A stretch of DNA of 64,000 nt. Origin: Candidatus Eiseniibacteriota bacterium. GTDB taxonomy: Bacteria > Eisenbacteria > RBG-16-71-46. Below are positions 1-64,000 of the stretch, one piece after another. The first letter of the stretch is position 1. The number at the start of each line of letters is the position of its first letter. The position numbers and the translations under genes are program-made. The notes below the pieces were generated by a model. It worked only from the letters and a program-made list of their open reading frames with translations, did no database searches and had not been told where the DNA came from. The stretch lies in the NCBI GenBank assembly GCA_963707915.1, contig OY970178.1, positions 928,001-992,000 on the forward strand. Reading direction: 5' to 3'.

Positions 1-889
1 CCTGCAGGACGTCGGAGCCGCCGCCCGAGCCGAGCGAGAGGAACCGGCACCGCGGGAAGCGATCCACCAGGTAGCCGACGTCGATGTCCCAGCGCGTGTA
101 GGTGGTATCGCGTCCCAGCGTCTTCCAGTCCCCGTCGAAGGGGAGCACCGGGGTGTTCGCGACGTTGTCGATGTTGATGCCCCGGGCCTGGCCCTCGTAG
201 TCGTAGATCTTGAGCTTGGCCATGGCGTCCCAGTGCCGGTAGATCACCGGGGCGCGTTCCTCGCGCCGCGCCTCGAGCAGGCCCTCCGCGCGCGCGCCGA
301 ACGCGGCCGCCGCGACGACCAGCACGAGCGGGACCGCCTTCTGCCAGCCGCGGCCCGCGAGCAGCGCGGCGACCAGCGCCGGCAGCGGGACCCAGGCCAC
401 CGCCGTCGGCGTGCCCAGCGCGTTCATCCCGGCGACCGCGGCGACCACGCCGAGGCCGGCTCCGAGCAGGTCGGCCATGTAGAGCTTCGGGATCTCCGCG
501 CTGTCCTGCTTGAAGATCATCGACAGGGCCAGGCCGCCGAAACCGAACGGCAGCCCGAGCACGAGGATGGTCAGCACGAACCGGCCGATCATGGACCACT
601 GGCTGAAGAGCAGCGCGAAGTCCACGCCGATGCGGAACGCGAGTGGCGGACCGATCAGCGCCGCCGCGCCTGCCAGGGACAGGACGAGGCCGAGATGGCG
701 CTCGCGGTCGAGCCCGCGGATCAGGCGCAGGGCCAGCGCCCCGAGCCCGAGTCCCAGCACGGCGAGCGAGAGCGTCAGGAACGCGAAGGTGTAGAAGAAC
801 TCGGCGGAGAACAGCCGCGTCCAGACGAGCTCCAGCGCGACGAGCGTGATCGAGACCAGGGCCACGACGAGCGGCTGCGTGGACTTCAT
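1..889 (-). CDS. Membrane-bound spermidine-synthase-like / SAM-dependent transferase fusion; 3' end runs off the window
   Basis: Hand translation from ATG 889 (not in the ORF track): MKSTQPLVVALVSITLVALELVWTRLFSAEFFYTFAFL..., several TM helices including LPFGFGGLALS and LYMADLLGAGLG, then the SAM-binding-type motif FLSLGSGGGSDVLQ at the window edge. Confidence 0.7.
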   Translation of the reverse strand, partial: MKSTQPLVVALVSITLVALELVWTRLFSAEFFYTFAFLTLSLAVLGLGLGALALRLIRGLDRERHLGLVLSLAGAAALIGPPLAFRIGVDFALLFSQWSMIGRFVLTILVLGLPFGFGGLALSMIFKQDSAEIPKLYMADLLGAGLGVVAAVAGMNALGTPTAVAWVPLPALVAALLAGRGWQKAVPLVLVVAAAAFGARAEGLLEARREERAPVIYRHWDAMAKLKIYDYEGQARGINIDNVANTPVLPFDGDWKTLGRDTTYTRWDIDVGYLVDRFPRCRFLSLGSGGGSDVLQ

Positions 890-1276
890 GCCGGGCTCCC
901 CCGTGCGATCGCCCGTTTCCCGGGCGGCCGCGGCCGCGGCTGCGCGAGACGGGCGGTGGTGGTGCGACGCCTGCGAGCCCCCGTGCCGGCCTGCTGCCCG
1001 AGCGTTCCCCGGGTGATCGCCCGGGAAGCGCCGCTCGGGTGGCCGTCGAGGCTCCGTGATCGGAGTGACCACGTCCGATGCTAGGCCGGTGCGGGGCGCG
1101 CGGGGAGCGCCGCGCGGCGGGGGCGGGCAAACGCCGGACGGACGCCGCCGAAGCCCGGACCGCCGCCGGGGCCGCCGCCACGCCTCGCGCGCGTGCGCCG
1201 TCGGCGGGGAACGCCGCGCGGCGCGGCGCCCGGTGGGGCGTCCGCGCCGCGGGTGACCCGGCCGGCGGTCTTCCGG

Positions 1277-3950
1277 TCAGGCCGCCATCGCCTCGCCGTC
1301 CTCCGCCGCTTCGTCATCGCGAACGATGGCGATGGCCTCGCGCACGTCCGCCGTCATCTTCCGCTCGTCCCTCAGGCTCTCCATCACGGCGTCCGCCTGC
1401 TTCAGGAGGAACCGCAGCGAACCCGCCTTCTCGACCGCCTGGTCGACCATGGCCTTCTGCCCCTGGAGCGCCTCGAGGCTCGACCGGACGTCGGCCAGGA
1501 ACCCTTCCGCGCGCGCCAGCCGCTCCTCGGCCATGGTCATCTGCCGCCGGCGCTCGTTGAGCTCGTCGGTGGCGTTGCGAATCTCCTTCAGCCGCGCCAT
1601 GACATCGTCGAGCAGGCCGCGACTCTCCGCGATCTCCCGGCTGGCCGTGGTGATCGTGCGGACGTCGGCGGAGGTCTTCTCGGCCATCGTGAACATCCGC
1701 TCGAGGTCACCCTGGAGCGCCTGGACGGTGCCCTGGCGCGCGGCGATCTGCTCCAGCGAGCGGGAGACCGCCTCGTCCACGCGCTCCCAGTCCGCCAGCC
1801 GCGCCTCGAAGCGGTCGAGGCGCTCGTCGACGATGCGCAGGTCGGCCACGCGCTCCTCGAGCACGCCGGACGTCCCGGCCACGCCGGCCGCCCGCTCGTC
1901 TGCCGAGTCGAGCGCGGCGCCGAGCCGCCCGGTCAGGTCCTCGAGCTGCTGGGCCGAGGCCGCGGCGTCCTGCCGCAGCTTCGACACCCGCTGGAGCTTC
2001 TTCGCCGCCTCCTCCAGCGCGCGCTGCCGCTGGTCGAGCTCCTCCCCCAGCGCGCGGGTGCGCTCGGCCAGGCCCTCGACCGACTCGCAGCGCGCCTCGG
2101 AAGCCGCCACGGTCTTCGAGGTCAGCGCGGCCTTGCGCGACGCCTCGCGCACGCTGGTCACCACCTCGGCGACCGTCTGGCTGACGCGATCGGCCTCCTC
2201 GGCGTGCCCGGCGAGCGCGACGAAGCGCTGCTCGGCCGCCTCCGTGCGGGTCCGCAGCTGGCGGACCCGTTCGTCCAGGTCCGCGCCCAGGGCCCCGATC
2301 TCCGCGACCTGCCGGTGCAGGGCCTCGACGAACTCCCGCCGCGACTCGATCGACGCCATCGACTCGGTGATGCGCTGGGTCTGCTCCTGCACGACCCCGA
2401 GCGTCGGCACCAGGTCCTGCAGCCCGCCGACCTGGCCGCGCAGCTCCTCCAGCGACCGCTCCACGCCCGCCAGCCACGACCGGGTCTCCGACTGGCCCTT
2501 CCACATCCGCTCGAGCTCGCCGTGCGCCACCTGCGCCTGCTCGAGCGAGTCGCTCACCATGGCGTGGGTGCGGTTCAGCACCTCGAGGTCGACCAGCACC
2601 CCGTCCACCGTGGGCCGGGCCGCCTCGATCCGCGCGACCTGCGACTCGAGGTCGCGGGCCGTCCGGCCGGCCTCGTCGAGCTCCCGGCGGATGAGGTGGG
2701 CCTTCTTCACTTCCTCGTCGAGCTGGCCAGCCTCGGTCACGAGCCCGTCCACCTGGGCGGCCAGCGCCTGCGTCCTGGATTCCAGGTCGCTCACCGTCCG
2801 GCTCGACTCCTGCAGGTCCCTGAACCGCTGCTCGAAGTCCGCGAGCGTGCCGCGCAGGTCGGCGACGCGCTGGCTGACCGATTCGAGGCCCTTGCCCTCG
2901 AAGTCGAACCGCTCGACCGCGTTCTTCATCCCGTCCTGCGCCGCGGTCAGCTCGTGGCGGATGATCCCGACCTGCTCCTCGGTCTGGTTCTGGATGTGGA
3001 TGACCTCGGTGGACCGCTCCAGCACCTGCTCGTGCAGCGCCTTCAGCGCGGTGACCGCGTCCTGCATGGCGCCCAGGGTCTTCTCGTTCTCCTGCTGCTG
3101 CCGCACGCCGGCGTCGATCTGCCGCATCGAGCGCTCGAGGCCTTCGGCCTGCGAGATGGCCCGGTCGACGGCTTCGCGCTGCGCCTCCAGGGCCGAGGTC
3201 TTCTGCGCCAGCGAGTCACCCAGGGCCTTCAACGTCCCCAGTTCGCGCTTCACGGCGTCGACCGTCTGGCGGACGCCGTCCATCCCGCGCACCGCCTGGT
3301 CGACCCCGACGACCCGCCGCTCCTTGTCCTGCAGGTCGCGGCCGAGCTCGTCGCGCCGCCGGTCGAGCGCTTCCATCTTCGACGTGGCGAGCTTGTGCGC
3401 GTCCATGAGCCGCTCGTGCTGCTCGCGCAGGCGGGCCAGCTGTTCGCCGGTGCCCTCGACCTGCCCGCGCAGCGCGGCGGCCTCGTCCCGCAGGACCTGG
3501 AACGGCTTGTCGACCTCGAGGAACGCTTCCAGCCCGTCCTTCAGGCTGGCGGCGAGCTCCACCTTCCGGCTCAGTTCCTCGAACACCTCGCGGACACGCT
3601 GCGAGTCCTCGAGCACGGTGGCGAAACGGGACTCGGCCTGCTGCTGGTCCCGCGCCAGGCACGGCGGAGCGCTCGTCCAGCGCCTGGACCAGGGCCGAGA
3701 TCGGCGCGACCGCCTCGAGGCTGCGTTCCAGGTCGCGCATGCGCGCGTTCACCGCGGTGACGTCGCTCTCCACCCGGGCGATCGGCTCGCCGAGCTGTTC
3801 GAGCCGGTCGGCCGCCGCGCGCGAGTCGGGGATCAGGGCCTCGAGGCGTTCGCGTTCTTCCTGCATCCGCTGCAACAGCGCGCGCAGTTCCCCGGCGACG
3901 TCCTGGTCCTTCGTGCCGTCGCCGAACAGGTTCCTGAGGAGAGAGGCCAT
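1277..3950 (-). CDS. Long coiled-coil protein (~890 aa), one frameshift near 3660
   Basis: N-terminus MASLLRNLFG... (ATG 3950) lies in ORF 3216-4520. It continues in the 779-aa heptad-rich E/R/L/A ORF 1277-3616. No ATPase or TM motif seen. Confidence 0.75.
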
Positions 3951-4518
3951 CGAGATACTCCCTGGGACGCGCCGCGCGGTCGGCCCGGTCCGGGCCGCCG
4001 CCGCGGCGATGAGGTGAGGTTCCCGCCCCCCATGGCCTGCCCACGGGGACCGAGGTCGCGGTCGTACGGCCAGGATCGATTGCAAGAGACAGACCCTTCC
4101 GCGGAAGCGCCGCCCCGAAATCGCCCACCGTTCCGCGCGGGGCGCCGCACGCCGCGCCCGGTCGTCCAAGCCACGATCGCAGAGCGACTTCGGGCGGGAG
4201 GCCCGCGCACCGCCGCTGCCGCCCGGGTGGCAGCCCGCCGGGCCGGGTCCGGGAGCGGGACTTCCGGGCGCCAACAATTGCACCGCGGGAACCGGGCATC
4301 CGGCCGGGAGCCGGTCGGTGGGCGGTCCCCGGCCGGGCACGGAAGCCGGCTCACGAGCGAGGCCGCCGCCATCCGTCAAGCCCGCGTGATTTCGTCTCCC
4401 GCCGGCACGAATCGAACTCCGCACACCCCGACCCGGCATCACGATGAGACAGGACGAGACTCCGGGGATGGGACATTCCGTTCCTCCCCGCTCGTAGTAC
4501 GAGCGAGGCGATCGAGCC

Positions 4519-5029
4519 ATGAGACCACGGATGTTCCCCGCGCCCGCGCTGCTGCTGCTGCTGGCTGGCGCTCCCGGCGGCCGCCCGGCCGGCCGCGCAC
4601 GCGCCTGCGCCCGGTGACGCCGCGCCCGCCTTCGACCTCCCCGCGCGCGACGGCACGGTCTCGCTGGACTCCCTGAGGGGACGCGTCGTGTACGTCGACT
4701 TCTGGGCCTCGTGGTGCGAGCCCTGCAGGCGCTCGTTCCCCTGGCTGGAGAGCCTGCACCGACGCTACGCGGAGCGCGGGCTCACGATCGTCGCGATCGA
4801 CCTCGACAAGGACCGGCACGCGGCGGACGCGTTCCTCCGGAGGTTCCCCGCCAGGTTCACCGTCGCCTTCGATCCCGCCGGGAGGACCGCCGAGGCCTAC
4901 CGGGTGTCCGCCATGCCGTCGAGCTTCCTCATCGGGCCGACCGGCGCCCTGCTGTCGTCCCACGCCGGCTTCGACCCACGCCAGGCCGCCGCGGTCGAGG
5001 CCCTCATCCAGGAGGCCTGCGCTCGATGA
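4519..5029 (+). CDS. TlpA-family thiol:disulfide oxidoreductase (redoxin), frameshift in the signal region
   Basis: YVDFWASWCEPC and AYRVSAMPSSFLI (cis-Pro loop) motifs. The in-frame upstream segment APAFDLPARDGTVSLDSLRG is typical. ATG 4519 with a poly-Leu leader is in another frame. Confidence 0.85.
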
Positions 5030-5264
5030 CCCGAGCCACCGGACCGGCTCCTGCACGCCGCGCTGCTCCTCGCGCTCGCCGGCCTGGCCGGCGGATGCGC
5101 CGCGACCGCCGTGCGCCCGTGGGACCGCGACCTGCTCGCCCAGAAGCAGATGCGGCTCACGCCGCCGCCGCATGGTGAGCGCGGTGGATGACCACATCTA
5201 CTTCAGCAAGGAAGGCTCGACCGGCGGGATGGACGTCGGAGGCGGCGGCTGCGGATGCAACTGA
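5026..5264 (+). CDS. DUF4266-family small lipoprotein (frameshifted)
   Basis: Reconstructed LLLALAGLAGGC (lipobox)-AATAVRPWDRDLLAQKQM...DDHIYFSKEGSTGGMDVGGGGCGCN*. The terminal GGGGCGCN is characteristic. ATGA overlap with tlpA. Confidence 0.85.
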
Positions 5265-6524
5265 CCCCCGCGCTGCGCACCTCGTCGCTGCGCGCCCGGC
5301 TGGGCGCCGCTGCCTGCCTGCTGCTGGCGACCGGCGCGCCCGCGGTCGCGCGGGCGGAGTCCGGCGCGACCACGCAGATCGACGCCAGCGCGCTGCTCTA
5401 CGGCGAGAAGGGCCGCACGCACGTCGCGCGAGCCCACCGCGCGGATCACGCGCCTCTTCGCCGACGGCCAGTCGCTCTCGGCCCAGCTCGGCGTCGACGT
5501 GATCACCGGGGCCTCGCCGACCGGCGCCTCCCCCACCGAGACGGCCCAGACCATCACCAGCGCGTCCGGTTCGGTCACCACGGTCCCGGCCGGGCAGGTC
5601 CGGCTGAACGCGTTCCGGGACACCCGCACCGCCGCGGACCTCGAATGGCAGAAGCCGTTCCTGCGCTCCTTCCTCGCCACCATCGGCGGGCACGTGTCGC
5701 GGGAGAAGGACTACCAGCTCCCTCGGCGTCAACGGGAAGCTCGCGCTGGACCTCCTGCAGCGCCGCACCACGCTCACCGTGGGCGGCGGGGTCAATCGCG
5801 ACCGCGTGCTTCCCGACCGGGCGGAATCCCGGCCGGCCTGTCCGAGGAAGGCGCGGCCTCCGGCCCGGGCTCGTCGCCCAAGGACGTCTCCTCGGTGGCG
5901 CTCGGCCTGTCCCAGGTCGTCAGCCGCAGGTGGCTGGTGGGGCTGAACGCCACGCGCACGCTCGAGCGGGGCTACCTGACCGAGCCCTACAAGGTGCTGA
6001 GCCTGCTGGACGGCACGACCGGGCTGCCGACCGGCCAGCTGACCGAGCGGCGCCCCGCATCGCGCGAGCGGGGCAGCCTGCTCGCGAGCTCGGTCTACCA
6101 CCTGACCGACGACGTGGTCTTCCTCTCCTACCGCTACTACCGCGACGACTGGCGGATCCGCTCGCACACGCTCGACGCCCGCTACCGGCGCGAGCTGGGA
6201 GGCGGCCGCTACCTGGAGCCGCACCTGCGCTACTACTCGCAGTCCCCCGCGGCCTTCTACCGGTCCGCGCTGGTGGACGGCGCCCCGCTGCCGGAGTTCG
6301 CGACCGCCGACTACCGGCTGGGACCGCTGCGGAGCGCGACCCTGGGCGCGACCTTCGGCTTCCGCATCCCCGATCAGCCGGGCGAGTGGACCGTCCGCGC
6401 GGAGTACATCCGTCAGTTCGGCGACGGCCACCCGGCCGACGCCGTCGGCGTCCAGCGCGGGTTCGACCTCTTCCCCGCCGTCGACATCGGCTCGCTGCTG
6501 GTCGGCTACTCCATCGAGTTCTGA
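5255..6524 (+). CDS. DUF3570-family putative outer-membrane beta-barrel (several frameshifts)
   Basis: Starts MQL overlapping the DUF4266 end. Signal peptide, then motifs DVITGASPTGA, SREKDY, GYLTEPYK, YRYYRDDWRIRSHT, ADYRLG. C-terminal ...GYSIEF ends in an aromatic residue like a beta-signal. Confidence 0.85.
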
Positions 6525-6532
6525 GGCGAGCC

Positions 6533-7457
6533 GTGTCCGCGACCCGCACGGCCCCGGCAGCTCGCGGTGCCGCCCGCACCTCGCTCGAGCGCGTCGAGGA
6601 CCATTTCGTCGGACGCTTCGTCGCCATGGCCAGCCCGTGCGAGTTGCTGGTGGACACCGACGAGCGCGCCGGCCCCGAGGCGCTGCTGCGCGTCGCCGAG
6701 CAGGAGGCGCGGCGCATCGAGCACAAGTTCAGTCGTTACCGGCGCGGCAATCTCGTCGATCGCATCAACCACTCGGGCGGCCGGCCGGTCCGCGTGGACG
6801 AGGAGACCGCGCGGCTCCTCGACTACGCCGCGACGTGCCACGAACTGTCGGACGGGATGTTCGACATCACCTCCGGGGTGCTGCGCCGGGCCTGGAAGTT
6901 CGACGGCGGCGACCGGGTGCCCGCCGAGGCCGAGGTGCGGGAGCTCCTCCGGCACGTGGGCTGGCACTCGCGTGACGTGGGCCGACTCGACGCTGACGCT
7001 GCCGGCGGGCATGGAGATCGACCTGGGCGGGATCGGCAAGGAGTACGCGGTGGACCGCATCGCGGCGCTGCTGGCGGAGCGGACCGGCGACGCGTTCCTC
7101 GTCAACCTCGGCGGGGACCTCTACGCCAGCGGCGCGCGGCGCGGCGGACGACCGTGGAGCGTGGGGCTCGACGACCCGGAACGCACCGGCGCGGCCGTGC
7201 TCTACCGCATCGACTTCGCCCGCGGCGGCCTGGCCACCAGCGGGGACGCACGCCGCTTCGTGCGATGGCAGGGGAAGCGACTCGGCCACATCCTCGACCC
7301 GAGGACCGGCTGGCCGGTCCGGGACGCCCCGCGCTCGGTGACCGTCCTCGACCGCACCTGCCTCGAGGCCGGCTCGCTCTCCACGCTGGCCTACCTGCAG
7401 GGACCGCGGGCGCGCGAGTTCCTCGAGCAGCAGGGCGTCGAGTTCCGGATCGTCTGA
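6533..7457 (+). CDS. apbE: FAD:protein FMN transferase ApbE (frameshift near 6970)
   Basis: Motifs AMASPCE, FSRY, SDGMFDIT, IDLGGIGKEYAVD, VNLGGD, ATSGDARR, HILDPRTGWP. Confidence 0.92.
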
Positions 7458-7603
7458 AGGGGCGGCCCGCCCGGCCACCGCGGGAGCGGCGGCACGCGGC
7501 CGCTCCTGCACCCGGCCGGATTCCGCTCGCGGCCCAGGCCGCCCCGGTGGCATGATGTCCGCTGCCCGCACCGTCTCCACCTTCCGGCGGGCTGGAGGTC
7601 GGC

Positions 7604-9745
7604 TTGGCCGAGACGTTGCACAGGCCCGCCGCGCGCGAACGCGCGGGCGTCATCGGGTTGATCCTGCTGGGACTGCTCCCGGTCGTGGGCCGGTTCGCCT
7701 CGCCCACGCAGGCGTGGGGCGTCCACCTGACGGGCTACCTCCCGGCCGCCGCCTGGGCCGTCTCGATCGCCGGCTGGGCACTGCTGTTCGTCCCGGCCTG
7801 GCGGCGCCTCGTCGAGCGGCTCCTCTACGACCGCCTCGGCACCGCCCTGCTGGCCGCCCCGGCCAAGCGCGCGTGGCGGCCGGCGCTCGGCGTCCTGCTC
7901 GTCGCGGGCGCGGCGTTCTGGCTGCTGTCGACCCCGACGCACCTGCTGGGCGACGGCGTCCTGGTGGGCGAGATGGTGGGCCGCGGCGCGCGGTTCCGCG
8001 CCACCGACGGGATGGACTTCCTCCTTCACCGGCTCGTCCGCGAAGCGATCGCCCCGGTCGGTGACGTCGAGGCGGCCTTCCGGATCTACGCCTGGGGCAG
8101 CCGGCTGGCCGGGCTCCTCGGCGTGCTCGTCGCGATCCTCCTGCTGCGTCGCTGCCGCCTGCCCGTCCCGGCCCGCGTCCTGCTGCTGGCGCTCTGGCTC
8201 TGCTCCGCCGCGACGCTGCTCTATTGCGGCTACGTCGAGTCGTACGGCTTCCTGTCGGTGGCCCTCCTCGGCTTCGCCTGGTCGGGCGCGATGGCGCAGC
8301 GGGGCGAGGTCCCGTCGTGGCTGCCCGGTCTCTGCTTCGGCTTCGCGCTGTTCCTCCACTCCACCGCCCTGCTCGCGCTGCCGGCCCTGCTCTGGCTCGC
8401 GGCGCGGCCCGGTCCGGCGAAGGTCGCCCGCGGGCGATGGACGCTGGGCCTGCTGCTGCCCGCCGTCCTGCTGCCGCTCGCGGCGGTCCTCGCCCACGTG
8501 GCCCAGGGCTTCGACGCGGTCTGGCTGCGGCGCGAGTTCCTCGACAGCTCGAACCAGCGCTCGCTGCTGGTGGCGCTGCGCGGCGACCACTCGCTGCTCT
8601 CACCGGTCCACTGGAAGGACCTGGCCAACTGGGTCGTGCTCGTCGTGCCGGTGCCGGCCTGGCTGGTCCTGAGCCGCGCCGGGACCCTGCGCCGGCGCCC
8701 CGATGCGCCCGAGGTGCCCTTCCTGCTCGTCCAGGCCGCGTGCTTCGCGATCGCCCTGGTGCTGCTCGACCGCAAGCTGGGCGCCGCGCGGGACTGGGAC
8801 ATCTTCGCGCCGCACGTCGCGGGCCTGGGCTGGCTCGCGGTGCGGTCGTGGGAGCCGGAGAGCATCGCGCGCAGCCGCCCGGGGGCGTGGCCCGGCCTGC
8901 GCTTCGCCGCGCCCTGGGTCGCGGTCCTCCTCGCGTGGCCCTGGTTCGCGGTCAACGCCTCCGGCCCCGCCGCGCTGCGGCGTTTCGCGGAGGTCATCAC
9001 CGATTTCGCGCCCTACCAGCGCGCCTACGCGACGCAGGACCTGGCGAAGTTCCACCGCGACCGCGGGGACCTCGGGAACGCCATCCGGCTGGGCGAGGAG
9101 AGCGTGCGCATCTTCCCGCGCAATGCGCGCTTCCACGCCCTGCTGGGAACGGACTACGTGGCAGCCGGACGCATCGACGACGCCGGGCGACAGTTCGACG
9201 AGGCGCTCCGGCTCGATCCCGGAAATGGGGCGGTATTCGACATGACGGCGAAGCTCGCGCTGCGGCGCGGGGACTTCGCGGGCGCGCTCGATCTCTACCG
9301 CCGGCGCTCGCGGGTGAGCCCCGGCGACCCGGAGGTCTGGTCGGGACTCGGCTACGCCGCCATCCGGGTGCGGGACTTCGCGGAGGCGCGCGGCGCCTTC
9401 CTGCGCGCGGGCACGCTCGCGGACGACCCGCAGTACGACTACTACGCCGGCATCGCGTGCGCCTCGCTCGGGCGCTGGGACGAGGCGGTGGACCGGTTCC
9501 GCCGTTCGGTGCGGGGCGGCGGACCGGGGCAGTACCACTATGGCCTGGCGATGACGCTCGAGGCCCGCGAGGCCGTGCGTCGGGCCGCGGGCCTGGCGGT
9601 GGCCCCCGCGGCCCTGCGCGAGGCCGCGCAGGCCGCGGCCCGCGCCGTGCAGCTCGCGCCCGGGAATCCGCGGATCGCCTGGTACCGGGACCACATCGCC
9701 CGGGTCGTGTCCGGCCAGGAGCCCCCGGCGGTCGTGCCCCGCTGA
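7604..9745 (+). CDS. Polytopic membrane protein (GT-C-like) with C-terminal TPR repeats
   Basis: About 12 hydrophobic segments with loop motifs THLLGDG, YCGYVESY, LGAARDWD, then TPR-like repeats (ARFHALLG...ALRLDP; EVWSGLGYAA). TTG start with GGAGG 5 nt upstream. Confidence 0.7.
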   Translation: MAETLHRPAARERAGVIGLILLGLLPVVGRFASPTQAWGVHLTGYLPAAAWAVSIAGWALLFVPAWRRLVERLLYDRLGTALLAAPAKRAWRPALGVLLVAGAAFWLLSTPTHLLGDGVLVGEMVGRGARFRATDGMDFLLHRLVREAIAPVGDVEAAFRIYAWGSRLAGLLGVLVAILLLRRCRLPVPARVLLLALWLCSAATLLYCGYVESYGFLSVALLGFAWSGAMAQRGEVPSWLPGLCFGFALFLHSTALLALPALLWLAARPGPAKVARGRWTLGLLLPAVLLPLAAVLAHVAQGFDAVWLRREFLDSSNQRSLLVALRGDHSLLSPVHWKDLANWVVLVVPVPAWLVLSRAGTLRRRPDAPEVPFLLVQAACFAIALVLLDRKLGAARDWDIFAPHVAGLGWLAVRSWEPESIARSRPGAWPGLRFAAPWVAVLLAWPWFAVNASGPAALRRFAEVITDFAPYQRAYATQDLAKFHRDRGDLGNAIRLGEESVRIFPRNARFHALLGTDYVAAGRIDDAGRQFDEALRLDPGNGAVFDMTAKLALRRGDFAGALDLYRRRSRVSPGDPEVWSGLGYAAIRVRDFAEARGAFLRAGTLADDPQYDYYAGIACASLGRWDEAVDRFRRSVRGGGPGQYHYGLAMTLEAREAVRRAAGLAVAPAALREAAQAAARAVQLAPGNPRIAWYRDHIARVVSGQEPPAVVPR

Positions 9746-9822
9746 CCCGGGGCCACCGCGCTTCCCCGGCTCCGGGGGCGGGGGCGGCCGGGGCCGCGCG
9801 AAAGCGGCCGCGCGAAAGCGGG

Positions 9823-9851
9823 TTGCCCCCGGGTCCGAGTCTGGCTACCCT
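9823..9851 (+). promoter_or_regulatory. Putative sigma70 promoter for the 9937 gene
   Basis: TTGCCC (9823-9828), 17 nt, TACCCT (9846-9851). Confidence 0.4.
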
Positions 9852-9936
9852 GACCGCGACTCCCCCGTCCGATCTCACCGTCGGCAAGCCCGGGGCTCTC
9901 CCCGGGCGCCCGAATGACCGCAAAGGAGATGGAGCC

Positions 9937-10809
9937 ATGCGCAAACCGGTCGTGATCGCCCTCATCGCCGTCGCCGTCGTGCTCGCCATCGTGGCCGCCG
10001 TGCTCTTCGCGAGATACCGCAAGGTCTCCACGGAATACACGAACATGCGCCTGGCGGAAGAGACGGCGCGGGTCGGCTACAGCGAGGCCTTCAACGCCAT
10101 CACCGAGATCCAGGACAGCCTGAACGCCATCGCGGTCGGCGACACCGCGGTGCAGATGCTCTCGGCCGGGGCCCAGTCGGAGCTGAAGGTGACCGAGGCG
10201 GTGCGCCGCCAGGCGCTCGACCGGGTGAACCTCCTCAACGCGAGCCTGAAGCGCAACAAGGAGAAGATCCGCAGGCTGGAGGCCACCTTGCGGAAGAGCG
10301 GCGTCAAGGTCGCCGGCCTGGAGAAGATGATCGTCACCCTCAAGCAGACCATGATGGAGAAGGAGGCCCTCGTCTCCCAGCTCACGGGCCGGGTGGACTC
10401 CCTCCAGGTCTCGGTCACCGGGTTGACGAGCGAGGTGCAGCGCGGGCAGGAGACGATCCGGGCGCGCGAGCAGTCCATCGAGGAGAAGCAGCGCGAGCTG
10501 GCGACCATCTACTACATCGTCGGCTCGAAGAAGGAGCTCACCACCCTGGGCTTCATCGTGGCGAAGGGCGGAGTGCTCGGCATGGGCAAGACCGTGGAGG
10601 CCACGGGCCGCTACACCGAGAGCTACTTCACCTCGCTGAACACCGACGAGGAGAGCATCATCCCCACCTCGGCGGCCAAGGTGGAGGTCGTCACCGCCCA
10701 GGCCCCGGCCAGCTACGAGCTGAAGGCGGTGGCCGGCCTGATGGAGCTCCACATCCTCGACGCCCGGGAGTTCCGCAAGGTGAAGCACCTCGTCATCATG
10801 ACGAAGTAG
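9937..10809 (+). CDS. Membrane-anchored coiled-coil protein, Cbp1-like adhesin family
   Basis: SD AGGAG/GGAG. N-terminal TM anchor, coiled coil (EIQDSLNAI...), C-terminal YYIVGSKKEL...GGVLGMGK...PASYEL...ILDAREF..KHLVIM, as in Bacteroidetes Cbp1-like proteins. Confidence 0.65.
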   Translation: MRKPVVIALIAVAVVLAIVAAVLFARYRKVSTEYTNMRLAEETARVGYSEAFNAITEIQDSLNAIAVGDTAVQMLSAGAQSELKVTEAVRRQALDRVNLLNASLKRNKEKIRRLEATLRKSGVKVAGLEKMIVTLKQTMMEKEALVSQLTGRVDSLQVSVTGLTSEVQRGQETIRAREQSIEEKQRELATIYYIVGSKKELTTLGFIVAKGGVLGMGKTVEATGRYTESYFTSLNTDEESIIPTSAAKVEVVTAQAPASYELKAVAGLMELHILDAREFRKVKHLVIMTK

Positions 10810-10827
10810 CCCTCCGGCCGGGTCCGA

Positions 10828-10861
10828 CGAAGGCCCGCGGCGATCGTGCCGCGGGCCTTCG
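10828..10861 (+). terminator. 14-bp stem hairpin after the 9937 gene
   Basis: CGAAGGCCCGCGGC-gatcgt-GCCGCGGGCCTTCG. Confidence 0.6.
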
Positions 10862-10954
10862 CGCTTGCGGCCCGCAGGCGCGTCCGCGGGCCGGCGATGC
10901 CGCGCCTTGCGCACGGCCCATCCCGGTCGTAGCCTCCCGCGCAGGAGGTGCCCC

Positions 10955-12010
10955 ATGGACGACGAGTTGCCAGCCGATCCGCAGAACCTCGACCGACGCG
11001 ACTTCCTCCGCCTGGGCACCGCGGCCGGCGCGGGGATCCTGACCGGCGCCCTGGCCCGGCCCGCGGGCGCCGCGTTGCCCCCGCTCCCGGTGAACCCCCG
11101 CACGCCCGGGGCGATGCCGACGCGCAACCTGGGCCGCACCGGCTACCGCGTCGGCATCTTCAGCCTCGGCGGCCAGGCCGCGATCGAGCAGCCCGACAAC
11201 GAGGCGGTGGCCGTCCCGATCGTGGAGCGCGCGCTCGACCTCGGCGTGAACTACGTGGACACGGCCGCGGCGTACGGCGGCCCGCAGCGCTGGAGCCAAC
11301 GCTACATCGGGAAGGTGATGAAGCGCCGGCGCAAGGAGGCGTTCCTCACTTCGAAGACCGGCGACCGGACACGCGACGGATCGCTGCGCCTGCTCGAGGA
11401 GTCGCTGCGCCTGCTGAACACCGATCACCTCGACCTCTGGCAGATCCACAACCTCTCGCGCATGGACCAGGTGGAGGAGATCTTCGCGCCGGGCGGCGCC
11501 GTCGCGGCGCTGCAGCAGGCCCGCGAGCAGAAGATGGTGCGCTTCATCGGCGTCACCGGACACGCCGACCCGGACGTCCTGATGGAGGCGATCCGCCGCT
11601 TCGACTTCGACACGCTGCTGCTGGCGCTCAACGCGGCCGACCCGCACCACCTGAGCTTCGCCGAGAAGCTCCTGCCGGCGGCGGTCGAGAAGCGGATGGG
11701 CATCATCGGCATGAAGGTCCCGGCCCGCGGCCGCATCCTCGCGTCCTGGACGCCGCCGCCGCTCGAGCAGCAGCGCGAGATCGAGCGGCCGGCGCGGCCC
11801 GGCACGCTCCAGATGCGCGAGGCGCTGTACTACGTGCTGTCGCTCCCGGTGAGCACCGTCATCGTGGGTTGCGACTCGGTGGCCCAGGTCGAGGAGGACG
11901 TGGCGCTGGCCCGCTCCTTCACGCCGCTGAGCCCCGACCAGATGGCCGCCCTGACCGCGCGCACGGAGCCGATCGCGAAGCAGGCGCTCTCCTTCCGCCG
12001 CTGGTCCTGA
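10955..12010 (+). CDS. Aldo/keto reductase with Tat signal peptide
   Basis: SD AGGAGG. DRRDFL twin-arginine motif. AKR motifs RNLGRTG, GVNYVDTAAAYG, LTSK, SLRLLNTDHLDLWQIH, RFIGVTGH. Confidence 0.9.
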   Translation: MDDELPADPQNLDRRDFLRLGTAAGAGILTGALARPAGAALPPLPVNPRTPGAMPTRNLGRTGYRVGIFSLGGQAAIEQPDNEAVAVPIVERALDLGVNYVDTAAAYGGPQRWSQRYIGKVMKRRRKEAFLTSKTGDRTRDGSLRLLEESLRLLNTDHLDLWQIHNLSRMDQVEEIFAPGGAVAALQQAREQKMVRFIGVTGHADPDVLMEAIRRFDFDTLLLALNAADPHHLSFAEKLLPAAVEKRMGIIGMKVPARGRILASWTPPPLEQQREIERPARPGTLQMREALYYVLSLPVSTVIVGCDSVAQVEEDVALARSFTPLSPDQMAALTARTEPIAKQALSFRRWS

Positions 12011-12016
12011 GACGAC

Positions 12017-12049
12017 CGCCGCCCGGCCCCTGCAACGGGCCGGGCGGCG
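12017..12049. terminator. 13-bp stem hairpin between convergent genes
   Basis: CGCCGCCCGGCCC-ctgcaac-GGGCCGGGCGGCG. Confidence 0.55.
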
Positions 12050-12085
12050 TCGCGGGCGCGCGTCGGCGCCTCCCCCGCGATCCCG

Positions 12086-14138
12086 CTACTTCTTCGTCCA
12101 CTGGTCGAGCCAGCCGATCACCGTCTCGTGCCAGAGGATGCTGTTCCTCGGCTTCAGCACCCAGTGGTTCTCGTCGGGGAAGTAGAGGAACCGGCTCGGG
12201 ATGCCGAGCCGCTGCAGCGCGGTGAACGTGCTGATGCCGTTCACGTAGGGGATGCGGTAGTCGCGCCCGCCGTGCACCACGAGGGTCGGGGTCTTCCAGT
12301 TCTTCACGAAGTGGACCGGGTTCTGCTTCTCGTAGCCCCGCGGGTTCGACCACGGCGTGCCGCCGTGCTCGTACTCGGGGAACCACAGTTCCTCGGTGCC
12401 GAAGTACGCCGCACGCTCGTCGAGGTTGCCGTCGTGGGTCACCAGGCAGCGGAAACGGTCGGGCCAGTTGCCCGCGATCCAGTTGGTCATGTAGGCGCCG
12501 TAGGACGCGCCCAGCGCCGCCACGCGCGTGCCGTCCATCCACGGGTAGCGCTGCAGCGCGGCGTCGAGCCCCCTCTTCAGGTCCTCGAGCGGCTTGCCGC
12601 CCCAGTCGTCGCGGATCGCGTCCTGGAACGCCTGCCCGTAGCCGGTCGAGCCGTGGAAGTCCACGGCCACGGTGGCGTAGCCGGCGCCGGCGTAGGTCTG
12701 CGGGATTCCAGCGGTAGTGGAAGTCGTTGCCGAAGGAGCCCTGCGGACCGCCGTGGATGAGGAAGGCCACCGGGTACTTCTTCGCCGGATCGAAGTCCAC
12801 GGGCCTGACGACGGTGCAGTAGACCAGGTCGCCCCGGGCGCCCTTGAACGTGAACTGGTCCGGCTCTCCCATCTTCGCCGCGGCGACCTTCTCGGCGTTG
12901 ATGCGGGTGAGGGTGGCGACGTCGCCACCGTCCGGGCGCACCGAGTAGAGCTCGGCCGGGGACCGGAGGTTCTCCTGGGCGTATGCGACGCGCTCCGGGC
13001 CCACCGAGATGGACTTGATCGTCCCCTTGTCCACCACCGTGCGTACCGCGCCGCTCGCCACGTCCACCGCGAAGAGCGAGCCCTGTCCGAGGTTGTCGGC
13101 CACGGCGTAGAGGGACCTTCCGTCCGGCGCCCAGGCGATCGCGGAAGGCGAGCGGTCCCACGCCTCGCTCAGCACCCGCGCCGGGCCGTCGGGCCAGGGC
13201 ATGAGCACGATGCGGAAGCGGTCGGCCTCGAATCCCGGGATCTTCATGGCGAGATAGGCGAGCGTCCTCCCGTCGGGCGAGAACGCCGGCTGCGTGTCCC
13301 ACGCGCGGTTCGCGGCGGTGAGGACGCGCGGCGGCGCCGAGCCGTCGAGCGGCACGGCGAAGAGGTCGAAGTTCGTGGACCAGGCCTCCTCGCGTCCGGC
13401 CGCCTTCGCCGAGAAGACGACGGACCGGCCGTCGGGGTGGATCGCGAACTCCTCGGCGCCGCCGAAGGGCTTGCTCGGGCTGTCGGCGTCCATCGCCTTC
13501 ATCAGGTCCACGGCCTCGCCGCCCGAGACGGGCACGACGAACAGGTGGGAACGCCGGCCGTCGTTCCAGGCGTCCCAGTGGCGCACGAAGAGCTTCTCGT
13601 AGATGCGCCCGCTCGGGCCGGCCTTCTCCGTCGCCTCCGTCGCCTCGAGCCGCTGCTGCGTCTCCGCGGGCCCGGCGCCCGGGAAGACATCCATCGCCAC
13701 CACCAGGTGCGCGTCATCCGGGGCGGCCTGGAAGGCGTTGACGTCGAGCGGCAGCCGGGTGACCTGCTCCGCCTCGCCGCCCGTCACCGGGATGCGCCAG
13801 ACCTGCGAGGACCCCGACCGGCTCGAGAGGAACCAGACCGACCGGCCGTCGGCCGCCCAGCGCGGGTCCGAGTCGCCGGCCTCGTGGGAGGTGAGGCGCC
13901 TGAGCCCGACGCCGTCGGAGCCGACCAGCCACAGGTCGGTGCGCCGGCGATCGTGCTCCAAGTCGGTGCGGCTCAGCACGAAGACGACCAGCCGGCCGTC
14001 GGGCGAGACCCGCGGGTCGGAGACGCGATCCATCGCGAGCAGGTCATGGACCGAGAACGGGTGGGGCGCCGTCGCCGGGGCGGCGATCGCGGCCAGCGGA
14101 GTGCCCAGCATCCACAGCAAGAGGACCGCACGGAACAT
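12086..14138 (-). CDS. S9 family (prolyl oligopeptidase / dipeptidyl aminopeptidase-like) peptidase, frameshift near 12705
   Basis: Signal peptide, TolB-like propeller repeats (SPDGR, WAADGR), IHGGPQG, catalytic GASYG, HGGRDYRI and PDENHW, split between ORFs 11919-14213 and 12086-12928. Confidence 0.9.
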
Positions 14139-14433
14139 GGAGACCTCCAAATGAGGGTGGACATTCGATCGACGAACGATGCATCCTAGCGCGGAGGGCA
14201 TCGCGGGGACCATCGCGCGGAACCTCGGCGCGGGGCATCGAAGTCGGCGGAACCGTCGGTGCGACGGCCCGGCGGCTCCGCCGCTGGCGCCGACACCGCG
14301 GTCCGCCCCGCGCAGCCCTCCCGAATCGGGTGAAGCTGCGCGTGCAAGTCGCCGATAAACAATGGACTACCGTTCGTCCGGACGGCGCGCGCGGTGAACC
14401 ATGGACCTGGCTGCATCCAACGAAAGGCTCCCG

Positions 14434-14928
14434 ATGAGACCCCTCGCACTGCTCTTCCCTCGACGCGCCGCCGCCACGCTCGTCGTGGCCTGCCTCGGGC
14501 TCCTGTTCTGCGTCCCCGCCCACGCGCGGCCCGCGCACCGGGCCGTCAAGCGCCGGCCGCCGGCCGTCGTCCAGGCGAAGCCGGTCACGCCGCCCGCCGT
14601 GGCCGTCGCCGCATCCCCGGTCGGCGCCGCCGGGATGATCGTGAGCATCGACCCCGAAACCGGCGCGCTCGTGGTCCCCACCGCGGATCAGGTGCGCCAG
14701 CTGACCGGGGCCGAGCGGACCGGGCTGATGCGCACGTCCGAGGGACTCACCGAGGTGCGCCTCCCCAACGGCGCCGTGATGGTGGACCTGCAGGGCCGCT
14801 TCATGGAGTTCAGCCTCGCGCAGATCGACGCCACCGGCCGGCCGCACTTCTTCGGCGTGAATGACGAGACCGTGCTGCGCGCGCTGCTGGCGCGACGCGT
14901 CCCCACCCCCGCCCTCGAGGAGAAGTAG
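14434..14928 (+). CDS. Small secreted protein, post-PEP-CTERM-1-domain-like
   Basis: Signal peptide. Motif AGMIVSIDPETG..VPTADQ...LTEVRLPNGAVMVDLQGRFM. Ends 2 nt before the PA-domain peptidase. Confidence 0.6.
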   Translation: MRPLALLFPRRAAATLVVACLGLLFCVPAHARPAHRAVKRRPPAVVQAKPVTPPAVAVAASPVGAAGMIVSIDPETGALVVPTADQVRQLTGAERTGLMRTSEGLTEVRLPNGAVMVDLQGRFMEFSLAQIDATGRPHFFGVNDETVLRALLARRVPTPALEEK

Positions 14929-14930
14929 CC

Positions 14931-16865
14931 ATGACGACGCGCATCCTCCGTCCTCTGCTGCGGCTCCTCCCGGCGCTCGCGATCGTGTTCGCCGTCGCCA
15001 CGACCCGAGCGGCGACCATCACCATCGTCAACATGGACGGCGCGGGCGAGGGCTTCAATGACCCGACCCCGGCGGTCCCGGTGGGCGGGAACAGCGGCAC
15101 CACCGTCGGCCAGCAGCGCCTCATCGTCTTCCAGCAGGCCGCGGCCATCTGGGGCGGCATCCTGCCGAGCGCGGTGGAGATCCGGGTCACCGCCGCCTTC
15201 AACCCGCTCAGTTGCACCTCCACCACCGCGGTGCTGGGCAGTTGCGGCGCAACGCAGATCTACCGGGACTTCGCCGGCGCCGAGTTCGCCGGGACCTGGT
15301 ACTGCAAGGCCCTGGCCGACAAGCTCGACGGCACGGATCTCAATCCCGCCAGCGCGGACATGAACGCCCAGTTCAACACCAACCTCGGCGCCACCGGTTG
15401 CCTGGACGGCACCTTCTGGTACTACGGGCTCGACCACAATCACGGGACGAGCATCGACCTGCTCGTCGTCCTGCTCCACGAGATGGGCCATGGGCTCGGT
15501 TTCCAGACCTTCATCAACGGCACCACCGGCGCGCTCTTCAGCAGCTACCCGGACATCTTCTCCAAGTTCCTCTACGATCAGACCACGGGGCTCCACTGGG
15601 ACGAGGAGTCGGCCGGCCAGCGCGCGGCCTCGGCGATCGTGCCCTACAAGCTGCTCTGGGACGGCGCGGCGACGAAGTTCATGGCCCCGAACACGCTGCA
15701 GTTCGGACGGGCCGTCCTGCGGGTGAACGCGCCCGCGGGGATCGCCGGTGACTACCCCGTGGGGACCGCCAGCTTCGGGCCTGCGCTCTCCAGCCCGGGC
15801 GTGACCGCCCCGGTGGTGCTGGCCGACGACGGCGCCGCTCCGACCAGCGACGCCTGCACGGCGCTCATCAACGGTGCCCAGGTGGCCGGCAAGATCGCCA
15901 TCGTGGACCGCGGCACCTGCAACTTCACGGTCAAGGTCAAGGCCTGCCAGGACGCGGGCGCCGTGGGCGTCATCGTCGCGGACAACGCCGCCGGTTCCCC
16001 GCCCGCGGGGCTCGGCGGCACGGACGCCACCATCACCATCCCCGCGGTGCGCGTCACGCAGGCCGACGGCGTCACGCTCAAGGCGCAGATCGCCTCGGGG
16101 CTCAACGTCACCCTGCTGGCCGACCCGGCGCTGATGGCCGGGGCGGATTCCCAGGGCCGGGTGATGATGTACACGCCGAACCCGTTCCAGTCGGGCTCGT
16201 CGGTCTCGCACTTCGACGTGTCCTGCACGCCCAACCTGCTCATGGAGCCGGCGGTCAACGCCGACCTGACCTCGAGCGTCGACCTCACCCGCTTCGCGTT
16301 CGAGGACATGGGCTGGCTGCCGCGCACCACGTCGGTGATGGTCTCGCTGGTGAACGCCCTGGTCGTCGACGGGGCGGTCCAGATCACCTGGCAGATCGAC
16401 GGCGGCCTCGAGGCGACGGTCGAGCGAAGCCACGGCGACGGCGCGTGGCAGGCCGGCCCCCGGCTTTCGGTCGACGGCACCGGCCGGATGGAATACCAGG
16501 ACAGCGACGTGGTCCCGGGTCAGCGCTACGGCTACCGGCTGGTGCTGCTCGACGCGGGCACCGAGGTCCGCGCCGGCGAGGTGTGGGTGGACGTGCCGCT
16601 CGGCAGCCGGCTCGCGCTGCGCGGGGCGGCGCCGAACCCGTCGCGGGGCGGATTGAGGATCGCGTTCACGCTGCCGTCCGCCGGGCCGGTGCGGCTCGAG
16701 TTGTACGACGTGGGCGGCCGTCGCGTGCTGGAGCGCACGCAGGCCTTCCCCGCCGGCAGCCACGTCACGGACCTCGGCGACGCAGACCTCGCCGCCGGCG
16801 TCTACCTCGTGCGGCTCACCCACGGCGGCCAATCGCTCACATCGCGCGCCTGCCTGGTCAGGTGA
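14931..16865 (+). CDS. Secreted zinc metallopeptidase with PA domain and C-terminal FlgD/T9SS-type-A-like domain
   Basis: Signal peptide. HEMGHGLG zinc motif, PA domain (GKIAIVDRGTCNFTVKVKACQDAGAVGVIV), GSSVSHFD..LMEP. C-terminal PNPSRG...LELYDVGGRRV...LAAGVYLVRL. Confidence 0.85.
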   Translation: MTTRILRPLLRLLPALAIVFAVATTRAATITIVNMDGAGEGFNDPTPAVPVGGNSGTTVGQQRLIVFQQAAAIWGGILPSAVEIRVTAAFNPLSCTSTTAVLGSCGATQIYRDFAGAEFAGTWYCKALADKLDGTDLNPASADMNAQFNTNLGATGCLDGTFWYYGLDHNHGTSIDLLVVLLHEMGHGLGFQTFINGTTGALFSSYPDIFSKFLYDQTTGLHWDEESAGQRAASAIVPYKLLWDGAATKFMAPNTLQFGRAVLRVNAPAGIAGDYPVGTASFGPALSSPGVTAPVVLADDGAAPTSDACTALINGAQVAGKIAIVDRGTCNFTVKVKACQDAGAVGVIVADNAAGSPPAGLGGTDATITIPAVRVTQADGVTLKAQIASGLNVTLLADPALMAGADSQGRVMMYTPNPFQSGSSVSHFDVSCTPNLLMEPAVNADLTSSVDLTRFAFEDMGWLPRTTSVMVSLVNALVVDGAVQITWQIDGGLEATVERSHGDGAWQAGPRLSVDGTGRMEYQDSDVVPGQRYGYRLVLLDAGTEVRAGEVWVDVPLGSRLALRGAAPNPSRGGLRIAFTLPSAGPVRLELYDVGGRRVLERTQAFPAGSHVTDLGDADLAAGVYLVRLTHGGQSLTSRACLVR

Positions 16866-16901
16866 GACCCGGCGCACCCGCGACGCGACACCGCTGACTC
16901 C

Positions 16902-16934
16902 CGGGCGGCCACCTCGGACCGAGGTGGCCGCCCG
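16902..16934. terminator. Perfect palindrome (16-bp arms) between convergent genes
   Basis: CGGGCGGCCACCTCGG-A-CCGAGGTGGCCGCCCG. Confidence 0.6.
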
Positions 16935-16938
16935 CTCG

Positions 16939-19900
16939 TCAGGCGCCGCGCGCGCCCCCCTGCCATACCCGCGCCACGAGCGCGGCCCCGTCCTCGATGA
17001 GCGTGTAGAGGCAGGGCACCAGCACGAGCGTGAGCACCGTGGACGCCGCCAGGCCGCCCATCACGGTGCGCGCCAGCGGGAAGTAGAGGACCCCGCCCGC
17101 GTTGCTGCTGCCGACCGCCAGCGGCGCCATCCCGAGGACGGTGCACAGCATGGTCATGAGGATCGGGCGCAGCCGGTGCTCCGAGGCCTCGAGGATGGCC
17201 CGCGTCCGCGCCACGCCCGACTGGCGCAACTGGTGGATGTGGTGCACCAGGACGATGCCGTTGTTCACCACGATGCCGACCAGGATCAACAGCCCGATCT
17301 GCGACATCAGGTTGAACGGGCTGCGCGTGAGCAGGCAGGTCGCGGCGATCCCTACGAAGGCGAACGGCAGCGCGAACATGATGGCGAAGGGGTGCAGCAG
17401 CGACTCGAACAGGCCGGCCATGACCAGGTAGACCAGCACCAGCGCCAGCAGCAGGTTCACCAGCATCTCCTGCTGGGTGCGGCTCTCCTCTTCGAAGGCA
17501 TCGCCGAAGGACCAGCTGTATCCGGTCGGGAAGCTCATCGCGTTCATCGTCCGGCTCGCCACCTTGCGCAGCTCGCCGCCACGTTTCGCGTCGTAGTTGG
17601 CCCGCACCGACAGCACCGAGCGCCGTTGCTGGCGCTCGACGCTGGTGGGCGTGCGCACCGTCCGGAAGTCGGCCAGCGCGCCCAGCGGCACGGTGCGCGC
17701 CGCACCGTCCGCCGGGTCCAGCGCCGTGAGCGGCAGGTCCTCCAGCCCGTCGAGGCTGGAACGGTCCTCGCGGCGCAACTGCGCCTGCACCTGGACCTCG
17801 CCCTGGGGGCTGCGGTAGCGCGCCAGCGGGCGGCCCCGGAAGAAGCCGGCCACTGCGGCCCCCACGTCACCGGTCGAGAGGCCGGCCTGCGCCACCCGCT
17901 CCCGGTCCACGACCACCTCGACCTGCTCGCGGCCCTTCTCGCCGCCCACCACGACGTCGGTCAACCCCTCCACGGCGGAGAGCCGGCGCCGCACCTCCTC
18001 GCCCAGCTGCACCAGCCGCGGGCCGGGCTCGCCGTAGAGACGCACCGCCAGCCGGGTCGCCCCGGACTGGCTCTCGTTGTCCTCGAGGCGGAGCGTGAGC
18101 CCGGGCAGCTGCGGCAGCCCCGCGCGCAGGGCCGCGCGCAGGCCCCGCGCGCCCTCGTCGTTCGCCTTCTCGTCCGCGAGGTACGCCCGGGTCGCGGCGT
18201 AGTTGCCGGTGTAGTACGAGTAGACCGACTTCACGTGGAGGGAGTCTCGGCGGGCGTGGACCCAGTCCTCGACGCGCGTGACGTACCGCTCGACCTCCCG
18301 GTGGTTCAGGTTGTCGGCGAACTCGTACTCGATGCTCACCGCCTCGACCTTGTTGCCGGTGAAGGCGCTCTTGTCCACCGGGATGAACATCAGCACGGCG
18401 GCCAGCATCACCGCGCCGGCGATGCCCACCGTGGCCGGCCGGTGCGCGAGCGTCCACCCGAGCACGCGGTCGTAGAGGGCGGCCAGCCGGACGAGCCAGG
18501 CCGACGACGCCCCGACCTCGGCGTTGAGCACCCGCCCCATCGCGAGCGGGATCACGGTCAGCGACAGGAACAGCGAGCAGACCAGCGTGAAGATGATGGT
18601 GCGACCGACCTCCCCCACCCAGATGGTGACCTGCGTGCGCCCCCCCAGCACGAGCGGCAGGAAGACGATGATCGACGTCACGGTGGACGAGACCACGGCC
18701 GGGAGCACCTCGCGGCTGCCCCGGAGCGCGGCGCGCAGGCGCGGGGCCCCGCGCTCCCGGTGCCGCTGGATGCTCTCCAGGATCACCACCGCGTTGTCCA
18801 CCAGCATGCCCACCGCGAGCATCAGCCCCATCATCGAGAGGATGTTGAGCGAGCGCCCGCCGAAGTAGAGCATGGCCATCGCCGCGAGCAGCGCGCAGGG
18901 GATCACCGTCGCCACGACCAGCGTCGTCGTGAGCCGGCGCAGGAAGAAGAACAGCACCAGGATCGCGAGGGCCGCGCCGACCAGTCCCGCGTGCAGGAGG
19001 CCGTCGAGCGAGTTGCGGATCTCCTTGGCCTGGTCGGTGAAGGTCAGGACGCGGATCCCGCGCAGCGCCGGGTCCGACCCGATCTCCCGGAGGACGCGGT
19101 TCGCCCGCTCCGCGACGGTCACGCTGTTGGCGCCCGACTCCTTGACGACGTTGAGCCCGATGGCGCGGCTGCCGTCGAGGTGGCGGCCGTAGTCGAGGTC
19201 GGGCTCGCGCAGCGATACGGTCGCCACGTCCTCCAGCCGCAGGCCCGTGTCGTTCACAGGGTACTCCTCGAACTCCCGCAGGGAGCCGAACTGGTTCACC
19301 ACGCGGAGCGGCATGCTCGCGTCCCGCCGGCGAAGCACGCCCGCGCTCAGGCTGCGACTCGAGGCGTCGAGCCGTTGCAGCAGCCGGGCGGCGTCCACCC
19401 GGTGCCGCTGGAGGTCGGCGAGCCGGAAGTCGATGCGCACCTGGGGCGGGTCCACGCCGTAGAGCTCGACCTTCGCCACCCCGGGCACCCGGCGCAGCGG
19501 ATCCGCGACGTGCCGGTTGAGGAGCTCGTAGTCGTGCGACAGGTCCCGATCGGCGGCGATGCGGCACTCCAGCACCGGGATGTCGGAGGTCCGGAACGAG
19601 TTCACCGTGATGAGATCCACGTCCGGCGGCAGCTGGTCGCGGATGCGCTCGAGCTTCTCGCGCGCTTCCGCGCGGCGCGCGCCCATGTCCTCGCCCCAGT
19701 CGAATTCCACGCTGACGTTCGCCCCGCTCGCGGACGAGCTGGACGAGATGCGTCGCACCCGGCTCAGCGTGGCCAGCGCCTCCTCGGCGGGCCGCGTGAT
19801 CCGCTCCTCCACCTGGGCGGGCAGCGAGTTCGGGTACGGGATGGCGATCTCGAGGACCGGCCGGCTCACGTCGGGCAGGAACGCCAGCGGCACCCGCGGG

Positions 19901-19986
19901 GCCGACAGCGCGCCCAGCACCAGCAGGCACACCACCACCATGCTGGCGGTGACCGGGTTCTTCAGGCTCCAGCGCGGGAGGTTCAC
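16939..19986 (-). CDS. RND efflux permease (AcrB/AcrD/AcrF family)
   Basis: 1015 aa. Motifs AVGMLVDNAVVILESI, GIVVNNGIVLV, RLRPILMT. Confidence 0.93.
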   Translation of the reverse strand: MNLPRWSLKNPVTASMVVVCLLVLGALSAPRVPLAFLPDVSRPVLEIAIPYPNSLPAQVEERITRPAEEALATLSRVRRISSSSSASGANVSVEFDWGEDMGARRAEAREKLERIRDQLPPDVDLITVNSFRTSDIPVLECRIAADRDLSHDYELLNRHVADPLRRVPGVAKVELYGVDPPQVRIDFRLADLQRHRVDAARLLQRLDASSRSLSAGVLRRRDASMPLRVVNQFGSLREFEEYPVNDTGLRLEDVATVSLREPDLDYGRHLDGSRAIGLNVVKESGANSVTVAERANRVLREIGSDPALRGIRVLTFTDQAKEIRNSLDGLLHAGLVGAALAILVLFFFLRRLTTTLVVATVIPCALLAAMAMLYFGGRSLNILSMMGLMLAVGMLVDNAVVILESIQRHRERGAPRLRAALRGSREVLPAVVSSTVTSIIVFLPLVLGGRTQVTIWVGEVGRTIIFTLVCSLFLSLTVIPLAMGRVLNAEVGASSAWLVRLAALYDRVLGWTLAHRPATVGIAGAVMLAAVLMFIPVDKSAFTGNKVEAVSIEYEFADNLNHREVERYVTRVEDWVHARRDSLHVKSVYSYYTGNYAATRAYLADEKANDEGARGLRAALRAGLPQLPGLTLRLEDNESQSGATRLAVRLYGEPGPRLVQLGEEVRRRLSAVEGLTDVVVGGEKGREQVEVVVDRERVAQAGLSTGDVGAAVAGFFRGRPLARYRSPQGEVQVQAQLRREDRSSLDGLEDLPLTALDPADGAARTVPLGALADFRTVRTPTSVERQQRRSVLSVRANYDAKRGGELRKVASRTMNAMSFPTGYSWSFGDAFEEESRTQQEMLVNLLLALVLVYLVMAGLFESLLHPFAIMFALPFAFVGIAATCLLTRSPFNLMSQIGLLILVGIVVNNGIVLVHHIHQLRQSGVARTRAILEASEHRLRPILMTMLCTVLGMAPLAVGSSNAGGVLYFPLARTVMGGLAASTVLTLVLVPCLYTLIEDGAALVARVWQGGARGA

Positions 19987-19993
19987 GGCCCGC

Positions 19994-22900
19994 TCAGCGG
20001 CTGCGGTCCAGCGTCGCGTAGACCACCGGCAGCACGATGAGCGTGAGCAGCGTCGCGCTCGTCAGGCCGCCCATCAGGGTGAGCGCCAGCGGCGCGCGCA
20101 TCTCGGCGCCCTCGCCGATGCCCAGCGACATCGGCAGCAGCCCGAGCACCGTCACGAGCGCGGTCATGAGGATGGGGCGCATCCGCACCTGGCCCGCCTG
20201 GATCAGCGCCTCGATCTTCGGCACGCCGCGCGCGCGCAGCTGGTTCGCGTAGTCGACCAGCACGATGCCGTTGTTGGTCACGATCCCCGCCAGCACGATC
20301 AGGCCGATGAGCACCATCACGCTGACCGGAGTGCCGGTGAGCAGCAGCGTGACCACCACGCCGGCCACTGCCATCGGCATGGTGAACATGATCACGAACG
20401 GGTGGAGCAGCGACTCGAACTGGCTGGCCATCACCAGGTAGACCAGGAACACCGCGAGCAGCAGGGCCAGCCGCATCGAGGCGAACGACTCCGCCAGCTC
20501 CCGGTTCTGCCCGGCGATCGTCACCTTCGCGCCCGGCGGGACCTGCAGGTCGCGGAGCGAGCGCTCGATGTCGGCAGCGGCCGACGCCAGGTCGCGGCCC
20601 ACGAGGTTGCCGGACACCAGCGCCGCCCGCTGCTGCGAGATCCGGCGGATCTCGCTGGGCCCCCTCGCCACCGATACGCGGGCGACCGCGCCCAGCGGCA
20701 CGGTCCGCCCCTGGTTGCGGCCCACCTGGAGGTTCGCGAGCTCGGCCACCGCCGAGCGCTCGTCCTCGCGGGCGCGCACCCGCACTTCCAGCTTGCGGTC
20801 CAGGTCGCTGAACTGCGTGGACGGGTCGCCCTGCACGGCGCTGCGCACCTGGCGCGACGCCGCCGCCGGGTCGAGGCCCATGGCGGCCAACTGGTCGCGG
20901 TCGAACGCGATCTGCACTTCCGGGTCCCCGAGCCGCATGGACGACTCCACGTCCCGGATCCCCGGGAGCCGCGCGACGCGCCGCGCCACCTCGCCCGACA
21001 GCGTGCGCAGCGTGTCGAGATCGTAGGCGTAGATCTCGACCTCGACCGGGTTCTTGAACGTGAACAGCGCGGGCCGGCCGAACTCGTAGGCCAGCCCGGG
21101 GGTGCCGTTCATGGCGTCGCGCAACCGGGCGGCGACCGCCGCCTCCGCGCGGCCGTCGGTGGCGCTCTTCAGGGCGACCGCGACCTGGCCACGGTTGGCC
21201 TCGCGGGCCGAACCCGCGAACGCGCTCAGGTCGGTCTGGCCGGCGCTGGTGTAGACGAACCGCACGCGCGGGTCGCCCCTCACCGCGCGCGCGATGCGCT
21301 CGAGCGTGGTATCCGTCACCGGCAGCGACGTGCCCTCGGCCAGCCGCACGTTGAAGTAGAACTGCCCCTGCGTGACGGCCGGGAACAGGTTGCGCGGGAG
21401 CAGCAGCCCGAGCGCGAGCGTGACCGCGAGGCCGCCGGCCGAGAACGCGAGCACGCGGCCGGGATGCTCGAGCGCGCGGCGCGCGACGACCGGGTAGCCG
21501 CGCTCGATCCAGGCGTAGCCGGCGTCGAACGGCCGCAGCAGCCATTCCACCGCCGGCCGGACCCACCGCCCGGCCCGGCCCGCGCCCCGCACCAGCGTGC
21601 GGGGCAGGAAGAGCAGCGCGAAGGCGACCCCGCGCATCGCTCCCAGCCAGCGGCCACCGCGGGCGGCCGGGGCCGCAGCCGGCACCGGCGCGGCGCTCCC
21701 GGCTCCGCGGCCGCTCAGTGCCGAGAGCGTCGGCACCAGCGTCAGCGCCACCGCCAGCGAGCCCAGCATCGAGAACGTCACGGTGAGCGCCTGGTCGCGG
21801 ATGAGCTGGCCCGCGAGTCCCTCGACGAAGACCAGCGGCAGGAACACGGCGACCGTGGTGAGCGTGGATGCCACCACCGCGCGGGACACCGTGGCGGCGC
21901 CCTGCGCGGCGGCCTCGCGCGGCGCGAGGCCTTCCTGGCGCTTGCGGAAGATGCTCTCCAGCACGACGATCGAGTCGTCCAGCAGCCGGCCCACCGCGAG
22001 CGCCAGGCCCCCCAGCGACATGATGTTCAACGAGAGCCCGAGGCGGTACATGAAGATGAAGGTCGCGAACACCGAGACCGGGATCGAGAGCGCGACGACC
22101 AGCGTGGTGCGGAGCTGCCGCAGGAAGGCGAACAGCACCAGCACCGCGAGCAGGGCGCCCTCCCAGGCCGAGCCGGTGACCTCGTCGACGGCGTTCTGGA
22201 TGAACCGCGACTGGTCCGCGACGGTCACGAGCTTCATCTCGGGCGGCAGCTCGAGGCGCGCGAGCCGCCGCTGGACCGCGGCCGCCACGGCGACCGTGTT
22301 CGCGTCGCCCTCCTTGTAGACCGAGAGCTCGACCGCCTCCTGCCCCCCGAGCCGGACGATCACTTCGCGGTCCCGGCCCCCGCGGCTCACGGTGGCCACG
22401 TCGGCCACGCGCACCACGCCCGCCACCGCGCCCGCCGCCGACGCCGACGCCGGAGCCCGGCGCACCGCCAGGACGACCTCGCCGATCTGCTCGGGGCTCT
22501 TGAACTCGTTGGTGGCGCGGATCAGGTACTCGGCCTGGCCCTCGGTGAGCGAGCCGCCGGCGAGGTTGACGTTCTCGTCGGCGAGCCGTCGCGTGACGTC
22601 CGCCAGCGAGAGGCCCAGGGCGGCGAGCCGCTCGGAGTCCACGTCGACCCGGATCTCCTCCTCCACGCCGCCCACCACCTTGACCGCCGCCACGCCCGCC
22701 GCGCCCTCGAGGTCGGTCTTCACGGTGCGCTCGGCGATGCGGCGCAGCCGCTGCAGGTTGCCTCCCCCGGAGAGGCGCAGCCGCAGGATCGGGTCGAGCG
22801 AGGGGTCGAAGCGGAGGATGGCCGGGCGCTTCGCCTCGCGCGGCAGCGTCACCAGATCGAGCTTCTCGCGCACCGAGAGCGACGCCAGGTCCATGCGCGT

Positions 22901-23194
22901 GCCGGTGGAGAACTCGAGCGTGACCTCCGACTGGCCCGGCCGCGACACCGAGTGGAGCCGCACCAGGCCGGCCACCACGCCCACGGCCTCCTCGACCGGG
23001 CGGGTGACGAACTGCTCGACGTCGCCCGGGGCGGCGTCCGGCAGGTCGGTGCGGACGGTCAGGGTGGGATAGGAGATGTTCGGGAGCAAGTCCACCGGGA
23101 GGCGCGAGCCCGCCACCAGGCCGAAGAGGACCACGCCGACCACGGCCATGAGGACCGTGACCGGCCTGCGGATCGACCCGTCCGTGAGACGCAT
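19994..23194 (-). CDS. RND efflux permease (AcrB/AcrD/AcrF family)
   Basis: 1066 aa. Motifs LPVDLLPNISYP, AVGRLLDDSIVVLESI, GIVTNNGIVLVD, RMRPILMT. Confidence 0.93.
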   Translation of the reverse strand: MRLTDGSIRRPVTVLMAVVGVVLFGLVAGSRLPVDLLPNISYPTLTVRTDLPDAAPGDVEQFVTRPVEEAVGVVAGLVRLHSVSRPGQSEVTLEFSTGTRMDLASLSVREKLDLVTLPREAKRPAILRFDPSLDPILRLRLSGGGNLQRLRRIAERTVKTDLEGAAGVAAVKVVGGVEEEIRVDVDSERLAALGLSLADVTRRLADENVNLAGGSLTEGQAEYLIRATNEFKSPEQIGEVVLAVRRAPASASAAGAVAGVVRVADVATVSRGGRDREVIVRLGGQEAVELSVYKEGDANTVAVAAAVQRRLARLELPPEMKLVTVADQSRFIQNAVDEVTGSAWEGALLAVLVLFAFLRQLRTTLVVALSIPVSVFATFIFMYRLGLSLNIMSLGGLALAVGRLLDDSIVVLESIFRKRQEGLAPREAAAQGAATVSRAVVASTLTTVAVFLPLVFVEGLAGQLIRDQALTVTFSMLGSLAVALTLVPTLSALSGRGAGSAAPVPAAAPAARGGRWLGAMRGVAFALLFLPRTLVRGAGRAGRWVRPAVEWLLRPFDAGYAWIERGYPVVARRALEHPGRVLAFSAGGLAVTLALGLLLPRNLFPAVTQGQFYFNVRLAEGTSLPVTDTTLERIARAVRGDPRVRFVYTSAGQTDLSAFAGSAREANRGQVAVALKSATDGRAEAAVAARLRDAMNGTPGLAYEFGRPALFTFKNPVEVEIYAYDLDTLRTLSGEVARRVARLPGIRDVESSMRLGDPEVQIAFDRDQLAAMGLDPAAASRQVRSAVQGDPSTQFSDLDRKLEVRVRAREDERSAVAELANLQVGRNQGRTVPLGAVARVSVARGPSEIRRISQQRAALVSGNLVGRDLASAAADIERSLRDLQVPPGAKVTIAGQNRELAESFASMRLALLLAVFLVYLVMASQFESLLHPFVIMFTMPMAVAGVVVTLLLTGTPVSVMVLIGLIVLAGIVTNNGIVLVDYANQLRARGVPKIEALIQAGQVRMRPILMTALVTVLGLLPMSLGIGEGAEMRAPLALTLMGGLTSATLLTLIVLPVVYATLDRSR

Positions 23195-23204
23195 CGAGGG
23201 TCGC

Positions 23205-24284
23205 CTAGAGCCGGACCGGCCTGATGCGGGCGCCCTGCTTCAGGCCCCCCTGGCCCACGGTGACGACGCGGTCGCCCGCGGCGAGCCCGGCCAGCACCTG
23301 CGCCGTGTCCCCCGAGACCGCCCCGACCCGGACGGACCGGCGCACCACGCTGTCGCCGCTCGCCACGAACACGAAGTCCTCGCCGTCCTCGGAGATCATG
23401 GCGCGCTGCGGGACGAGGACCACGTTCGCGTGGCTCCCGGTGCGCAGCCGCACGCGGACGAAGCTGCCGGGCCGCAGCAGTCCGTGCGGATCCCGCACCT
23501 CGAGCGTCACCTTGAACGTCCCGTTGGCACGGTCCACGACCGGGTTCACGAGCGCCACGCGGGCCTCGAAGCTGTGTCCGGGGAGCGCGTCCAGGGTGAG
23601 GACCGCGCCCTGGCCGGCCCGCACCCGGGCCGCCTCGCGCTCGGGGAAGTAGAGCCGCGCGAGCAGCGGGTTGAACTCCTCGACCCGGAAGCAGTCGCGG
23701 CCGGGCGTGACGGTCTCGCCCACGTTGACCATGCGGGCGGTCACCCGTCCCGCGAAGGGCGCCGTCAGGCGGGTCTGCGAGAGGGCGTACCGGGCCTCGT
23801 CGAGCGCGACCGCCGCGTTCCGCCGGCGCCACTCGAGATCGTCGGTCTCCTTGTCGCTCAGGAACCCCTGCTCGCGCAGCTGCCGGCCCCGCTCGGTCTC
23901 ACGCTCGGCCAGGTGGGCCGCGATCTCGGCGCGCTCGACCGCGAGCCGGGCGGCGGTGTCGTCGATCCGGGCGAGCAGGTCCCCCTTGCGCACCCGGTCG
24001 CCCTCCTCGGCCGCGAGCTCCCTCAACTGGCCCGGCGCGGCCGCCACCAGGGTGGCGCTGCTGCGGGACTCCAGCGTGGCGGTGGTCTCGAGGAACGTGG
24101 TGATGCTGCCGTGCTTCACCTCGGCCAGCTCGACCGGCGCGGCCAGCGCCGCGGCGCTGTCGCCCTTCTTCCTGCCGTTGCCGCGGGCATTCCGGGCCAG
24201 CAGCACCGCACCGACCCCGACACCGACCACGACGATGGCCACGCTCGTCCAGAACACCGTGCGGCGCCAGCGGGGACCAGACAT
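23205..24284 (-). CDS. RND periplasmic adaptor (membrane fusion protein)
   Basis: SD GGAGG before ATG 24284. N-terminal TM, lipoyl-like motifs EEGDRVRKGDLLARID and LTAPFAGRV, LRPGSF, GLAAGDRVV. Confidence 0.9.
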   Translation of the reverse strand: MSGPRWRRTVFWTSVAIVVVGVGVGAVLLARNARGNGRKKGDSAAALAAPVELAEVKHGSITTFLETTATLESRSSATLVAAAPGQLRELAAEEGDRVRKGDLLARIDDTAARLAVERAEIAAHLAERETERGRQLREQGFLSDKETDDLEWRRRNAAVALDEARYALSQTRLTAPFAGRVTARMVNVGETVTPGRDCFRVEEFNPLLARLYFPEREAARVRAGQGAVLTLDALPGHSFEARVALVNPVVDRANGTFKVTLEVRDPHGLLRPGSFVRVRLRTGSHANVVLVPQRAMISEDGEDFVFVASGDSVVRRSVRVGAVSGDTAQVLAGLAAGDRVVTVGQGGLKQGARIRPVRL

Positions 24285-24328
24285 GCCAACCTCCCTCCGG
24301 GGGTTCGAAGCGGGACTCGCCAGGGGGG

Positions 24329-24356
24329 TTACGCAAGCGGGACGCACGAAGTTGCA
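24329..24356 (-). promoter_or_regulatory. Putative ECF-sigma promoter of the RND operon
   Basis: Minus strand TGCAAC-N17-CGTAA (AAC/CGT ECF consensus), about 45 nt upstream of the MFP start. Confidence 0.45.
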
Positions 24357-24398
24357 GGGCTGCGCCGCGGCAGCGGCGGGCCGACCGCGGGTCCCGCC

Positions 24399-26123
24399 TC
24401 AGCGCGGCGGGGCGACCGGGGCCGCCGCCGAGCCGGCCCGCCGGTCCAACTGCACGATGATCGAATCCAGCCCGTTCATGATCCGGACCGTGGTGGCCAG
24501 CGGATGGCCGGTCGCGCGCGCCCGCGCGACCAGCCGCCGCGCGCCCTCGACGTCGCGCGCCATGAGCTTGGTCGTGGCGGCGAGCACTCCGGTCTCCGGG
24601 TCCGGGACGAGGTCGAAGGCCTGCTCATAGCGGCGAGCCGCCAGGACGGGGTCCTCGTCGTCCATCGCCTGCTGGCCCAGGAACAGGCAGAGCGGGCCGC
24701 GCTGCGGCGGCGGCAGAAGGGGCAGCAGCGCCTCGGCCCGCCGCAGCCCGGTGCGGCGGTCGGCGTGGACCGCGAGCCACGAACCCGCCTGCAGGACGAG
24801 CACCGGCACCAGCACGAGCAACCCCGCGCGCAGGCGCGGCCCGGGGCGCGAGGCCAGCAGCAGCACCGCCCCCACCGTCATCGTCATCCCGGCGGCCACC
24901 CCGAGGTCCCACTCGCGGTAGGCGCCCAGGCCGTTCGCCGCCGACATCTCGAGCCACTGCACCGCCAGCAGCGGCAGCGCCGCCACCGCCAGCAGCCACG
25001 CCCGGGGATCGCGCAGGAAGGCCGGGAGCGCCCGCCCGCCGGCCACGAACGGGGCGGCGAGGGCGAGCGGAGCGACCAGCAGGAGCGCGTTCAGCAGGTC
25101 GGCCGACCGCGCCACGCTCGGCGCGCCGCCGGCCCCCAGCAGCAGCTCGGCGTCGAGCGCGACCTGGGCCGCTCCCCCGCCGACCGACGACCCGAGCCAC
25201 GCCGCGCCCGCGGCCAGCGCGCCGAAGACCAGCAGCCACCGTCGCGCCGCCGGCAGGTCGCCCGGGAGCGAGGGACCGAGCGCGCGCCACAGCAGCACCG
25301 GGGCCAGCACGAGTCCGATGCGATGCGCGAGCAGGACGGCGAGCCAGGCCAGCGCGACGGCGGCGGCCCGACCGCGGGTGCCGAGCGGGGCGAGCAGCGC
25401 GAGCCACCACCACGCCACGGTCACCAGCACCAACCCGGCCACCTCCGCGTAGCCGGCGAAGGACAGGAGGCCACCCGCCAGCGCCAGCGCCGCGAACATC
25501 GCCGGGCGATCGCCGGGCGCCACCCCGAGCCGCGGCAGCAGCCGCGCCAGCGCGGCGAAGAAAGCGAGCGCCAGGAGCACCGAGAGGCAGGCCACCGCGT
25601 CGGCCGCCGTCAGCCCGGCGCGCACCAGCGCCACCGGGATGAGGAGGTCCACCGCGAGGTCCAGCGGGGCGGCGTGGATGCGCCGGGACCACTCGAGGAT
25701 GGAGACGCCCGGCGTCCCCGCCGCGAAGCCCTCCACCGACCGCAGGCGCAGGTCGGTGTCGGCGAGCACGTGCGCCCGCTCGCGCAGCGGGAACGCCAGC
25801 AGCAGGGCGAGGCCGAGCGCCACGGCGAGCCAGGTCCAGCGCCCGCGCGGACGACGCGCGGCCAGCGCCGTCACGGCGGCGACCGCGGCGGCCGCGGCCA
25901 GCAGCCCGATCCGCGTGGCGACCCCGACGCTGCGGAAGCCGTTCAGCGCCCAGCCCCACCCCGCGTCCGCGGGAGCGAGCAGCAGCGCCGCGCCCCAGGC
26001 CAGGGCCAGCCCCAGCGCCGCCACCGGGGCGCGCGCGGCGGCGCCATGCGTCCGCCCGGCGGCCCCGCCGGGTGCCACCCCGCTCGAGCGCGTCTTGCCG
26101 TGCGCCCGGCGCGGCTGGCTCAT
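24399..26123 (-). CDS. Polytopic membrane protein, paralog-like to 7604-9745
   Basis: Starts MSQPRR (ATG 26123, ATGA overlap with the M2 gene stop). Motifs AHVLADTD, FAGYAEV, LGAYREWD and a short TPR-like tail. Confidence 0.65.
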   Translation of the reverse strand: MSQPRRAHGKTRSSGVAPGGAAGRTHGAAARAPVAALGLALAWGAALLLAPADAGWGWALNGFRSVGVATRIGLLAAAAAVAAVTALAARRPRGRWTWLAVALGLALLLAFPLRERAHVLADTDLRLRSVEGFAAGTPGVSILEWSRRIHAAPLDLAVDLLIPVALVRAGLTAADAVACLSVLLALAFFAALARLLPRLGVAPGDRPAMFAALALAGGLLSFAGYAEVAGLVLVTVAWWWLALLAPLGTRGRAAAVALAWLAVLLAHRIGLVLAPVLLWRALGPSLPGDLPAARRWLLVFGALAAGAAWLGSSVGGGAAQVALDAELLLGAGGAPSVARSADLLNALLLVAPLALAAPFVAGGRALPAFLRDPRAWLLAVAALPLLAVQWLEMSAANGLGAYREWDLGVAAGMTMTVGAVLLLASRPGPRLRAGLLVLVPVLVLQAGSWLAVHADRRTGLRRAEALLPLLPPPQRGPLCLFLGQQAMDDEDPVLAARRYEQAFDLVPDPETGVLAATTKLMARDVEGARRLVARARATGHPLATTVRIMNGLDSIIVQLDRRAGSAAAPVAPPR

Positions 26124-27947
26124 TCCCAGCCGATCTGCCGGCCCCGGTTCTGCTTCTCGAGCCAGGCCATGAGCGGCTTGAAGTACTCGACCATGGCGCG
26201 GGTGGACAGCTCCTCGCCGGTCGCGTCCCGCAGCACGGTGCGCCATTCCGCGGTCGCGCCCCGGCGCATCATGCCCTGGAAGAAGGCGCCGACCCGCGGG
26301 TCGCCCGCGTAGTTGCAGGCCCGCGGGTCCGACTTCAGGATGCGGCGCGCGATGTGGTCGTTGAGCTGGTACGAGAGCACCGTCGCCACCGTGTACGAGT
26401 AGTAGTAGGCCGGGGCGTCGGTGATGTGGGTCTTGGTCGCGGCGTCGCAGTACTCCTCGCCGCGCGGCGACGGCGGCTCGACGCCCTGGTAGTCCGCCAC
26501 GTACTTCCACCAGCGCTCGTTCCACTGGTCGGGCGACAGCTCGTTGGCGTAGAGGTCGGCCTCCCAGTGCGTCATCACCCCCGAGCCCCAGAACATGAAC
26601 GGGAGGTTCGCCAGCGCCAGCGTGAGCAGCGGGGCGATCGGGTCGGCCGGCTTCCCCTTCGGCGCCAGGCCGAGCGACTGGAGGTACGGCGTCTGCCGCG
26701 CCGCCATCTCGCCCACCGTGGCCATGCCCTCGTGGAAGGACGGGCTGGCGCCGGTGCGCAGCAGCGGCGGGACCTCGGGACGGGCGTAGTTGAGGTCGTA
26801 GTAGCGCGTGCCCCAGCTCGTGGTGCGCCGTGCCGAACCACTGCTCGTTCGCCTCGACGCTCATCAGCGAGCGGATGTCCTGGTCGAGGTCCACGTGCCA
26901 GCACGAGGCGTGCGTGTTCTTCTTGCGCGCGTCACCGGCCGGGACCGGGTAGAGGTCCGAGTTCTTCCAGAACGACGCCGGCAGCGGGCCCATGCCCAGT
27001 CCCGACCAGAAGCCTTCGGCGGTCTTCACGACCCACTCGCGATCGTGGCTCTCGATGGCCGCATCGAGGCCGACGGGGGCCGCCATCGCGTTCCACTCCT
27101 GCGACCAGCGGTTCGGGATCCAGTGCGCGGGGATGCGCTTCGGCACGGGCTGGCCGTACTTCTTCGCCAGTTCGTACTTCGCCCAGGTGTGCAGCTGCAG
27201 GTAGAGCGGCCGGAGCTCGCGCAGGAAGTCCTCGTTCAGCTTCAGCATCTCCGCGGTGGTCATGTCGTGCCCCGCCACCTGCAGGGCGAAGTAGTCGTGG
27301 TAGCCCAGCTCCCGCGCCACCCCGTTGCGCAGCTCCTGCAGCTTGACCAGGCCGGGCTTCAGCGCCGGGCCCGTCTGCTTGGACGCCTCCCAGACCGCGA
27401 GGCGCTGCGGCAGGTCGGTGAGCTTCTCGAGCCGGTCGTCGATCTCGTTCACGGTGATCGGCTTGCCGTCCAGCGTGAAGGTGAAGCCGTTCAGGGTCGA
27501 GGCCTGCTTCGTCTCGGCCTCGATGCGGGCCCGCGACCAGCTCCGGGTTGGTCATCGGCCCCTCGGCCGCGTTGAGCAGCACGCGCTCCAGCTGCCGGAC
27601 CGTGAGCGGCTCGAGCTCGGCCCGCTGCTCGAGCAGCGCCTTCGCCTCGGTGATCACCGCGGGATTGCCGTTGAACGCCGCCCGCGCCTTGCCGGCCGCC
27701 TCGGCGGCGGCATCGTGGGCGGGCGACACGTCGGTCGACGGCGTCCCACAGCGCGCGCGACTCGACCGTGTAGACCGCCTGGTAGGCCGACGTTGACCAG
27801 GTCGAGGAAACGATCGGCCCGCTCCTGGACGGCGGACCGGGTGGCGGGCTGCGCCTGCGCGCAGCGCGGGACGGCGGGCGGGAGCAACGTGACCGCGGCG
27901 ACGAGCAACGTCGCCGACATCCGGGCGAACGGGTTCCAGCGATCCAT
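26120..27947 (-). CDS. Secreted M2 family metallopeptidase (peptidyl-dipeptidase A / ACE-like), about 4 frameshifts
   Basis: SD AGGAG, signal peptide MDRWNPFARM.... Motifs RNGVARELGY, IPAHWIPNRWSQEW, SDLYP..KKNTHASCW, HHELGH, FHEG, DAATKTHI...YYSY, MVEYFKPLMAWL across three frames. Confidence 0.88.
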
Positions 27948-28226
27948 CGGCGGTCTCCTGCGGGAGCGGCGCGGCGGCCCGGACGGAGCCCCGACGGCCC
28001 GGCGGCCCCCCGCGCACGGAAGGCGGGAACGTAGCAGATGCGGCACCGCGGAGCGCCGGGAATCGGAACCAGCGCGGGCCCCGGACCGACGGCCGCGCCG
28101 GGCGCGGCGGCGACGCACAATGGGGTTGACAGGGATTCCGCCCGGGGGTTCCATCCGCTCGGATCGGGGGCCGAGCCCACCGCCGCGCGGGGGGCGGACG
28201 GCTCCACCCCATCACCGGAGGACGAC

Positions 28227-28598
28227 ATGCATTGTCCGCGCTGCAGGACCGAGTACGAGCCGGGCGTCACGCGGTGCCCCGATTGCGATCTCGCCCTGGC
28301 CGAGGGCGCCGCGCCGCCGGAGCGGGACGAAGCCGAGTGGGTGGACCTGGTCACGGTGCTCGAGACCGGCGACCCGTCGCTCCTGCTGGTGACCAAGTCG
28401 CTGCTCGAGGCGGAGGGCGTGCCCTGCTTCGTCGAGGGCGTGGGGGTCTACGAGGGGCTCGGGGCGGGGCGCATCGCGAGCGCCGACCTGCCGATGGGCC
28501 CCGGCAAGCTTCGCGTCCATCCGCAGGACGTGGAAGCCGCGCGCGCGCTGCTGGCCACCCTGCCACCCTTGAGCGAGACCGCGGAACCGGAGGCCTGA
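28227..28598 (+). CDS. DUF2007-like putative signal-transducing protein with N-terminal zinc ribbon
   Basis: SD GGAGG. MHCPRCRTEY..CPDC, KSLLEAEGVPCFV, LRVHPQDVEAARALL. Confidence 0.8.
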   Translation: MHCPRCRTEYEPGVTRCPDCDLALAEGAAPPERDEAEWVDLVTVLETGDPSLLLVTKSLLEAEGVPCFVEGVGVYEGLGAGRIASADLPMGPGKLRVHPQDVEAARALLATLPPLSETAEPEA

Positions 28599-28815
28599 CG
28601 GCGGCACAGGCCGTTGAGGCGCCTGGACCTGCGCCGGGCCCTTCATGCGGGACGCGAGCAGCGCCCCTGCCCACCCGCTCCACCGCCGACGGCCGACTCC
28701 CGGCGCCGCCGCGGGCGGTCACCGCGCCCGAAGTGCTAGCATGCGCCATCTCTCGAAGCGGTGCGCGCCACGCCTCGTACGGGCGCACCCCCGCCCTCCT
28801 CCAAGGAGCCTTCGC

Positions 28816-30720
28816 ATGAAGCGGTACCGGTTTCCCCTGATCCTCGCAGCCCTGCTCGCGGCCGTGCTCCTCGCCCCCGCCGCCCGCGCCGAGGAACGCG
28901 CGAACGTCCCCGAGAAGCTCAAGTGGAACACCGCCGACCTCTACACGTCCGAGGACGCCTGGTACCAGGCCAAGGACGCCGTCGCCGCGCGCGTCCCGAA
29001 GATGGCCGAGTTCCAGGGCAAGCTCGGCGAGTCCGCCGCCACCTTCTTCGCCGCCATTTCGGCCATGGAGGACGTGGACAAGGACCTCACCCGGCTGCAG
29101 GTCTACTCCAGCATGCGGGGAGACGAGGACACGCGCCTCGCCAAGCCGCGCGAGATGAACCAGGCGGTCGAGCAGCTGGCGGTGCAGTTCTACTCGACGA
29201 TCTCCTACATCCGGCCCGAGATCCTCGCGCTGGGCGCCGAGAAGGTGAACGGGTTCCTCGCCGCCGAGCCCCGGCTGGCCCCCTACAAGCCGATGCTCGA
29301 CGACATCCTGCGCTACGCCCCGCACACGCTGAGCGCGCCCGAGGAGAAGGTCGCTTCCCAGGCCGAGCTCATGGCGGACAACGCCGGCAGCGCGTACCGC
29401 ACGTTCAAGGACGCGGACATGCCCTACCCCGAGATCACGCTCGCGAACGGGGACAAGGTCCGGCTCGACGCGCAGGCCTACACGAAGTACCGCGCCAGCG
29501 CGGACCGCGCGGAGCGCGACCAGGTGTTCGAGGCGTTCTTCTCGTGCTTCAAGTCCTTCGAGCGCACGTTCGGCACGACGCTGTACGGCGAGGTCAAGAC
29601 CCACCTCTTCAACAAGGACGTGCACAAGTTCGACTCGTCGCTCGAGGCCGCGCTGTTCAACTCGAACGTGCCGGTCACCGTCTACCAGCAGCTCATCTCG
29701 CGACGTGCACGCCAACCTGCCCACGCTGCACCGCTACCTGAAGCTGCGCCAGCGCATGATGGGCGTGGATCAGCTGCGCTACGAGGACCTCTACGCCCCG
29801 ATCGTCAAGAAGGTGGACCTGCGCTACACGCCCGAGCAGGCCACGGACCTGGTGCTCAAGGCGGTCGCGCCGCTGGGTCCGGCGTACGTGGACACGCTCA
29901 AGACCGGCTTCGAGAACCGCTGGGTGGACTTCGTGCCCACCACCGGCAAGCGCTCGGGCGCGTACAGCACCGGCGCCTACGGCGTGCACCCCTACCAGCT
30001 GCAGAACTTCACCGGGCTGCTACGAGGAGGTCTCGACGCTGGCCCACGAGTCGGGCCACTCGATGCACACCTACCTCTCCGACCAGAAGCAGCCGTACGC
30101 CACCCACGACTACAAGATCTTCGTGGCCGAGGTGGCCTCGACGCTGAACGAGAACCTGCTGCTCCACTACATGCTGGGCCAGACCAAGGACCGGGACACC
30201 CGCCTGTTCCTGCTGGGCAGCGCCCTCGACGGCCTGCGCACGACGCTCTTCCGCCAGACGCTGTTCGCCGAGTTCGAGCTGAGGATCCACGAGCTGGCGG
30301 AGCAGGGCGAGCCGCTCACCGGCGAGAAGATGAGCGAGCTGTACCTCGGGCTGGTCAAGGACTACTACGGCGACGCCCAGGGCGTCTGCAAGGTGAAGGA
30401 CCTGTACGGCGTCGAGTGGGCCTACATCCCGCACTTCTACTACAACTTCTACGTCTTCCAGTACGCCACCAGCATCACGGCCTCGGCGCAGATCGCCGCG
30501 AACATGCGGGCGGACGCCGCGCTCAGGAAGCCGGTCGCGAAGAGCCGCGACGCCTACCTGGCGATGCTCTCCTCCGGCTCGTCGAAGTACCCGATCGACC
30601 TGCTCAAGGTCGCGGGCGTGGACATGACGACCTCCGGCGCCGTTCAACGCGGCGATCAAGGAGATGAACGGCATCATGGACGAGATGGAGAAGCTGCTCG
30701 CGGCGCCGCCGCAGAAGTAG
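28816..30720 (+). CDS. pepF: Oligoendopeptidase F (M3B), secreted, copy 1 (frameshifts near 29700, 30020, 30640)
   Basis: Signal peptide, KWNTADLY, GKRSGAYS, HPY, TLAHESGHSMH, FVAEVAST, FRQTLFAEFE, WAYIPHFY, YVFQYAT. Confidence 0.9.
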
Positions 30721-30743
30721 CGGCGTCTCCACGCGCGGACACC

Positions 30744-30777
30744 GACCGCCGGGCCCGGGGGCCCGGCGGTCCTGTTT
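30744..30777 (+). terminator. Terminator-like hairpin after pepF copy 1
   Basis: GACCGCCGGGCC-cggg-GGCCCGGCGGTC followed by CTGTTT. Confidence 0.55.
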
Positions 30778-30966
30778 GCCGCCCGGCGACGGCCCCGGAG
30801 CGCGTTCGTCCGGCCGAACCGCCCGTTCGGCGGCAGACCTGTCGCCCGGCCCGTCCCGTCCACTAGGATGCCCGGCGCCCGGGATGCGGCACGCCGCATC
30901 CGGGCCGCTCGCGTCCGGCGCCAGCCGGGCGCGGCCGAGGGATCGTCCCCAGGCAAGGAGCTTCGC

Positions 30967-32870
30967 ATGAAGTCCCATCGTCCGGCCGTCGTCCTCGCCG
31001 CCCTCGCGGTGGCGGGCTGTCTCGTCACGCCCGCCCGCGCCGAGGAGCGCGCCAACGTCCCCGAGAAGTACCGGTGGCGGACCGCGGACCTCTACCCGTC
31101 CGAGGCCGCCTGGCTGCAGGCCCGGGACGACATCGCCGCCCGCGTCCCGAAGCTGGCCGCGTTCCAGGGCCGGCTCGGCGAGTCCGCCGGCGTCTTCCAC
31201 GAGGCGCTGGCCACCCGGATGGACGTGGACCGCGCGCTCTACCAGCTCCGCATCTACGCCACGCTGCGCAAGGACGAGGACGCGCGCCTGGGACGGCCCA
31301 ACGAGCTCTTCCAGATGGCGAACAAGCTGCTCGTGGACTACTCCTCGACGATCTCCTACATGCGGCCCGAGATCCTCGCGCTGGGAGCCGAGAAGGTCCA
31401 CGGCTTCGTGGCCGCGGACCCGCGGCTCGCAGCCCTACCGCCCCTGGCTCGACGACATCCTGCGCTACGCGCCGCACACCCTGGGCGCCGCCGAGGAGAC
31501 GGATCGTCTCGCAGGCCGGCATCATGGCGGGCGCGCCCTCGCAGACCTACGACATCTTCAAGGCCGCCGACATGCCGTACCCCGAGGTCACGCTCTCGAC
31601 CGGCGAGACGGTGCGTGTCGACGACGCGGCCTACACCCAGTATCGGGCGCTGCCGGACCGCGCCGACCGCCGCAAGGTCTTCGAGGCCTTCTGGTCGAGG
31701 CACAAGGAGTTCGAGCGCACGCTGGGCACCACGCTCGACGCCGAGGTCAAGACCCACCTCTTCGAGAAGGACGTCCACCGCTACCCGTCCTGCCTCGAGG
31801 CCTCGCTGTTCGAGTCGAACATCCCGGCGGGCGTCTACCGGCAGCTCGTCGCCGACGTACACGCCAACCTGCCCACGCTGCACCGCTACCTGAGGCTGCG
31901 CCAGCGCATGATGGGCGTCGACACGCTGGGCTACGAGGACCTCTACGCCCCCATCCTCAAGGAGGTGGACCTTCGCTACACGCCCGAGCAGGCGGTGGAC
32001 CTGGTGCTGAAGGCGGTCGCCCCGCTGGGGCCGGAGTACGTGAGCACGCTGCGACAGGGCCTCGAGAACGGGTGGACGGACTGGATGCCGACGACCGGCA
32101 AGCAGTCGGGCGCCTACAGCGAGGCGGTCTACGGCGTCCACCCCTACCAGCTGCTGAACTTCACCGGGCTGTACGAGGAGGTCTCGACCCTGGCCCACGA
32201 GTCGGGCCACTCGATGCACAGCTACCTGTCGGACCGGACCCAGCCGTACGTCACCCGCGAGTACAAGACCTTCGTCGCGGAGGTCGCCTCGACGCTCAAC
32301 GAGAACCTCCTGCTCCAGTACATGCTCGGCCAGACCCGCGACCGGGACACGCGGCTGTTCCTGCTCGGCAGCCGGCTGGACGACCTGCGGCTGACGCTCT
32401 TCCGCCAGGTGCTGTTCGCCGAGTTCGAGCTGAAGATCCACGAGATGGCCGAGCAGGGCCAGCCGCTGACCGGCGAGAAGCTGAGCGAGGTCTACCTCGG
32501 GCTGCTCAAGGAGTACTACGGGGACGCGCAGGGCGTCTGCCGGGTGAAGGACCTCTACGGGGTGGAGTGGGCGTACATCCAGCACTTCTACATGGATTTC
32601 TACGTCTTCCAGTACGCCACCAGCATCATCGGCTCGTCCGCGATCGCCACGGAGATGCGCGCCGAGGCGGCGGCGAGGAAGCCGCTGACGAGGCAGCGCG
32701 ACGCCTACCTGCGGATGCTCGCGGCCGGCTCCTCGAAGGACCCCATCGACGAGCTGAAGGACGCGGGCGTGGACATGACCACGCCGGCGCCGTTCGGCGC
32801 GGCCATGCGGGAGATGAACGGCATCATGGACGAGATGGAGAAGCTGCTCGCGGAGAAGCCGAAGAAGTAG
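30967..32870 (+). CDS. pepF: Oligoendopeptidase F (M3B), secreted, copy 2 (frameshifts near 31430 and 31500)
   Basis: Signal peptide. GKQSGAYS, LAHESGHSMH, FVAEVAST, FRQVLFAEFE. Confidence 0.9.
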
Positions 32871-32938
32871 CCGCGCGCCGGCGCCGCGCGGTCCGATCGT
32901 GGCCGCGCGGCGCCGGACCGCCCCGCCTGGAGGACCGC

Positions 32939-34828
32939 ATGAGAACCGACCGCCGCCTGCTGCTCGCCCTCGCCCTCGCCACCGGCACGATGCTCGCCGT
33001 CCCCGCCGCCGCCACCGAGCGCGCCGACGTCCCGGACCGGTACAAGTGGAGGATCACCGACCTCTACCCGACCGAACCGGCCTGGACGCAGGCTCGCGAC
33101 GACATCGCCGCGCGCATCCCGAAGCTCGCCGCCTTCCAGGGCCGGCTGGGCGAATCGGCCGGCGTGCTCCACGAGGCGCTCTCGACCTACATGGACCTCT
33201 ACCGCGACCTGGGCAGGCTGTCGGCCTACGCCAGCCTGCGGGCCGACGAAGACACGCGCGTGGCCCACCCGCGGGAGCTGGACCAGATGGCCTCCGCGCT
33301 GGGCGTCCAGCTGGGCGAGGCCTCGTCGTTCGTCACGCCGGAACTCCTGGCGCTGGGGGCGGCCCGCGTGCGGGCCTTCGTGGCCCAGGACCCCCGGCTC
33401 GCGCCCCTGCGCCCGTGGCTCGAGGACGTGCTGCGCTACGAGGCACACACGCTGAGCGCCGCCGAGGAGAAGGTGGCCTCGCAGTACGGGTTGATGACCG
33501 ACGGCCCCGGCCGCACCTACGGCATGTTCGCCAACGGCGACCTGCCCTACCCGGAGGTCACGCTCTCCACCGGCCAGCGGGTGCGACTCGACGGGTCGGG
33601 CTACGTCCTCCACCGCGCCTCCACGAACCGCGCGGACCGCTTCGAGGTGTTCCGGGCGTTCTGGACCGCCTACCGGCAGTTCGAGCGCACCATCGGCACC
33701 ACGCTGGACGCCCGGGTCAAGACCCGCGTCGCCGACCAGCGGGTGCACCGGTTCGATTCGTGCCTGGAGGACGCGCTCTTCGGCGGGAACATCCCGGTCG
33801 GCGTCTACCGGCAGCTCATCGCCGACGTGCACGCCAACCTGCCGACGCTGCACCGCTACCTGGCGCTCCGCCGGCGCATGCTGGGGCTGGACACGCTCTA
33901 CTACCAGGATCTCTACGCGCCGGTGGTCAGGGAGGTGTCCCTGGCCTACACGCCCGAGCAGGCGATGGCCCTCGTGCTCGAGGCGGTGGCGCCGCTCGGC
34001 CCCGGGTACGCCGCGCCGCTCCGGCAGGGCTTCGAGAACGGCTGGGTGGACTGGATGCCCTCCACCGGCAAGCGCTCGGGCGCGTACAACCTCGGCGTCT
34101 ACGGCGCGCACCCGTACGAGCTGCTCAACTTCAACGGCACCTACGACGACGTCGCGACGCTGGCGCACGAGGGCGGACACTCGATGCATTCCTTCCTCGC
34201 CGCGGCGCACCAGCCCTACGCCACCTACGGCTACAAACCGTTCGTGGCGGAGGTGGCCTCGACGCTGAACGAGAACCTGCTCCTCCACCACGTGCTGGAC
34301 CGGACCCGGGACCGCGACACGCGCCTCTTCCTGCTGGGGAGCCGGCTGGACGACCTGCGCGGGACGCTCTTCCGCCAGACGCTCTTCGCCGAATTCGAAC
34401 TGAAGATCCACGAGCTGGCGGAGAAGGACCAGCCGCTCACCGGGGAGAAGCTGAGCCAGCTCTACCTGGCCCTGTTGCGGGAGTACTACGGGGACGCGCA
34501 GGGCGTGTGCCGGGTTCCCGAGCTGCTGGGCATCGAGTGGGCCTTCATCGCGCAGTTCTGGACCCACGACTTCTACGTCTACCAGTACGCGACCAGCATC
34601 GTCGGCTCGACCACCATCGCCGCGAACCTGCGCGCCGAGGCGGCGGCCCGCAAGCCCGCGACCAAGACGCGCGACGCCTACCTCGCGATGCTCGAGGCCG
34701 GCGGGAGCCGCCACCCCATCGAACTGCTGAAGGGCGCGGGCGTGGACATGACCACCCCGGCGCCGTTCGCCGCCGCGATGCGGGAGATGAACGACATCAT
34801 GGACGAGATGGAGAAGCTGCTGAGGTAG
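32939..34828 (+). CDS. pepF: Oligoendopeptidase F (M3B), secreted, copy 3 (intact)
   Basis: SD GGAGG, signal peptide MRTDRRLLLALAL.... GKRSGAYN, LAHEGGHSMH, FVAEVAST. Confidence 0.92.
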   Translation: MRTDRRLLLALALATGTMLAVPAAATERADVPDRYKWRITDLYPTEPAWTQARDDIAARIPKLAAFQGRLGESAGVLHEALSTYMDLYRDLGRLSAYASLRADEDTRVAHPRELDQMASALGVQLGEASSFVTPELLALGAARVRAFVAQDPRLAPLRPWLEDVLRYEAHTLSAAEEKVASQYGLMTDGPGRTYGMFANGDLPYPEVTLSTGQRVRLDGSGYVLHRASTNRADRFEVFRAFWTAYRQFERTIGTTLDARVKTRVADQRVHRFDSCLEDALFGGNIPVGVYRQLIADVHANLPTLHRYLALRRRMLGLDTLYYQDLYAPVVREVSLAYTPEQAMALVLEAVAPLGPGYAAPLRQGFENGWVDWMPSTGKRSGAYNLGVYGAHPYELLNFNGTYDDVATLAHEGGHSMHSFLAAAHQPYATYGYKPFVAEVASTLNENLLLHHVLDRTRDRDTRLFLLGSRLDDLRGTLFRQTLFAEFELKIHELAEKDQPLTGEKLSQLYLALLREYYGDAQGVCRVPELLGIEWAFIAQFWTHDFYVYQYATSIVGSTTIAANLRAEAAARKPATKTRDAYLAMLEAGGSRHPIELLKGAGVDMTTPAPFAAAMREMNDIMDEMEKLLR

Positions 34829-34859
34829 GCGGAACCCGCACCGTTCGCGCGGGGTGATC

Positions 34860-34893
34860 GAATGGCGCCGGCCCGCCGGGTCCGGCGCCATTC
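34860..34893. terminator. Hairpin between convergent genes
   Basis: GAATGGCGCCGG...CCGGCGCCATTC, 12-bp outer stem. Confidence 0.55.
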
Positions 34894-34910
34894 CGCGATC
34901 CGTCCGCCGC

Positions 34911-35240
34911 TCAGCGCGAGCGCAGGTCCTTCACGCGGAGCTCCCAGACGATGCCGCGCCGCGGATCGTCGGCGAGGATGCAGCGCGGGTCTGCGATCTC
35001 CTCGTCCTGGAGGATGAGGATGAGCCGGCCGCCGCCGTGGAGGTAGACGTAGGCGTGCTCGCCCTGGAAGCGCACTTCCACCCCGTCGATCATGCCGTAG
35101 TCGGGGTTGAGGACGCTGGCCTGGTAACGCCTGCCATCCACGCTCCTGCCCTGGAACGTGGCGGCGGCGGCCGGCTCCGCGCACAACGATGCCGCGAGCA
35201 GGCCCGTGACGGCCAGCGTGATCGGTCGGGTGCGGCTCAT
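34911..35240 (-). CDS. Small secreted hypothetical protein
   Basis: SD GGAG. MSRTRPITLAVTGLLAASLCAEPAAA signal, then a beta-rich ~85-aa domain. Confidence 0.6.
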   Translation of the reverse strand: MSRTRPITLAVTGLLAASLCAEPAAAATFQGRSVDGRRYQASVLNPDYGMIDGVEVRFQGEHAYVYLHGGGRLILILQDEEIADPRCILADDPRRGIVWELRVKDLRSR

Positions 35241-35371
35241 GACGCCCTCTCCGTCCACCCGGGACGGCCCCCGCCCGGGCGAACGGCCCCAGCGTACACC
35301 CGTCCGCGCGTCCCGCACCGCTCCCGCGTCACCAGCGCCCCCCGGGGGCCTCCCAGCGACGGTCCGACCCG

Positions 35372-36904
35372 CTACCAGGACGTCGCCAGCGGGCCCGCCT
35401 CGGCCTGCACCGCGTCCAGCACGTCGCAGCGCTCGACCGCCGCCTGCATGGCGTTGTGGTCCGGGAACAGCGGCCGGTCCACGTCGAGGTGCTCGACCAC
35501 CTTCCGCACCGCGGCCCGCGCCGCGAGCGTGCCCCGGCCCGGCGTGAACTCGCGGAAGTCGAGGGCCTGCGACGCGCCGATCAGCTCGATCGCCAGCACG
35601 CCGTGGGCGTTCTTGAGGATCTGCTTCGCCTTCAGCGCGCCGTTCATGCCCATGCTCACGAAGTCCTCCTGGTCGGCCGCCGCCGGGATGGACTGGATGC
35701 AGGAGGGCATGCTCAGGATGCGCTGCTCGACGATCAGCATGTCGGCGGTGTACTGGCTGAGCATCAGGCCCGAGAACATGCCGGCGCCCTTGGTGAGGAA
35801 CGCGGGCAGCCCCACGCTCAGGGCCGGGTTCAGCAGCCGGTTGAGCCGGCGCTCGGACAGCACCGAGACCATGGTCAGCCCCGCCGCCACCATGTCGATC
35901 GGCAGGCTGATCGGCGTGCCCTGGAAGTTCGCGCCGGTCAGCACGCGGCCCTCCTCGTGCACGAAGATGGGATTGTCGGCGACCCCGTTCGGCTCGATCT
36001 CGAGCTGCACGCGAGCGTAGGCCATGAGGTCGCGGAGCGCGCCGATCACCTGCGGCGTCGAGCGCATCGAGTAGGCGTCCTGGACCTTGACCTTGAGCTT
36101 GCCGGTCACCAGGTCCGAGCCCTCCATCACGCGGCGCAGGTTGGCGGCGCACTTCACCGCACCGGGGAAACCGCGCAGCTCGTGGAGCTTCGCCTGGTAG
36201 GGCTTCAGGTTGGCGAGCAGCGCCTCCAGCGTCATCGCGGCCGCGATCTCGGCCTGGGCGATCCAGCGCTCGGCATCGTGGAGCAGCAGGCACCCGATGC
36301 CGGTGATGAGGTTCGAGCCGTTGATGGCCGCGAGCCCGTCGCGGGCCTGGAGCCCCGGCACCGGGATCCCGGCGCGGGCCATGGCGTCCTTCGTGGGCAT
36401 GCGCTCGCCCTCGTAGAAGCTCTCGCCCTCGCCCATCAGGCACAATGCGACCTGGCTCATCGGGGCGAGGTCGCCGCAGGCCCCGACGCTGCCCTTCTCG
36501 CACACCACCGGGGTCACCCCGCGGTTCAGCATCTCGAGGTACGTGAGGGTGATCTCGGGACGGCAGCCGGAGTAGCCGCGCGCGTGCACGTTGATGCGGC
36601 TCGTCATGGCGGCGCGCACGTGCTCGACCGGGCACGGATCCCCGATGCCCGCGGCGTGGTTGTAGATCAGGTAGCGCTGGAACTGCTTCACCTGCTCGTC
36701 GTCGAGCACGACCTCCGAGAACTCGCCGATGCCGGTGTTGACGCCGTACATGATCTCGCGGGCCTGGATCTTCTCCTCGAGCATCCCGCGGCAGGCGCGG
36801 ATGCGCTCGACCGCTTCGGGGGCCAGCGTCGCCGGTTCCCCGTGGCGCGCCACCTTCACCAGGTCTTCGATCGTCAGGCTGCTGCCATCCAGTCGCACGG
36901 CCAT
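35372..36904 (-). CDS. hutH: MIO-dependent aromatic amino acid (histidine-type) ammonia-lyase with Ala-Cys-Gly MIO triad
   Basis: YGVNTGIG, NHAAG, GSVGACGDLAP, DGLAAING, QDAYSMRSTPQV, DNP, ANFQG, SERRLNRL, QEDFVSM. SD GAGGAG. Confidence 0.88.
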   Translation of the reverse strand: MAVRLDGSSLTIEDLVKVARHGEPATLAPEAVERIRACRGMLEEKIQAREIMYGVNTGIGEFSEVVLDDEQVKQFQRYLIYNHAAGIGDPCPVEHVRAAMTSRINVHARGYSGCRPEITLTYLEMLNRGVTPVVCEKGSVGACGDLAPMSQVALCLMGEGESFYEGERMPTKDAMARAGIPVPGLQARDGLAAINGSNLITGIGCLLLHDAERWIAQAEIAAAMTLEALLANLKPYQAKLHELRGFPGAVKCAANLRRVMEGSDLVTGKLKVKVQDAYSMRSTPQVIGALRDLMAYARVQLEIEPNGVADNPIFVHEEGRVLTGANFQGTPISLPIDMVAAGLTMVSVLSERRLNRLLNPALSVGLPAFLTKGAGMFSGLMLSQYTADMLIVEQRILSMPSCIQSIPAAADQEDFVSMGMNGALKAKQILKNAHGVLAIELIGASQALDFREFTPGRGTLAARAAVRKVVEHLDVDRPLFPDHNAMQAAVERCDVLDAVQAEAGPLATSW

Positions 36905-37242
36905 GGAGATCTCCTCGGTGGTCGGTCCAGCATCGGGCGGGAGTCCGCGGGAGACTACACCAACGGCGGAGCGCTGTCCGGCCCGGGGACCGGACCCGCG
37001 CCCCATTCGCCTATCCGCTACGCCCTTGGTAGCATCGCGCGGCACCCCGAGGCTGGTCTACGATGCCTGCGCGTGTGCCCGGGGACGGTCCCGGGAGACT
37101 CCGAGATGCGTGCGAAGCACCGGACACGCGCGCCACGGCACGGCCGAACACCGTCGCCCGGCGCGCGCGAAGGCCGCGACCCGTCCATGGGCGCGGCGGT
37201 GCCGCCGAGAGCCGTGTGGCCGCTAGCGCCGAAAGGGAACCG

Positions 37243-38940
37243 ATGTCACGTCCGAACGTCGATGCAAGCTGCCCCATTAAGGTGTCGCTGCGCGGCAACG
37301 CCCTGCTCAAGGATCCGCTGTTCAACAAGGGGCTCGCCTTCACCGCCGAGGAGCGCCAGGTCTTCGGGCTCGAGGGCCTGCTGCCCAAGGCCCAGCGGAC
37401 CATCCAGGACCAGGTGGCCACCGCGCTCGAGCACGTTCGCGCCAAGGCCACGCCGCTCGAGAAGTTCATCGGGCTGGCCGCGTTGCAGGACCGCGACGAG
37501 ACGCTGTTCTACCGCGTGATCGTCGAGAACCTGCAGGAGTTCCTGCCCATCGTCTACACGCCCACGGTGGGCGCCGCCTGCCAGAACTACAGCCACATCT
37601 TCCGCAACCCGCGCGGGCTGTGGATCACGCCCGCGGACATCGCGCGCATCCCCGAGATCCTGCGCGGCGCCCCCAACCAGGACATCCGCCTCATCGTCGC
37701 GACCGACAACGAGCGCATCCTCGGCCTGGGCGACCAGGGTGCGGGCGGCATGGGCATCCCGGTCGGCAAGCTGGCGCTCTACACCGCCGCCGCGGGCATC
37801 CACCCCACCCAGTGCCTGCCGGTGAGCCTCGACGTCGGCACCGACAACCAGGCGCTGCTCGACGACCCCTACTACATCGGCTGGCGGCACAAGCGGCTGC
37901 GCGGCGACGCGTACTTCCAGTTCATCGAGGTCTTCGTGCTGGCCGTCAAGGAGGTCTTCCCGCGCGCGCTGCTGCAGTGGGAGGACTTCCTCAAGGAGAC
38001 CGCCTTCGCCGTGCTGGACCGCTACCGCAAGCGGATCACCAGCTTCAACGACGACATCCAGGGCACCTCGGGCATCGCGGTGGCCGGCCTGCTGGCGGCG
38101 TTGCGCATCACCGGCATCCCGCTCGCCGAGCAGCGCATCGTCTACGCGGGCGCCGGCGCGGCCGGCGTGGGCATCGCGCGCCTGGTGCGCACGGCCATCC
38201 AGGAGCAGTGCGGCGACGCCGGCAAGGTGCGGATGGCGCAGGTGCTGGTGGACACGCGGGGACTGGTCTGGGAGTCGGGCGAGAAGCTGCAGGCCCACAA
38301 GCGGGAGTTCGCGCTCCAGCGCGCCGACCTCGACCGGCTCGGGCTCAAGGGCCCGGGGCCGTTCGACCTGCTCTCGGTGGTGAAGGCGTACAAGCCCACG
38401 ATGCTCCTGGGCACCAGCGCCACGCCGGGCCTCTTCACCGAGGAGATCGTCCGCGAGATGGCGAAGCACGCGGAGCGGCCGATCATCTTCGCCTACAGCA
38501 ACCCGACCTCGAAGACCGAGGTGAAGCCCGAGGACGCCATCGCCTGGACCGGCGGTCGCGCCATCCTGGCGACCGGGAGCCCCTTCCCTCCCGTCACCTA
38601 CCAGGGGAAGACCTACGAGATCGGCCAGGGCAACAACGCCTTCGTCTTCCCGGGCGTGGGGCTCGGCGCGATCCTCGCCGAGGCCAGCGAGGTGACGGAC
38701 TCGATGTTCCTGGTGGCCGCCAAGGCGGTGGCGGAGTGCGTCTCCGAGGAGCGGCTGAAGACGGGAGCCATCTACCCCGACCAGTCCGAGATGCGCGCGG
38801 TCAGTGCGCGGATCGCGGCCGGGGTCATCCGGGATGCGCAACGCCAGGGCCTGGGACGCATCATCCCGGACGGGGAGATCGAGAAGCTGGTGGCGGACGG
38901 CATGTGGTATCCGGAGTACCGTCCGTACGTCCCTGCCTGA
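37243..38940 (+). CDS. maeA: NAD-dependent malic enzyme
   Basis: [70 protein letters not shown]. Confidence 0.95.
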
Positions 38941-39079
38941 GGTCGGATCCTGATCCCGGCGGGCGGCTCCCACACCGGGGCCGCCCGCCCTCACTTGGGG
39001 AGCGGAGTCCTTTCGCGCATCATGGGCCGCCCGCCGAGGGCGCACGCGGGTGCGCCATCGGCGAACCGAAGAGGTCCGG

Positions 39080-40033
39080 ATGGGATCGAGCATCGAGAGC
39101 CGACGCGAAGCACCGCCGGGCGGGCACGCCGGGCCACGGCCCGTGCTGGCCTGGGGCGCCTGGGCCTCGTGCAGCCTCATCTGGGGCAGCACGTTCCTGT
39201 TCATCAGCCTCGGCAACGGCGCGCTGGCCCCGGTCTGGGCCGCGTCCCTCCGGCTCGCGCTCGCCGCCGCGCTGCTCACGCTGATCGCGCTCGCCCTGCG
39301 GCACCCGTTCCCGCGGGGACCGGCGCTGCGCGCCGCGATGGCCTACGGCTTCCTCCAGTTCGGCGTCAACTTCCCGCTGCTCTACTGGGGCGAGCAGACC
39401 TTCCCCTCGGGCCTCTCGGCCGTGATCTACGCCACCATCCCGCTGAGCACCGCGCTGATGACCGCCGCGCTGGGGATGGAGCGGCTCACGCCGTACCGGC
39501 TCGCCGGCGCGGGCGTGGCGCTGGCGGGGGTGGCCGTGCTCTTCTCGGACCAGCTCGGCGGGGCCGTGGGACTGGTGCCCGGTGTGGCCATCGTCTGCGC
39601 CGCGACCTTCGCGGCCTGGTCGGGCGTGATCCTCAAGCGCGGGCCGCGCCAATCCCCGCTCTGGTCCAACGCGGTGGGCGCCGTCACCGGGCTCGTCGTC
39701 TGCCTGGTGGTGAGCTCCGCCCTCGGCGAGCCGCACCCCTTCCCGGCCCGCTTCGCCGCCTGGTTCCCGGTGCTCTACCTCACCCTGGCCGGCTCGGTCG
39801 GGGCCTTCGTGCTCTTCGCCTGGCTCATCAACCACTGGCCGGTGACGCGGGTGAGCTTCATCGGCGTGGTGAACCCGGTCGTGGCGCTGCTGCTCGGCTG
39901 GCTGGTCCGCGACGAGCACCTCACCCGGGCGAGCCTCGGTGGCTCGGCGCTCATCCTGGTCGGGCTCGTGCTCGGGCTGAGGAGCGGCGGGGCCGGCGCG
40001 GCCCGCTTGCGACCCGCGAACGACGGGCGCTAG
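39080..40033 (+). CDS. DMT/EamA family transporter
   Basis: IWGSTF, 10 TM helices in two EamA repeats, NPVVALLLGW. Confidence 0.9.
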   Translation: MGSSIESRREAPPGGHAGPRPVLAWGAWASCSLIWGSTFLFISLGNGALAPVWAASLRLALAAALLTLIALALRHPFPRGPALRAAMAYGFLQFGVNFPLLYWGEQTFPSGLSAVIYATIPLSTALMTAALGMERLTPYRLAGAGVALAGVAVLFSDQLGGAVGLVPGVAIVCAATFAAWSGVILKRGPRQSPLWSNAVGAVTGLVVCLVVSSALGEPHPFPARFAAWFPVLYLTLAGSVGAFVLFAWLINHWPVTRVSFIGVVNPVVALLLGWLVRDEHLTRASLGGSALILVGLVLGLRSGGAGAARLRPANDGR

Positions 40034-40118
40034 CATCGGCGGCCGGTGCCGCATCGACCGAGGTGACCGCCGCGGGCCCCTTCCCGCACGGGCGACCGTA
40101 CCCGAGGAGGCCGACGAC

Positions 40119-41120
40119 ATGTCCCGGGCGGGTGGATGGGCGGGCTGGGCACGTCGGCTCGGCGTCCGCCGGCCGGCGCGCAGGGCGGAGTACGGGCCCC
40201 GGCTCGGTCCACGGGGCAGCACCAGCGTCCCGGGCCTGTTCGTGGTCGGCGCCCTCGCCGGGGCCGAGTCGCTCGAGGAGGCCCGGGAAGGGGCCGCGGG
40301 CGCCGTGCAGTCCATCTTCGCCCTCGACGCGCCGCGCACCTCCCCCCCGCCCACCGGCACCCGCGACCTGGTCATCGTGGGTGCGGGCGCCGCGGGCTTC
40401 GCTGCGGCGCTGGCCGCGCGCGCCATGCACCTCGAATGCGAGCTCGTCGAGGCCCACGAGCCGATCGTCCCCCTGGACGAGCTGCGCGCGCGCACCGGGG
40501 CGGCCGTGCGCATCGCGCGGGCCGAGCGCATCGAGCCCGCGGAGGGGCACCTGCGCGTCCGGATCGCCGGCGGCGACACCGTGGCGGGGCGGCGCGTCGT
40601 CGTCGCCACCGGCCAGGGCGGCTGCCCGCGCCGGCTCGGTCTCCCCGGCGAGGAGCTCGGTCACGTCTTCCACCGCCTGCACGATCCCGCGGACTTCGCG
40701 GGGCGCCGGGTGGTGATCGTGGGCGGCGGCCAGTGCGCCGCGCAGGCGGCCATCGCCCTGGCCGAGCACGGGGCCGAGGTGACGCTGCTCTACCGCGGTG
40801 CGGTGCTGACCCGGCCGCGCTACCGGACCCTCTCGCGCCTCAGCGAACTGCTCGCCGGCGCGCCCGTCGAGCCGTTCCGCCGCGGCCAGCGCCGCAGCGC
40901 CGTGCCGCGCCGAGCGCCCGGGCCCGGCACGGTCGCGCTCCGCTTGATGACCCGCCCGCTGGAGATCCGGGCGCACGAGACCTTGCTCGGCCCCGCGGAC
41001 GGCCCGCCGGAGGCGGTGGCCACGGACGCCGTGCTCATCCTCGCCGGCCGCGACCCGGACGACGAACTGCTCGAGGGTTCGGGCGTGGCGATGCGCGGCC
41101 GGCGCCCCGCGACCCGATAG
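40119..41120 (+). CDS. FAD/NAD(P)-dependent oxidoreductase (thioredoxin-reductase-like, permuted)
   Basis: SD AGGAGG. DLVIVGAGAAG, VVATG, VVIVGGGQCA..VTLLYRG. The TSVPGLFVVG motif sits at the N-terminus. Confidence 0.7.
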   Translation: MSRAGGWAGWARRLGVRRPARRAEYGPRLGPRGSTSVPGLFVVGALAGAESLEEAREGAAGAVQSIFALDAPRTSPPPTGTRDLVIVGAGAAGFAAALAARAMHLECELVEAHEPIVPLDELRARTGAAVRIARAERIEPAEGHLRVRIAGGDTVAGRRVVVATGQGGCPRRLGLPGEELGHVFHRLHDPADFAGRRVVIVGGGQCAAQAAIALAEHGAEVTLLYRGAVLTRPRYRTLSRLSELLAGAPVEPFRRGQRRSAVPRRAPGPGTVALRLMTRPLEIRAHETLLGPADGPPEAVATDAVLILAGRDPDDELLEGSGVAMRGRRPATR

Positions 41121-41241
41121 CCGCGGCCCGGGTCGCGGCACCGCGGCGCCATGGCCCGGCCGGACTCGCCGTCGGCCTCACCGGTGCGGATGCACGGGCG
41201 CCCGCGAGCGTCGCCGGTGGGCTCCCCGCCGGCCCCGGGGC

Positions 41242-42849
41242 TCACTGCCCGCCGGTCGCCCGCACGTAGCCCGGATCAACGAAGGGCGGCTGGCCGCCCT
41301 TGCGCTCACCCGGCTGGAGCACGCGGAAGATGCCGACGCCGTAGCCCACGACCTCGCCGCCCACGTAGATCAGTTCGAGCCGCTGTTCGCGGTCACGGAA
41401 CGCCGCGTCGTAGAGCAACGGCTCGAGCTGGCGACGGAAGATCTCCGCCACCTTCTGGTCCACGACCAGGTAGCGCACGTGGGCCCGGAGCGCCGTGCGC
41501 ACGATCGTCTCGTAGGGCTCGTCGGGAGTCACGTAGTAGCCGCGATGAGCGTAGAAGGCGACGAATGGCTTGCGGTCCATCACCACGGCACCCGGCTCCG
41601 CCACGCCCGAGAGCCAGATCCCCGCGGTCCGATGGGCGTCCATCCAGCCGTCGAAGGGCTTCTGCAGGTCGCCCGCGAGATTGGCCCCGCACCACACCGC
41701 ACCGGCCAGGGCCAGCGCGGCGCCGCCCAGCCGCCAACGCGGAGCGCCGGCGGCCAGCGGCACGGCCGCGAGGATGGCGAGCGCCGGTACCGCGCCGAGC
41801 AGGAACCGGGGCTGGACCGACAGGCCGCCGAGCAATGGCAGCGCCACGAGGTGGAGCAACGGCACCGCTTCGAGTCCCCGGCGGCGCCACAGGCCCACGA
41901 GCGACAGCAGCAGCAACGGCGCGGGCCACAGCCGCAGCAGTGCGCGCCCGTGCGCGGCGGCGTTCGACGGGTACTGGCGCAAAGCCACGGGACCGTTGCG
42001 CGCGAGGGCGTCGGCCAGGCCCTTCGGCACGGCGGCCGGCGCGAGGCGCGGCTCGTCCAGCCGCCAGTCCGTCACCACCGGACGCAGCGCCACGACCTTG
42101 GGGGTCAGCGTCCACGTCCCCAGCGTGGCGTGGAACCACACCCAGCACGGGATCGCCAGGGCGAGGAACCCCAGCATCCCGAGACCGAGCGTGCGTCGGC
42201 GGACGGCGCCGCGGACCGTGCCGAGCGCCCCGCCCACGGCCAGCGCGCCCGCGGGGATGAGCGCCTCGGGCCGGAGCGCGAAGGCCGCTCCCATGACGAG
42301 CCCCGAGGTCAGCCCCCGGGCGGCACCGGCCAGCGCGAGCCCGCCGTAGAGCGCGAGGAAGTAGGCCGAGTCGGACATCGTCACGGCGGACAGGACGGCC
42401 ATCAGCGGGTGAAGCGCGACCGCGAGCACGGGGAAGGCGGCCCAGCGCGGCCCCAGCGCGCGGCGGCCCAGCCACCACACCGGCCAGACCAGCAGCACCC
42501 CGCACACCAGCGAGACGAGCGCGCCGGAGTACACGCGGTCGGGCACGACCACGCGGGCGAGCGCGATGAGCAGCGGATAGCCGGGAGGGAAGATCGAGAC
42601 GGCCGGATGTCCGGCCCGCAACGCCTCGGCGAACCGCACGTACTCGGTGCCGTCCACCGTGATGAACGGCTGCCAGAACAGCGCCCAGAGCCTCAGCGCC
42701 AACGCGAGCATCGATCCGAGGACGGGCACCGCCGGCCCCTCGAACCATGCCGGCCCGCTCGCCCGGCCCGCGCCGGCCAACGCGCTGGAGCGCGAACCGC
42801 GCACCGCCGGGGGCCTCGTCGCCGCCCGGCGGCCGGATCTCTCACCCAC
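41242..42849 (-). CDS. ArnT/PMT (GT39/GT83)-like membrane glycosyltransferase
   Basis: DGTEY, FPPGYPLLIA, LRPEA, QPRFLL, multiple TMs, C-terminal soluble domain (VRYLVVD). Start may be later (42711). Confidence 0.75.
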   Translation of the reverse strand: MGERSGRRAATRPPAVRGSRSSALAGAGRASGPAWFEGPAVPVLGSMLALALRLWALFWQPFITVDGTEYVRFAEALRAGHPAVSIFPPGYPLLIALARVVVPDRVYSGALVSLVCGVLLVWPVWWLGRRALGPRWAAFPVLAVALHPLMAVLSAVTMSDSAYFLALYGGLALAGAARGLTSGLVMGAAFALRPEALIPAGALAVGGALGTVRGAVRRRTLGLGMLGFLALAIPCWVWFHATLGTWTLTPKVVALRPVVTDWRLDEPRLAPAAVPKGLADALARNGPVALRQYPSNAAAHGRALLRLWPAPLLLLSLVGLWRRRGLEAVPLLHLVALPLLGGLSVQPRFLLGAVPALAILAAVPLAAGAPRWRLGGAALALAGAVWCGANLAGDLQKPFDGWMDAHRTAGIWLSGVAEPGAVVMDRKPFVAFYAHRGYYVTPDEPYETIVRTALRAHVRYLVVDQKVAEIFRRQLEPLLYDAAFRDREQRLELIYVGGEVVGYGVGIFRVLQPGERKGGQPPFVDPGYVRATGGQ

Positions 42850-42903
42850 GCGCGCGACCTCCGGGACCCGACCCGCCGGTCATGACGGCGATCGTCCCCG
42901 GGG

Positions 42904-43401
42904 CTACTTCACGCCCACGAGCTCGACCTCGAACACCAGCGTGGAGTTGGGCGGGATCACGGGCGGGGAGCCCCGTTCCCCGTAGGCGAGGTCGGGAGGG
43001 ATCGTGAGCTTGCGCTTGCCGCCGACGCGCATGCCCTTCAGGCCCTCGTCCCAGCCGCGGATGACCATCCCCGCGCCGATCGTGAACGAATACGGCCGCC
43101 CACCGGGATCGAGCGAGCTATCGAACTTGGTGCCGTCGGTGAGCCGGCCGGTGTAGTTCACCTCGACCTGCGTGCCTTCTTCGGCGATGGCGCCGTCGCC
43201 CACCAGGAGGTCCTGGTACTTGAGTCCGGAGGGCGTCGTGGTCTCCTTCGCGGCCGACGCCATCGGCGTCGCCGGCGGGGTGGACTGCTGGGTCGTGGGC
43301 GCCGCGGCCTGGGACGGCGTGGACCCGCCCGACTCGCCCTGCTGGCAGCCGGCCAGCGCGACGATGCCGAGCACGGCCAGCCAGTACGTCGGTCTGTTCA
43401 T
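42904..43401 (-). CDS. FKBP-type peptidyl-prolyl isomerase (lipoprotein)
   Basis: SD GGAGG. Lipobox [56 protein letters not shown]. Confidence 0.95.
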
Positions 43402-43663
43402 GGGACGCTCCTCCATCATGCGGTGGAACACCGTGGCGTCGCGGGAGCGCGGAACGCTGCCACATTCGCACCGAGTCGGCAAGGCCATCGCGGACGCCGG
43501 TGGATGCCAGGGCACCCATCGTCGGGGGCCTCGGCAAGCGGCTCCCGGCCTCCTCGTTCGGCTCAAGCCCACGCCCGTTCCTGCCGATGACCGTCTCAAT
43601 CAGGACCGGTCCCCGCCCGGGCGCCGGTCCGGCCGCAGTTCCCGGTTCCACCAGGAGAGCCCG

Positions 43664-44116
43664 ATGGCAAACGGCAACCGAGTCGTCGCCCACCTGACCG
43701 ACGGCAAGCTCATCAAGGGGACGACCCAGGACTTCTTCCCCAACCGCCCGCTGTTCCACATCGCGCTGACCGAGGGCGGGCTGCCCATCGAGGTGCGCAC
43801 GCGGCAGCTGAAGGCCATGTTCTTCGTCCGGGACTTCGCGGGCGATACGGCGCGCCGCGACGTCCGGGGATTCATCGCCGCCCCCGGCGAGACCGCCCAG
43901 GGCAAGAAGCTGGCCGTGCGGTTCAAGGACGGAGAGCTGCTCTGCGGCTACTCGCTGGCCTTCTCGCCGGACCGGGAGGGCTTCTTCATGTTCCCATCCG
44001 ACTCGGGTGCGAACAACCTGCGCGTCTACGTGGTGACCGCGGCCGCCGCGGAGGTCAGGGCGGGTCCGGCCGCCGAGGCGCTCGCCCAGCAGGTGCTCGG
44101 CGAGCAGGCCGCCTGA
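43664..44116 (+). CDS. DUF6982-like protein with internal two-fold repeat
   Basis: SD AGGAG. RVVAHLTDGKLIKGTTQDFFP and KLAVRFKDGELLCGYSLAFSP halves; LKAMFFVRDF. Confidence 0.7.
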   Translation: MANGNRVVAHLTDGKLIKGTTQDFFPNRPLFHIALTEGGLPIEVRTRQLKAMFFVRDFAGDTARRDVRGFIAAPGETAQGKKLAVRFKDGELLCGYSLAFSPDREGFFMFPSDSGANNLRVYVVTAAAAEVRAGPAAEALAQQVLGEQAA

Positions 44117-44290
44117 GCGGTTCGTCCGCTCCGCCGGTCGCGGCCCCGTAGCGCCCGGGCCGGGGTGGCGCGGCCGGGGCCCGGGCGACGGCCGAGCCAG
44201 CCAAGCCCCCTCAGCTTGCGGGACGAAGGGCATCTCGGCTACATTCACGGTCTTCACCGTGACAGGACGCCTCTGACTCCCGGGAGAACC

Positions 44291-44392
44291 ATGACCTCGT
44301 TCAAGCATCGCCTGCACCGCAAGAACGCCCGCAAGGCCGCGCGCAAGAAGGCCGCCAAGGCCAGCGCCGCGAAGAAGTCCCCCCGCCGCTGA
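44291..44392 (+). CDS. 33-aa highly basic small protein
   Basis: MTSFKHRLHRKNARKAARKKAAKASAAKKSPRR. SD GGGAGA, upstream TTGCGG-N18-TACATT, downstream hairpin AGAAGTCCCC...GGGGACTTCT. Confidence 0.6.
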   Translation: MTSFKHRLHRKNARKAARKKAAKASAAKKSPRR

Positions 44393-44506
44393 TTCGCGAC
44401 GAGGGGACTTCTCGTCTCCTCCCAGGGCCCCCTGCCACATGGCGGTGAGGGGCCTGCTTCATGCCTCCCGCCGGTGATCCGGATCGCGGGCGCCCCGTTC
44501 GCCGGG

Positions 44507-45337
44507 TCAGCGTCGGGCGGAGCGCAGCCAGCCGACGTAGGCCCAGAGCGCATCCTCGTCCCCGGGATCGAGGTGCCCCAGGAACGACGGCATCTTCAGC
44601 GTTGCGCGCCGCAGGAAGAAGCGGGCCCCGGCGTTTGAGGCGAAGCGCCGGCTGACGCCGTGCCCGACCCACTCGGTGAACTCGGTGCGGTCCCGGACCA
44701 ACCCGGGGAAGTCCGGCCCGTCCCACGATGGGACGTAGCCCCGCAACGAGCCGGGATTGGGGCGCTCGAGCCTGCCTCCCGCCCCGTGGCAGCCGACGCA
44801 TCCGAGGGCCCTGGCGCGTTGCAGGCCGAGCGACGCGAGGGAGTCGGCGGGCGCGGGGTCCCCGGCCGAAGCTTCCACGAAGGCGACCAGGTCATCGATC
44901 TGGCGGGGAGTCAGCCGGCGCTCGAAGGCCGGCATCCGCAACGCGCCCCGGTCGCGCTGCTCCCGCCACGTCGAACTCTTCGCCCGCGCGGCGGTCACGC
45001 CGTCCTCGATCCATTCGCGCACGGCGCCGCGGTCCTTCGCGTACATCATCACGTCACCGCCAAAATCGGGCACCGTGCCGTCGGCGCGGCCCGGGTTCGC
45101 CACCCCGCCACGCCCCTCGGGACCGTGGCAGGCGAAACAGCCGGTGCGTTCCGCGAGCCGGCGGCCGCGCTCCGCGGCGGTCGGGGCCACCGGCAGCAGG
45201 CCGCAGCCACCCAGGAGGAGAACGGCCAGCGTGACGACAGGCACGCTGGAGGCCCGCCCGCCGCGCCACGGGAAACGCGGGGAGCCGTCCGGCTCCCCGC
45301 GCCCTATGGCAAGCGGCCTATTTCGCCGCCCTGACAT
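44507..45337 (-). CDS. Di-heme c-type cytochrome (probable lipoprotein; start uncertain, possibly GTG 45244)
   Basis: Two CxxCH motifs (CFACH, CVGCH), each followed by NPG...VP and a distal MP(A/S)F. Lipobox-like LLLGGC. Confidence 0.85.
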   Translation of the reverse strand: MSGRRNRPLAIGRGEPDGSPRFPWRGGRASSVPVVTLAVLLLGGCGLLPVAPTAAERGRRLAERTGCFACHGPEGRGGVANPGRADGTVPDFGGDVMMYAKDRGAVREWIEDGVTAARAKSSTWREQRDRGALRMPAFERRLTPRQIDDLVAFVEASAGDPAPADSLASLGLQRARALGCVGCHGAGGRLERPNPGSLRGYVPSWDGPDFPGLVRDRTEFTEWVGHGVSRRFASNAGARFFLRRATLKMPSFLGHLDPGDEDALWAYVGWLRSARR

Positions 45338-45701
45338 CGGTCACGTCCAGGGCCACCATTCCGTTGCGCTGCACGACCGTCCCCGACGCCGCGACGGTCT
45401 CCGCCGCCATGGCCTTGCACTTGTTGAAGGCGTCCGGGTTGTCGTGGTTCATCGTCAGCAGGTAGAGCTTGCCCTCCGCCGTGAGCAGCCCGAACGGCAT
45501 GCCCTCCGAGAGGCACTTCGTCGCGCACGACTTGTGGTCCGCGCCCTTCGCGCCATGCCCCAGGTAGCACCCGAGGCACACGACTTCCCCCTTGAGGGTC
45601 ACCGTCTTGCCGGTCGGACTCGACGGATGCCCTGCAGCGAAGGCGGTCCCCGCGACCGTGCTCAATGCGACGATCGCGATGACGCCCAGCAGTCTCTTCA
45701 T
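45318..45701 (-). CDS. Small secreted Cys/His-motif protein (DUF5818-like OB fold)
   Basis: SD AAGGAG. Signal peptide. TLKGEVVCLGCYLGHG..DHKSCATKCLSEGMPFGLL. Confidence 0.65.
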   Translation of the reverse strand: MKRLLGVIAIVALSTVAGTAFAAGHPSSPTGKTVTLKGEVVCLGCYLGHGAKGADHKSCATKCLSEGMPFGLLTAEGKLYLLTMNHDNPDAFNKCKAMAAETVAASGTVVQRNGMVALDVTDVRAAK

Positions 45702-45914
45702 GGGATGACTCCTTCCTACGGGACCGAACGATTCGGCCGGCCTTCGGGCCGGTCGCCACGCACCCCATTGGATGCGCCGGCCCCCGGTCCGGTGCCGCCC
45801 CGGCGGCCCGCCACCCCGACCCGGACATGACGGCGCCCGCGTGCGGCCGCCCGAAGCGACGCGCCCGCCCCCGGAGGTCCGGGCGCGGGCGCGATCGGAA
45901 CGGCTCGCCGGCGG

Positions 45915-46643
45915 TCAGCTCAAGTCGAGGTACTTCAGGTCGAGCGGGACGAAGAGGCCGCCGCCCGGACCGCCGAACAGCTCGCCGCCGCGGCGCAGCG
46001 ACTCGGAGGGGATGTCCACCACCGGCACGTCGAGCTCCCCGGTGGCCGCGATCTTCGAGGTCGTCGGCAACGCGTAGCGCTCGCTGGCCAGGTAGTCCTC
46101 GAACTCGTCGAGGGTCCACGCGAAGAGCGCGTCCACTTCCCACATCAGGCGCACCTCCCGGCCCCGCGTCAGATCGGGCGGGTCGTCGGGGGCCGCGGGC
46201 ACGAGCGTGCCGACCGCGCAGCAGTCGCAGCCGAACCAGAACTCGAGCTCGCCCCTCAGCACCATGTTCTCGGCGATGCGCGCCTCGGTCGGGGCGTCCT
46301 TCCAAACGCTCATCAGGAGCTCGCTCAGCGCGAACTGGTAGCGCAGCAGGGCGCGGGGGTCGTCGTCGGCGGCGCCGCGCAACCCGGTCGCCAGCACGCG
46401 CAGGTTGCGGATCGCCTCGATGCGCACCCAGGGCGAGCGCCGGTCGCACAGCGCGTTCAGGTTCTTGAGCGTGCCGTCGAGCCGCTCGCGCACGACCACC
46501 AGCAGGTCCGCGAAGCTGCCCGCGTCCTTGTCGAGGAACTCGACGGTGCGACGCATCGCCTGGTTCAGCGGCAGGTACGCCGCGCGCAGCGTGCCCCAGT
46601 CCTCGGTCAGCCGCTGTTTCGCGATGACGTCCCAATCCGCCAT
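45915..46643 (-). CDS. Hypothetical cytoplasmic protein
   Basis: SD GGAGG before MADWDVIAK. Upstream -10 TATACT. Typical codon usage; FGCDCC motif. Confidence 0.7.
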   Translation of the reverse strand: MADWDVIAKQRLTEDWGTLRAAYLPLNQAMRRTVEFLDKDAGSFADLLVVVRERLDGTLKNLNALCDRRSPWVRIEAIRNLRVLATGLRGAADDDPRALLRYQFALSELLMSVWKDAPTEARIAENMVLRGELEFWFGCDCCAVGTLVPAAPDDPPDLTRGREVRLMWEVDALFAWTLDEFEDYLASERYALPTTSKIAATGELDVPVVDIPSESLRRGGELFGGPGGGLFVPLDLKYLDLS

Positions 46644-46815
46644 GGTGGATCCTCCCCTGCTCAGGATGCGCTGCGATCTCGTCGGCAGTATAGCGAAGGC
46701 TCGCCGCGGCGGTCCACCCGCCGCGCCGGTGGCGCCAGCGGAGCCGGGGCGCGTGCTATGCTGTGTCCGCTTCCCGTTCCGACCCACCCCCGTCCCATCC
46801 GCCCGGAGGAACGCC

Positions 46816-47934
46816 ATGCGCGACGCGCGCAACGCCCGGCTGGCCCAGGTCATCATCCACCATTCGACGCGGCTCCAGCCCGGCGAGGCCATCCTCATCG
46901 AGGCCTTCGACCTGCAGGGCGGGCTCGTGCACGACCTGGTGGAGGAGGCCTGCCGGGCGGGCGGAGTCCCGCTGGTCCAGCTCCGCGCCAACCCGGTCAT
47001 CCGCCAGGTGCTGGTGAGCGGCGGCGAGGCGCAGATCCGCCTGCAGGCCGAGGTCGAGCTCTTCCAGATGAAGAAGGTGCAGGCCTACGTCGGGCTGCGC
47101 GCCTCGGACAACGTCTCCGAGCTCGGCGACGTGCCCTCCGCGCAGCTCCAGCTCTACACCCGGCTCCTGCAGCAGCCGGTCCACCTCGACCAGCGGGTGA
47201 ACCACACCAAGTGGGTGGTGCTGCGCTACCCCACGCCCGCGATGGCCCAGCTCGCCGGCATGAGCACCGCGCGGTTCGAGGAGTTCTTCTACCGCGTCTG
47301 CACCCTGGACTACGGCCGCATGGCCGAGGCCATCGTGCCGCTCGCGGAGCGCATGCGGCGCACCGACCAGGTGCGCATCACCGGTCCCGGCACCGACCTG
47401 CGCTTCCGCATCCGCGGGATGGGCGTGATGCCGTGCGAGGGCCGCCGCAACCTCCCCGACGGGGAGTGCTACACCGCCCCGCTGCGCGACTCGGTCGAGG
47501 GCACCATCACCTACAACACCCCCTCGCTCTACCTCGGGACGACCTACGGCGGGATCTCCTTCACGTTCGAGGGCGGCCGGATCGTGAGGGCCAAGGGCGA
47601 CCCGCAGGACCGGCTGGACGCCCTGCTCGACACCGACGAGGGGGCGCGCTTCGTCGGGGAGTTCGCGCTGGGCTTCAACCCCTTCATCCTCGAGCCCATG
47701 AAGGACACGCTCTTCGACGAGAAGATCGCCGGCTCGCTCCACCTGACGCCGGGGCAGGCGTACAAGGCCGCGGACAACGGCAACCAGTCGCAGATCCACT
47801 GGGACCTGGTGCTCATCCAGCGGCCCGAGTACGGGGGCGGCGAGGTCCGGTTCGACGGGGAGCTGGTCCGCAAGGACGGCCGCTTCGTGCTGCCGGAGCT
47901 CGAGGGCCTGAACCCCGAGAGCCTCGGGACCTAG
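46816..47934 (+). CDS. M29 family aminopeptidase (AmpS/PepS-like)
   Basis: SD GGAGG. MRDARNARLA, WVVLRYPT, GTDLRF, NLPDGE, GEFALG, LFDEKIAGSLHLTPG, SQIHWD. Confidence 0.92.
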   Translation: MRDARNARLAQVIIHHSTRLQPGEAILIEAFDLQGGLVHDLVEEACRAGGVPLVQLRANPVIRQVLVSGGEAQIRLQAEVELFQMKKVQAYVGLRASDNVSELGDVPSAQLQLYTRLLQQPVHLDQRVNHTKWVVLRYPTPAMAQLAGMSTARFEEFFYRVCTLDYGRMAEAIVPLAERMRRTDQVRITGPGTDLRFRIRGMGVMPCEGRRNLPDGECYTAPLRDSVEGTITYNTPSLYLGTTYGGISFTFEGGRIVRAKGDPQDRLDALLDTDEGARFVGEFALGFNPFILEPMKDTLFDEKIAGSLHLTPGQAYKAADNGNQSQIHWDLVLIQRPEYGGGEVRFDGELVRKDGRFVLPELEGLNPESLGT

Positions 47935-47937
47935 CCG

Positions 47938-49881
47938 ATGATCCAGTTGCAGGGACTGCGCTACTCCATCGGCGAGCGCCTGCTCCTGGAGGACGTCGAC
48001 TGGGTCCTCTCCCCCGGCGACCGCTGCGCCCTGGTCGGGTCGAACGGCACCGGCAAGACCACGTTGCTGCGGCTCATGCTGGGCCAGCTCGTGCCCGACT
48101 CGGGGACGCGCGTGCTGGCCCGGGGCGCGCGCGTCGGCTACCTGCCCCAGGAGGCGGCCGAGCGCTACGACGGCACCGTGCTCGAGCGCGCCATGGAGGC
48201 GTACCACGGGTTGCTCGCCATGCGCGAGGAGCTGGACGCGCTGCACCAGCGGCTCGGCGGCATCGCCCCCGACGACCCGGCGCTCGAGCACCTGCTCGAG
48301 CGCACCGGCGAGCTCCAGCACCACCTCGAGCTGGCCGACGAGCACGCGCTGGAGCCGGAGGCGCGGCGCGTGCTCTCCGGGCTCGGCTTCTCGTTGCGCG
48401 ACCAGGACCGGCCGCTGGCGCGGTTCTCCGGCGGCTGGCGCATGCGCGCCGCGCTGGCCGCCCTGCTGCTGGCCGACCCCACGCTGCTGTTCCTCGACGA
48501 GCCCACCAACCACCTCGACCTGCCCGCGATGGAGTGGATGGAGGACTACCTCGAGGACTTCCACGGCGCGCTGGTCGCGGTCTCGCACGACCGCGTCTTC
48601 CTCGACCGCGTGGCCGACGAGGTGCGCGAGCTCGAGGCGGGCCACCTCACGGTCTTCGCCACCAACTTCACCGGCTACCTCGAGGAACGCGGGCTGCGGC
48701 GCGAGCGCATCGAGGCGCAGAACGAGCAGGTCGAGAAGAAGATCGCCCAGCTGTCGCGCTTCGTCGAGCGCTTCGGGGCCAAGAACACCAAGGCCAGCCA
48801 GGCGCAGAGCAAGCGCAAGCAGATCGAGCGGCTGCGGACGCAGCGCGTCGTGCTGCCGCGCCGGCCGCGCGGCATCCGCTTCCAGTTCCCCGCGCCCCCC
48901 CACTGCGGACGCACGCTGGTGCGCCTGCGCGGGGCGGCCTTCGGCTACGACGAGACCGACGTCTTCGCCGACGCCACCCTCGAGATCGAGCGCGGCGACA
49001 AGTTCGCCATCGTCGGCGCGAACGGCGCCGGCAAGACCACGCTGCTGCGCGTGCTGGCCGGACAGCTCGCGACCCGCCGCGGCGAGCGCGAGGCCGTTCT
49101 CCACACGCACATGGCCTACTTCGCCCAGCACGCCGCCGAGGCCCTCGACGGCTCGGACACCGTGCTCGATTCGCTCGACGCCATCGCGCCTCCGGAGTGG
49201 CGCCCACGCCTGCGCTCGCTGCTGGGCAACTTCCTGTTCAGCGGCGACGACGTGTTCAAGCTGGTGCGGGTCCTCTCCGGCGGGGAGCGCCAGCGGGTCG
49301 CGCTGGCGCGCACGCTGATGGAGCCCGCCAACCTGCTGCTGCTCGACGAGCCGACGCACCACCTCGACCTCGCCGGCAAGGAGGTGCTCGAGGACGCGCT
49401 GGTCCAGTACCCGGGCGCGCTGATCGTCGTCACCCACGACCGCTCGCTGATGGCGCGGGTCGCCACGCGGGTGATCGAGGTGAGCGACGGTCGCGTCACC
49501 CTCTACCCCGGCGGCTACGACGACTACGAGGCGGCGCGGCTGGCGCGCGCGGGGGCCGGGGCGAAGGCCCCGCCGTCGGCGAGCGAGGCTCCGGCCCACG
49601 GCGGGGCCCCTGCCGCCCCGGCGGCGAAGGAGGAGCGGCGCGGCGCGGCCGCGCACGAGCAGGCCCGCCGGGCGCAGGCGGTGGAGCGCAAGCGCACGCG
49701 GGAGGTCGAACGGATCGGGCACGACATCGAGGTCCGCGAGTCGAAGCTGCGAGAGCTGGAGGCCCAGCTCGCCGACCCGGACGTCTACCAGGACGGCGCC
49801 CGGGCCCGGGACCTGGTCACCCGCTACGAGCGGCTGCGGGCCGAAGTCGAATCGCTGTGGCAGCGGCTCGGCGAGTTGTGA
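47938..49881 (+). CDS. ABC-F family ATPase
   Basis: Two ABC domains (GSNGTGKTT / FSGGWRMR / LDEPTNHLD and GANGAGKTT / LSGGERQR / LDEPTHHLD), no TM segments, C-terminal coiled-coil. Confidence 0.95.
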
Positions 49882-49940
49882 CGGTGCGGCGCTCGTCCGG
49901 CGGGCCGGCACGTCCGGCGCGGGCCCGTGAATCGTCCGGG

Positions 49941-50690
49941 CTAGGGACCGCCCTGCACGATCCAGCGCACGAGAACGGTGGTCACCACGGCCCAGGACAC
50001 GCTCGCCAGGGAGCCCACGAGGTAGTACTCGGACAGTTCCCGGCCCCCGCCCTCCCGCGACTCGGGTAGCCGGAGGATGGCCTTCGCGGCGATCACGAGT
50101 CCTACGAGGGCTTCGAACCGCAGCAGGATCGCGACGAACACCAGGGTGCGCTCGAGCAGGCCGATCGCGCGCCCCGCGCTCAACAGACCGGGTCGCGGCT
50201 GCTTCAGCAGGTCCTCGAGATGCGGGGTCAGCGGTCCCACGACACGCCCGACGACCACCGCCCCCGCCCACACGCAGGTGATGAACCCGGCCACCAGGGC
50301 GTAGACCCGGACATCCATCCCGGCACGTGCCAGGAGCGCCGGCAGCTCCGCCGCCGCACCGGGGGTCACCCAGACGGAGACCAGGCCGAACGCGGCCAGG
50401 TGAGCGGACTGGTCGATGACCAGGGTCCGGAGGGAGCGGGTCGCGAAGCGGCTCGTCATCCAATCGAGGAGGGCGTGCGCGGCAAGGACCAGCGCGCAGC
50501 CCCACCACAGGACCGGGGTCGGCGGAGTCGTGGCGACGACGATCGCGAGCAGGAGGACCAGGTGGATCGCCAGGTGGAGGGCGAGCGGGCCGGGCCGGTG
50601 CTTCTCCTGCGCCTGCCCGCGGGTCTGCAGGAGGAAGTCCCCGATCAAATGGGCGGTCAGGAACTTCAGGAACGCGAGCAGGAGCGTCAT
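49941..50690 (-). CDS. DUF3307-family membrane protein
   Basis: AHLIGDFLLQ, HLAIH, HALLD, DQSAH, then GRAIGLLER...AAKAILR...SEYYLVGSLAS. ATGA-coupled to satD. Confidence 0.88.
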   Translation of the reverse strand: MTLLLAFLKFLTAHLIGDFLLQTRGQAQEKHRPGPLALHLAIHLVLLLAIVVATTPPTPVLWWGCALVLAAHALLDWMTSRFATRSLRTLVIDQSAHLAAFGLVSVWVTPGAAAELPALLARAGMDVRVYALVAGFITCVWAGAVVVGRVVGPLTPHLEDLLKQPRPGLLSAGRAIGLLERTLVFVAILLRFEALVGLVIAAKAILRLPESREGGGRELSEYYLVGSLASVSWAVVTTVLVRWIVQGGP

Positions 50691-51424
50691 CGCGTTCGCC
50701 TTCCCGGGCGCGAAACCCCGGATTCAACCTTGAGGGGTTGAGCGGGCCCGCGGGCCGCGTCGCCCGCGTCGCCCCGGGAGGGCATTCCCCCGCTCGAGGA
50801 CTCCAGCAGGCGCATCGCCCCCAGCGCCTCGTTCCAGGACGCGGCGCGCAGGCGCTTGGAGACGGACTGGAACGTGACGCCGCTGCGGCGGGCGATGTCG
50901 TCCATGCCACGCGTCTCGAGGCGCCCGGCCACCGCTTCCCACTGTGCCGGCGTCCAGCGGTTCATGATCGCGTCCAGCAGGGGCAACATCGAACCCGCCC
51001 AGCGGTCGAACAGGGGATCACCGGTGACCCAGCCCGTCAGGCGGCCGGCCTTCAGCCCTTCGATCGCGGCACGCGCGCGATGGAAGGCCTCCCCCTCGGA
51101 GGCAAACGGACCCTTGGGACTCATCCGGACGATGCGCCCCGCGCCGAGGCCGACCCTCAGCCGCATCCGCCGGCCTTCGCGCCCCGCCAGTTGGGCTCGC
51201 AGGTACGTCAGGATGGTCAGCGCCGGGGCATCGGGGCGCAGGACCGCCTGCATCTCGTCGCCCTTCAGCACCTGGGGACCCAGGCGGAAGTGCCCTCGGT
51301 GGACGTGCAGGGTGCGGTCGATCGCCCTGGCCAGGGCCCGGTCCGCGCCTGCGCGATCCGCCGTGGGGATACTGCGCGAGGACACCAGGTCGGCAATGAA
51401 CACCTGCCATCGAGGGTTCTGCAT
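50687..51424 (-). CDS. satD: SatD family protein (cyclase-like palm domain plus C-terminal HTH)
   Basis: FIADLVSSR, KGDEMQAV, LRVGLGAG, EGEAFHRARAAIE, WTPAQ, and HTH MDDIARRSGVTFQSVSKRL. SD AGGAGG 7 nt before ATG 51424. Confidence 0.85.
   Translation of the reverse strand: MQNPRWQVFIADLVSSRSIPTADRAGADRALARAIDRTLHVHRGHFRLGPQVLKGDEMQAVLRPDAPALTILTYLRAQLAGREGRRMRLRVGLGAGRIVRMSPKGPFASEGEAFHRARAAIEGLKAGRLTGWVTGDPLFDRWAGSMLPLLDAIMNRWTPAQWEAVAGRLETRGMDDIARRSGVTFQSVSKRLRAASWNEALGAMRLLESSSGGMPSRGDAGDAARGPAQPLKVESGVSRPGRRTR
50721..50742. promoter_or_regulatory. Palindromic operator-like site 1 (TCAACC-N6-GGTTGA)
   Basis: gatTCAACCttgaggGGTTGAg, in the satD 3' tail about 30 nt before the DUF3307 start. 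Confidence 0.65.
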
Positions 51425-51426
51425 CA

Positions 51427-51448
51427 CTCAACCTCCTAGGGTTGAATC
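51427..51448. promoter_or_regulatory. Palindromic operator-like site 2 overlapping the satD SD
   Basis: cTCAACCtcctagGGTTGAatc. The minus-strand AGGAGG lies in the spacer and stem. Confidence 0.7.
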
Positions 51449-51450
51449 TA

Positions 51451-51478
51451 CATATTCAACCTTCTGGGGCTGAATGTG
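51451..51478. promoter_or_regulatory. Palindromic operator-like site 3 overlapping the satD -10 box and predicted TSS
   Basis: catatTCAACCttctggGGCTGAatgtg, a near-perfect 28-bp dyad. Confidence 0.65.
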
Positions 51479-51501
51479 CCACCCTCCGGCGGGCCTGTCA
51501 A
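51473..51501 (-). promoter_or_regulatory. Sigma70 promoter of satD-DUF3307
   Basis: Minus strand: perfect TTGACA (51501-51496), 17 nt ending in TGG, then CACATT (51478-51473). Confidence 0.6.
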
Positions 51502-51523
51502 GGGTTCCTGCCGGCCGTGCGGA

Positions 51524-51553
51524 TTGACGTCCCCGCACCCGCCGGGATAGTCT
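51524..51553 (+). promoter_or_regulatory. Sigma70 promoter, probably leaderless, for the BMC-T gene
   Basis: TTGACG-N18-TAGTCT, 7 nt before ATG 51561, no SD. Confidence 0.6.
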
Positions 51554-51560
51554 CCGTTTC

Positions 51561-52193
51561 ATGGCCGACGTCACCCTGCGCACCTACGTCTTCCTCGACG
51601 ACCTGCAGCCGCAGCTCGCCGCGTTCGTGGGCACGACCGCCCGGGGCTTCCTGCCCGTGGCCGGCGTCGCCTCGCTGTTCGTCGAGATCGCCCCGGGGCT
51701 GATCATCAACCAGCTCATGGACGTGGCCCTCAAGGCCACGAGCTGCACGCCGGCCATCATGGTGGTCGAGCGCGCGTTCGGCATGCTCGAGATCCACGAG
51801 TGGGACAAGGGCCAGGTGCAGACCGGCGGGCAGGCCGTGCTGGACTACCTGAAGCTCGAGGAGCACGACCGCATGAAGCCCCGCGTGGTCTCCGACCAGG
51901 TCATCCGCTCGGTGGAGCCCTACCACGCGCAGCTGATCAACAAGATCCGCTACGGCGACCAACTGCTCCCCGGCGAGTCGCTGCTGATCCTCGAGAGCGA
52001 GCCCGCCGCCTACATCGCCTTCGCCGCGAACCAGGCCCTGAAGTCCGCGCACGTGAAGCTCATCGACGCGCAGCTCTTCGGCGCCTACGGCCGGCTCTAC
52101 CTGTCGGGCCCGGAAGCCGAGATCGACGCCGCGCGCGACGGCGCCCTGCGCAGCCTCGAGACCATCAAGGGCCGGGACCCGGCGAAGGGCTGA
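51561..52193 (+). CDS. Bacterial microcompartment shell protein, tandem permuted BMC-T (CsoS1D/CcmP-like)
   Basis: LRTYVFLDDLQPQLAAF, SLFVEIAPG, VVERAFGMLE, LLPGESLLILESEPAAY..AANQA, FGAYGRLYLSG. Confidence 0.9.
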   Translation: MADVTLRTYVFLDDLQPQLAAFVGTTARGFLPVAGVASLFVEIAPGLIINQLMDVALKATSCTPAIMVVERAFGMLEIHEWDKGQVQTGGQAVLDYLKLEEHDRMKPRVVSDQVIRSVEPYHAQLINKIRYGDQLLPGESLLILESEPAAYIAFAANQALKSAHVKLIDAQLFGAYGRLYLSGPEAEIDAARDGALRSLETIKGRDPAKG

Positions 52194-52228
52194 GAAGACG
52201 GGACCGGGCCCCGGAGGCCCGGAGACGA

Positions 52229-52263
52229 CGAAGCCCGCAGCGGCGCTCCCGCTGCGGGCTTCG
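52229..52263. terminator. 15-bp stem hairpin between convergent genes
   Basis: CGAAGCCCGCAGCGG-cgctc-CCGCTGCGGGCTTCG. Confidence 0.65.
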
Positions 52264-52279
52264 CGCCTGGCTGGCCAGC

Positions 52280-53362
52280 TCAGAACACCACGTACGCCCC
52301 GTCGCGGATGACCGCCTTCCTTCCGGCCGGGCCCACCACCACGGCCTCGGCCACCTGGATCGGGTTGCCCTTCGCGTAGACGATGTCCTGGTGCACGACG
52401 TTTCCCGGCTCGAGGAACTGCTTCACGCCGGTCACGCCGCCGAGGTGGTCCGAGCGCCCGTAGGCCCAGTGGAACCCGGCCTTCTCGTCCTCCAGCGTGT
52501 TGCCCGTGACCACGGCCCAGTCGTTGCAGCCGAAGGCGACCTCCGCGATGTTGGCCCGGGCCGGGTCGGCGGCGAACCGGGCGCGCAGCTTCCCGGCCTC
52601 GGGCCCGCTGCCGTCGACCTTCGCGATGCGATTGGCCGCGACCGTGAGGACGACGAGCTCACCGGCGACTTCGACCGGCAGTTCGCCCGCGGTGCGCGAC
52701 GGCTCGCCGGGCTTCTCGCCCTCGTAGGGCACGATGAACGTCTCGCCCGAGGGCAGGTTGATGATCCGGTCGCCCTGCTTGCCGCGCGGCAGGTAGCCGT
52801 CGTCGACCTCGGCCTTGCGCCAGCGCAGGTCGAAGGAGCAGCGCTGCCCGGTGGAGAAGCGCACCTCCAGCCGCTCGGCGCCCGCGAGGGCCTGGTCGAG
52901 GATGGCGCAGCGGCGGGCCACCTCGCCGTAGTCGGCGGACAGGGCGCTCTGCTCCATGCGCCGCTCCAGCCCGGGCAGCGACGCGGCCCGGAAGTCGGCC
53001 TTCTTCCTGCAATACCCGTCGAGCGCCGCGGTGGCCGAGAACTCCGTCAGGAACAGCGCCAGGGTGCAGCCCAGCAGCGCCTCCTCCATCGCCAATTCCG
53101 CCCCCGCCTGCCTGCCGCTCGCGGGCAGATCGGCGCCGTTCGCGCCGGTGGCGGCGAAGGTCAGCAGGGGTCGCACCTCGAAGCTGCCCGGGCGGCCCAG
53201 CTCGGCGAACGCCTCGCGCCACTCGGCGGCCATCGCCCGGCGCTCCTTCCAGCGCGCATCGTCGGCGAGGGAGCCATGTGGCAGGTCGCAGGCCACGAGG
53301 ACGATCTCGCCCTGCTCCGTGCGGAACACGTCGGTCAGCAGCTTCTTGAGCTCGAAGGCCAT
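52280..53362 (-). CDS. Divergent M29-like (AmpS-type) aminopeptidase
   Basis: INLPSGE, NIAEVAFGCN, GNTLEDEK, FHWAYGRSDHLGG, VHQD metal-ligand-like motifs. Confidence 0.7.
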   Translation of the reverse strand: MAFELKKLLTDVFRTEQGEIVLVACDLPHGSLADDARWKERRAMAAEWREAFAELGRPGSFEVRPLLTFAATGANGADLPASGRQAGAELAMEEALLGCTLALFLTEFSATAALDGYCRKKADFRAASLPGLERRMEQSALSADYGEVARRCAILDQALAGAERLEVRFSTGQRCSFDLRWRKAEVDDGYLPRGKQGDRIINLPSGETFIVPYEGEKPGEPSRTAGELPVEVAGELVVLTVAANRIAKVDGSGPEAGKLRARFAADPARANIAEVAFGCNDWAVVTGNTLEDEKAGFHWAYGRSDHLGGVTGVKQFLEPGNVVHQDIVYAKGNPIQVAEAVVVGPAGRKAVIRDGAYVVF

Positions 53363-53471
53363 ACGATCTCCCCGTGAGAGGCCATGGGCCTGCGGTCCAG
53401 GAGGTCCCCGGATGGCGCGGTCCCGGCGCGTTCCCGATCCCGCGGAATCTACTCCCGCCCCGAGACCGCCG

Positions 53472-53861
53472 TCACCCCGCCCGGCGGCTCATCATCACCA
53501 GCGCCGCGCCGGTGAAGTAGGCAACCACCCAGTAGACGTAGGCGAGCCGCGAGTAGAGGTGCAGGCGCCGCCCGATCGGCCCGTCGCCCGAGCGGCTCCG
53601 GTGACGCCACATCAGCAGCGTGTCGGTGGCCATCCCGGCCAGGGCCGAGTAGCCCAGCAGCCCGTGCAGGGTCAGGCCCCCGCTCCGGGTGGCGAGGATC
53701 ATGAGGGTGGTGGCGGTCACGTCGAAGGCCACGCCGACCGAGAAGACGCCGCACACGCCGCGGGTGGCGCGGCGGGCGCGCAGTTCCTTGATGGCACCGA
53801 TGGTGTAGAGCACGAGCGCGGTCGTGACAGTGCTCACCGCGGCGAGGCGAAGCGGGGTCAT
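53472..53861 (-). CDS. Small 4-TM membrane protein (HsmA/TIGR03987-like)
   Basis: LVLYTIG, FDVTATTLM, TLHGLLGYSAL, YVYWVVAYFTG. Confidence 0.6.
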   Translation of the reverse strand: MTPLRLAAVSTVTTALVLYTIGAIKELRARRATRGVCGVFSVGVAFDVTATTLMILATRSGGLTLHGLLGYSALAGMATDTLLMWRHRSRSGDGPIGRRLHLYSRLAYVYWVVAYFTGAALVMMSRRAG

Positions 53862-54090
53862 GTCGTCATCCTTCGGATCGGGTCCGTTCCTCTGCGCGAA
53901 CGCGCGGCGCCCTGGCGGCTCGCCGGGCCCGTGGACACGGCCGGATCCCGGCCGCAAGGCCCCTCCCTACCACAACTCCCCCCGCGTCGGCCAGAAGCCC
54001 GTTCGCGACGCCGGCGCCCCGCCGCCCGCTGGCGCGCCACCACGCCCGCAGGGCCCCACCCGCGCGTCGGCGCAGCGCGCCGCCCGGGCC

Positions 54091-56658
<2,568 letters not shown>

Positions 56659-56819
56659 CGGCTCTCCCCCAGGTCCGGGGCCCGCGACGGTTCGGGGGCC
56701 GGGGAAGCGGCTCACACTACATGAGCCGCCCTTCCAGTCAATGGCGCGGGTGCGTCGGCCGGGGCAACCGGCTATCCCTTGGGACCACCGGCGGCAGTCA
56801 CCGCCGCCCTACCGCTCCC

Positions 56820-57614
56820 CTACCACAGCTCCCCCTGGGGCCAGAAGTCCCTCGGGTTCGCGGTGGCGAGGCCCAGGCGCGCCTTCATCTCGTTCGCGCT
56901 CGCGGGGGAGTGCCCGGCCCAGTGGTTGTTGAAATAGCCGTAGACTTCGCGCACCCGCAGCACGGCGCGCTTGAGGTCCGCCTCCCACGTGTCGAACTCC
57001 GCGCCGCGGTCCACCTGCACCCGGTCATAGCGCTCGATCTCGCGGCGGTCCCCCAGCCAGCGCAGGTAGAGGAAGTCGGCCGTGACCTCGCTCATGCGCG
57101 GCAGGTCGCGCCACTCGGTCCATGCCAGCGCCACGCGATGCCGGTGCAGCAGCTCGCAGGTCTCGGCCACGTGCCACGACGCGTGCCGGAACTCGACCGC
57201 GAGCCGCACCTCGCCGGGCGCGGCGGCGAGGAAGCGCTCGAGCAGCCCGACGGTGCCCGGCTCGCGCTCGAACTCGGCCGGCAACTGCACCAGCAGGGGC
57301 CCGAGCTTCTCCTCGAGCGGCGCCAGCGCGTCCACGAACTCCTTCAGGCGCCCGCCCATGTTCGCGAGCCGGGACTCGTGGGTGATGCGCTGCGGCACCT
57401 TGGCGGTGAAGCGGAAGCCCGCGGGCGAGTGACGCGCCCAGGAACGCACCACCGACGGCCGCGGCGGATGGTAGAAGGTGGTGTCCAGCTCCACGGTGTC
57501 GAAGACGCGGCCGTAGAACGGCAGCCAGTCCTCCTGCTTGGCGCCGGGCGGGTAGAAGGAGCCCACCCAGTCGGCGTACGACCAGCCCTGGGTGCCGATG
57601 TGGATCGTGGCCAT
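56820..57614 (-). CDS. DUF72 (YecE) family protein
   Basis: SD AGGAGG. IGTQGWSY.DWVGSFYP, VELDTTFY, FTAKVPQRITH, LLVQLP, AVEFRH, YFNNH. Confidence 0.93.
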   Translation of the reverse strand: MATIHIGTQGWSYADWVGSFYPPGAKQEDWLPFYGRVFDTVELDTTFYHPPRPSVVRSWARHSPAGFRFTAKVPQRITHESRLANMGGRLKEFVDALAPLEEKLGPLLVQLPAEFEREPGTVGLLERFLAAAPGEVRLAVEFRHASWHVAETCELLHRHRVALAWTEWRDLPRMSEVTADFLYLRWLGDRREIERYDRVQVDRGAEFDTWEADLKRAVLRVREVYGYFNNHWAGHSPASANEMKARLGLATANPRDFWPQGELW

Positions 57615-57633
57615 GGTCCCTCCTCCTCCGCGT

Positions 57634-58593
57634 CTAGCAGGCCGCAGCCGGCCCGGGCCAGGTGGATTCGCCCGCCGGCGGGGCCGCGCCGCGGGCGAGC
57701 AGGTGGTGGTCGAAGAACGCCAGCACCCGCCGTTCGTACTCGGCCGGGTGCCGCGCCCAGCCCTCGTTGTGGCCCGCCCCGGGAATGATCCACAGGGGAT
57801 CCTTCGCCCCCGCCGCGCGCCACAGGCGGCGGGCATTCTCGCACGAGAGCCGGTCGTCCTCGAGCGCGTGGACGAGGAACAGCGGGCGCCCGGCGAGCCG
57901 GGCCGCCGCGGACTCGACGTCCGCCTCGCCGAGGTCGCGGCCGGTGACCGCGTGGCCCAGCATCCGCGCGATCCGCGCGCTGCGGCGCGGCAGCCGCGCC
58001 CAGCGCTGCGAGGAGTCCTCCAACGCGAGCGTCGCGTGGGCGAAGGCGCCGTCCGCCACGACCGCCCCGATCCCCGGGTCATCCGCCGCCGCCAGCAGCG
58101 CCACCGATCCGCCGAGGGACTCGCCCAGCACGCCCACGGCGCAGCCGGCCAGCGAGGGTTCCGCGTGCAGCCAGCCCAGCGCCGCCCGCGCGTCCACCAA
58201 CTCGTGGTGGCCGAGCGTCGTGGGCAGCCGCCGGCGGCCGCGCGAGGAGCGGAAGTCCACCGCCAGCACGCCGTAGCCGGCCGCGTGGAGGAACGCGCCG
58301 TAGCGCCACGCGCGGGAGTGGTCGCGACCGTAGCCGTGCAGCACCAGCACCACGGCGGGCTCGCGCGCGGCGAGCAGCCAACCGTCGAGCGCGTCGCCCC
58401 CGGGCAGCGCGATGCGCACGCGCCGCGCGGCGCGGTCGAGGTCGGGAGCGCCGCCGAGGTCGCGCGGCAGGAAGGGGAAGAACCCGAGCCAGACGGCTCC
58501 GCCCACGAGCAGGAGCACCAGCGCGGACACACCGGCGACCGCACCGCCCACGGCGGGCGCGCCGCCCGCCAGCATCGCCCCGACCTGGAACAT
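57634..58593 (-). CDS. Alpha/beta hydrolase with N-terminal TM anchor
   Basis: VLHGYG, nucleophile elbow GESLGG, HALEDD, GAGHNE. Confidence 0.85.
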   Translation of the reverse strand: MFQVGAMLAGGAPAVGGAVAGVSALVLLLVGGAVWLGFFPFLPRDLGGAPDLDRAARRVRIALPGGDALDGWLLAAREPAVVLVLHGYGRDHSRAWRYGAFLHAAGYGVLAVDFRSSRGRRRLPTTLGHHELVDARAALGWLHAEPSLAGCAVGVLGESLGGSVALLAAADDPGIGAVVADGAFAHATLALEDSSQRWARLPRRSARIARMLGHAVTGRDLGEADVESAAARLAGRPLFLVHALEDDRLSCENARRLWRAAGAKDPLWIIPGAGHNEGWARHPAEYERRVLAFFDHHLLARGAAPPAGESTWPGPAAAC

Positions 58594-58669
58594 CATACCG
58601 GGACTATCGCACCGCGGCGAAGAGGCGGGCAAACCCCGCCGGTCGCGCGCGGCCGGCACGGTCCGCGCT

Positions 58670-60311
58670 TCAGGCGGTGGTCGCCAGTTCCTCGACGAAC
58701 GCGGCGGCCGAGAGCCCGCCGCCGGTCGCCCGGCGCAGCGTCTCCCGCCAGTCCAGCGTCCGCCCGCCCCGGAACAGCCGCTCAACCAGGAACGTCCCGA
58801 CCTCGGGGCTCGAGACGTAGCGCGCGTCCGTGTCCGGCCCGCCGCCCAGCACCGTGCCGCGCAGGTGGGACCGGAGCTGCGAGGCCATCATCTCGCCGAG
58901 CATGTAGTTCTGGTAGTAGACCGGCGCGGTGCTGAAATGGATCTTGCTCGCCCAGTCCGGCGCGCGACGGCCCTCCGGCCGTCTCACCCGCTGGAAGCGT
59001 CTCCACCAGGTCCCACCACAGCGAGTCGAGGTCCTGCCCGGGGTCACGGTAGAGGGCGCGCTCCATGTGGCACATCACCAGCATCCAGCGCGTCTGTACC
59101 AGCAACTGGTCGCGCGAGGCCCGCGCGCAGGAAGCGGCCACCGCGCGGGCCGCCTCCGCGGGCACCCCGGCGTGGCGCTCGAGCCAGGCCGCGTCCTTCG
59201 GGAGCCGGCCGAACAGCATCGCGCTCGCCTCGGTGGTCAGGATGTGCGCCGGCTCGCGCAGCAGGAACGGCAGCGCCCGGTCGATGTGCAGGTCGTAGAC
59301 CGCGTGCCCGAACTCGTGCAGCAGCGTGCCCATCCAGTACTGGGTCGGCCGGAGGTTGCAGAGCACGCGGATGTCGTCACCGTGGTCCATGCACAGGCAG
59401 AAAGCGTGCTGGCTCTTGCCCGGCCGTTCGTACAGGTCCGCCCGGGCCAGCAGGTCGCGCACGTCGAGCCCCACCGCCGCGAAACTGCGCACGAGCAGGT
59501 CCTCCAGCCGCGGACCCTCGAACAGGTGGTCCAGGTCGAGACCCGCGGCCGGCGCCTCCTGGAAGAAGGGGTCGGCGCAGTGCCAGGGCCGCAGCTCGCC
59601 GGGCGCGACGCCGAAGCGCGCGGCCAGGCGGGCGTCGAGGCCGCGCTTGTAGTCGTCGAAGAGCGGGCGGGTGCCGCGCTCGAGTTCGTCCAGCAGCCCG
59701 AAGAGCTCCGCCTCGTCCTGCTCGTCGAGCGTCAGGCGCATGGTGTAGAAGTTGTCGAAGCCGAGGGAACGGGCGGCCTCGTTGCGCAGCCGCACCAGCT
59801 CGACCAGGTCGGGCGCCACCGCGGCGCCGATCTGCTTCGCGGCCTCCCAGGCGCCGCGCCGCGCGGCGGAATCGTCCGCCTCGACCAGCACCCGCCGCAG
59901 GTCGTTGTCGAGGACGCGTCGCCCGTCCAACTCGGCGCGGAAGACGTTGAAGCGGCCCTCGAGCCGCTTCTCCATCTGCACCAGCCGCGCGATCGCCGCG
60001 GGGTCGAGCTGATGGCCCCGGTAGGCGTTCAGCAGCAGCGTGAGCTGGCGCGCCAGCAGCGGCTCCGCCACGCCGCCCGCGGCGGCCAGGGCGCGCAGCG
60101 CGGCGTACTCGGCGGGACGCGAGAACACGGTGCGAATCTCCGTGTCGAGCCGCGCCGCCTCCTCCTCGGCCGCCGGGTCGTGGGCGACGCTCGCCTGCCA
60201 GTAGGCCCGGTTGTGCCGCGCCTGGAGCGGCTCGATCTCCGCGACCAGCCGCTCGATGGCCGCGGACAGGGTCCGCTCGCGCTCCTCGACGGTGGTCTTC
60301 GTGGTCTCCAC
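58670..60311 (-). CDS. Cytoplasmic M2/M3-like metallopeptidase (frameshift near 59000)
   Basis: GTG start after GGAGGGAG. RNEAARSLGFDNF, PWHCADPFFQE, DLYERPGKSQHAFC, LLHEFGH, TEASA, DWASKIH..PVYYQNY. Confidence 0.85.
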
Positions 60312-60430
60312 GCCACTCCCTCCGGGAACCGGGCGGGCTTCGCCCGCTGGCGGACAAGGCCCGCCCGGCATCCTAACAGAGGCCCGCCGCGCCGGAGCGC
60401 GACGGGCCGCAGGCATCTTCGACGCGCCCG

Positions 60431-60970
60431 CTATGCGGCCCGCTCCCCGCCGTCGCGCGAGGGCCCCTCGCCGAGGCTGGTGACGGACGCACCCGCGCTC
60501 TCCGAAAGCCGCAGTCCGACCACCCCCGAGGGGTGGACCAGGTGCGGGCCCACGGAGGTGAGCACGACGAAGAACCCCGCCAGTTGCTGGTTCATGAAAT
60601 CCGAGAGCCGCTGACTCTCGCGCTGCAGCGGCATCCAGACCTTGCCCTGCAGCGTCAACCCGTCGGACAACAGGATCTCGGCGTCCTCTTCGCGCCATGG
60701 CTGGAAGCCCCGCGTGAAGACGTCGGTCTGGAGCACGAGTCGCCCGGGCGTGACGCGCACCAGTCGCGACTTGTTGAACAGGTGGATGCGTCCGTCCTCC
60801 CCGACCGCGGCCGGGAGGAAGGGCGACGACTCGTTCAGCTTCTCGAGGATGGTCTGGTGCCGGGAACCGGAGGCGTCCAGGTCGAGGAAGATCGAGCCGA
60901 CGACCCCCTGCAGGTCGCTCGACCAGAGGGTGACGGACACGCGACGCTTGGGGATGTAGTGATCCATCAT
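60431..60970 (-). CDS. DUF6812-like protein with internal two-fold repeat
   Basis: Halves VSVTLWSSDLQGVVGSIFL..ILEKLNESSPFLP and AEILLSDGLTLQGKVWM..LSDFMNQQLAGFFV. SD GAGG. Confidence 0.6.
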   Translation of the reverse strand: MMDHYIPKRRVSVTLWSSDLQGVVGSIFLDLDASGSRHQTILEKLNESSPFLPAAVGEDGRIHLFNKSRLVRVTPGRLVLQTDVFTRGFQPWREEDAEILLSDGLTLQGKVWMPLQRESQRLSDFMNQQLAGFFVVLTSVGPHLVHPSGVVGLRLSESAGASVTSLGEGPSRDGGERAA

Positions 60971-61237
60971 GGACCTCGCCAGGCCCTTCCCGGGCCGGGA
61001 TGTGTGGCATGGATGCGCCTGCTGGATCCGGGGCGCGGCACCCCTATGCAACCAGCCTGCCGTCCGCGCCCCGCCCCCGCCCGATGCGCGCAACCTGCGC
61101 ACGGCGGGCCTTCGCCGGGCGGGAGCCGACCGGCGCGCACGGCGCCCGGGCCGCGGGGCATTGCACTCCGCAATGAAGGGCCGGAACGGTGCGTGGTCCT
61201 GCACGGGGCCGGAGCAGCCTCTGATACACTCGGCGCC

Positions 61238-62392
61238 ATGTCCCGCGCCACCCCGATGGAACCCGGCCGCACGCGCGGCACCCCCTGGCCCGGGGTACGC
61301 CCGTGGCTCCTGATGTTCGCGGCGGCAGCCGGGCTGCGGGTCGCCGGCGCATGGCTCGCGAACGGCCCCGGCGCACATGCCCTGCCCGATCCGGCGGCCT
61401 GGGACGCGGTGGCCTGGAACCTGGCCCGGGGCGCGGGCTTCTCGCTCGAAGGCGCAGGAGGGCTCCAGCCGACCGCGGTGGTGCCGCCGCTGGGACCGTG
61501 GATCACGAGCCTGCTGTACCGCGCCGTCGGTCACCAGGCCGTGGCGGCGGTGCTGCTCGGCTGCGCCGTCGGCGGCCTGGTCCCGCTGATGCTGGCGGCC
61601 TTCGCGACCCGCATGTTCGGCAGCGTGGTCGGGCGGACGGCCGGCTGGCTCGCCGTCGTGCACCCGCTCCTCGTGACCTCGTGCGGCCGATCGCTCCCCG
61701 AGACCGCCTTCGCCGTCGTGCTGCTCCTCGCCCTGCTGCTGAGCGCCGAGTGGCTGAAGACGCCGAGCGCGGGTCGTGCGTTCGGGACCGGCGTCGCCTG
61801 GGGACTGGCCGCGCTCGCGAACCCGGTCGCCTTCGCGCTGCCGCTGGTGGTCGCAGCGTGGGCCTGGCTGCCCCTCGGGTTCGCCATGTCCGCGGGCGGC
61901 CGGCTCCGCCAGGTCGGCTGGTTGCTGCTCGGGGTCGCGCTCGCCGTGGGCCCGTGGACCCTGCGGAACGCGCTCGTTCTGCACGCCTTCGTCCCGGTGT
62001 CGGCCGGAGCCGCCGGCGCGTTGCCCGCGAGCGACGCCTCCCGCGCGTGGACCTCCCCCACCGGCCCCGGCGGGCCGGGGGTGGCCCTGCGGCTGCAGGA
62101 GCTGGCGCGTGCGCCGGGCGCGGCGTCGGCCTGGACGGCGGCGGCCCTGCCGCTGGCCCTGTGGGGCCTGTGGCGGTCCCTGCGCGGTGCGCGGCGCTGG
62201 TTCCAATCGCTGGGCCTGTGGGTGCTGCTCGGCCTCGCGTGGCCCGGGGGCGCGTTCTCCGGCCCGCCCCGGATGCGCGTTCCAGCCGAGCCGCTGGTGA
62301 TGCTCTTCGCCGCCGCCGGGATCGACGACCTCGTGCGACGCCTGCGCGCGCGCAGCAGGGGGTTGCGGCTGGTGGAACGCGGGGAGGTCTAG
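61238..62392 (+). CDS. ArnT/PMT-like membrane glycosyltransferase (compact, possibly degenerate)
   Basis: DAVAWNLARGAGF, PTAVVPPL, LPETAF, GPWTLRN, PRMRVPAEP. Extended -10 TGnTACACT 7 nt before the ATG. Confidence 0.7.
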   Translation: MSRATPMEPGRTRGTPWPGVRPWLLMFAAAAGLRVAGAWLANGPGAHALPDPAAWDAVAWNLARGAGFSLEGAGGLQPTAVVPPLGPWITSLLYRAVGHQAVAAVLLGCAVGGLVPLMLAAFATRMFGSVVGRTAGWLAVVHPLLVTSCGRSLPETAFAVVLLLALLLSAEWLKTPSAGRAFGTGVAWGLAALANPVAFALPLVVAAWAWLPLGFAMSAGGRLRQVGWLLLGVALAVGPWTLRNALVLHAFVPVSAGAAGALPASDASRAWTSPTGPGGPGVALRLQELARAPGAASAWTAAALPLALWGLWRSLRGARRWFQSLGLWVLLGLAWPGGAFSGPPRMRVPAEPLVMLFAAAGIDDLVRRLRARSRGLRLVERGEV

Positions 62393-62414
62393 CCCGCCGC
62401 GGAGGGCCCGCGGG

Positions 62415-63080
62415 TCACTTCGGGATGACGCTGACGACCTTGAAGCGGAAGGAGTAGGTCCGGGGCTGGTCCTCGATGCGGAAGACCAGGTCCACGCCGA
62501 ATTCCTTGTCCGAGTACAGCGGGGCGGTCGTGTCCTCGGGCAGCAGCGGCCGGTGCAGCTGCTGGTCGCTGCCCGCCGGATCCACGAGGTAGTCCAGCGG
62601 CAGCAGGTAGTCGCTGTAACGCTGCAGCCCGGTGATCTGCGTCGAGGCCTGGACGTTGAAGCGGTCGGCCCAGCGCGTGGTCGAATGGCCGACCTGTCCC
62701 GCCCCTTCCCGCGGGTCGTGGAACACCGAGCGGTCCCAATCGATCCACACCGGCCGGTTCTGCCGGTTCTCCACCTGCATGTAGAGCACGTCGGGCGAGG
62801 GGCGGAAATAGAACGAGAGGTCGCGGTCCTGGAACGTGAAGCGTTCGCTCGCCGGCAGCACCTGGCTGAACCGGTAGCGGAACAGCGCCGTCGCCTCGAC
62901 GGCGTCGGAAACTACGCTGTCGCTGGCCCCGGTGACGAGGGTCTCGACCGCGCCCTCCGTGCGGGCGGCAGGGTCGGCCGCGCCGGGGGCCCCTCCCGAC
63001 GGAACGCTGGCGGCGCAACCGCTCAGCATCGCGGCCGTCACGCACGCGACGACCAGGGGCACGACCTTCACAGGCGCCAT
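62415..63080 (-). CDS. Hypothetical lipoprotein
   Basis: Lipobox LSGC, then a beta-rich domain. Confidence 0.7.
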   Translation of the reverse strand: MAPVKVVPLVVACVTAAMLSGCAASVPSGGAPGAADPAARTEGAVETLVTGASDSVVSDAVEATALFRYRFSQVLPASERFTFQDRDLSFYFRPSPDVLYMQVENRQNRPVWIDWDRSVFHDPREGAGQVGHSTTRWADRFNVQASTQITGLQRYSDYLLPLDYLVDPAGSDQQLHRPLLPEDTTAPLYSDKEFGVDLVFRIEDQPRTYSFRFKVVSVIPK

Positions 63081-63086
63081 GCAGGG

Positions 63087-63115
63087 AGACTATCCGCGCG
63101 GGATTATCGCGTCAA
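63087..63115 (-). promoter_or_regulatory. Sigma70 promoter, probably leaderless, for the 63080 gene
   Basis: Minus strand TTGACG-N17-TAGTCT, 6 nt before ATG 63080. Confidence 0.65.
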
Positions 63116-63157
63116 GGACTGATGATGATCCGCCCGGCTCGCCGGGGCCGCCGGCGC

Positions 63158-63514
63158 TCAGGGCGTGAAGCGCTGCTTCTCCAGCAGCACCGCCGCGCTC
63201 TTCGTGCCCAGGGTGAAGACCGCCTTGAAGGTGCCCTCCACCCCCACCCGGGCACCTTCACGCGGCGCCCCGCCTCCCTGGCTCATGACGCTCAACGTGC
63301 CCGTCCCGTCGTCCACCTGGTAGGCGCCGTAGCCCAGGACCCCGGCGCTGGCTCCCACCTGCCCCGCGATGCGCACGACCTGGCCGTCGAAGCGGGTGGG
63401 ATCGTCCATCAGCGTCTTGATCGGGGTCAGGCCGCTTCGGCAGCCGAGTCCCGCGAGGAGCGCCACCCCGAGGGCGGCCAGCAGCAGGAACCGGACGGAG
63501 TGACGTGGGTGCAT
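63158..63514 (-). CDS. OB-fold lipoprotein
   Basis: SD AAGGAG. LLAGLGC lipobox-like. TPIKTL..PTRFDGQVVRIAGQV, YQVDDGTGTL, GARVGVEG. Confidence 0.75.
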   Translation of the reverse strand: MHPRHSVRFLLLAALGVALLAGLGCRSGLTPIKTLMDDPTRFDGQVVRIAGQVGASAGVLGYGAYQVDDGTGTLSVMSQGGGAPREGARVGVEGTFKAVFTLGTKSAAVLLEKQRFTP

Positions 63515-63639
63515 GGTCTGCTCTCCTTTCGATCGGACTGCGGCCGGCGGCGCGGCCCGGGACTCAGGATCCAGCGCTCGCGAGGATACCACTTCCCCCG
63601 GGAACGGCTTCATCCGCGCGCCGGGGACGGGCCCGGACG

Positions 63640-64000
63640 TCAGGCCGGGCGGCCCAGCAGGTGCCGGAGCGCCTCCTCGAGCGCCGGGAAGCGGAACACG
63701 TGCCCCGCGGCCTGCAGCCGCGCCGGGGCGACGCGCGCGCTGGCCAGCAGCGCCCCGTCCGCCATCTCGCCGAAGAGCGCACGCAGAGCGAAGGCGGGCA
63801 GCGGGAGGAGCGCCGGGCGGGAGAGCGCCCGCCCCAGGGCGCGCGTGAAGGTGCGGTTGGTCACCGCGCCGGGAGCGACCACGTTGACCGGCCCCGCGAG
63901 ACGATCGTCCACCAGCGCACGCTCGATGACGGCGATCACGTCGTCGATGGCCACCCAGCTCCACCAGGCGCGCCCGTCCCCCAGCGGACCGCCCAGGCCG
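63640..64000 (-). CDS. TIGR01777 / YfcH-like NAD-dependent epimerase; 5' end outside the window
   Basis: GPLGDGRAWWSWVAIDD, GPVNVVAP, RPALLPLPAFALR..FGEMA, SARVAP.RL..G..F.FP.LEEAL. Confidence 0.9.
   Translation of the reverse strand, partial: GLGGPLGDGRAWWSWVAIDDVIAVIERALVDDRLAGPVNVVAPGAVTNRTFTRALGRALSRPALLPLPAFALRALFGEMADGALLASARVAPARLQAAGHVFRFPALEEALRHLLGRPA

Follow-up and report, generated by a model that had tools for sequence, protein, structure and literature searches.

The satD-DUF3307 pair on the minus strand of the window, by which we mean the whole 64,000-nucleotide stretch of Candidatus Eiseniibacteriota DNA that was analysed, is a real, widespread and unstudied two-gene unit. 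The upstream gene encodes SatD, a protein with a nucleotide-cyclase-like palm domain and a helix-turn-helix (HTH) domain, the downstream gene encodes a membrane partner, and the locus carries three copies of a palindrome that is a predicted operator. With moderate confidence, we read SatD as a ligand-sensing autorepressor of its own operon that restrains a dosage-sensitive membrane partner. A full-text literature search returned no reported biochemistry and no paper that deals with the SatD fold, with its DNA sites or with what the partner does, in agreement with an earlier sequence-only reading of this locus, which had stated that neither family has a defined biochemistry. The Pfam name SatD comes from the sat operon of Streptococcus mutans, which contains satD and satE, and we take SatE to be the DUF3307-type partner there. 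The SatD protein described here is of the same Pfam family as that of S. mutans.

In the open reading frame list, satD occupies positions 50687..51427 (minus strand) with a GTG start at 51427. The ATG at 51424, which gives a product of 245 amino acids, is the likelier start; homologues begin with MQNP, and an AGGAGG sequence at 51432-51437 lies at a spacing of 7 nt from this ATG. The partner gene (49941..50690, minus strand) encodes a DUF3307 protein of 249 amino acids with approximately eight helices. Both genes share an ATGA stop/start overlap (50687..50690, minus strand), as had been noticed before, which indicates translational coupling, and an overlap of -4 is also common at other loci. 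The placement between unrelated housekeeping genes holds as well: the pair is flanked by genes for an ABC-F ATPase (NCBIfam, 449 bits with a cut-off of 380) and a CcmP-like BMC-domain (BMC-shell) protein. All motifs quoted in the sequence-only reading are found in the translations (IADLVSSR, KGDEMQ and RVGLGAG in SatD; HxxxD, HxxxH, HxxxD and DQxxH in the partner). The two families had also been described as often adjacent. Among 80 SatD loci, which span many phyla, 74 have the partner directly downstream on the same strand, which is far beyond chance and amounts to an obligate co-occurrence. Five of the six loci without a partner end at a contig edge. In the remaining one (L069) there is room downstream of satD and no recognisable partner was found, the open reading frame at this place having an hhalign probability of 1.6%.

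SatD matches Pfam family PF16264 above the cut-off of 29 bits (E 2.4e-9, 37.6 bits, residues 10-196; 36.6 bits in the whole-genome scan). This is its sole Pfam match at E <= 0.01, neither PF00211 nor PF00990 being found on SatD, and no canonical PF00211 cyclase was found in its own genome. The earlier proposal that the acidic motifs of SatD are spaced like the metal-binding aspartates of class III cyclases and palm domains is borne out by profile and by predicted structure. A profile built from 117 SatD sequences matches the class III cyclases Rv1900c (1ybt, E 3e-4), Ma1120 (4wp8/4wp9, E 6e-4) and Rv1264 (1y10, E 0.011); a profile from close relatives searched against the PDB sequences gave nothing, and the broader alignment was needed. 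In the profile alignment, D12 of SatD corresponds to the aspartate of FTDIVGST and D56 to the aspartate of the GD motif of cyclases. The AF2 model of SatD (pLDDT 89.6) has its best Foldseek matches in Rv1625c, PycC, Ma1120, Rv1900c and PleD (E 2e-5 to 5e-4), and VIA superposition gave Z values of 10-11 over 114-147 residues; on class III cyclase domains, Z was 9.6-10.7 and rmsd 2.3-4.0 over 127-147 aligned residues. With the class III cyclases Rv1900c (1ybt), Ma1120 (4wp8) and Rv1625c (7yz9) and the GGDEF protein PleD, SatD has in common the palm fold (Z 10-11), the metal aspartates in equivalent strands and a glycine-rich RxGxGxG strand, and the family consensus RGDEF resembles the GGDEF signature of diguanylate cyclases.

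The palm domain comprises residues 1-135 (51020..51424, minus strand), with D12, D56, S16, G94/G96 and G111 as key residues. Non-conserved aspartates had been named as a result that would speak against the earlier proposal, and the opposite was seen: among 117 diverse relatives, D12 is conserved in 116 and S16, D56 and G111 in all 117. The domain differs from class III cyclases and GGDEF proteins in its size of about 135 residues, in lacking a dimer arm and in its fusion to an HTH. In addition, the catalytic Asn/Arg pair of class III cyclases is replaced and variable. The position of the transition-state asparagine is H115 in SatD (61/117), and the equivalent of the arginine, R118, is displaced by one residue and kept in 83/117. 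Because these equivalents are poorly conserved, canonical cyclase activity of SatD appears doubtful.

The predicted C-terminal HTH is supported by profile matches (GerE, NarL, sigma-70 region 4 and YlxM) at residues ~155-205 and by the helices of the model, which place a helical DNA-binding domain at residues 137-210 (50795..51016, minus strand). A disordered tail follows (50690..50794, minus strand; pLDDT < 60 from residue 211), and its motif is visible in relatives. PucR/CdaR-type regulators are built in the same order, with a cyclase-like sensor before a C-terminal HTH, and Foldseek aligned 242 columns of PDB entry 3onq with SatD (E 1.8e-4). However, the two chains superpose poorly over their whole length (rmsd 15, TM 0.25) and no PucR/CdaR Pfam family matched SatD. 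To our knowledge, an obligate membrane partner is not a feature of PucR regulators, in which the metal aspartate pair has been lost.

The sequence-only reading had assigned the operon a TTGACA promoter of its own and proposed that it is self-regulated, and the locus agrees with both. A -35-like TTGACA (51496..51501, minus strand) and a weak -10-like CACATT (51473..51478, minus strand) are separated by 17 nt. The consensus promoter scan made no call at this place; in the aligned upstream regions of relatives, TTGAC, N17 and CAtATT stand at the equivalent place in 9 of 9. The predicted operator is the palindrome ATTCAACC-N6-GGTTGAAT. Its first copy, O1 (ATTCAGCC-N6-GGTTGAAT, 51454..51475), lies on the -10 region, with its left arm overlapping the -10-like element. 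The second, O2 (ATTCAACC-CTAGGA-GGTTGAGT, 51426..51447), is 28 bp apart from O1 and spans the Shine-Dalgarno sequence and start codon of satD. The third, O3 (GCTCAACC-N6-GGTTGAAT, 50722..50743), is located in the 3' end of satD, 31 nt before the ATG of the partner gene, where it coincides with the AQPLKVES codons of the tail.

These sites are specific to the locus. Six palindrome matches (three sites, both strands counted) were found in the window with 0.05 expected, the only two perfect TCAACC-N6-GGTTGA sequences in the 3.62-Mb genome are O2 and O3, and O1 is among the 10 sequences of that genome that differ from it by one mismatch. All 9 related upstream regions align as TTGAC, N17, the -10 element, O1, N6 and O2 with the Shine-Dalgarno sequence, and 7 of 10 sequences examined have a third site, located either at the 3' end of satD or at the ribosome site of the partner. 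Across phyla, a palindrome of the form xACC-N(1-10)-GGTx occurs between -120 and +20 of satD in 51 of 79 loci, compared with 47 of 632 GC-matched control windows, for a pattern that was generalised post hoc from data already seen. A generic palindrome count (arm of 8, one mismatch) was discarded as uninformative, since 54% of background windows were positive, and stricter GC-matched counts were used instead.

Taken with the HTH, the predicted operators on the promoter and on the satD ribosome site make SatD, as the first gene product, a candidate DNA-binding autorepressor. In the reading that we favour, SatD would be a one-component transcription factor whose sensor half is a cyclase-fold palm with an intact two-Asp metal/nucleotide site, and its HTH would most likely bind the palindrome as a dimer. 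O1 and O2 extend over the -10/transcription-start region and the ribosome-binding site of satD and O3 lies just upstream of the partner, an arrangement by which SatD would repress the operon and separately restrain the partner. Repression may be switched by a nucleotide or metal that binds to the palm, and the partner is presumably harmful when over-produced.

The partner matches Pfam family PF11750 (E 9.4e-12, 45.5 bits with a cut-off of 23) only over residues 7-106, and its AF2 model has a pLDDT of 94.5. This N-terminal half (50355..50690, minus strand) is the four-helix, His/Asp-rich DUF3307 domain, in which H14, D18, Q22, H39, H72, D76, D93, Q94 and H97 are invariant among close relatives. 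The C-terminal half (49944..50315, minus strand) is a second four-helix module, referred to here as the C-module, for which there is no Pfam model; the Pfam search of the partner found no domain except DUF3307. The four His/Asp clusters had been put forward as the metal site of a membrane effector. While the motifs are present, they do not form the conserved core of the partner: across wider partner sets they are kept in 30/52 and 14/74, whereas the C-module has its invariant residues in 52/52 and is present in 74/74 partners, and at two loci (L066 and L040) it constitutes the whole partner. Judged by sequence conservation, the core of the partner is the C-terminal four-helix module and not the His/Asp clusters. 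This corrects the domain picture, as the module that travels with SatD is one without a Pfam model rather than the His/Asp-rich DUF3307 domain.

Structure comparisons assigned no known fold to the partner. Foldseek found nothing in the PDB that matches its model at E <= 0.001, and the VIA-wide comparison gave Z values of 8-8.9, which is below the stated noise level for helical bundles. In that comparison the C-terminal half repeatedly matched RND/sterol-sensing transmembrane bundles (MmpL5, NPC1L1, SecDF, HpnN, Patched, Scap), and at this level we claim no such fold for it. In the protein-atlas search, the partner led to DUF3307 clusters only and the C-terminal half to unnamed clusters with scores < 0.9.

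The invariant residues of the C-module are G173, G177, E180, R181, K203, R207, Y222, G226 and S230. The invariant Glu/Arg/Lys/Arg/Glu-Tyr residues lie at the helix ends, with the charged ones clustered on one face, which is probably cytoplasmic. Such a site might allow the signal to flow in reverse, with the membrane partner as the sensor that holds or releases SatD at the membrane and SatD only reporting the state of the partner, much as PtsG sequesters Mlc at the membrane and anti-sigma factors sequester sigma factors. The strict co-occurrence, the matched stoichiometry implied by translational coupling and the self-contained look of a locus to which the operators are confined are consistent with this arrangement. 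On the other hand, if SatD regulates nothing except its own operon, some output is still required, which the model leaves unexplained, and the topology that it requires is a prediction from the protein sequence. We consider reverse signal flow unlikely. The analysis provides a defined predicted operator, two Asp residues and a minimal partner module of 125 residues.

It is quite improbable, in our view, that SatD is catalytically active as a nucleotidyl cyclase or transferase and makes a product by which the membrane partner is opened or activated, in the way of the cyclase-plus-transmembrane-effector pairs of Pycsar and CBASS. The fold of SatD does match the Pycsar cyclase PycC (7r65, E 5.8e-5), a sensor that had simply degenerated would not usually keep the metal Asp pair and S16 near-invariant, and the layout of two genes with a transmembrane partner would fit. 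The distribution of the pair is also patchy: among 172 genomes of the phylum, 24 have SatD and 26 have the C-module, 22 having both and 144 neither, none of six congeners carries the pair and one of them shows an empty site. However, the residues in place of the transition-state Asn and Arg vary, and the HTH with its matching operators is absent from defence cyclases. Membership in Pycsar or CBASS goes with a curated defence model and a nucleotide-sensing effector; neither protein matched a PADLOC model at E <= 0.1, and the Pfam search found no cyclic-nucleotide-binding domain in the partner. Only ~7 of 162 neighbouring open reading frames, at 6 of 30 loci, look defence- or mobile-like, the others being housekeeping. 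A foreign mobile cassette in this window was rejected, the GC content across the cassette (0.69-0.74) being native compared with 0.72 for the genome, and a tblastn search gave no phage and two plasmid matches. Thus, the pair does not look like a phage-defence island, and the cyclic-nucleotide defence role to which it had been likened is not supported. Stable vertical inheritance in a housekeeping context had been named beforehand as an outcome against the earlier proposal. The surveyed neighbours are mostly housekeeping genes and the ABC-F gene stands beside the pair in five loci of the phylum, where synteny is partly conserved; the pair itself is patchy. Beyond the phylum, SatD relatives form 986 clusters at 50% identity in many bacterial phyla and also occur in at least one archaeal MAG.

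The resemblance to toxin-antitoxin systems, also suggested by the sequence-only reading, has indirect support from Streptococcus pyogenes. According to published supplementary tables 1 and 2, satD (group_1290) is an accessory gene, present in 178 of 249 genomes, that all 9 Tn-seq data sets class as 'Essential', whereas the one other gene of its operon (group_1858) is classed as 'Non-essential' by all 9. In these tables the mate is listed under COG category 'OU' and carries no DUF3307 or C-module identity. This antitoxin-like pattern is a hint of dosage sensitivity, and other causes of apparent essentiality are possible. Repression of a harmful partner by SatD would account for satD as the single 'essential accessory' gene that S. 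pyogenes has in these data. An acid-tolerance link of the sat operon is cited in PMC11323703. As in type II and type VII toxin-antitoxin operons, satD is the upstream gene, encodes a predicted DNA-binding autoregulator and overlaps the downstream gene, and the pair is accessory and patchy. Unlike these operons, it is partly syntenic within the phylum, and no TA-family or PADLOC model matched either protein. A widespread toxin-antitoxin-like unit of a new type has a low probability in our estimate. In such a unit, SatD would be a cyclase-fold enzyme-repressor that silences a small pore-forming or ion-conducting module both by transcription, through the three operators, and by nucleotide chemistry, through a product or a nucleotidyl modification that acts on the invariant cytoplasmic Glu/Arg/Lys site of the partner; a lethal activity at the membrane would be set free once SatD or the supply of nucleotide is lost. 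If the partner is toxic or ion-conducting, the pair would represent a new class of regulator and effector built on a cyclase fold.

It is very unlikely that the palindromes act chiefly at the mRNA level, as stem-loops in which the ribosome-binding sites of the two genes are hidden for control of translation or RNA stability, with the target of the SatD HTH elsewhere: AGGAGG does lie within the loop and stem of O2, the third site holds the partner Shine-Dalgarno sequence in two relatives (L005 and L010) and the few arm mismatches lean to G.U-compatible ones (6 compared with 3 A.C), but O1 overlaps the -10 element and would be only partly transcribed, and O3 contains no Shine-Dalgarno sequence in this window. 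Moreover, the half-site is similar among the sites of one genome and varies in concert between genomes (TTCAACC, TTCGCCC, TTCACCC), which argues for one sequence-specific binder rather than for pairing alone.

The satD locus is best read as one in which SatD would be a ligand-sensing autorepressor that limits the output of a dosage-sensitive membrane partner, a reading that we regard as rather probable. The satD gene (50687..51427, minus strand; Pfam PF16264, 37.6 bits, cut-off 29) and the DUF3307 gene (49941..50690, minus strand; PF11750, 45.5 bits, cut-off 23, residues 7-106 only) overlap in ATGA at 50687-50690, as the sequence-only reading had claimed, and every sequence motif cited there was found in the translations. 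There is no NCBIfam model for either protein. A genome scan found one copy of each family in this genome, a single contig of 3.62 Mb and 72% GC; the nearest relatives are labelled Candidatus Eisenbacteria. The pair lies between a convergent ABC-F ATPase gene (47938..49881) and a divergent CcmP-like BMC-domain gene (51561..52193, plus strand).

At 74 of 80 loci the next gene after satD, in the same orientation, is a partner ORF. Of the remaining six, five end at a contig edge, and L069 alone has room and yet lacks a partner. The His/Asp clusters noticed in the sequence are present in the window's protein, but these residues occur in only ~30 of 52 aligned partners; both HxxxDxxxQ and DQxxH were found in 14 of 74 partners and neither in 60, whereas a search with separate profiles detected the C-terminal four-helix half (C-module) in 74/74. 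All residues invariant in the 52 aligned partners (G173, G177, E180, R181, K203, R207, Y222, G226 and S230) belong to the C-terminal half. Two partners, one of 125 aa from a Hadarchaeota-labelled MAG (L066; hhalign 99.7%, E 2e-25) and one of 93 aa (L040), consist of the C-module alone, and partners without the His/Asp domain gave no Pfam match at E <= 0.1. The model of the window's partner is confident (pLDDT 94.5), and structure searches found no solved structural relative of it. In this model, helices 167-189 and 216-246 carry the invariant charged residues at their start and helix 193-211 at its end, which puts them on one face; for the inferred topology, the positive-inside rule suggests that this face is cytoplasmic. 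A membrane partner that acts as a sensor controlling SatD seems unlikely. SatD was detected in 0/14 control genomes, of which Bacillus subtilis and Synechococcus elongatus do contain the DUF3307 His/Asp domain; this N-domain therefore also exists without SatD.

SatD relatives were aligned (alignment A3, 117 diverse sequences drawn from 986 representative clusters, E <= 0.001) and the profile was compared with PDB sequences. It matched the class III cyclases Rv1900c (1ybt, E 3e-4), Ma1120 (4wp8/4wp9, E 6e-4), Rv1264 (1y10, E 0.011) and 3mr7 (E 0.03), aligning D12 with the Asp of FTDIVGST and D56 with the Asp of the GD motif. AlphaFold2 gave a confident model (pLDDT 89.6, pTM 0.84) with a beta-alpha-beta-beta-alpha-beta palm (1-135), five helices (137-210) and a disordered tail. 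At E <= 0.001 Foldseek found 74 matches in the PDB, with Rv1625c, the Pycsar cyclase PycC, Ma1120, Rv1900c, GGDEF domains and Cas10 at the head of the list; the PucR-like regulator 3onq matched across the full length, and VIA-align gave Z 9.6-11.1. The profile matches, the model and Foldseek thus agree with the cyclase/palm-like N-domain proposed earlier, and the proposed C-terminal helix-turn-helix was recovered at residues ~155-205 by profile matches to GerE, NarL, sigma-70 region 4 and YlxM domains. The Asp residues, whose conservation the same proposal had singled out for checking, are retained in A3 (D12 116/117, D56 117/117) together with S16 (117/117), G111 (117/117) and Q59 (106/117); the catalytic-Asn position is His in just 61/117 and the neighbouring Arg occurs in 83/117. 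Judged from this conservation, the metal/nucleotide site is strongly selected, but the canonical cyclase transition-state pair is not. That SatD is a Pycsar-like signal generator is quite improbable.

The palindrome ATTCAACC-N6-GGTTGAAT occurs in three copies at the satD locus, the putative operators O1 to O3. Upstream of satD, the coding strand carries the TTGACA promoter element already seen in the sequence (51501-51496), then 17 nt, CACATT, O1, six bases and O2. O1 (51454-51475) begins inside the -10 hexamer CACATT, the spacer and right arm of O2 (51426-51447) contain AGGAGG and the satD start codon, and O3 (50722-50743) lies in the SatD-tail codons AQPLKVES, ending 31 nt before the partner ATG. 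The window holds 6 palindrome matches (counted per strand) against 0.05 expected. Genome-wide, O2 and O3 are the only perfect copies of TCAACC-N6-GGTTGA; ten sites have a single mismatch, O1 among them. The upstream regions of nine relatives align as TTGAC (9/9), N17, CAtATT, O1, N6 and O2-with-SD, and a third palindrome was found at the satD 3' end or the partner's ribosome site in 7 of 10 sequences examined. Since the half-sites vary among genomes (TTCAACC, TTCGCCC, TTCACCC) and stay similar inside one genome, the pattern argues for a single sequence-specific dimeric binder. The motif [RQH]P-x-x-[GV]-E that recurs in otherwise variable SatD tails may be what the DNA of the third palindrome encodes. 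Across all phyla, a palindrome of the type xACC-N(1-10)-GGTx was present at -120 to +20 of satD in 51/79 loci versus 47/632 GC-matched control windows, a partly post hoc count, as the pattern was defined after inspecting the data. Control by an RNA hairpin is very doubtful, and the autorepressor, membrane-sensor, signal-generator and RNA-hairpin readings are not all mutually exclusive.

SatD was found in 24/172 genomes of the phylum (20/121 of high quality), 7/70 of the family and 0/6 congeners, and the C-module in 26/172; a comparison of the lists shows SatD and the C-module together in 22 genomes and both missing from 144. The pair is patchy despite its native GC content (that of the cassette equals that of the genome) and mostly housekeeping or metabolic neighbours. 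In the congener G113 the site is empty, since just 59 nt separate the ABC-F stop codon from the BMC promoter; the same site holds a TPR-protein gene in G116 and a PMT_2 glycosyltransferase-like gene in G114. Because the synteny is shared in more distant relatives, ancestral presence followed by loss is a simpler reading than insertion. Within the genus, what occupies the ABC-F/BMC gap (49882-51523 in the window, compared with loci L084, L091 and L092) varies.

The sequence-only reading had also pictured a defence-type setting. Our survey covered 30 loci, four of them additional Eisenbacteria loci and the other 26 dereplicated at 55% SatD identity. Taking at most three flanking ORFs per side gave 162 ORFs out of 506 candidates, picked by a longest-ORF heuristic and not by a gene caller. 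The neighbours were mainly housekeeping or metabolic, none was common to the loci, and PADLOC matched neither SatD nor the partner at E <= 0.1, which speaks against such a setting. About 7 ORFs, spread over 6 loci, looked toxin-antitoxin-, defence- or mobile-like (ParD, resolvase, PIN, RAMP, Mut7-C RNase, WYL, FRG). An ABC-F gene adjoins the pair in the window and at L004, L006, L009 and L010. A tblastn search with SatD gave two plasmid records and no phage record. A full-text search found no functional study for DUF3307, PF16264, PF11750, the SatD family or SatD/SatE/ffh, in line with the earlier statement that both families lack defined biochemistry. In the tables of PMC11323703, S. pyogenes satD (group_1290, operon o_0362) is 'Essential' in 9/9 data sets, and the paper lists it as the single 'essential accessory' gene, in 178/249 genomes; group_1858, the sole other o_0362 gene, tabulated without product identity, is 'Non-essential' in 9/9.

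In a Calditrichota MAG (L039:1145-5048) the pair adjoins a RAMP-superfamily gene and one resembling CorA, which may form a type III CRISPR accessory set; this is the sole such case in the 30 loci. In a Verrucomicrobiota MAG (L041:5923-7281) the second gene upstream of satD encodes a canonical class III cyclase (PF00211, E 1.7e-21). In P0064 (290 aa, from a contig of 1165 bases) a fragment of SatD, 89% identical over 41% of the query, shares one chain with a CDP-alcohol phosphatidyltransferase domain; this may reflect a genuine fusion or an error of assembly or gene calling. In the window, the BMC gene has a promoter, TTGACG-N16-GATAGT, at 51524-51551 (+), and its product has tandem BMC domains and resembles CcmP of the carboxysome shell (254 bits in NCBIfam, under the cut-off of 340; Pfam BMC E 1.8e-4). 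Another ORF lies at 46405-47934 (+). The ORF at 52280-53362 (-) has a weak M29 aminopeptidase-like match (E 7.6e-4, below cut-off), and an M29 gene is also near the pair in L009. An 874-aa ORF at 54091-56715 (-), its translation inspected by eye, shows protein-kinase motifs (HRDLKPEN) and, after them, a long C-terminal stretch.

Follow-up and report, generated by a model that had tools for sequence, protein, structure and literature searches.

Palindromic operators at a promoter are combined with remote operators in the lac system (O1/O2/O3) and for lambda CI at OR/OL, where adjacent tandem sets of sites suggest cooperative dimers. In autoregulated type II toxin-antitoxin operons, the gene for the DNA-binding protein comes first and the operators cover both the -10 box and the start of transcription. 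TyrR boxes and the CRP site show a 6-N6-6 geometry, an inverted repeat of 18–22 bp with half-site centres ~12 bp apart that is bound by an HTH dimer. Here we describe palindromes of the 6-N6-6 type at the satD-DUF3307 locus of a Candidatus Eiseniibacteriota bacterium; the likeness to the TyrR and CRP sites is a geometric analogy only, both sequence and protein family being unrelated. From the sequence comparisons and structure models given below, we consider that four such sites are probably DNA operators of a SatD dimer, by which SatD would repress its own gene and silence DUF3307.

SatD and DUF3307 are widespread families without known molecular function, and a conserved operator would give them a first testable molecular handle. 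satD is named within the sat cluster in a passage on S. mutans, a passage on S. suis names SatD, annotated there as 'DNA-binding protein', as the target of an sRNA, and satD is counted as an 'essential accessory gene' of S. pyogenes in a passage of PMC11323703. A literature search on SatD returned the named gene only, and no DNA target was found by it. The palindrome, whose layout recurs in distant bacteria and an archaeon, is likely a so far undescribed binding site of SatD.

Two pairs of palindromes at satD and DUF3307

The window, by which we mean the whole 64-kb stretch of DNA analysed, holds satD (50687..51424, 245 aa from ATG, with an alternative GTG at 51427; PF16264) and DUF3307 (49941..50690, 249 aa), both on the minus strand, the satD frame ending in an ATGA overlap with the DUF3307 start (50687-50690). 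The initial annotation had reported three copies of TCAACC-N6-GGTTGA here, and their positions and letters were found as claimed: two are exact (50724..50741 and 51428..51445) and one carries a single mismatch (51456..51473; TCAGCC-N6-GGTTGA on the sense strand). With up to one mismatch allowed, these three are the only matches in 64 kb, and the initial annotation had noticed none elsewhere; 0.03 are expected by chance, and 0 of 100 dinucleotide shuffles of the window gave three matches. When up to three mismatches were allowed, 26 matches were obtained against 12.7 expected; beyond the three sites there was a single two-mismatch match, at 39828, and the remaining looser matches carried three mismatches. 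A degenerate pattern, TC[AG]NCC-N6-GGN[CT]GA, matched the same three sites only.

The count of three copies is right as far as it goes, but a fourth, degenerate site had been overlooked (50696..50713, minus strand; TCGCGC-N6-AGGCGA on the sense strand). The strict pattern misses this site, and it came to light via a conserved 28-bp offset, equivalents being present in the related loci L002-L008. The layout in the window is therefore two tandem pairs with 28 bp within each, one at the satD promoter and one at the satD/DUF3307 junction, 704–732 bp apart. The upstream pair comprises a putative distal operator (51456..51473, minus strand), which aligns with the distal sites of eight relatives, and a putative proximal operator (51428..51445, minus strand), which ends 3 nt before the satD ATG at 51424. 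The downstream pair comprises a putative distal operator (50724..50741, minus strand), a perfect palindrome near the 3' end of the satD frame, and the degenerate site as putative proximal operator. The AT-richness ascribed to the copies holds for the upstream pair, with a GC content of 0.47–0.52 across 51390-51479 against ~0.72 in the surroundings, but no 60-nt GC dip was seen at 50724-41.

The upstream pair lies at the predicted satD promoter. The predicted -35 box TTGACA (51496..51501, minus strand) and, 17 nt after it, the predicted -10 box CACATT (51473..51478, minus strand) recur in all nine aligned upstream regions of Eisenbacteria-type loci as TTGAC and CA[CT]A[TC]T, the A, A and T columns of the latter being invariant; in 9/9 the distal site adjoins the -10 box and a proximal site bearing the Shine-Dalgarno (SD) sequence follows 28 bp on. 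From the position of the -10 box, transcription of satD should start ~7 nt downstream, within the distal site. The initial annotation had laid this copy over both the -10 box and the start; it does span the predicted start, but merely touches the -10 box, with one T in common. With the -35 and -10 boxes footprinted in this way in 9/9 loci, the predicted distal site would overlap the core promoter and start of satD itself. The satD SD sequence AGGAGG does lie inside the upstream proximal site, as had been noted, at 51432-51437 on the minus strand. The satD promoter was not called by a sigma-70 promoter scan because its -10 box CACATT matches at 3/6 positions only; we keep it as a prediction because of the conservation of both boxes in the comparison of nine loci. 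The same scan calls a divergent promoter of the BMC gene at 51524-51551. A terminator scan found no terminator.

At the junction, 33 nt separate the end of the downstream distal site from the DUF3307 ATG at 50690, close to the ~30 nt given by the initial annotation. The site is upstream of the DUF3307 start as described, but it does not lie outside satD: it sits within the satD open frame, where it encodes AQPLKVES in the low-confidence, variable C-terminal tail. The tail of Eisenbacteria SatD would then be translated regulatory DNA, which calls for caution in annotation. The fourth site overlaps the DUF3307 SD sequence GGGAAGG (50699-50705) and leaves 5 nt between itself and the ATG. No recognisable promoter accompanies the downstream pair, and this counts against reading it as an operator. 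The DUF3307 product is a predicted all-helical membrane protein (PF11750, E 9.4e-12, 45.5 bits against a gathering cut-off of 23). Its structure was predicted with a pLDDT of 90; the model had no fold match in the PDB (best E 0.65), and an ESM Atlas search returned DUF3307 clusters only.

Conservation of the paired sites across satD loci

The comparison covered the 64-kb window of this genome and up to 3 kb on each side of satD in the relatives. The operator reading of the initial annotation called for the motif at other satD loci as well, and satD loci of several phyla and of one archaeon do carry it in the same places. A second 28-bp pair was present at the DUF3307 start in 8/9 Eisenbacteria-type loci; the downstream sites were extracted by coordinates, the alignment of the downstream regions being displaced by one base in two rows. 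In the ninth locus (L001), where a deletion has removed DUF3307, the downstream pair is absent and the promoter pair kept. In L001-L008, 19 of the 30 expected positions matched the degenerate pattern, with 0 matches elsewhere in 44,928 bp. Over all loci, pairs 28–29 bp apart were found in the control zones of 21/29 satD loci, and 35 of the 38 pairs found fell in such zones, shuffles over 165,188 bp giving an expectation of 3.9 pairs. No qualifying pair was found at 8/29 loci, two of which (L015 and L017) show pairs in a looser scan; L021 has DUF3307 but yielded no site. In 18/25 related loci tested, satD is followed directly by DUF3307.

The half-sites differ between lineages: TCACC[CT] in Bacillota, GCACCC in two loci and ACACC in one. 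On a haloarchaeal plasmid of 276,813 bp, all four strict matches fall in the 125 bp that precede satD, as two 29-bp pairs. A homologue on an Arthrobacter plasmid (L029) was considered as support and dropped, since its palindrome is a different one and no TCRMCC-type site is present. The shared asymmetric flanks that the initial annotation had seen at 50724-50741 and 51428-51445 are not conserved as a signal. What is conserved around the sites is symmetric, with T preceding the site in 28/34 and A following it in 26/34 sites; the consensus is about tTC[AG][ACG]CC-N6-GG[TGC][CT]GAa.

Chance, or neutral duplication that left functionless remnants, might be entertained for so few sites within one genome. 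Against the 0.03 matches expected by chance, and with sites that hold their position and spacing across phyla, and at protein identities of 49–78%, amid non-coding DNA that cannot be aligned, we give such an origin next to no credence. Protein identities of 26–83% among the related loci likewise argue against recent transfer of one element.

A more serious alternative is that the sites are operators of another DNA-binding protein, encoded elsewhere, with satD-DUF3307 belonging to the regulon of that conserved factor. The 64-kb span of the genome scan leaves room for such a regulon, and the recognition helix of SatD, QSVSKRL, is identical in TCAACC-preferring and TCGCCC-preferring Eisenbacteria loci. 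The co-variation of half-site and recognition helix that the initial annotation had suggested looking for was accordingly absent within Eisenbacteria, where no residue co-varied; across phyla, the KRLSAAGW that the two GCACCC loci have in common is only suggestive of such a link. However, the motif tracks satD, with lineage-specific half-sites, through Eisenbacteria, Bacillota, Acidobacteriota-type loci and the haloarchaeal plasmid, and 0 strict matches lie outside satD control regions in the 44,928 bp of flanks, the rest of the 64 kb and the rest of the 277-kb plasmid. Furthermore, L001 retains the promoter pair with satD alone, and no second regulator is syntenic: next to satD, Eisenbacteria have genes for a BMC shell protein and an ABC-F ATPase, in syntenic chromosomal DNA rather than an island, and no other regulator gene is conserved beside satD in the compared loci. 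Control by a separate factor therefore appears quite unlikely, and SatD is the candidate that we prefer.

DNA sites or RNA hairpins

The same palindromes could act in cis in the mRNA, folding into hairpins that hide the ribosome-binding sites of both genes, with translational attenuation, with or without a hairpin-binding protein, in place of any DNA operator. Several observations speak for this. Both proximal sites contain an SD sequence, and the satD leader folds into a hairpin of -11 kcal/mol (z -2.74). In an analysis of the arms, 86.8% of arm cells pair, and across loci the arms co-vary to a degree reached by only 1/500 shuffles. On the sense strand, the proximal sites have 9 G.U and 0 A.C at pair 3 (n = 17), unlike the distal sites, with 1 G.U and 5 A.C (n = 17); this strand bias hints at an added RNA-level constraint on the proximal sites.

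The co-variation, however, vanishes when right arms are permuted within a locus. Watson-Crick pairs averaged 4.79 for a site's own arms and 4.72 for arms taken from other sites of the same locus, and 2224 of 5000 within-locus permutations paired at least as well as the real arms. Half-site variation thus follows the genome and not the individual site, a pattern better explained by a protein acting in trans than by RNA hairpins. Changes specific to one site that compensate each other and keep its pairing, by which a cis-regulatory RNA would be recognised, were not found in this comparison. All six arm pairs are intact in 16/34 sites only, even with G.U allowed, at least one non-pair being present in the other 18. 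At the promoter, the distal site adjoins the conserved -10 box, so that by sigma-70 geometry its left arm should be untranscribed. The fourth site of the window does not fold into a hairpin (z +1.14), no Rfam match was found at E ≤ 1 in 50500-51700, and a fixed pairing of sites at 28–29 bp has no obvious RNA rationale. We regard hairpins without a DNA operator as very unlikely, and return to the sites as DNA operators of SatD. In a bolder variant, which we think unlikely, SatD would read one palindrome both as DNA and as an SD-containing RNA hairpin; such dual reading would explain both the constant position of the proximal sites on ribosome-binding sites and the G.U bias.

SatD as the candidate repressor, and comparison with known systems

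SatD of the window matches PF16264 over residues 10-196 (37.6 bits against a gathering cut-off of 29, E 2.4e-9), as do nearly all of the 72 relatives found. No PDB chain matched its sequence at E ≤ 1, NCBIfam has no model for SatD or DUF3307, and a phage collection held no SatD relative. In the structure model (pLDDT 89.3; the tail from about residue 213 is of low confidence, pLDDT 50–65), a cyclase-like N-terminal domain is followed by an HTH with helices at residues 174-181 and 185-194, and residues 174-194 also give a subthreshold match to a LacI-type HTH (E 0.0039). The N-terminal domain has a palm fold and was matched by Foldseek to class III cyclases, 3et6, 7yz9 and 4wp8 among others (E 1.5e-5 to 5e-4, TM on target 0.5–0.6). 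Across 21 sequences D12 and G55-D56-E57 do not vary, and they may be counterparts of the metal-binding Asp residues of the cyclases. A homodimer was predicted with an ipSAE of 0.80, against 0.02 for the best control; this mark was reached by 20/30 solved same-chain pairs and 1/23 single chains. The runs had at least 96% of contacts in common, with partner pLDDT of at least 88. The predicted dimer is two-fold symmetric, with an interface formed by helices 138-156 and 196-215 that leaves the HTH free.

The initial annotation had proposed operators for the SatD HTH with autorepression, and the computational tests agree on this: conservation, locality, half-sites that vary by genome, promoter position, the HTH and the predicted dimer all point the same way. 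Two SatD dimers would sit on the satD promoter 28 bp apart. The first would cover the predicted start site together with one end of the -10 box, the second the early transcribed region with the ribosome-binding site; so bound, SatD would repress its own operon. The junction pair would add control of DUF3307, most likely by anchoring a repression loop to the promoter pair or by blocking polymerase during elongation, translation being another possible level of action. The cyclase-like domain is presumed to be a sensor that would set DNA affinity. Two features sit less well with this model. A centre-to-centre distance of 28 bp is ~2.7 helical turns, which argues against it because adjacent dimers would not lie on the same face of the DNA, and we know of no reason for the constant overlap between a DNA operator and the SD sequence of the next gene.

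If SatD is such a repressor, as the operator reading predicts, loss of satD would derepress DUF3307, which offers an explanation of the essentiality phenotype; to be an essential accessory gene, as satD is in S. pyogenes, is as expected of the repressor of a harmful partner. A wider picture is possible, though we think it unlikely. It would make satD-DUF3307 a self-silenced two-gene module of Bacteria and Archaea, in which SatD clamps four operators and keeps a harmful membrane partner off until a nucleotide or stress signal at the palm domain releases it, in an addiction-like or abortive-response-like manner.

The order of a palm/GGDEF-like domain and then an HTH is shared by SatD and the PucR/CdaR regulators, and with the whole SatD model Foldseek returned 3onq_C (E 1.8e-4) and 9f80 (E 5.6e-4), at rmsd 14.5–15 Å and TM 0.26–0.28. 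Unlike these regulators, SatD has no N-terminal PucR sensor region, its best fold matches are the catalytic domains of class III cyclases, and neither Pfam PucR nor HTH_30 matched it. The locus is like the type II toxin-antitoxin operons in that satD comes first and overlaps DUF3307 by ATGA, with palindromes at the -10 box and predicted start, and in the essential accessory status of satD given by the passage on S. pyogenes (PMC11323703). It differs from them in the cyclase-like domain of SatD, in the lack of a PADLOC match for SatD or DUF3307 at E ≤ 0.01 and in the chromosomal, syntenic setting in Eisenbacteria; toxicity of DUF3307 and SatD-DUF3307 binding are hypothetical. As in the lac and lambda systems, a candidate repressor gene, satD, is associated with putative operators at the promoter and with remote ones hundreds of bp off, one of them in a coding frame; here too the sites stand in adjacent tandem sets, suggestive of cooperative dimers. 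The satD loci are set apart from both by the regulator family (SatD, PF16264), by a tandem spacing of 28–29 bp, and by a remote set that always lies on the ribosome-binding site of the next gene, from where looping to the promoter pair is proposed here.

Palindromic sites and genes at the satD locus

The window was scanned for TCAACC-N6-GGTTGA, the palindrome that the initial annotation had placed at three positions around satD. All three positions were confirmed (50724-50741 and 51428-51445 with 0 mismatches, 51456-51473 with 1 mismatch), compared with 0.03 matches of the 18-mer expected by chance in 64 kb, and 0/100 dinucleotide shuffles of the window gave three matches. With up to 3 mismatches allowed, a single further site got down to two mismatches, and a degenerate pattern derived from relatives returned the same three sites and none besides, in agreement with the earlier statement that the motif was not seen elsewhere in the window. 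The AT-richness described for the sites was borne out for the satD promoter region (GC 0.47–0.52, about 0.72 in the surroundings). The fixed layout in relatives predicted a fourth site at 50696-50713, and a degenerate site was then seen there in the sequence. The three annotated copies are real, but this fourth one had been overlooked, and the arrangement is one of two pairs, 51456-51473 with 51428-51445 at the promoter and 50724-50741 with 50696-50713 at the satD/DUF3307 junction, 704–732 bp apart. The initial observation is confirmed, and the case for it is stronger than first described.

The satD gene (50687-51424, minus strand; PF16264, 37.6 bits, cut-off 29) has an ATG start, with a GTG at 51427. 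The DUF3307 gene (49941-50690, minus strand) is the next frame, its ATG overlapping the satD stop as ATGA. The site at 50724-50741 lies within the satD frame, in a tail of low model confidence (pLDDT 50–65). DUF3307 is modelled (pLDDT 90) as a membrane protein made up entirely of helices; D18, H43, H72, D76, Q94 and H97 are invariant, and E180, R181, K203, R207, E221 and Y222 form a second conserved block. Foldseek found no relative of this model among solved structures (best E 0.65), and a defence-system search of DUF3307 gave no match. The divergent neighbour of satD is a CcmP-like tandem-BMC shell gene (51561-52193, plus strand), with a promoter-like site at 51524-51551, whose product matched NCBIfam beta_CO2some_P with 254 bits (under the 340 cut-off) and Pfam BMC below threshold. 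It adjoins satD in L003, L004, L006, L007 and L008 as well (L001–L008 denote Eisenbacteria-type satD loci). The window thereby shows a microcompartment shell gene in a Candidatus Eisenbacteria-like genome. An ABC-F type ATPase gene (47938-49881, plus strand; two ABC domains, ABC_tran_Xtn and a C-terminal domain), convergent with DUF3307, is syntenic in L002, L004, L007 and L008.

Paired sites across satD loci

The majority of SatD relatives came from Candidatus Eisenbacteria. Twenty-one SatD proteins were aligned, and 28 related loci were fetched and their flanks inspected. In the window and L001–L008, a -35 element (TTGAC) and a -10 element (CA[CT]A[TC]T) are separated by 17–18 nt, and the last T of the -10 is the first base of the distal promoter site. 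The proximal promoter site follows exactly 28 bp later, with GGAGG in the spacer and right arm just before the satD start. A second 28-bp pair lies at the satD 3' end, its proximal member holding the DUF3307 Shine-Dalgarno sequence (SD). Over the 68 half-sites of 34 sites, the consensus was T (68/68), C (65/68), A or G (42/68 and 25/68), C, A or G (38/68, 23/68 and 7/68), C (63/68) and C (60/68). The flanks prolong this symmetry, with a preceding T in 28/34 sites and a following A in 26/34; the asymmetric flanks initially noted for two copies were without conservation. The C-terminal tails of the 21 proteins have a short common pattern after a variable linker, which corresponds to translated operator sequence, and the satD stop is the TGA of the operator right arm in 6/8 relatives (L002, L003, L004, L005, L006 and L008). 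The tail is best read as translated regulatory DNA, not as a protein motif. In L001, the closest genome relative, DUF3307 is deleted except for its last 32 residues (L001:3641-3736, 75% identity), which are read in the satD frame; the junction pair was lost along with it, and satD and the promoter pair were retained.

The degenerate pattern matched 19/30 expected positions in L001–L008 and nothing else in 44,928 bp. A looser motif rule requiring a second site 28 or 29 bp away, scanned over 165,188 bp, found 38 pairs (3.9 in shuffles), 35 of them within satD control zones; one of the 3 scored elsewhere (L026) is actually upstream of the true satD start. At least one pair was found in 21/29 satD loci. 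Bacillota-type loci carry TCACC[CT]-N6-[AG]GGTGA, L009 and L026 the half-site GCACCC, and L020 ACACC. Among the 8/29 loci with no qualifying 28/29-bp pair, L015 and L017 do have pairs in a still looser scan, L009 has single sites and L024 is truncated. Motif sites were looked for and not found in L021, and no convincing ones were found in the Gemmatimonadota loci L023, L025 and L028, where DUF3307 is missing and an Iso_dh gene is next instead; DUF3307 directly follows satD in 18/25 loci tested.

Several Bacillota-type loci (L010:2890-2900, L013 and L015) have a conserved block, CGGCAGGAA, about 30–40 nt upstream of the distal operator. This block may serve a different sigma factor as its -35 region, or be an additional site. 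In two other loci (L018:211-257 and L019:369-415), the two promoter sites are exact mutual reverse complements, spacer included, so that each pair as a whole makes up a longer inverted repeat; in Eisenbacteria the arrangement is direct.

A tblastn search of plasmids gave two distant homologues, from Halorientalis and Arthrobacter; the latter was discounted as support, since its palindrome differs. The Halorientalis plasmid, which is haloarchaeal, has an annotated SatD-DUF3307 pair, and four palindromes (TTCG[GC][CT]-N6-[AG][GC]CGAA) in two 29-bp pairs lie at most 125 bp upstream of satD (L030:1713-1835; NZ_CP019068.1 138693-138815), the final one stopping 3 nt short of the start codon. The strict motif has 4 matches in the 276,813-bp plasmid, all upstream of satD; a further 20 bare TTCG-N10-CGAA words lack the fuller motif. 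No operator pair is present at this plasmid's satD/DUF3307 junction. The plasmid half-site TTCGCC is similar to TTCGCC(C) of Eisenbacteria, with the arms 2 bp nearer each other.

DNA operator or RNA hairpin

Palindromes overlapping ribosome-binding sites could also act as RNA hairpins. The two arms co-varied across loci (86.8% of cells pair; 1/500 shuffles matched the co-variation score). This effect was gone when right arms were permuted within each locus (2224/5000 permutations at least as high): left arms formed 4.79 Watson-Crick pairs with their own right arm and 4.72 with that of another site of the same locus, contrary to the hairpin expectation. The arm halves vary genome by genome, not site by site, as expected of one trans-acting protein reading all sites. 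All six pairs are kept in just 16/34 sites, even counting G.U, and an Rfam search returned no matching family. In sigma-70 geometry, transcription starts shortly downstream of the -10; since the distal promoter site adjoins the -10, the start would fall within that site, leaving its left arm untranscribed. The proximal hairpin of the satD leader, on the other hand, is foldable (-11 kcal/mol, z -2.74), and at arm pair 3 on the sense strand, in a coordinate-based alignment of the 34 sites, proximal sites hold 9 G.U and 0 A.C (n = 17) and distal sites 1 and 5 (n = 17; Fisher p about 0.002, uncorrected for relatedness). Either the SD context or a hairpin at the RNA level may underlie this bias. 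We consider an added RNA-level effect at the ribosome-binding sites a minor possibility beside recognition of the DNA sites by a protein.

SatD as the candidate repressor

The SatD model (pLDDT 89.3) consists of a predicted beta-alpha palm domain (residues 6–133) and a helical C-terminal domain. By Foldseek, the N-terminal domain matches class III cyclases, both adenylyl and guanylyl (best E 1.5e-5), and the whole chain aligns weakly with PucR/CdaR-type regulators (3onq, 9f80). Helices 174–181 and 185–194 form the predicted helix-turn-helix (HTH), at exactly which a LacI-type HTH profile gave a subthreshold match (E 0.0039). Among the 21 aligned proteins, F185, Q186, V188 and K190–A194 are near-invariant, and D12 and G55-D56-E57 of the cyclase-like domain are invariant. 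A homodimer was predicted with ipSAE 0.80 (best control 0.02), a mark attained by 20/30 solved same-chain pairs and 1/23 single chains, a calibration that applies roughly here because the prediction was run on our own alignment; runs had at least 96% of contacts in common and partner pLDDT of at least 88. The predicted interface, helices 138–156 and 196–215, leaves the HTH free, and the model supports a SatD dimer whose two-fold symmetry would suit a palindromic site.

The name SatD reportedly goes back to the original sat operon paper. Published work names satD within the sat cluster of S. mutans, lists it in S. suis as the target of an sRNA, annotated 'DNA-binding protein', and classes it as an 'essential accessory gene' of S. 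pyogenes (PMC11323703). DUF3307 turned up in one paper, on a phage genome. Our literature search on SatD and DUF3307 found no described DNA target, as had been stated initially.

The earlier reading of the sites as SatD operators giving autorepression is largely upheld by the comparative evidence, and we regard them as putative operators. SatD dimers on the promoter pair would block initiation, and the junction pair would add silencing of DUF3307. Since no -35/-10 was seen ahead of the junction pair in the Eisenbacteria flanks, this pair is probably a loop anchor or roadblock; the constant overlap of site and SD makes a translational component possible. The operators give SatD and DUF3307, families without assigned function, a concrete testable handle. 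As judged from sequence comparison, the satD system is a candidate case of a known regulatory type, in which an HTH repressor controls its own gene through palindromic operators arranged in tandem.
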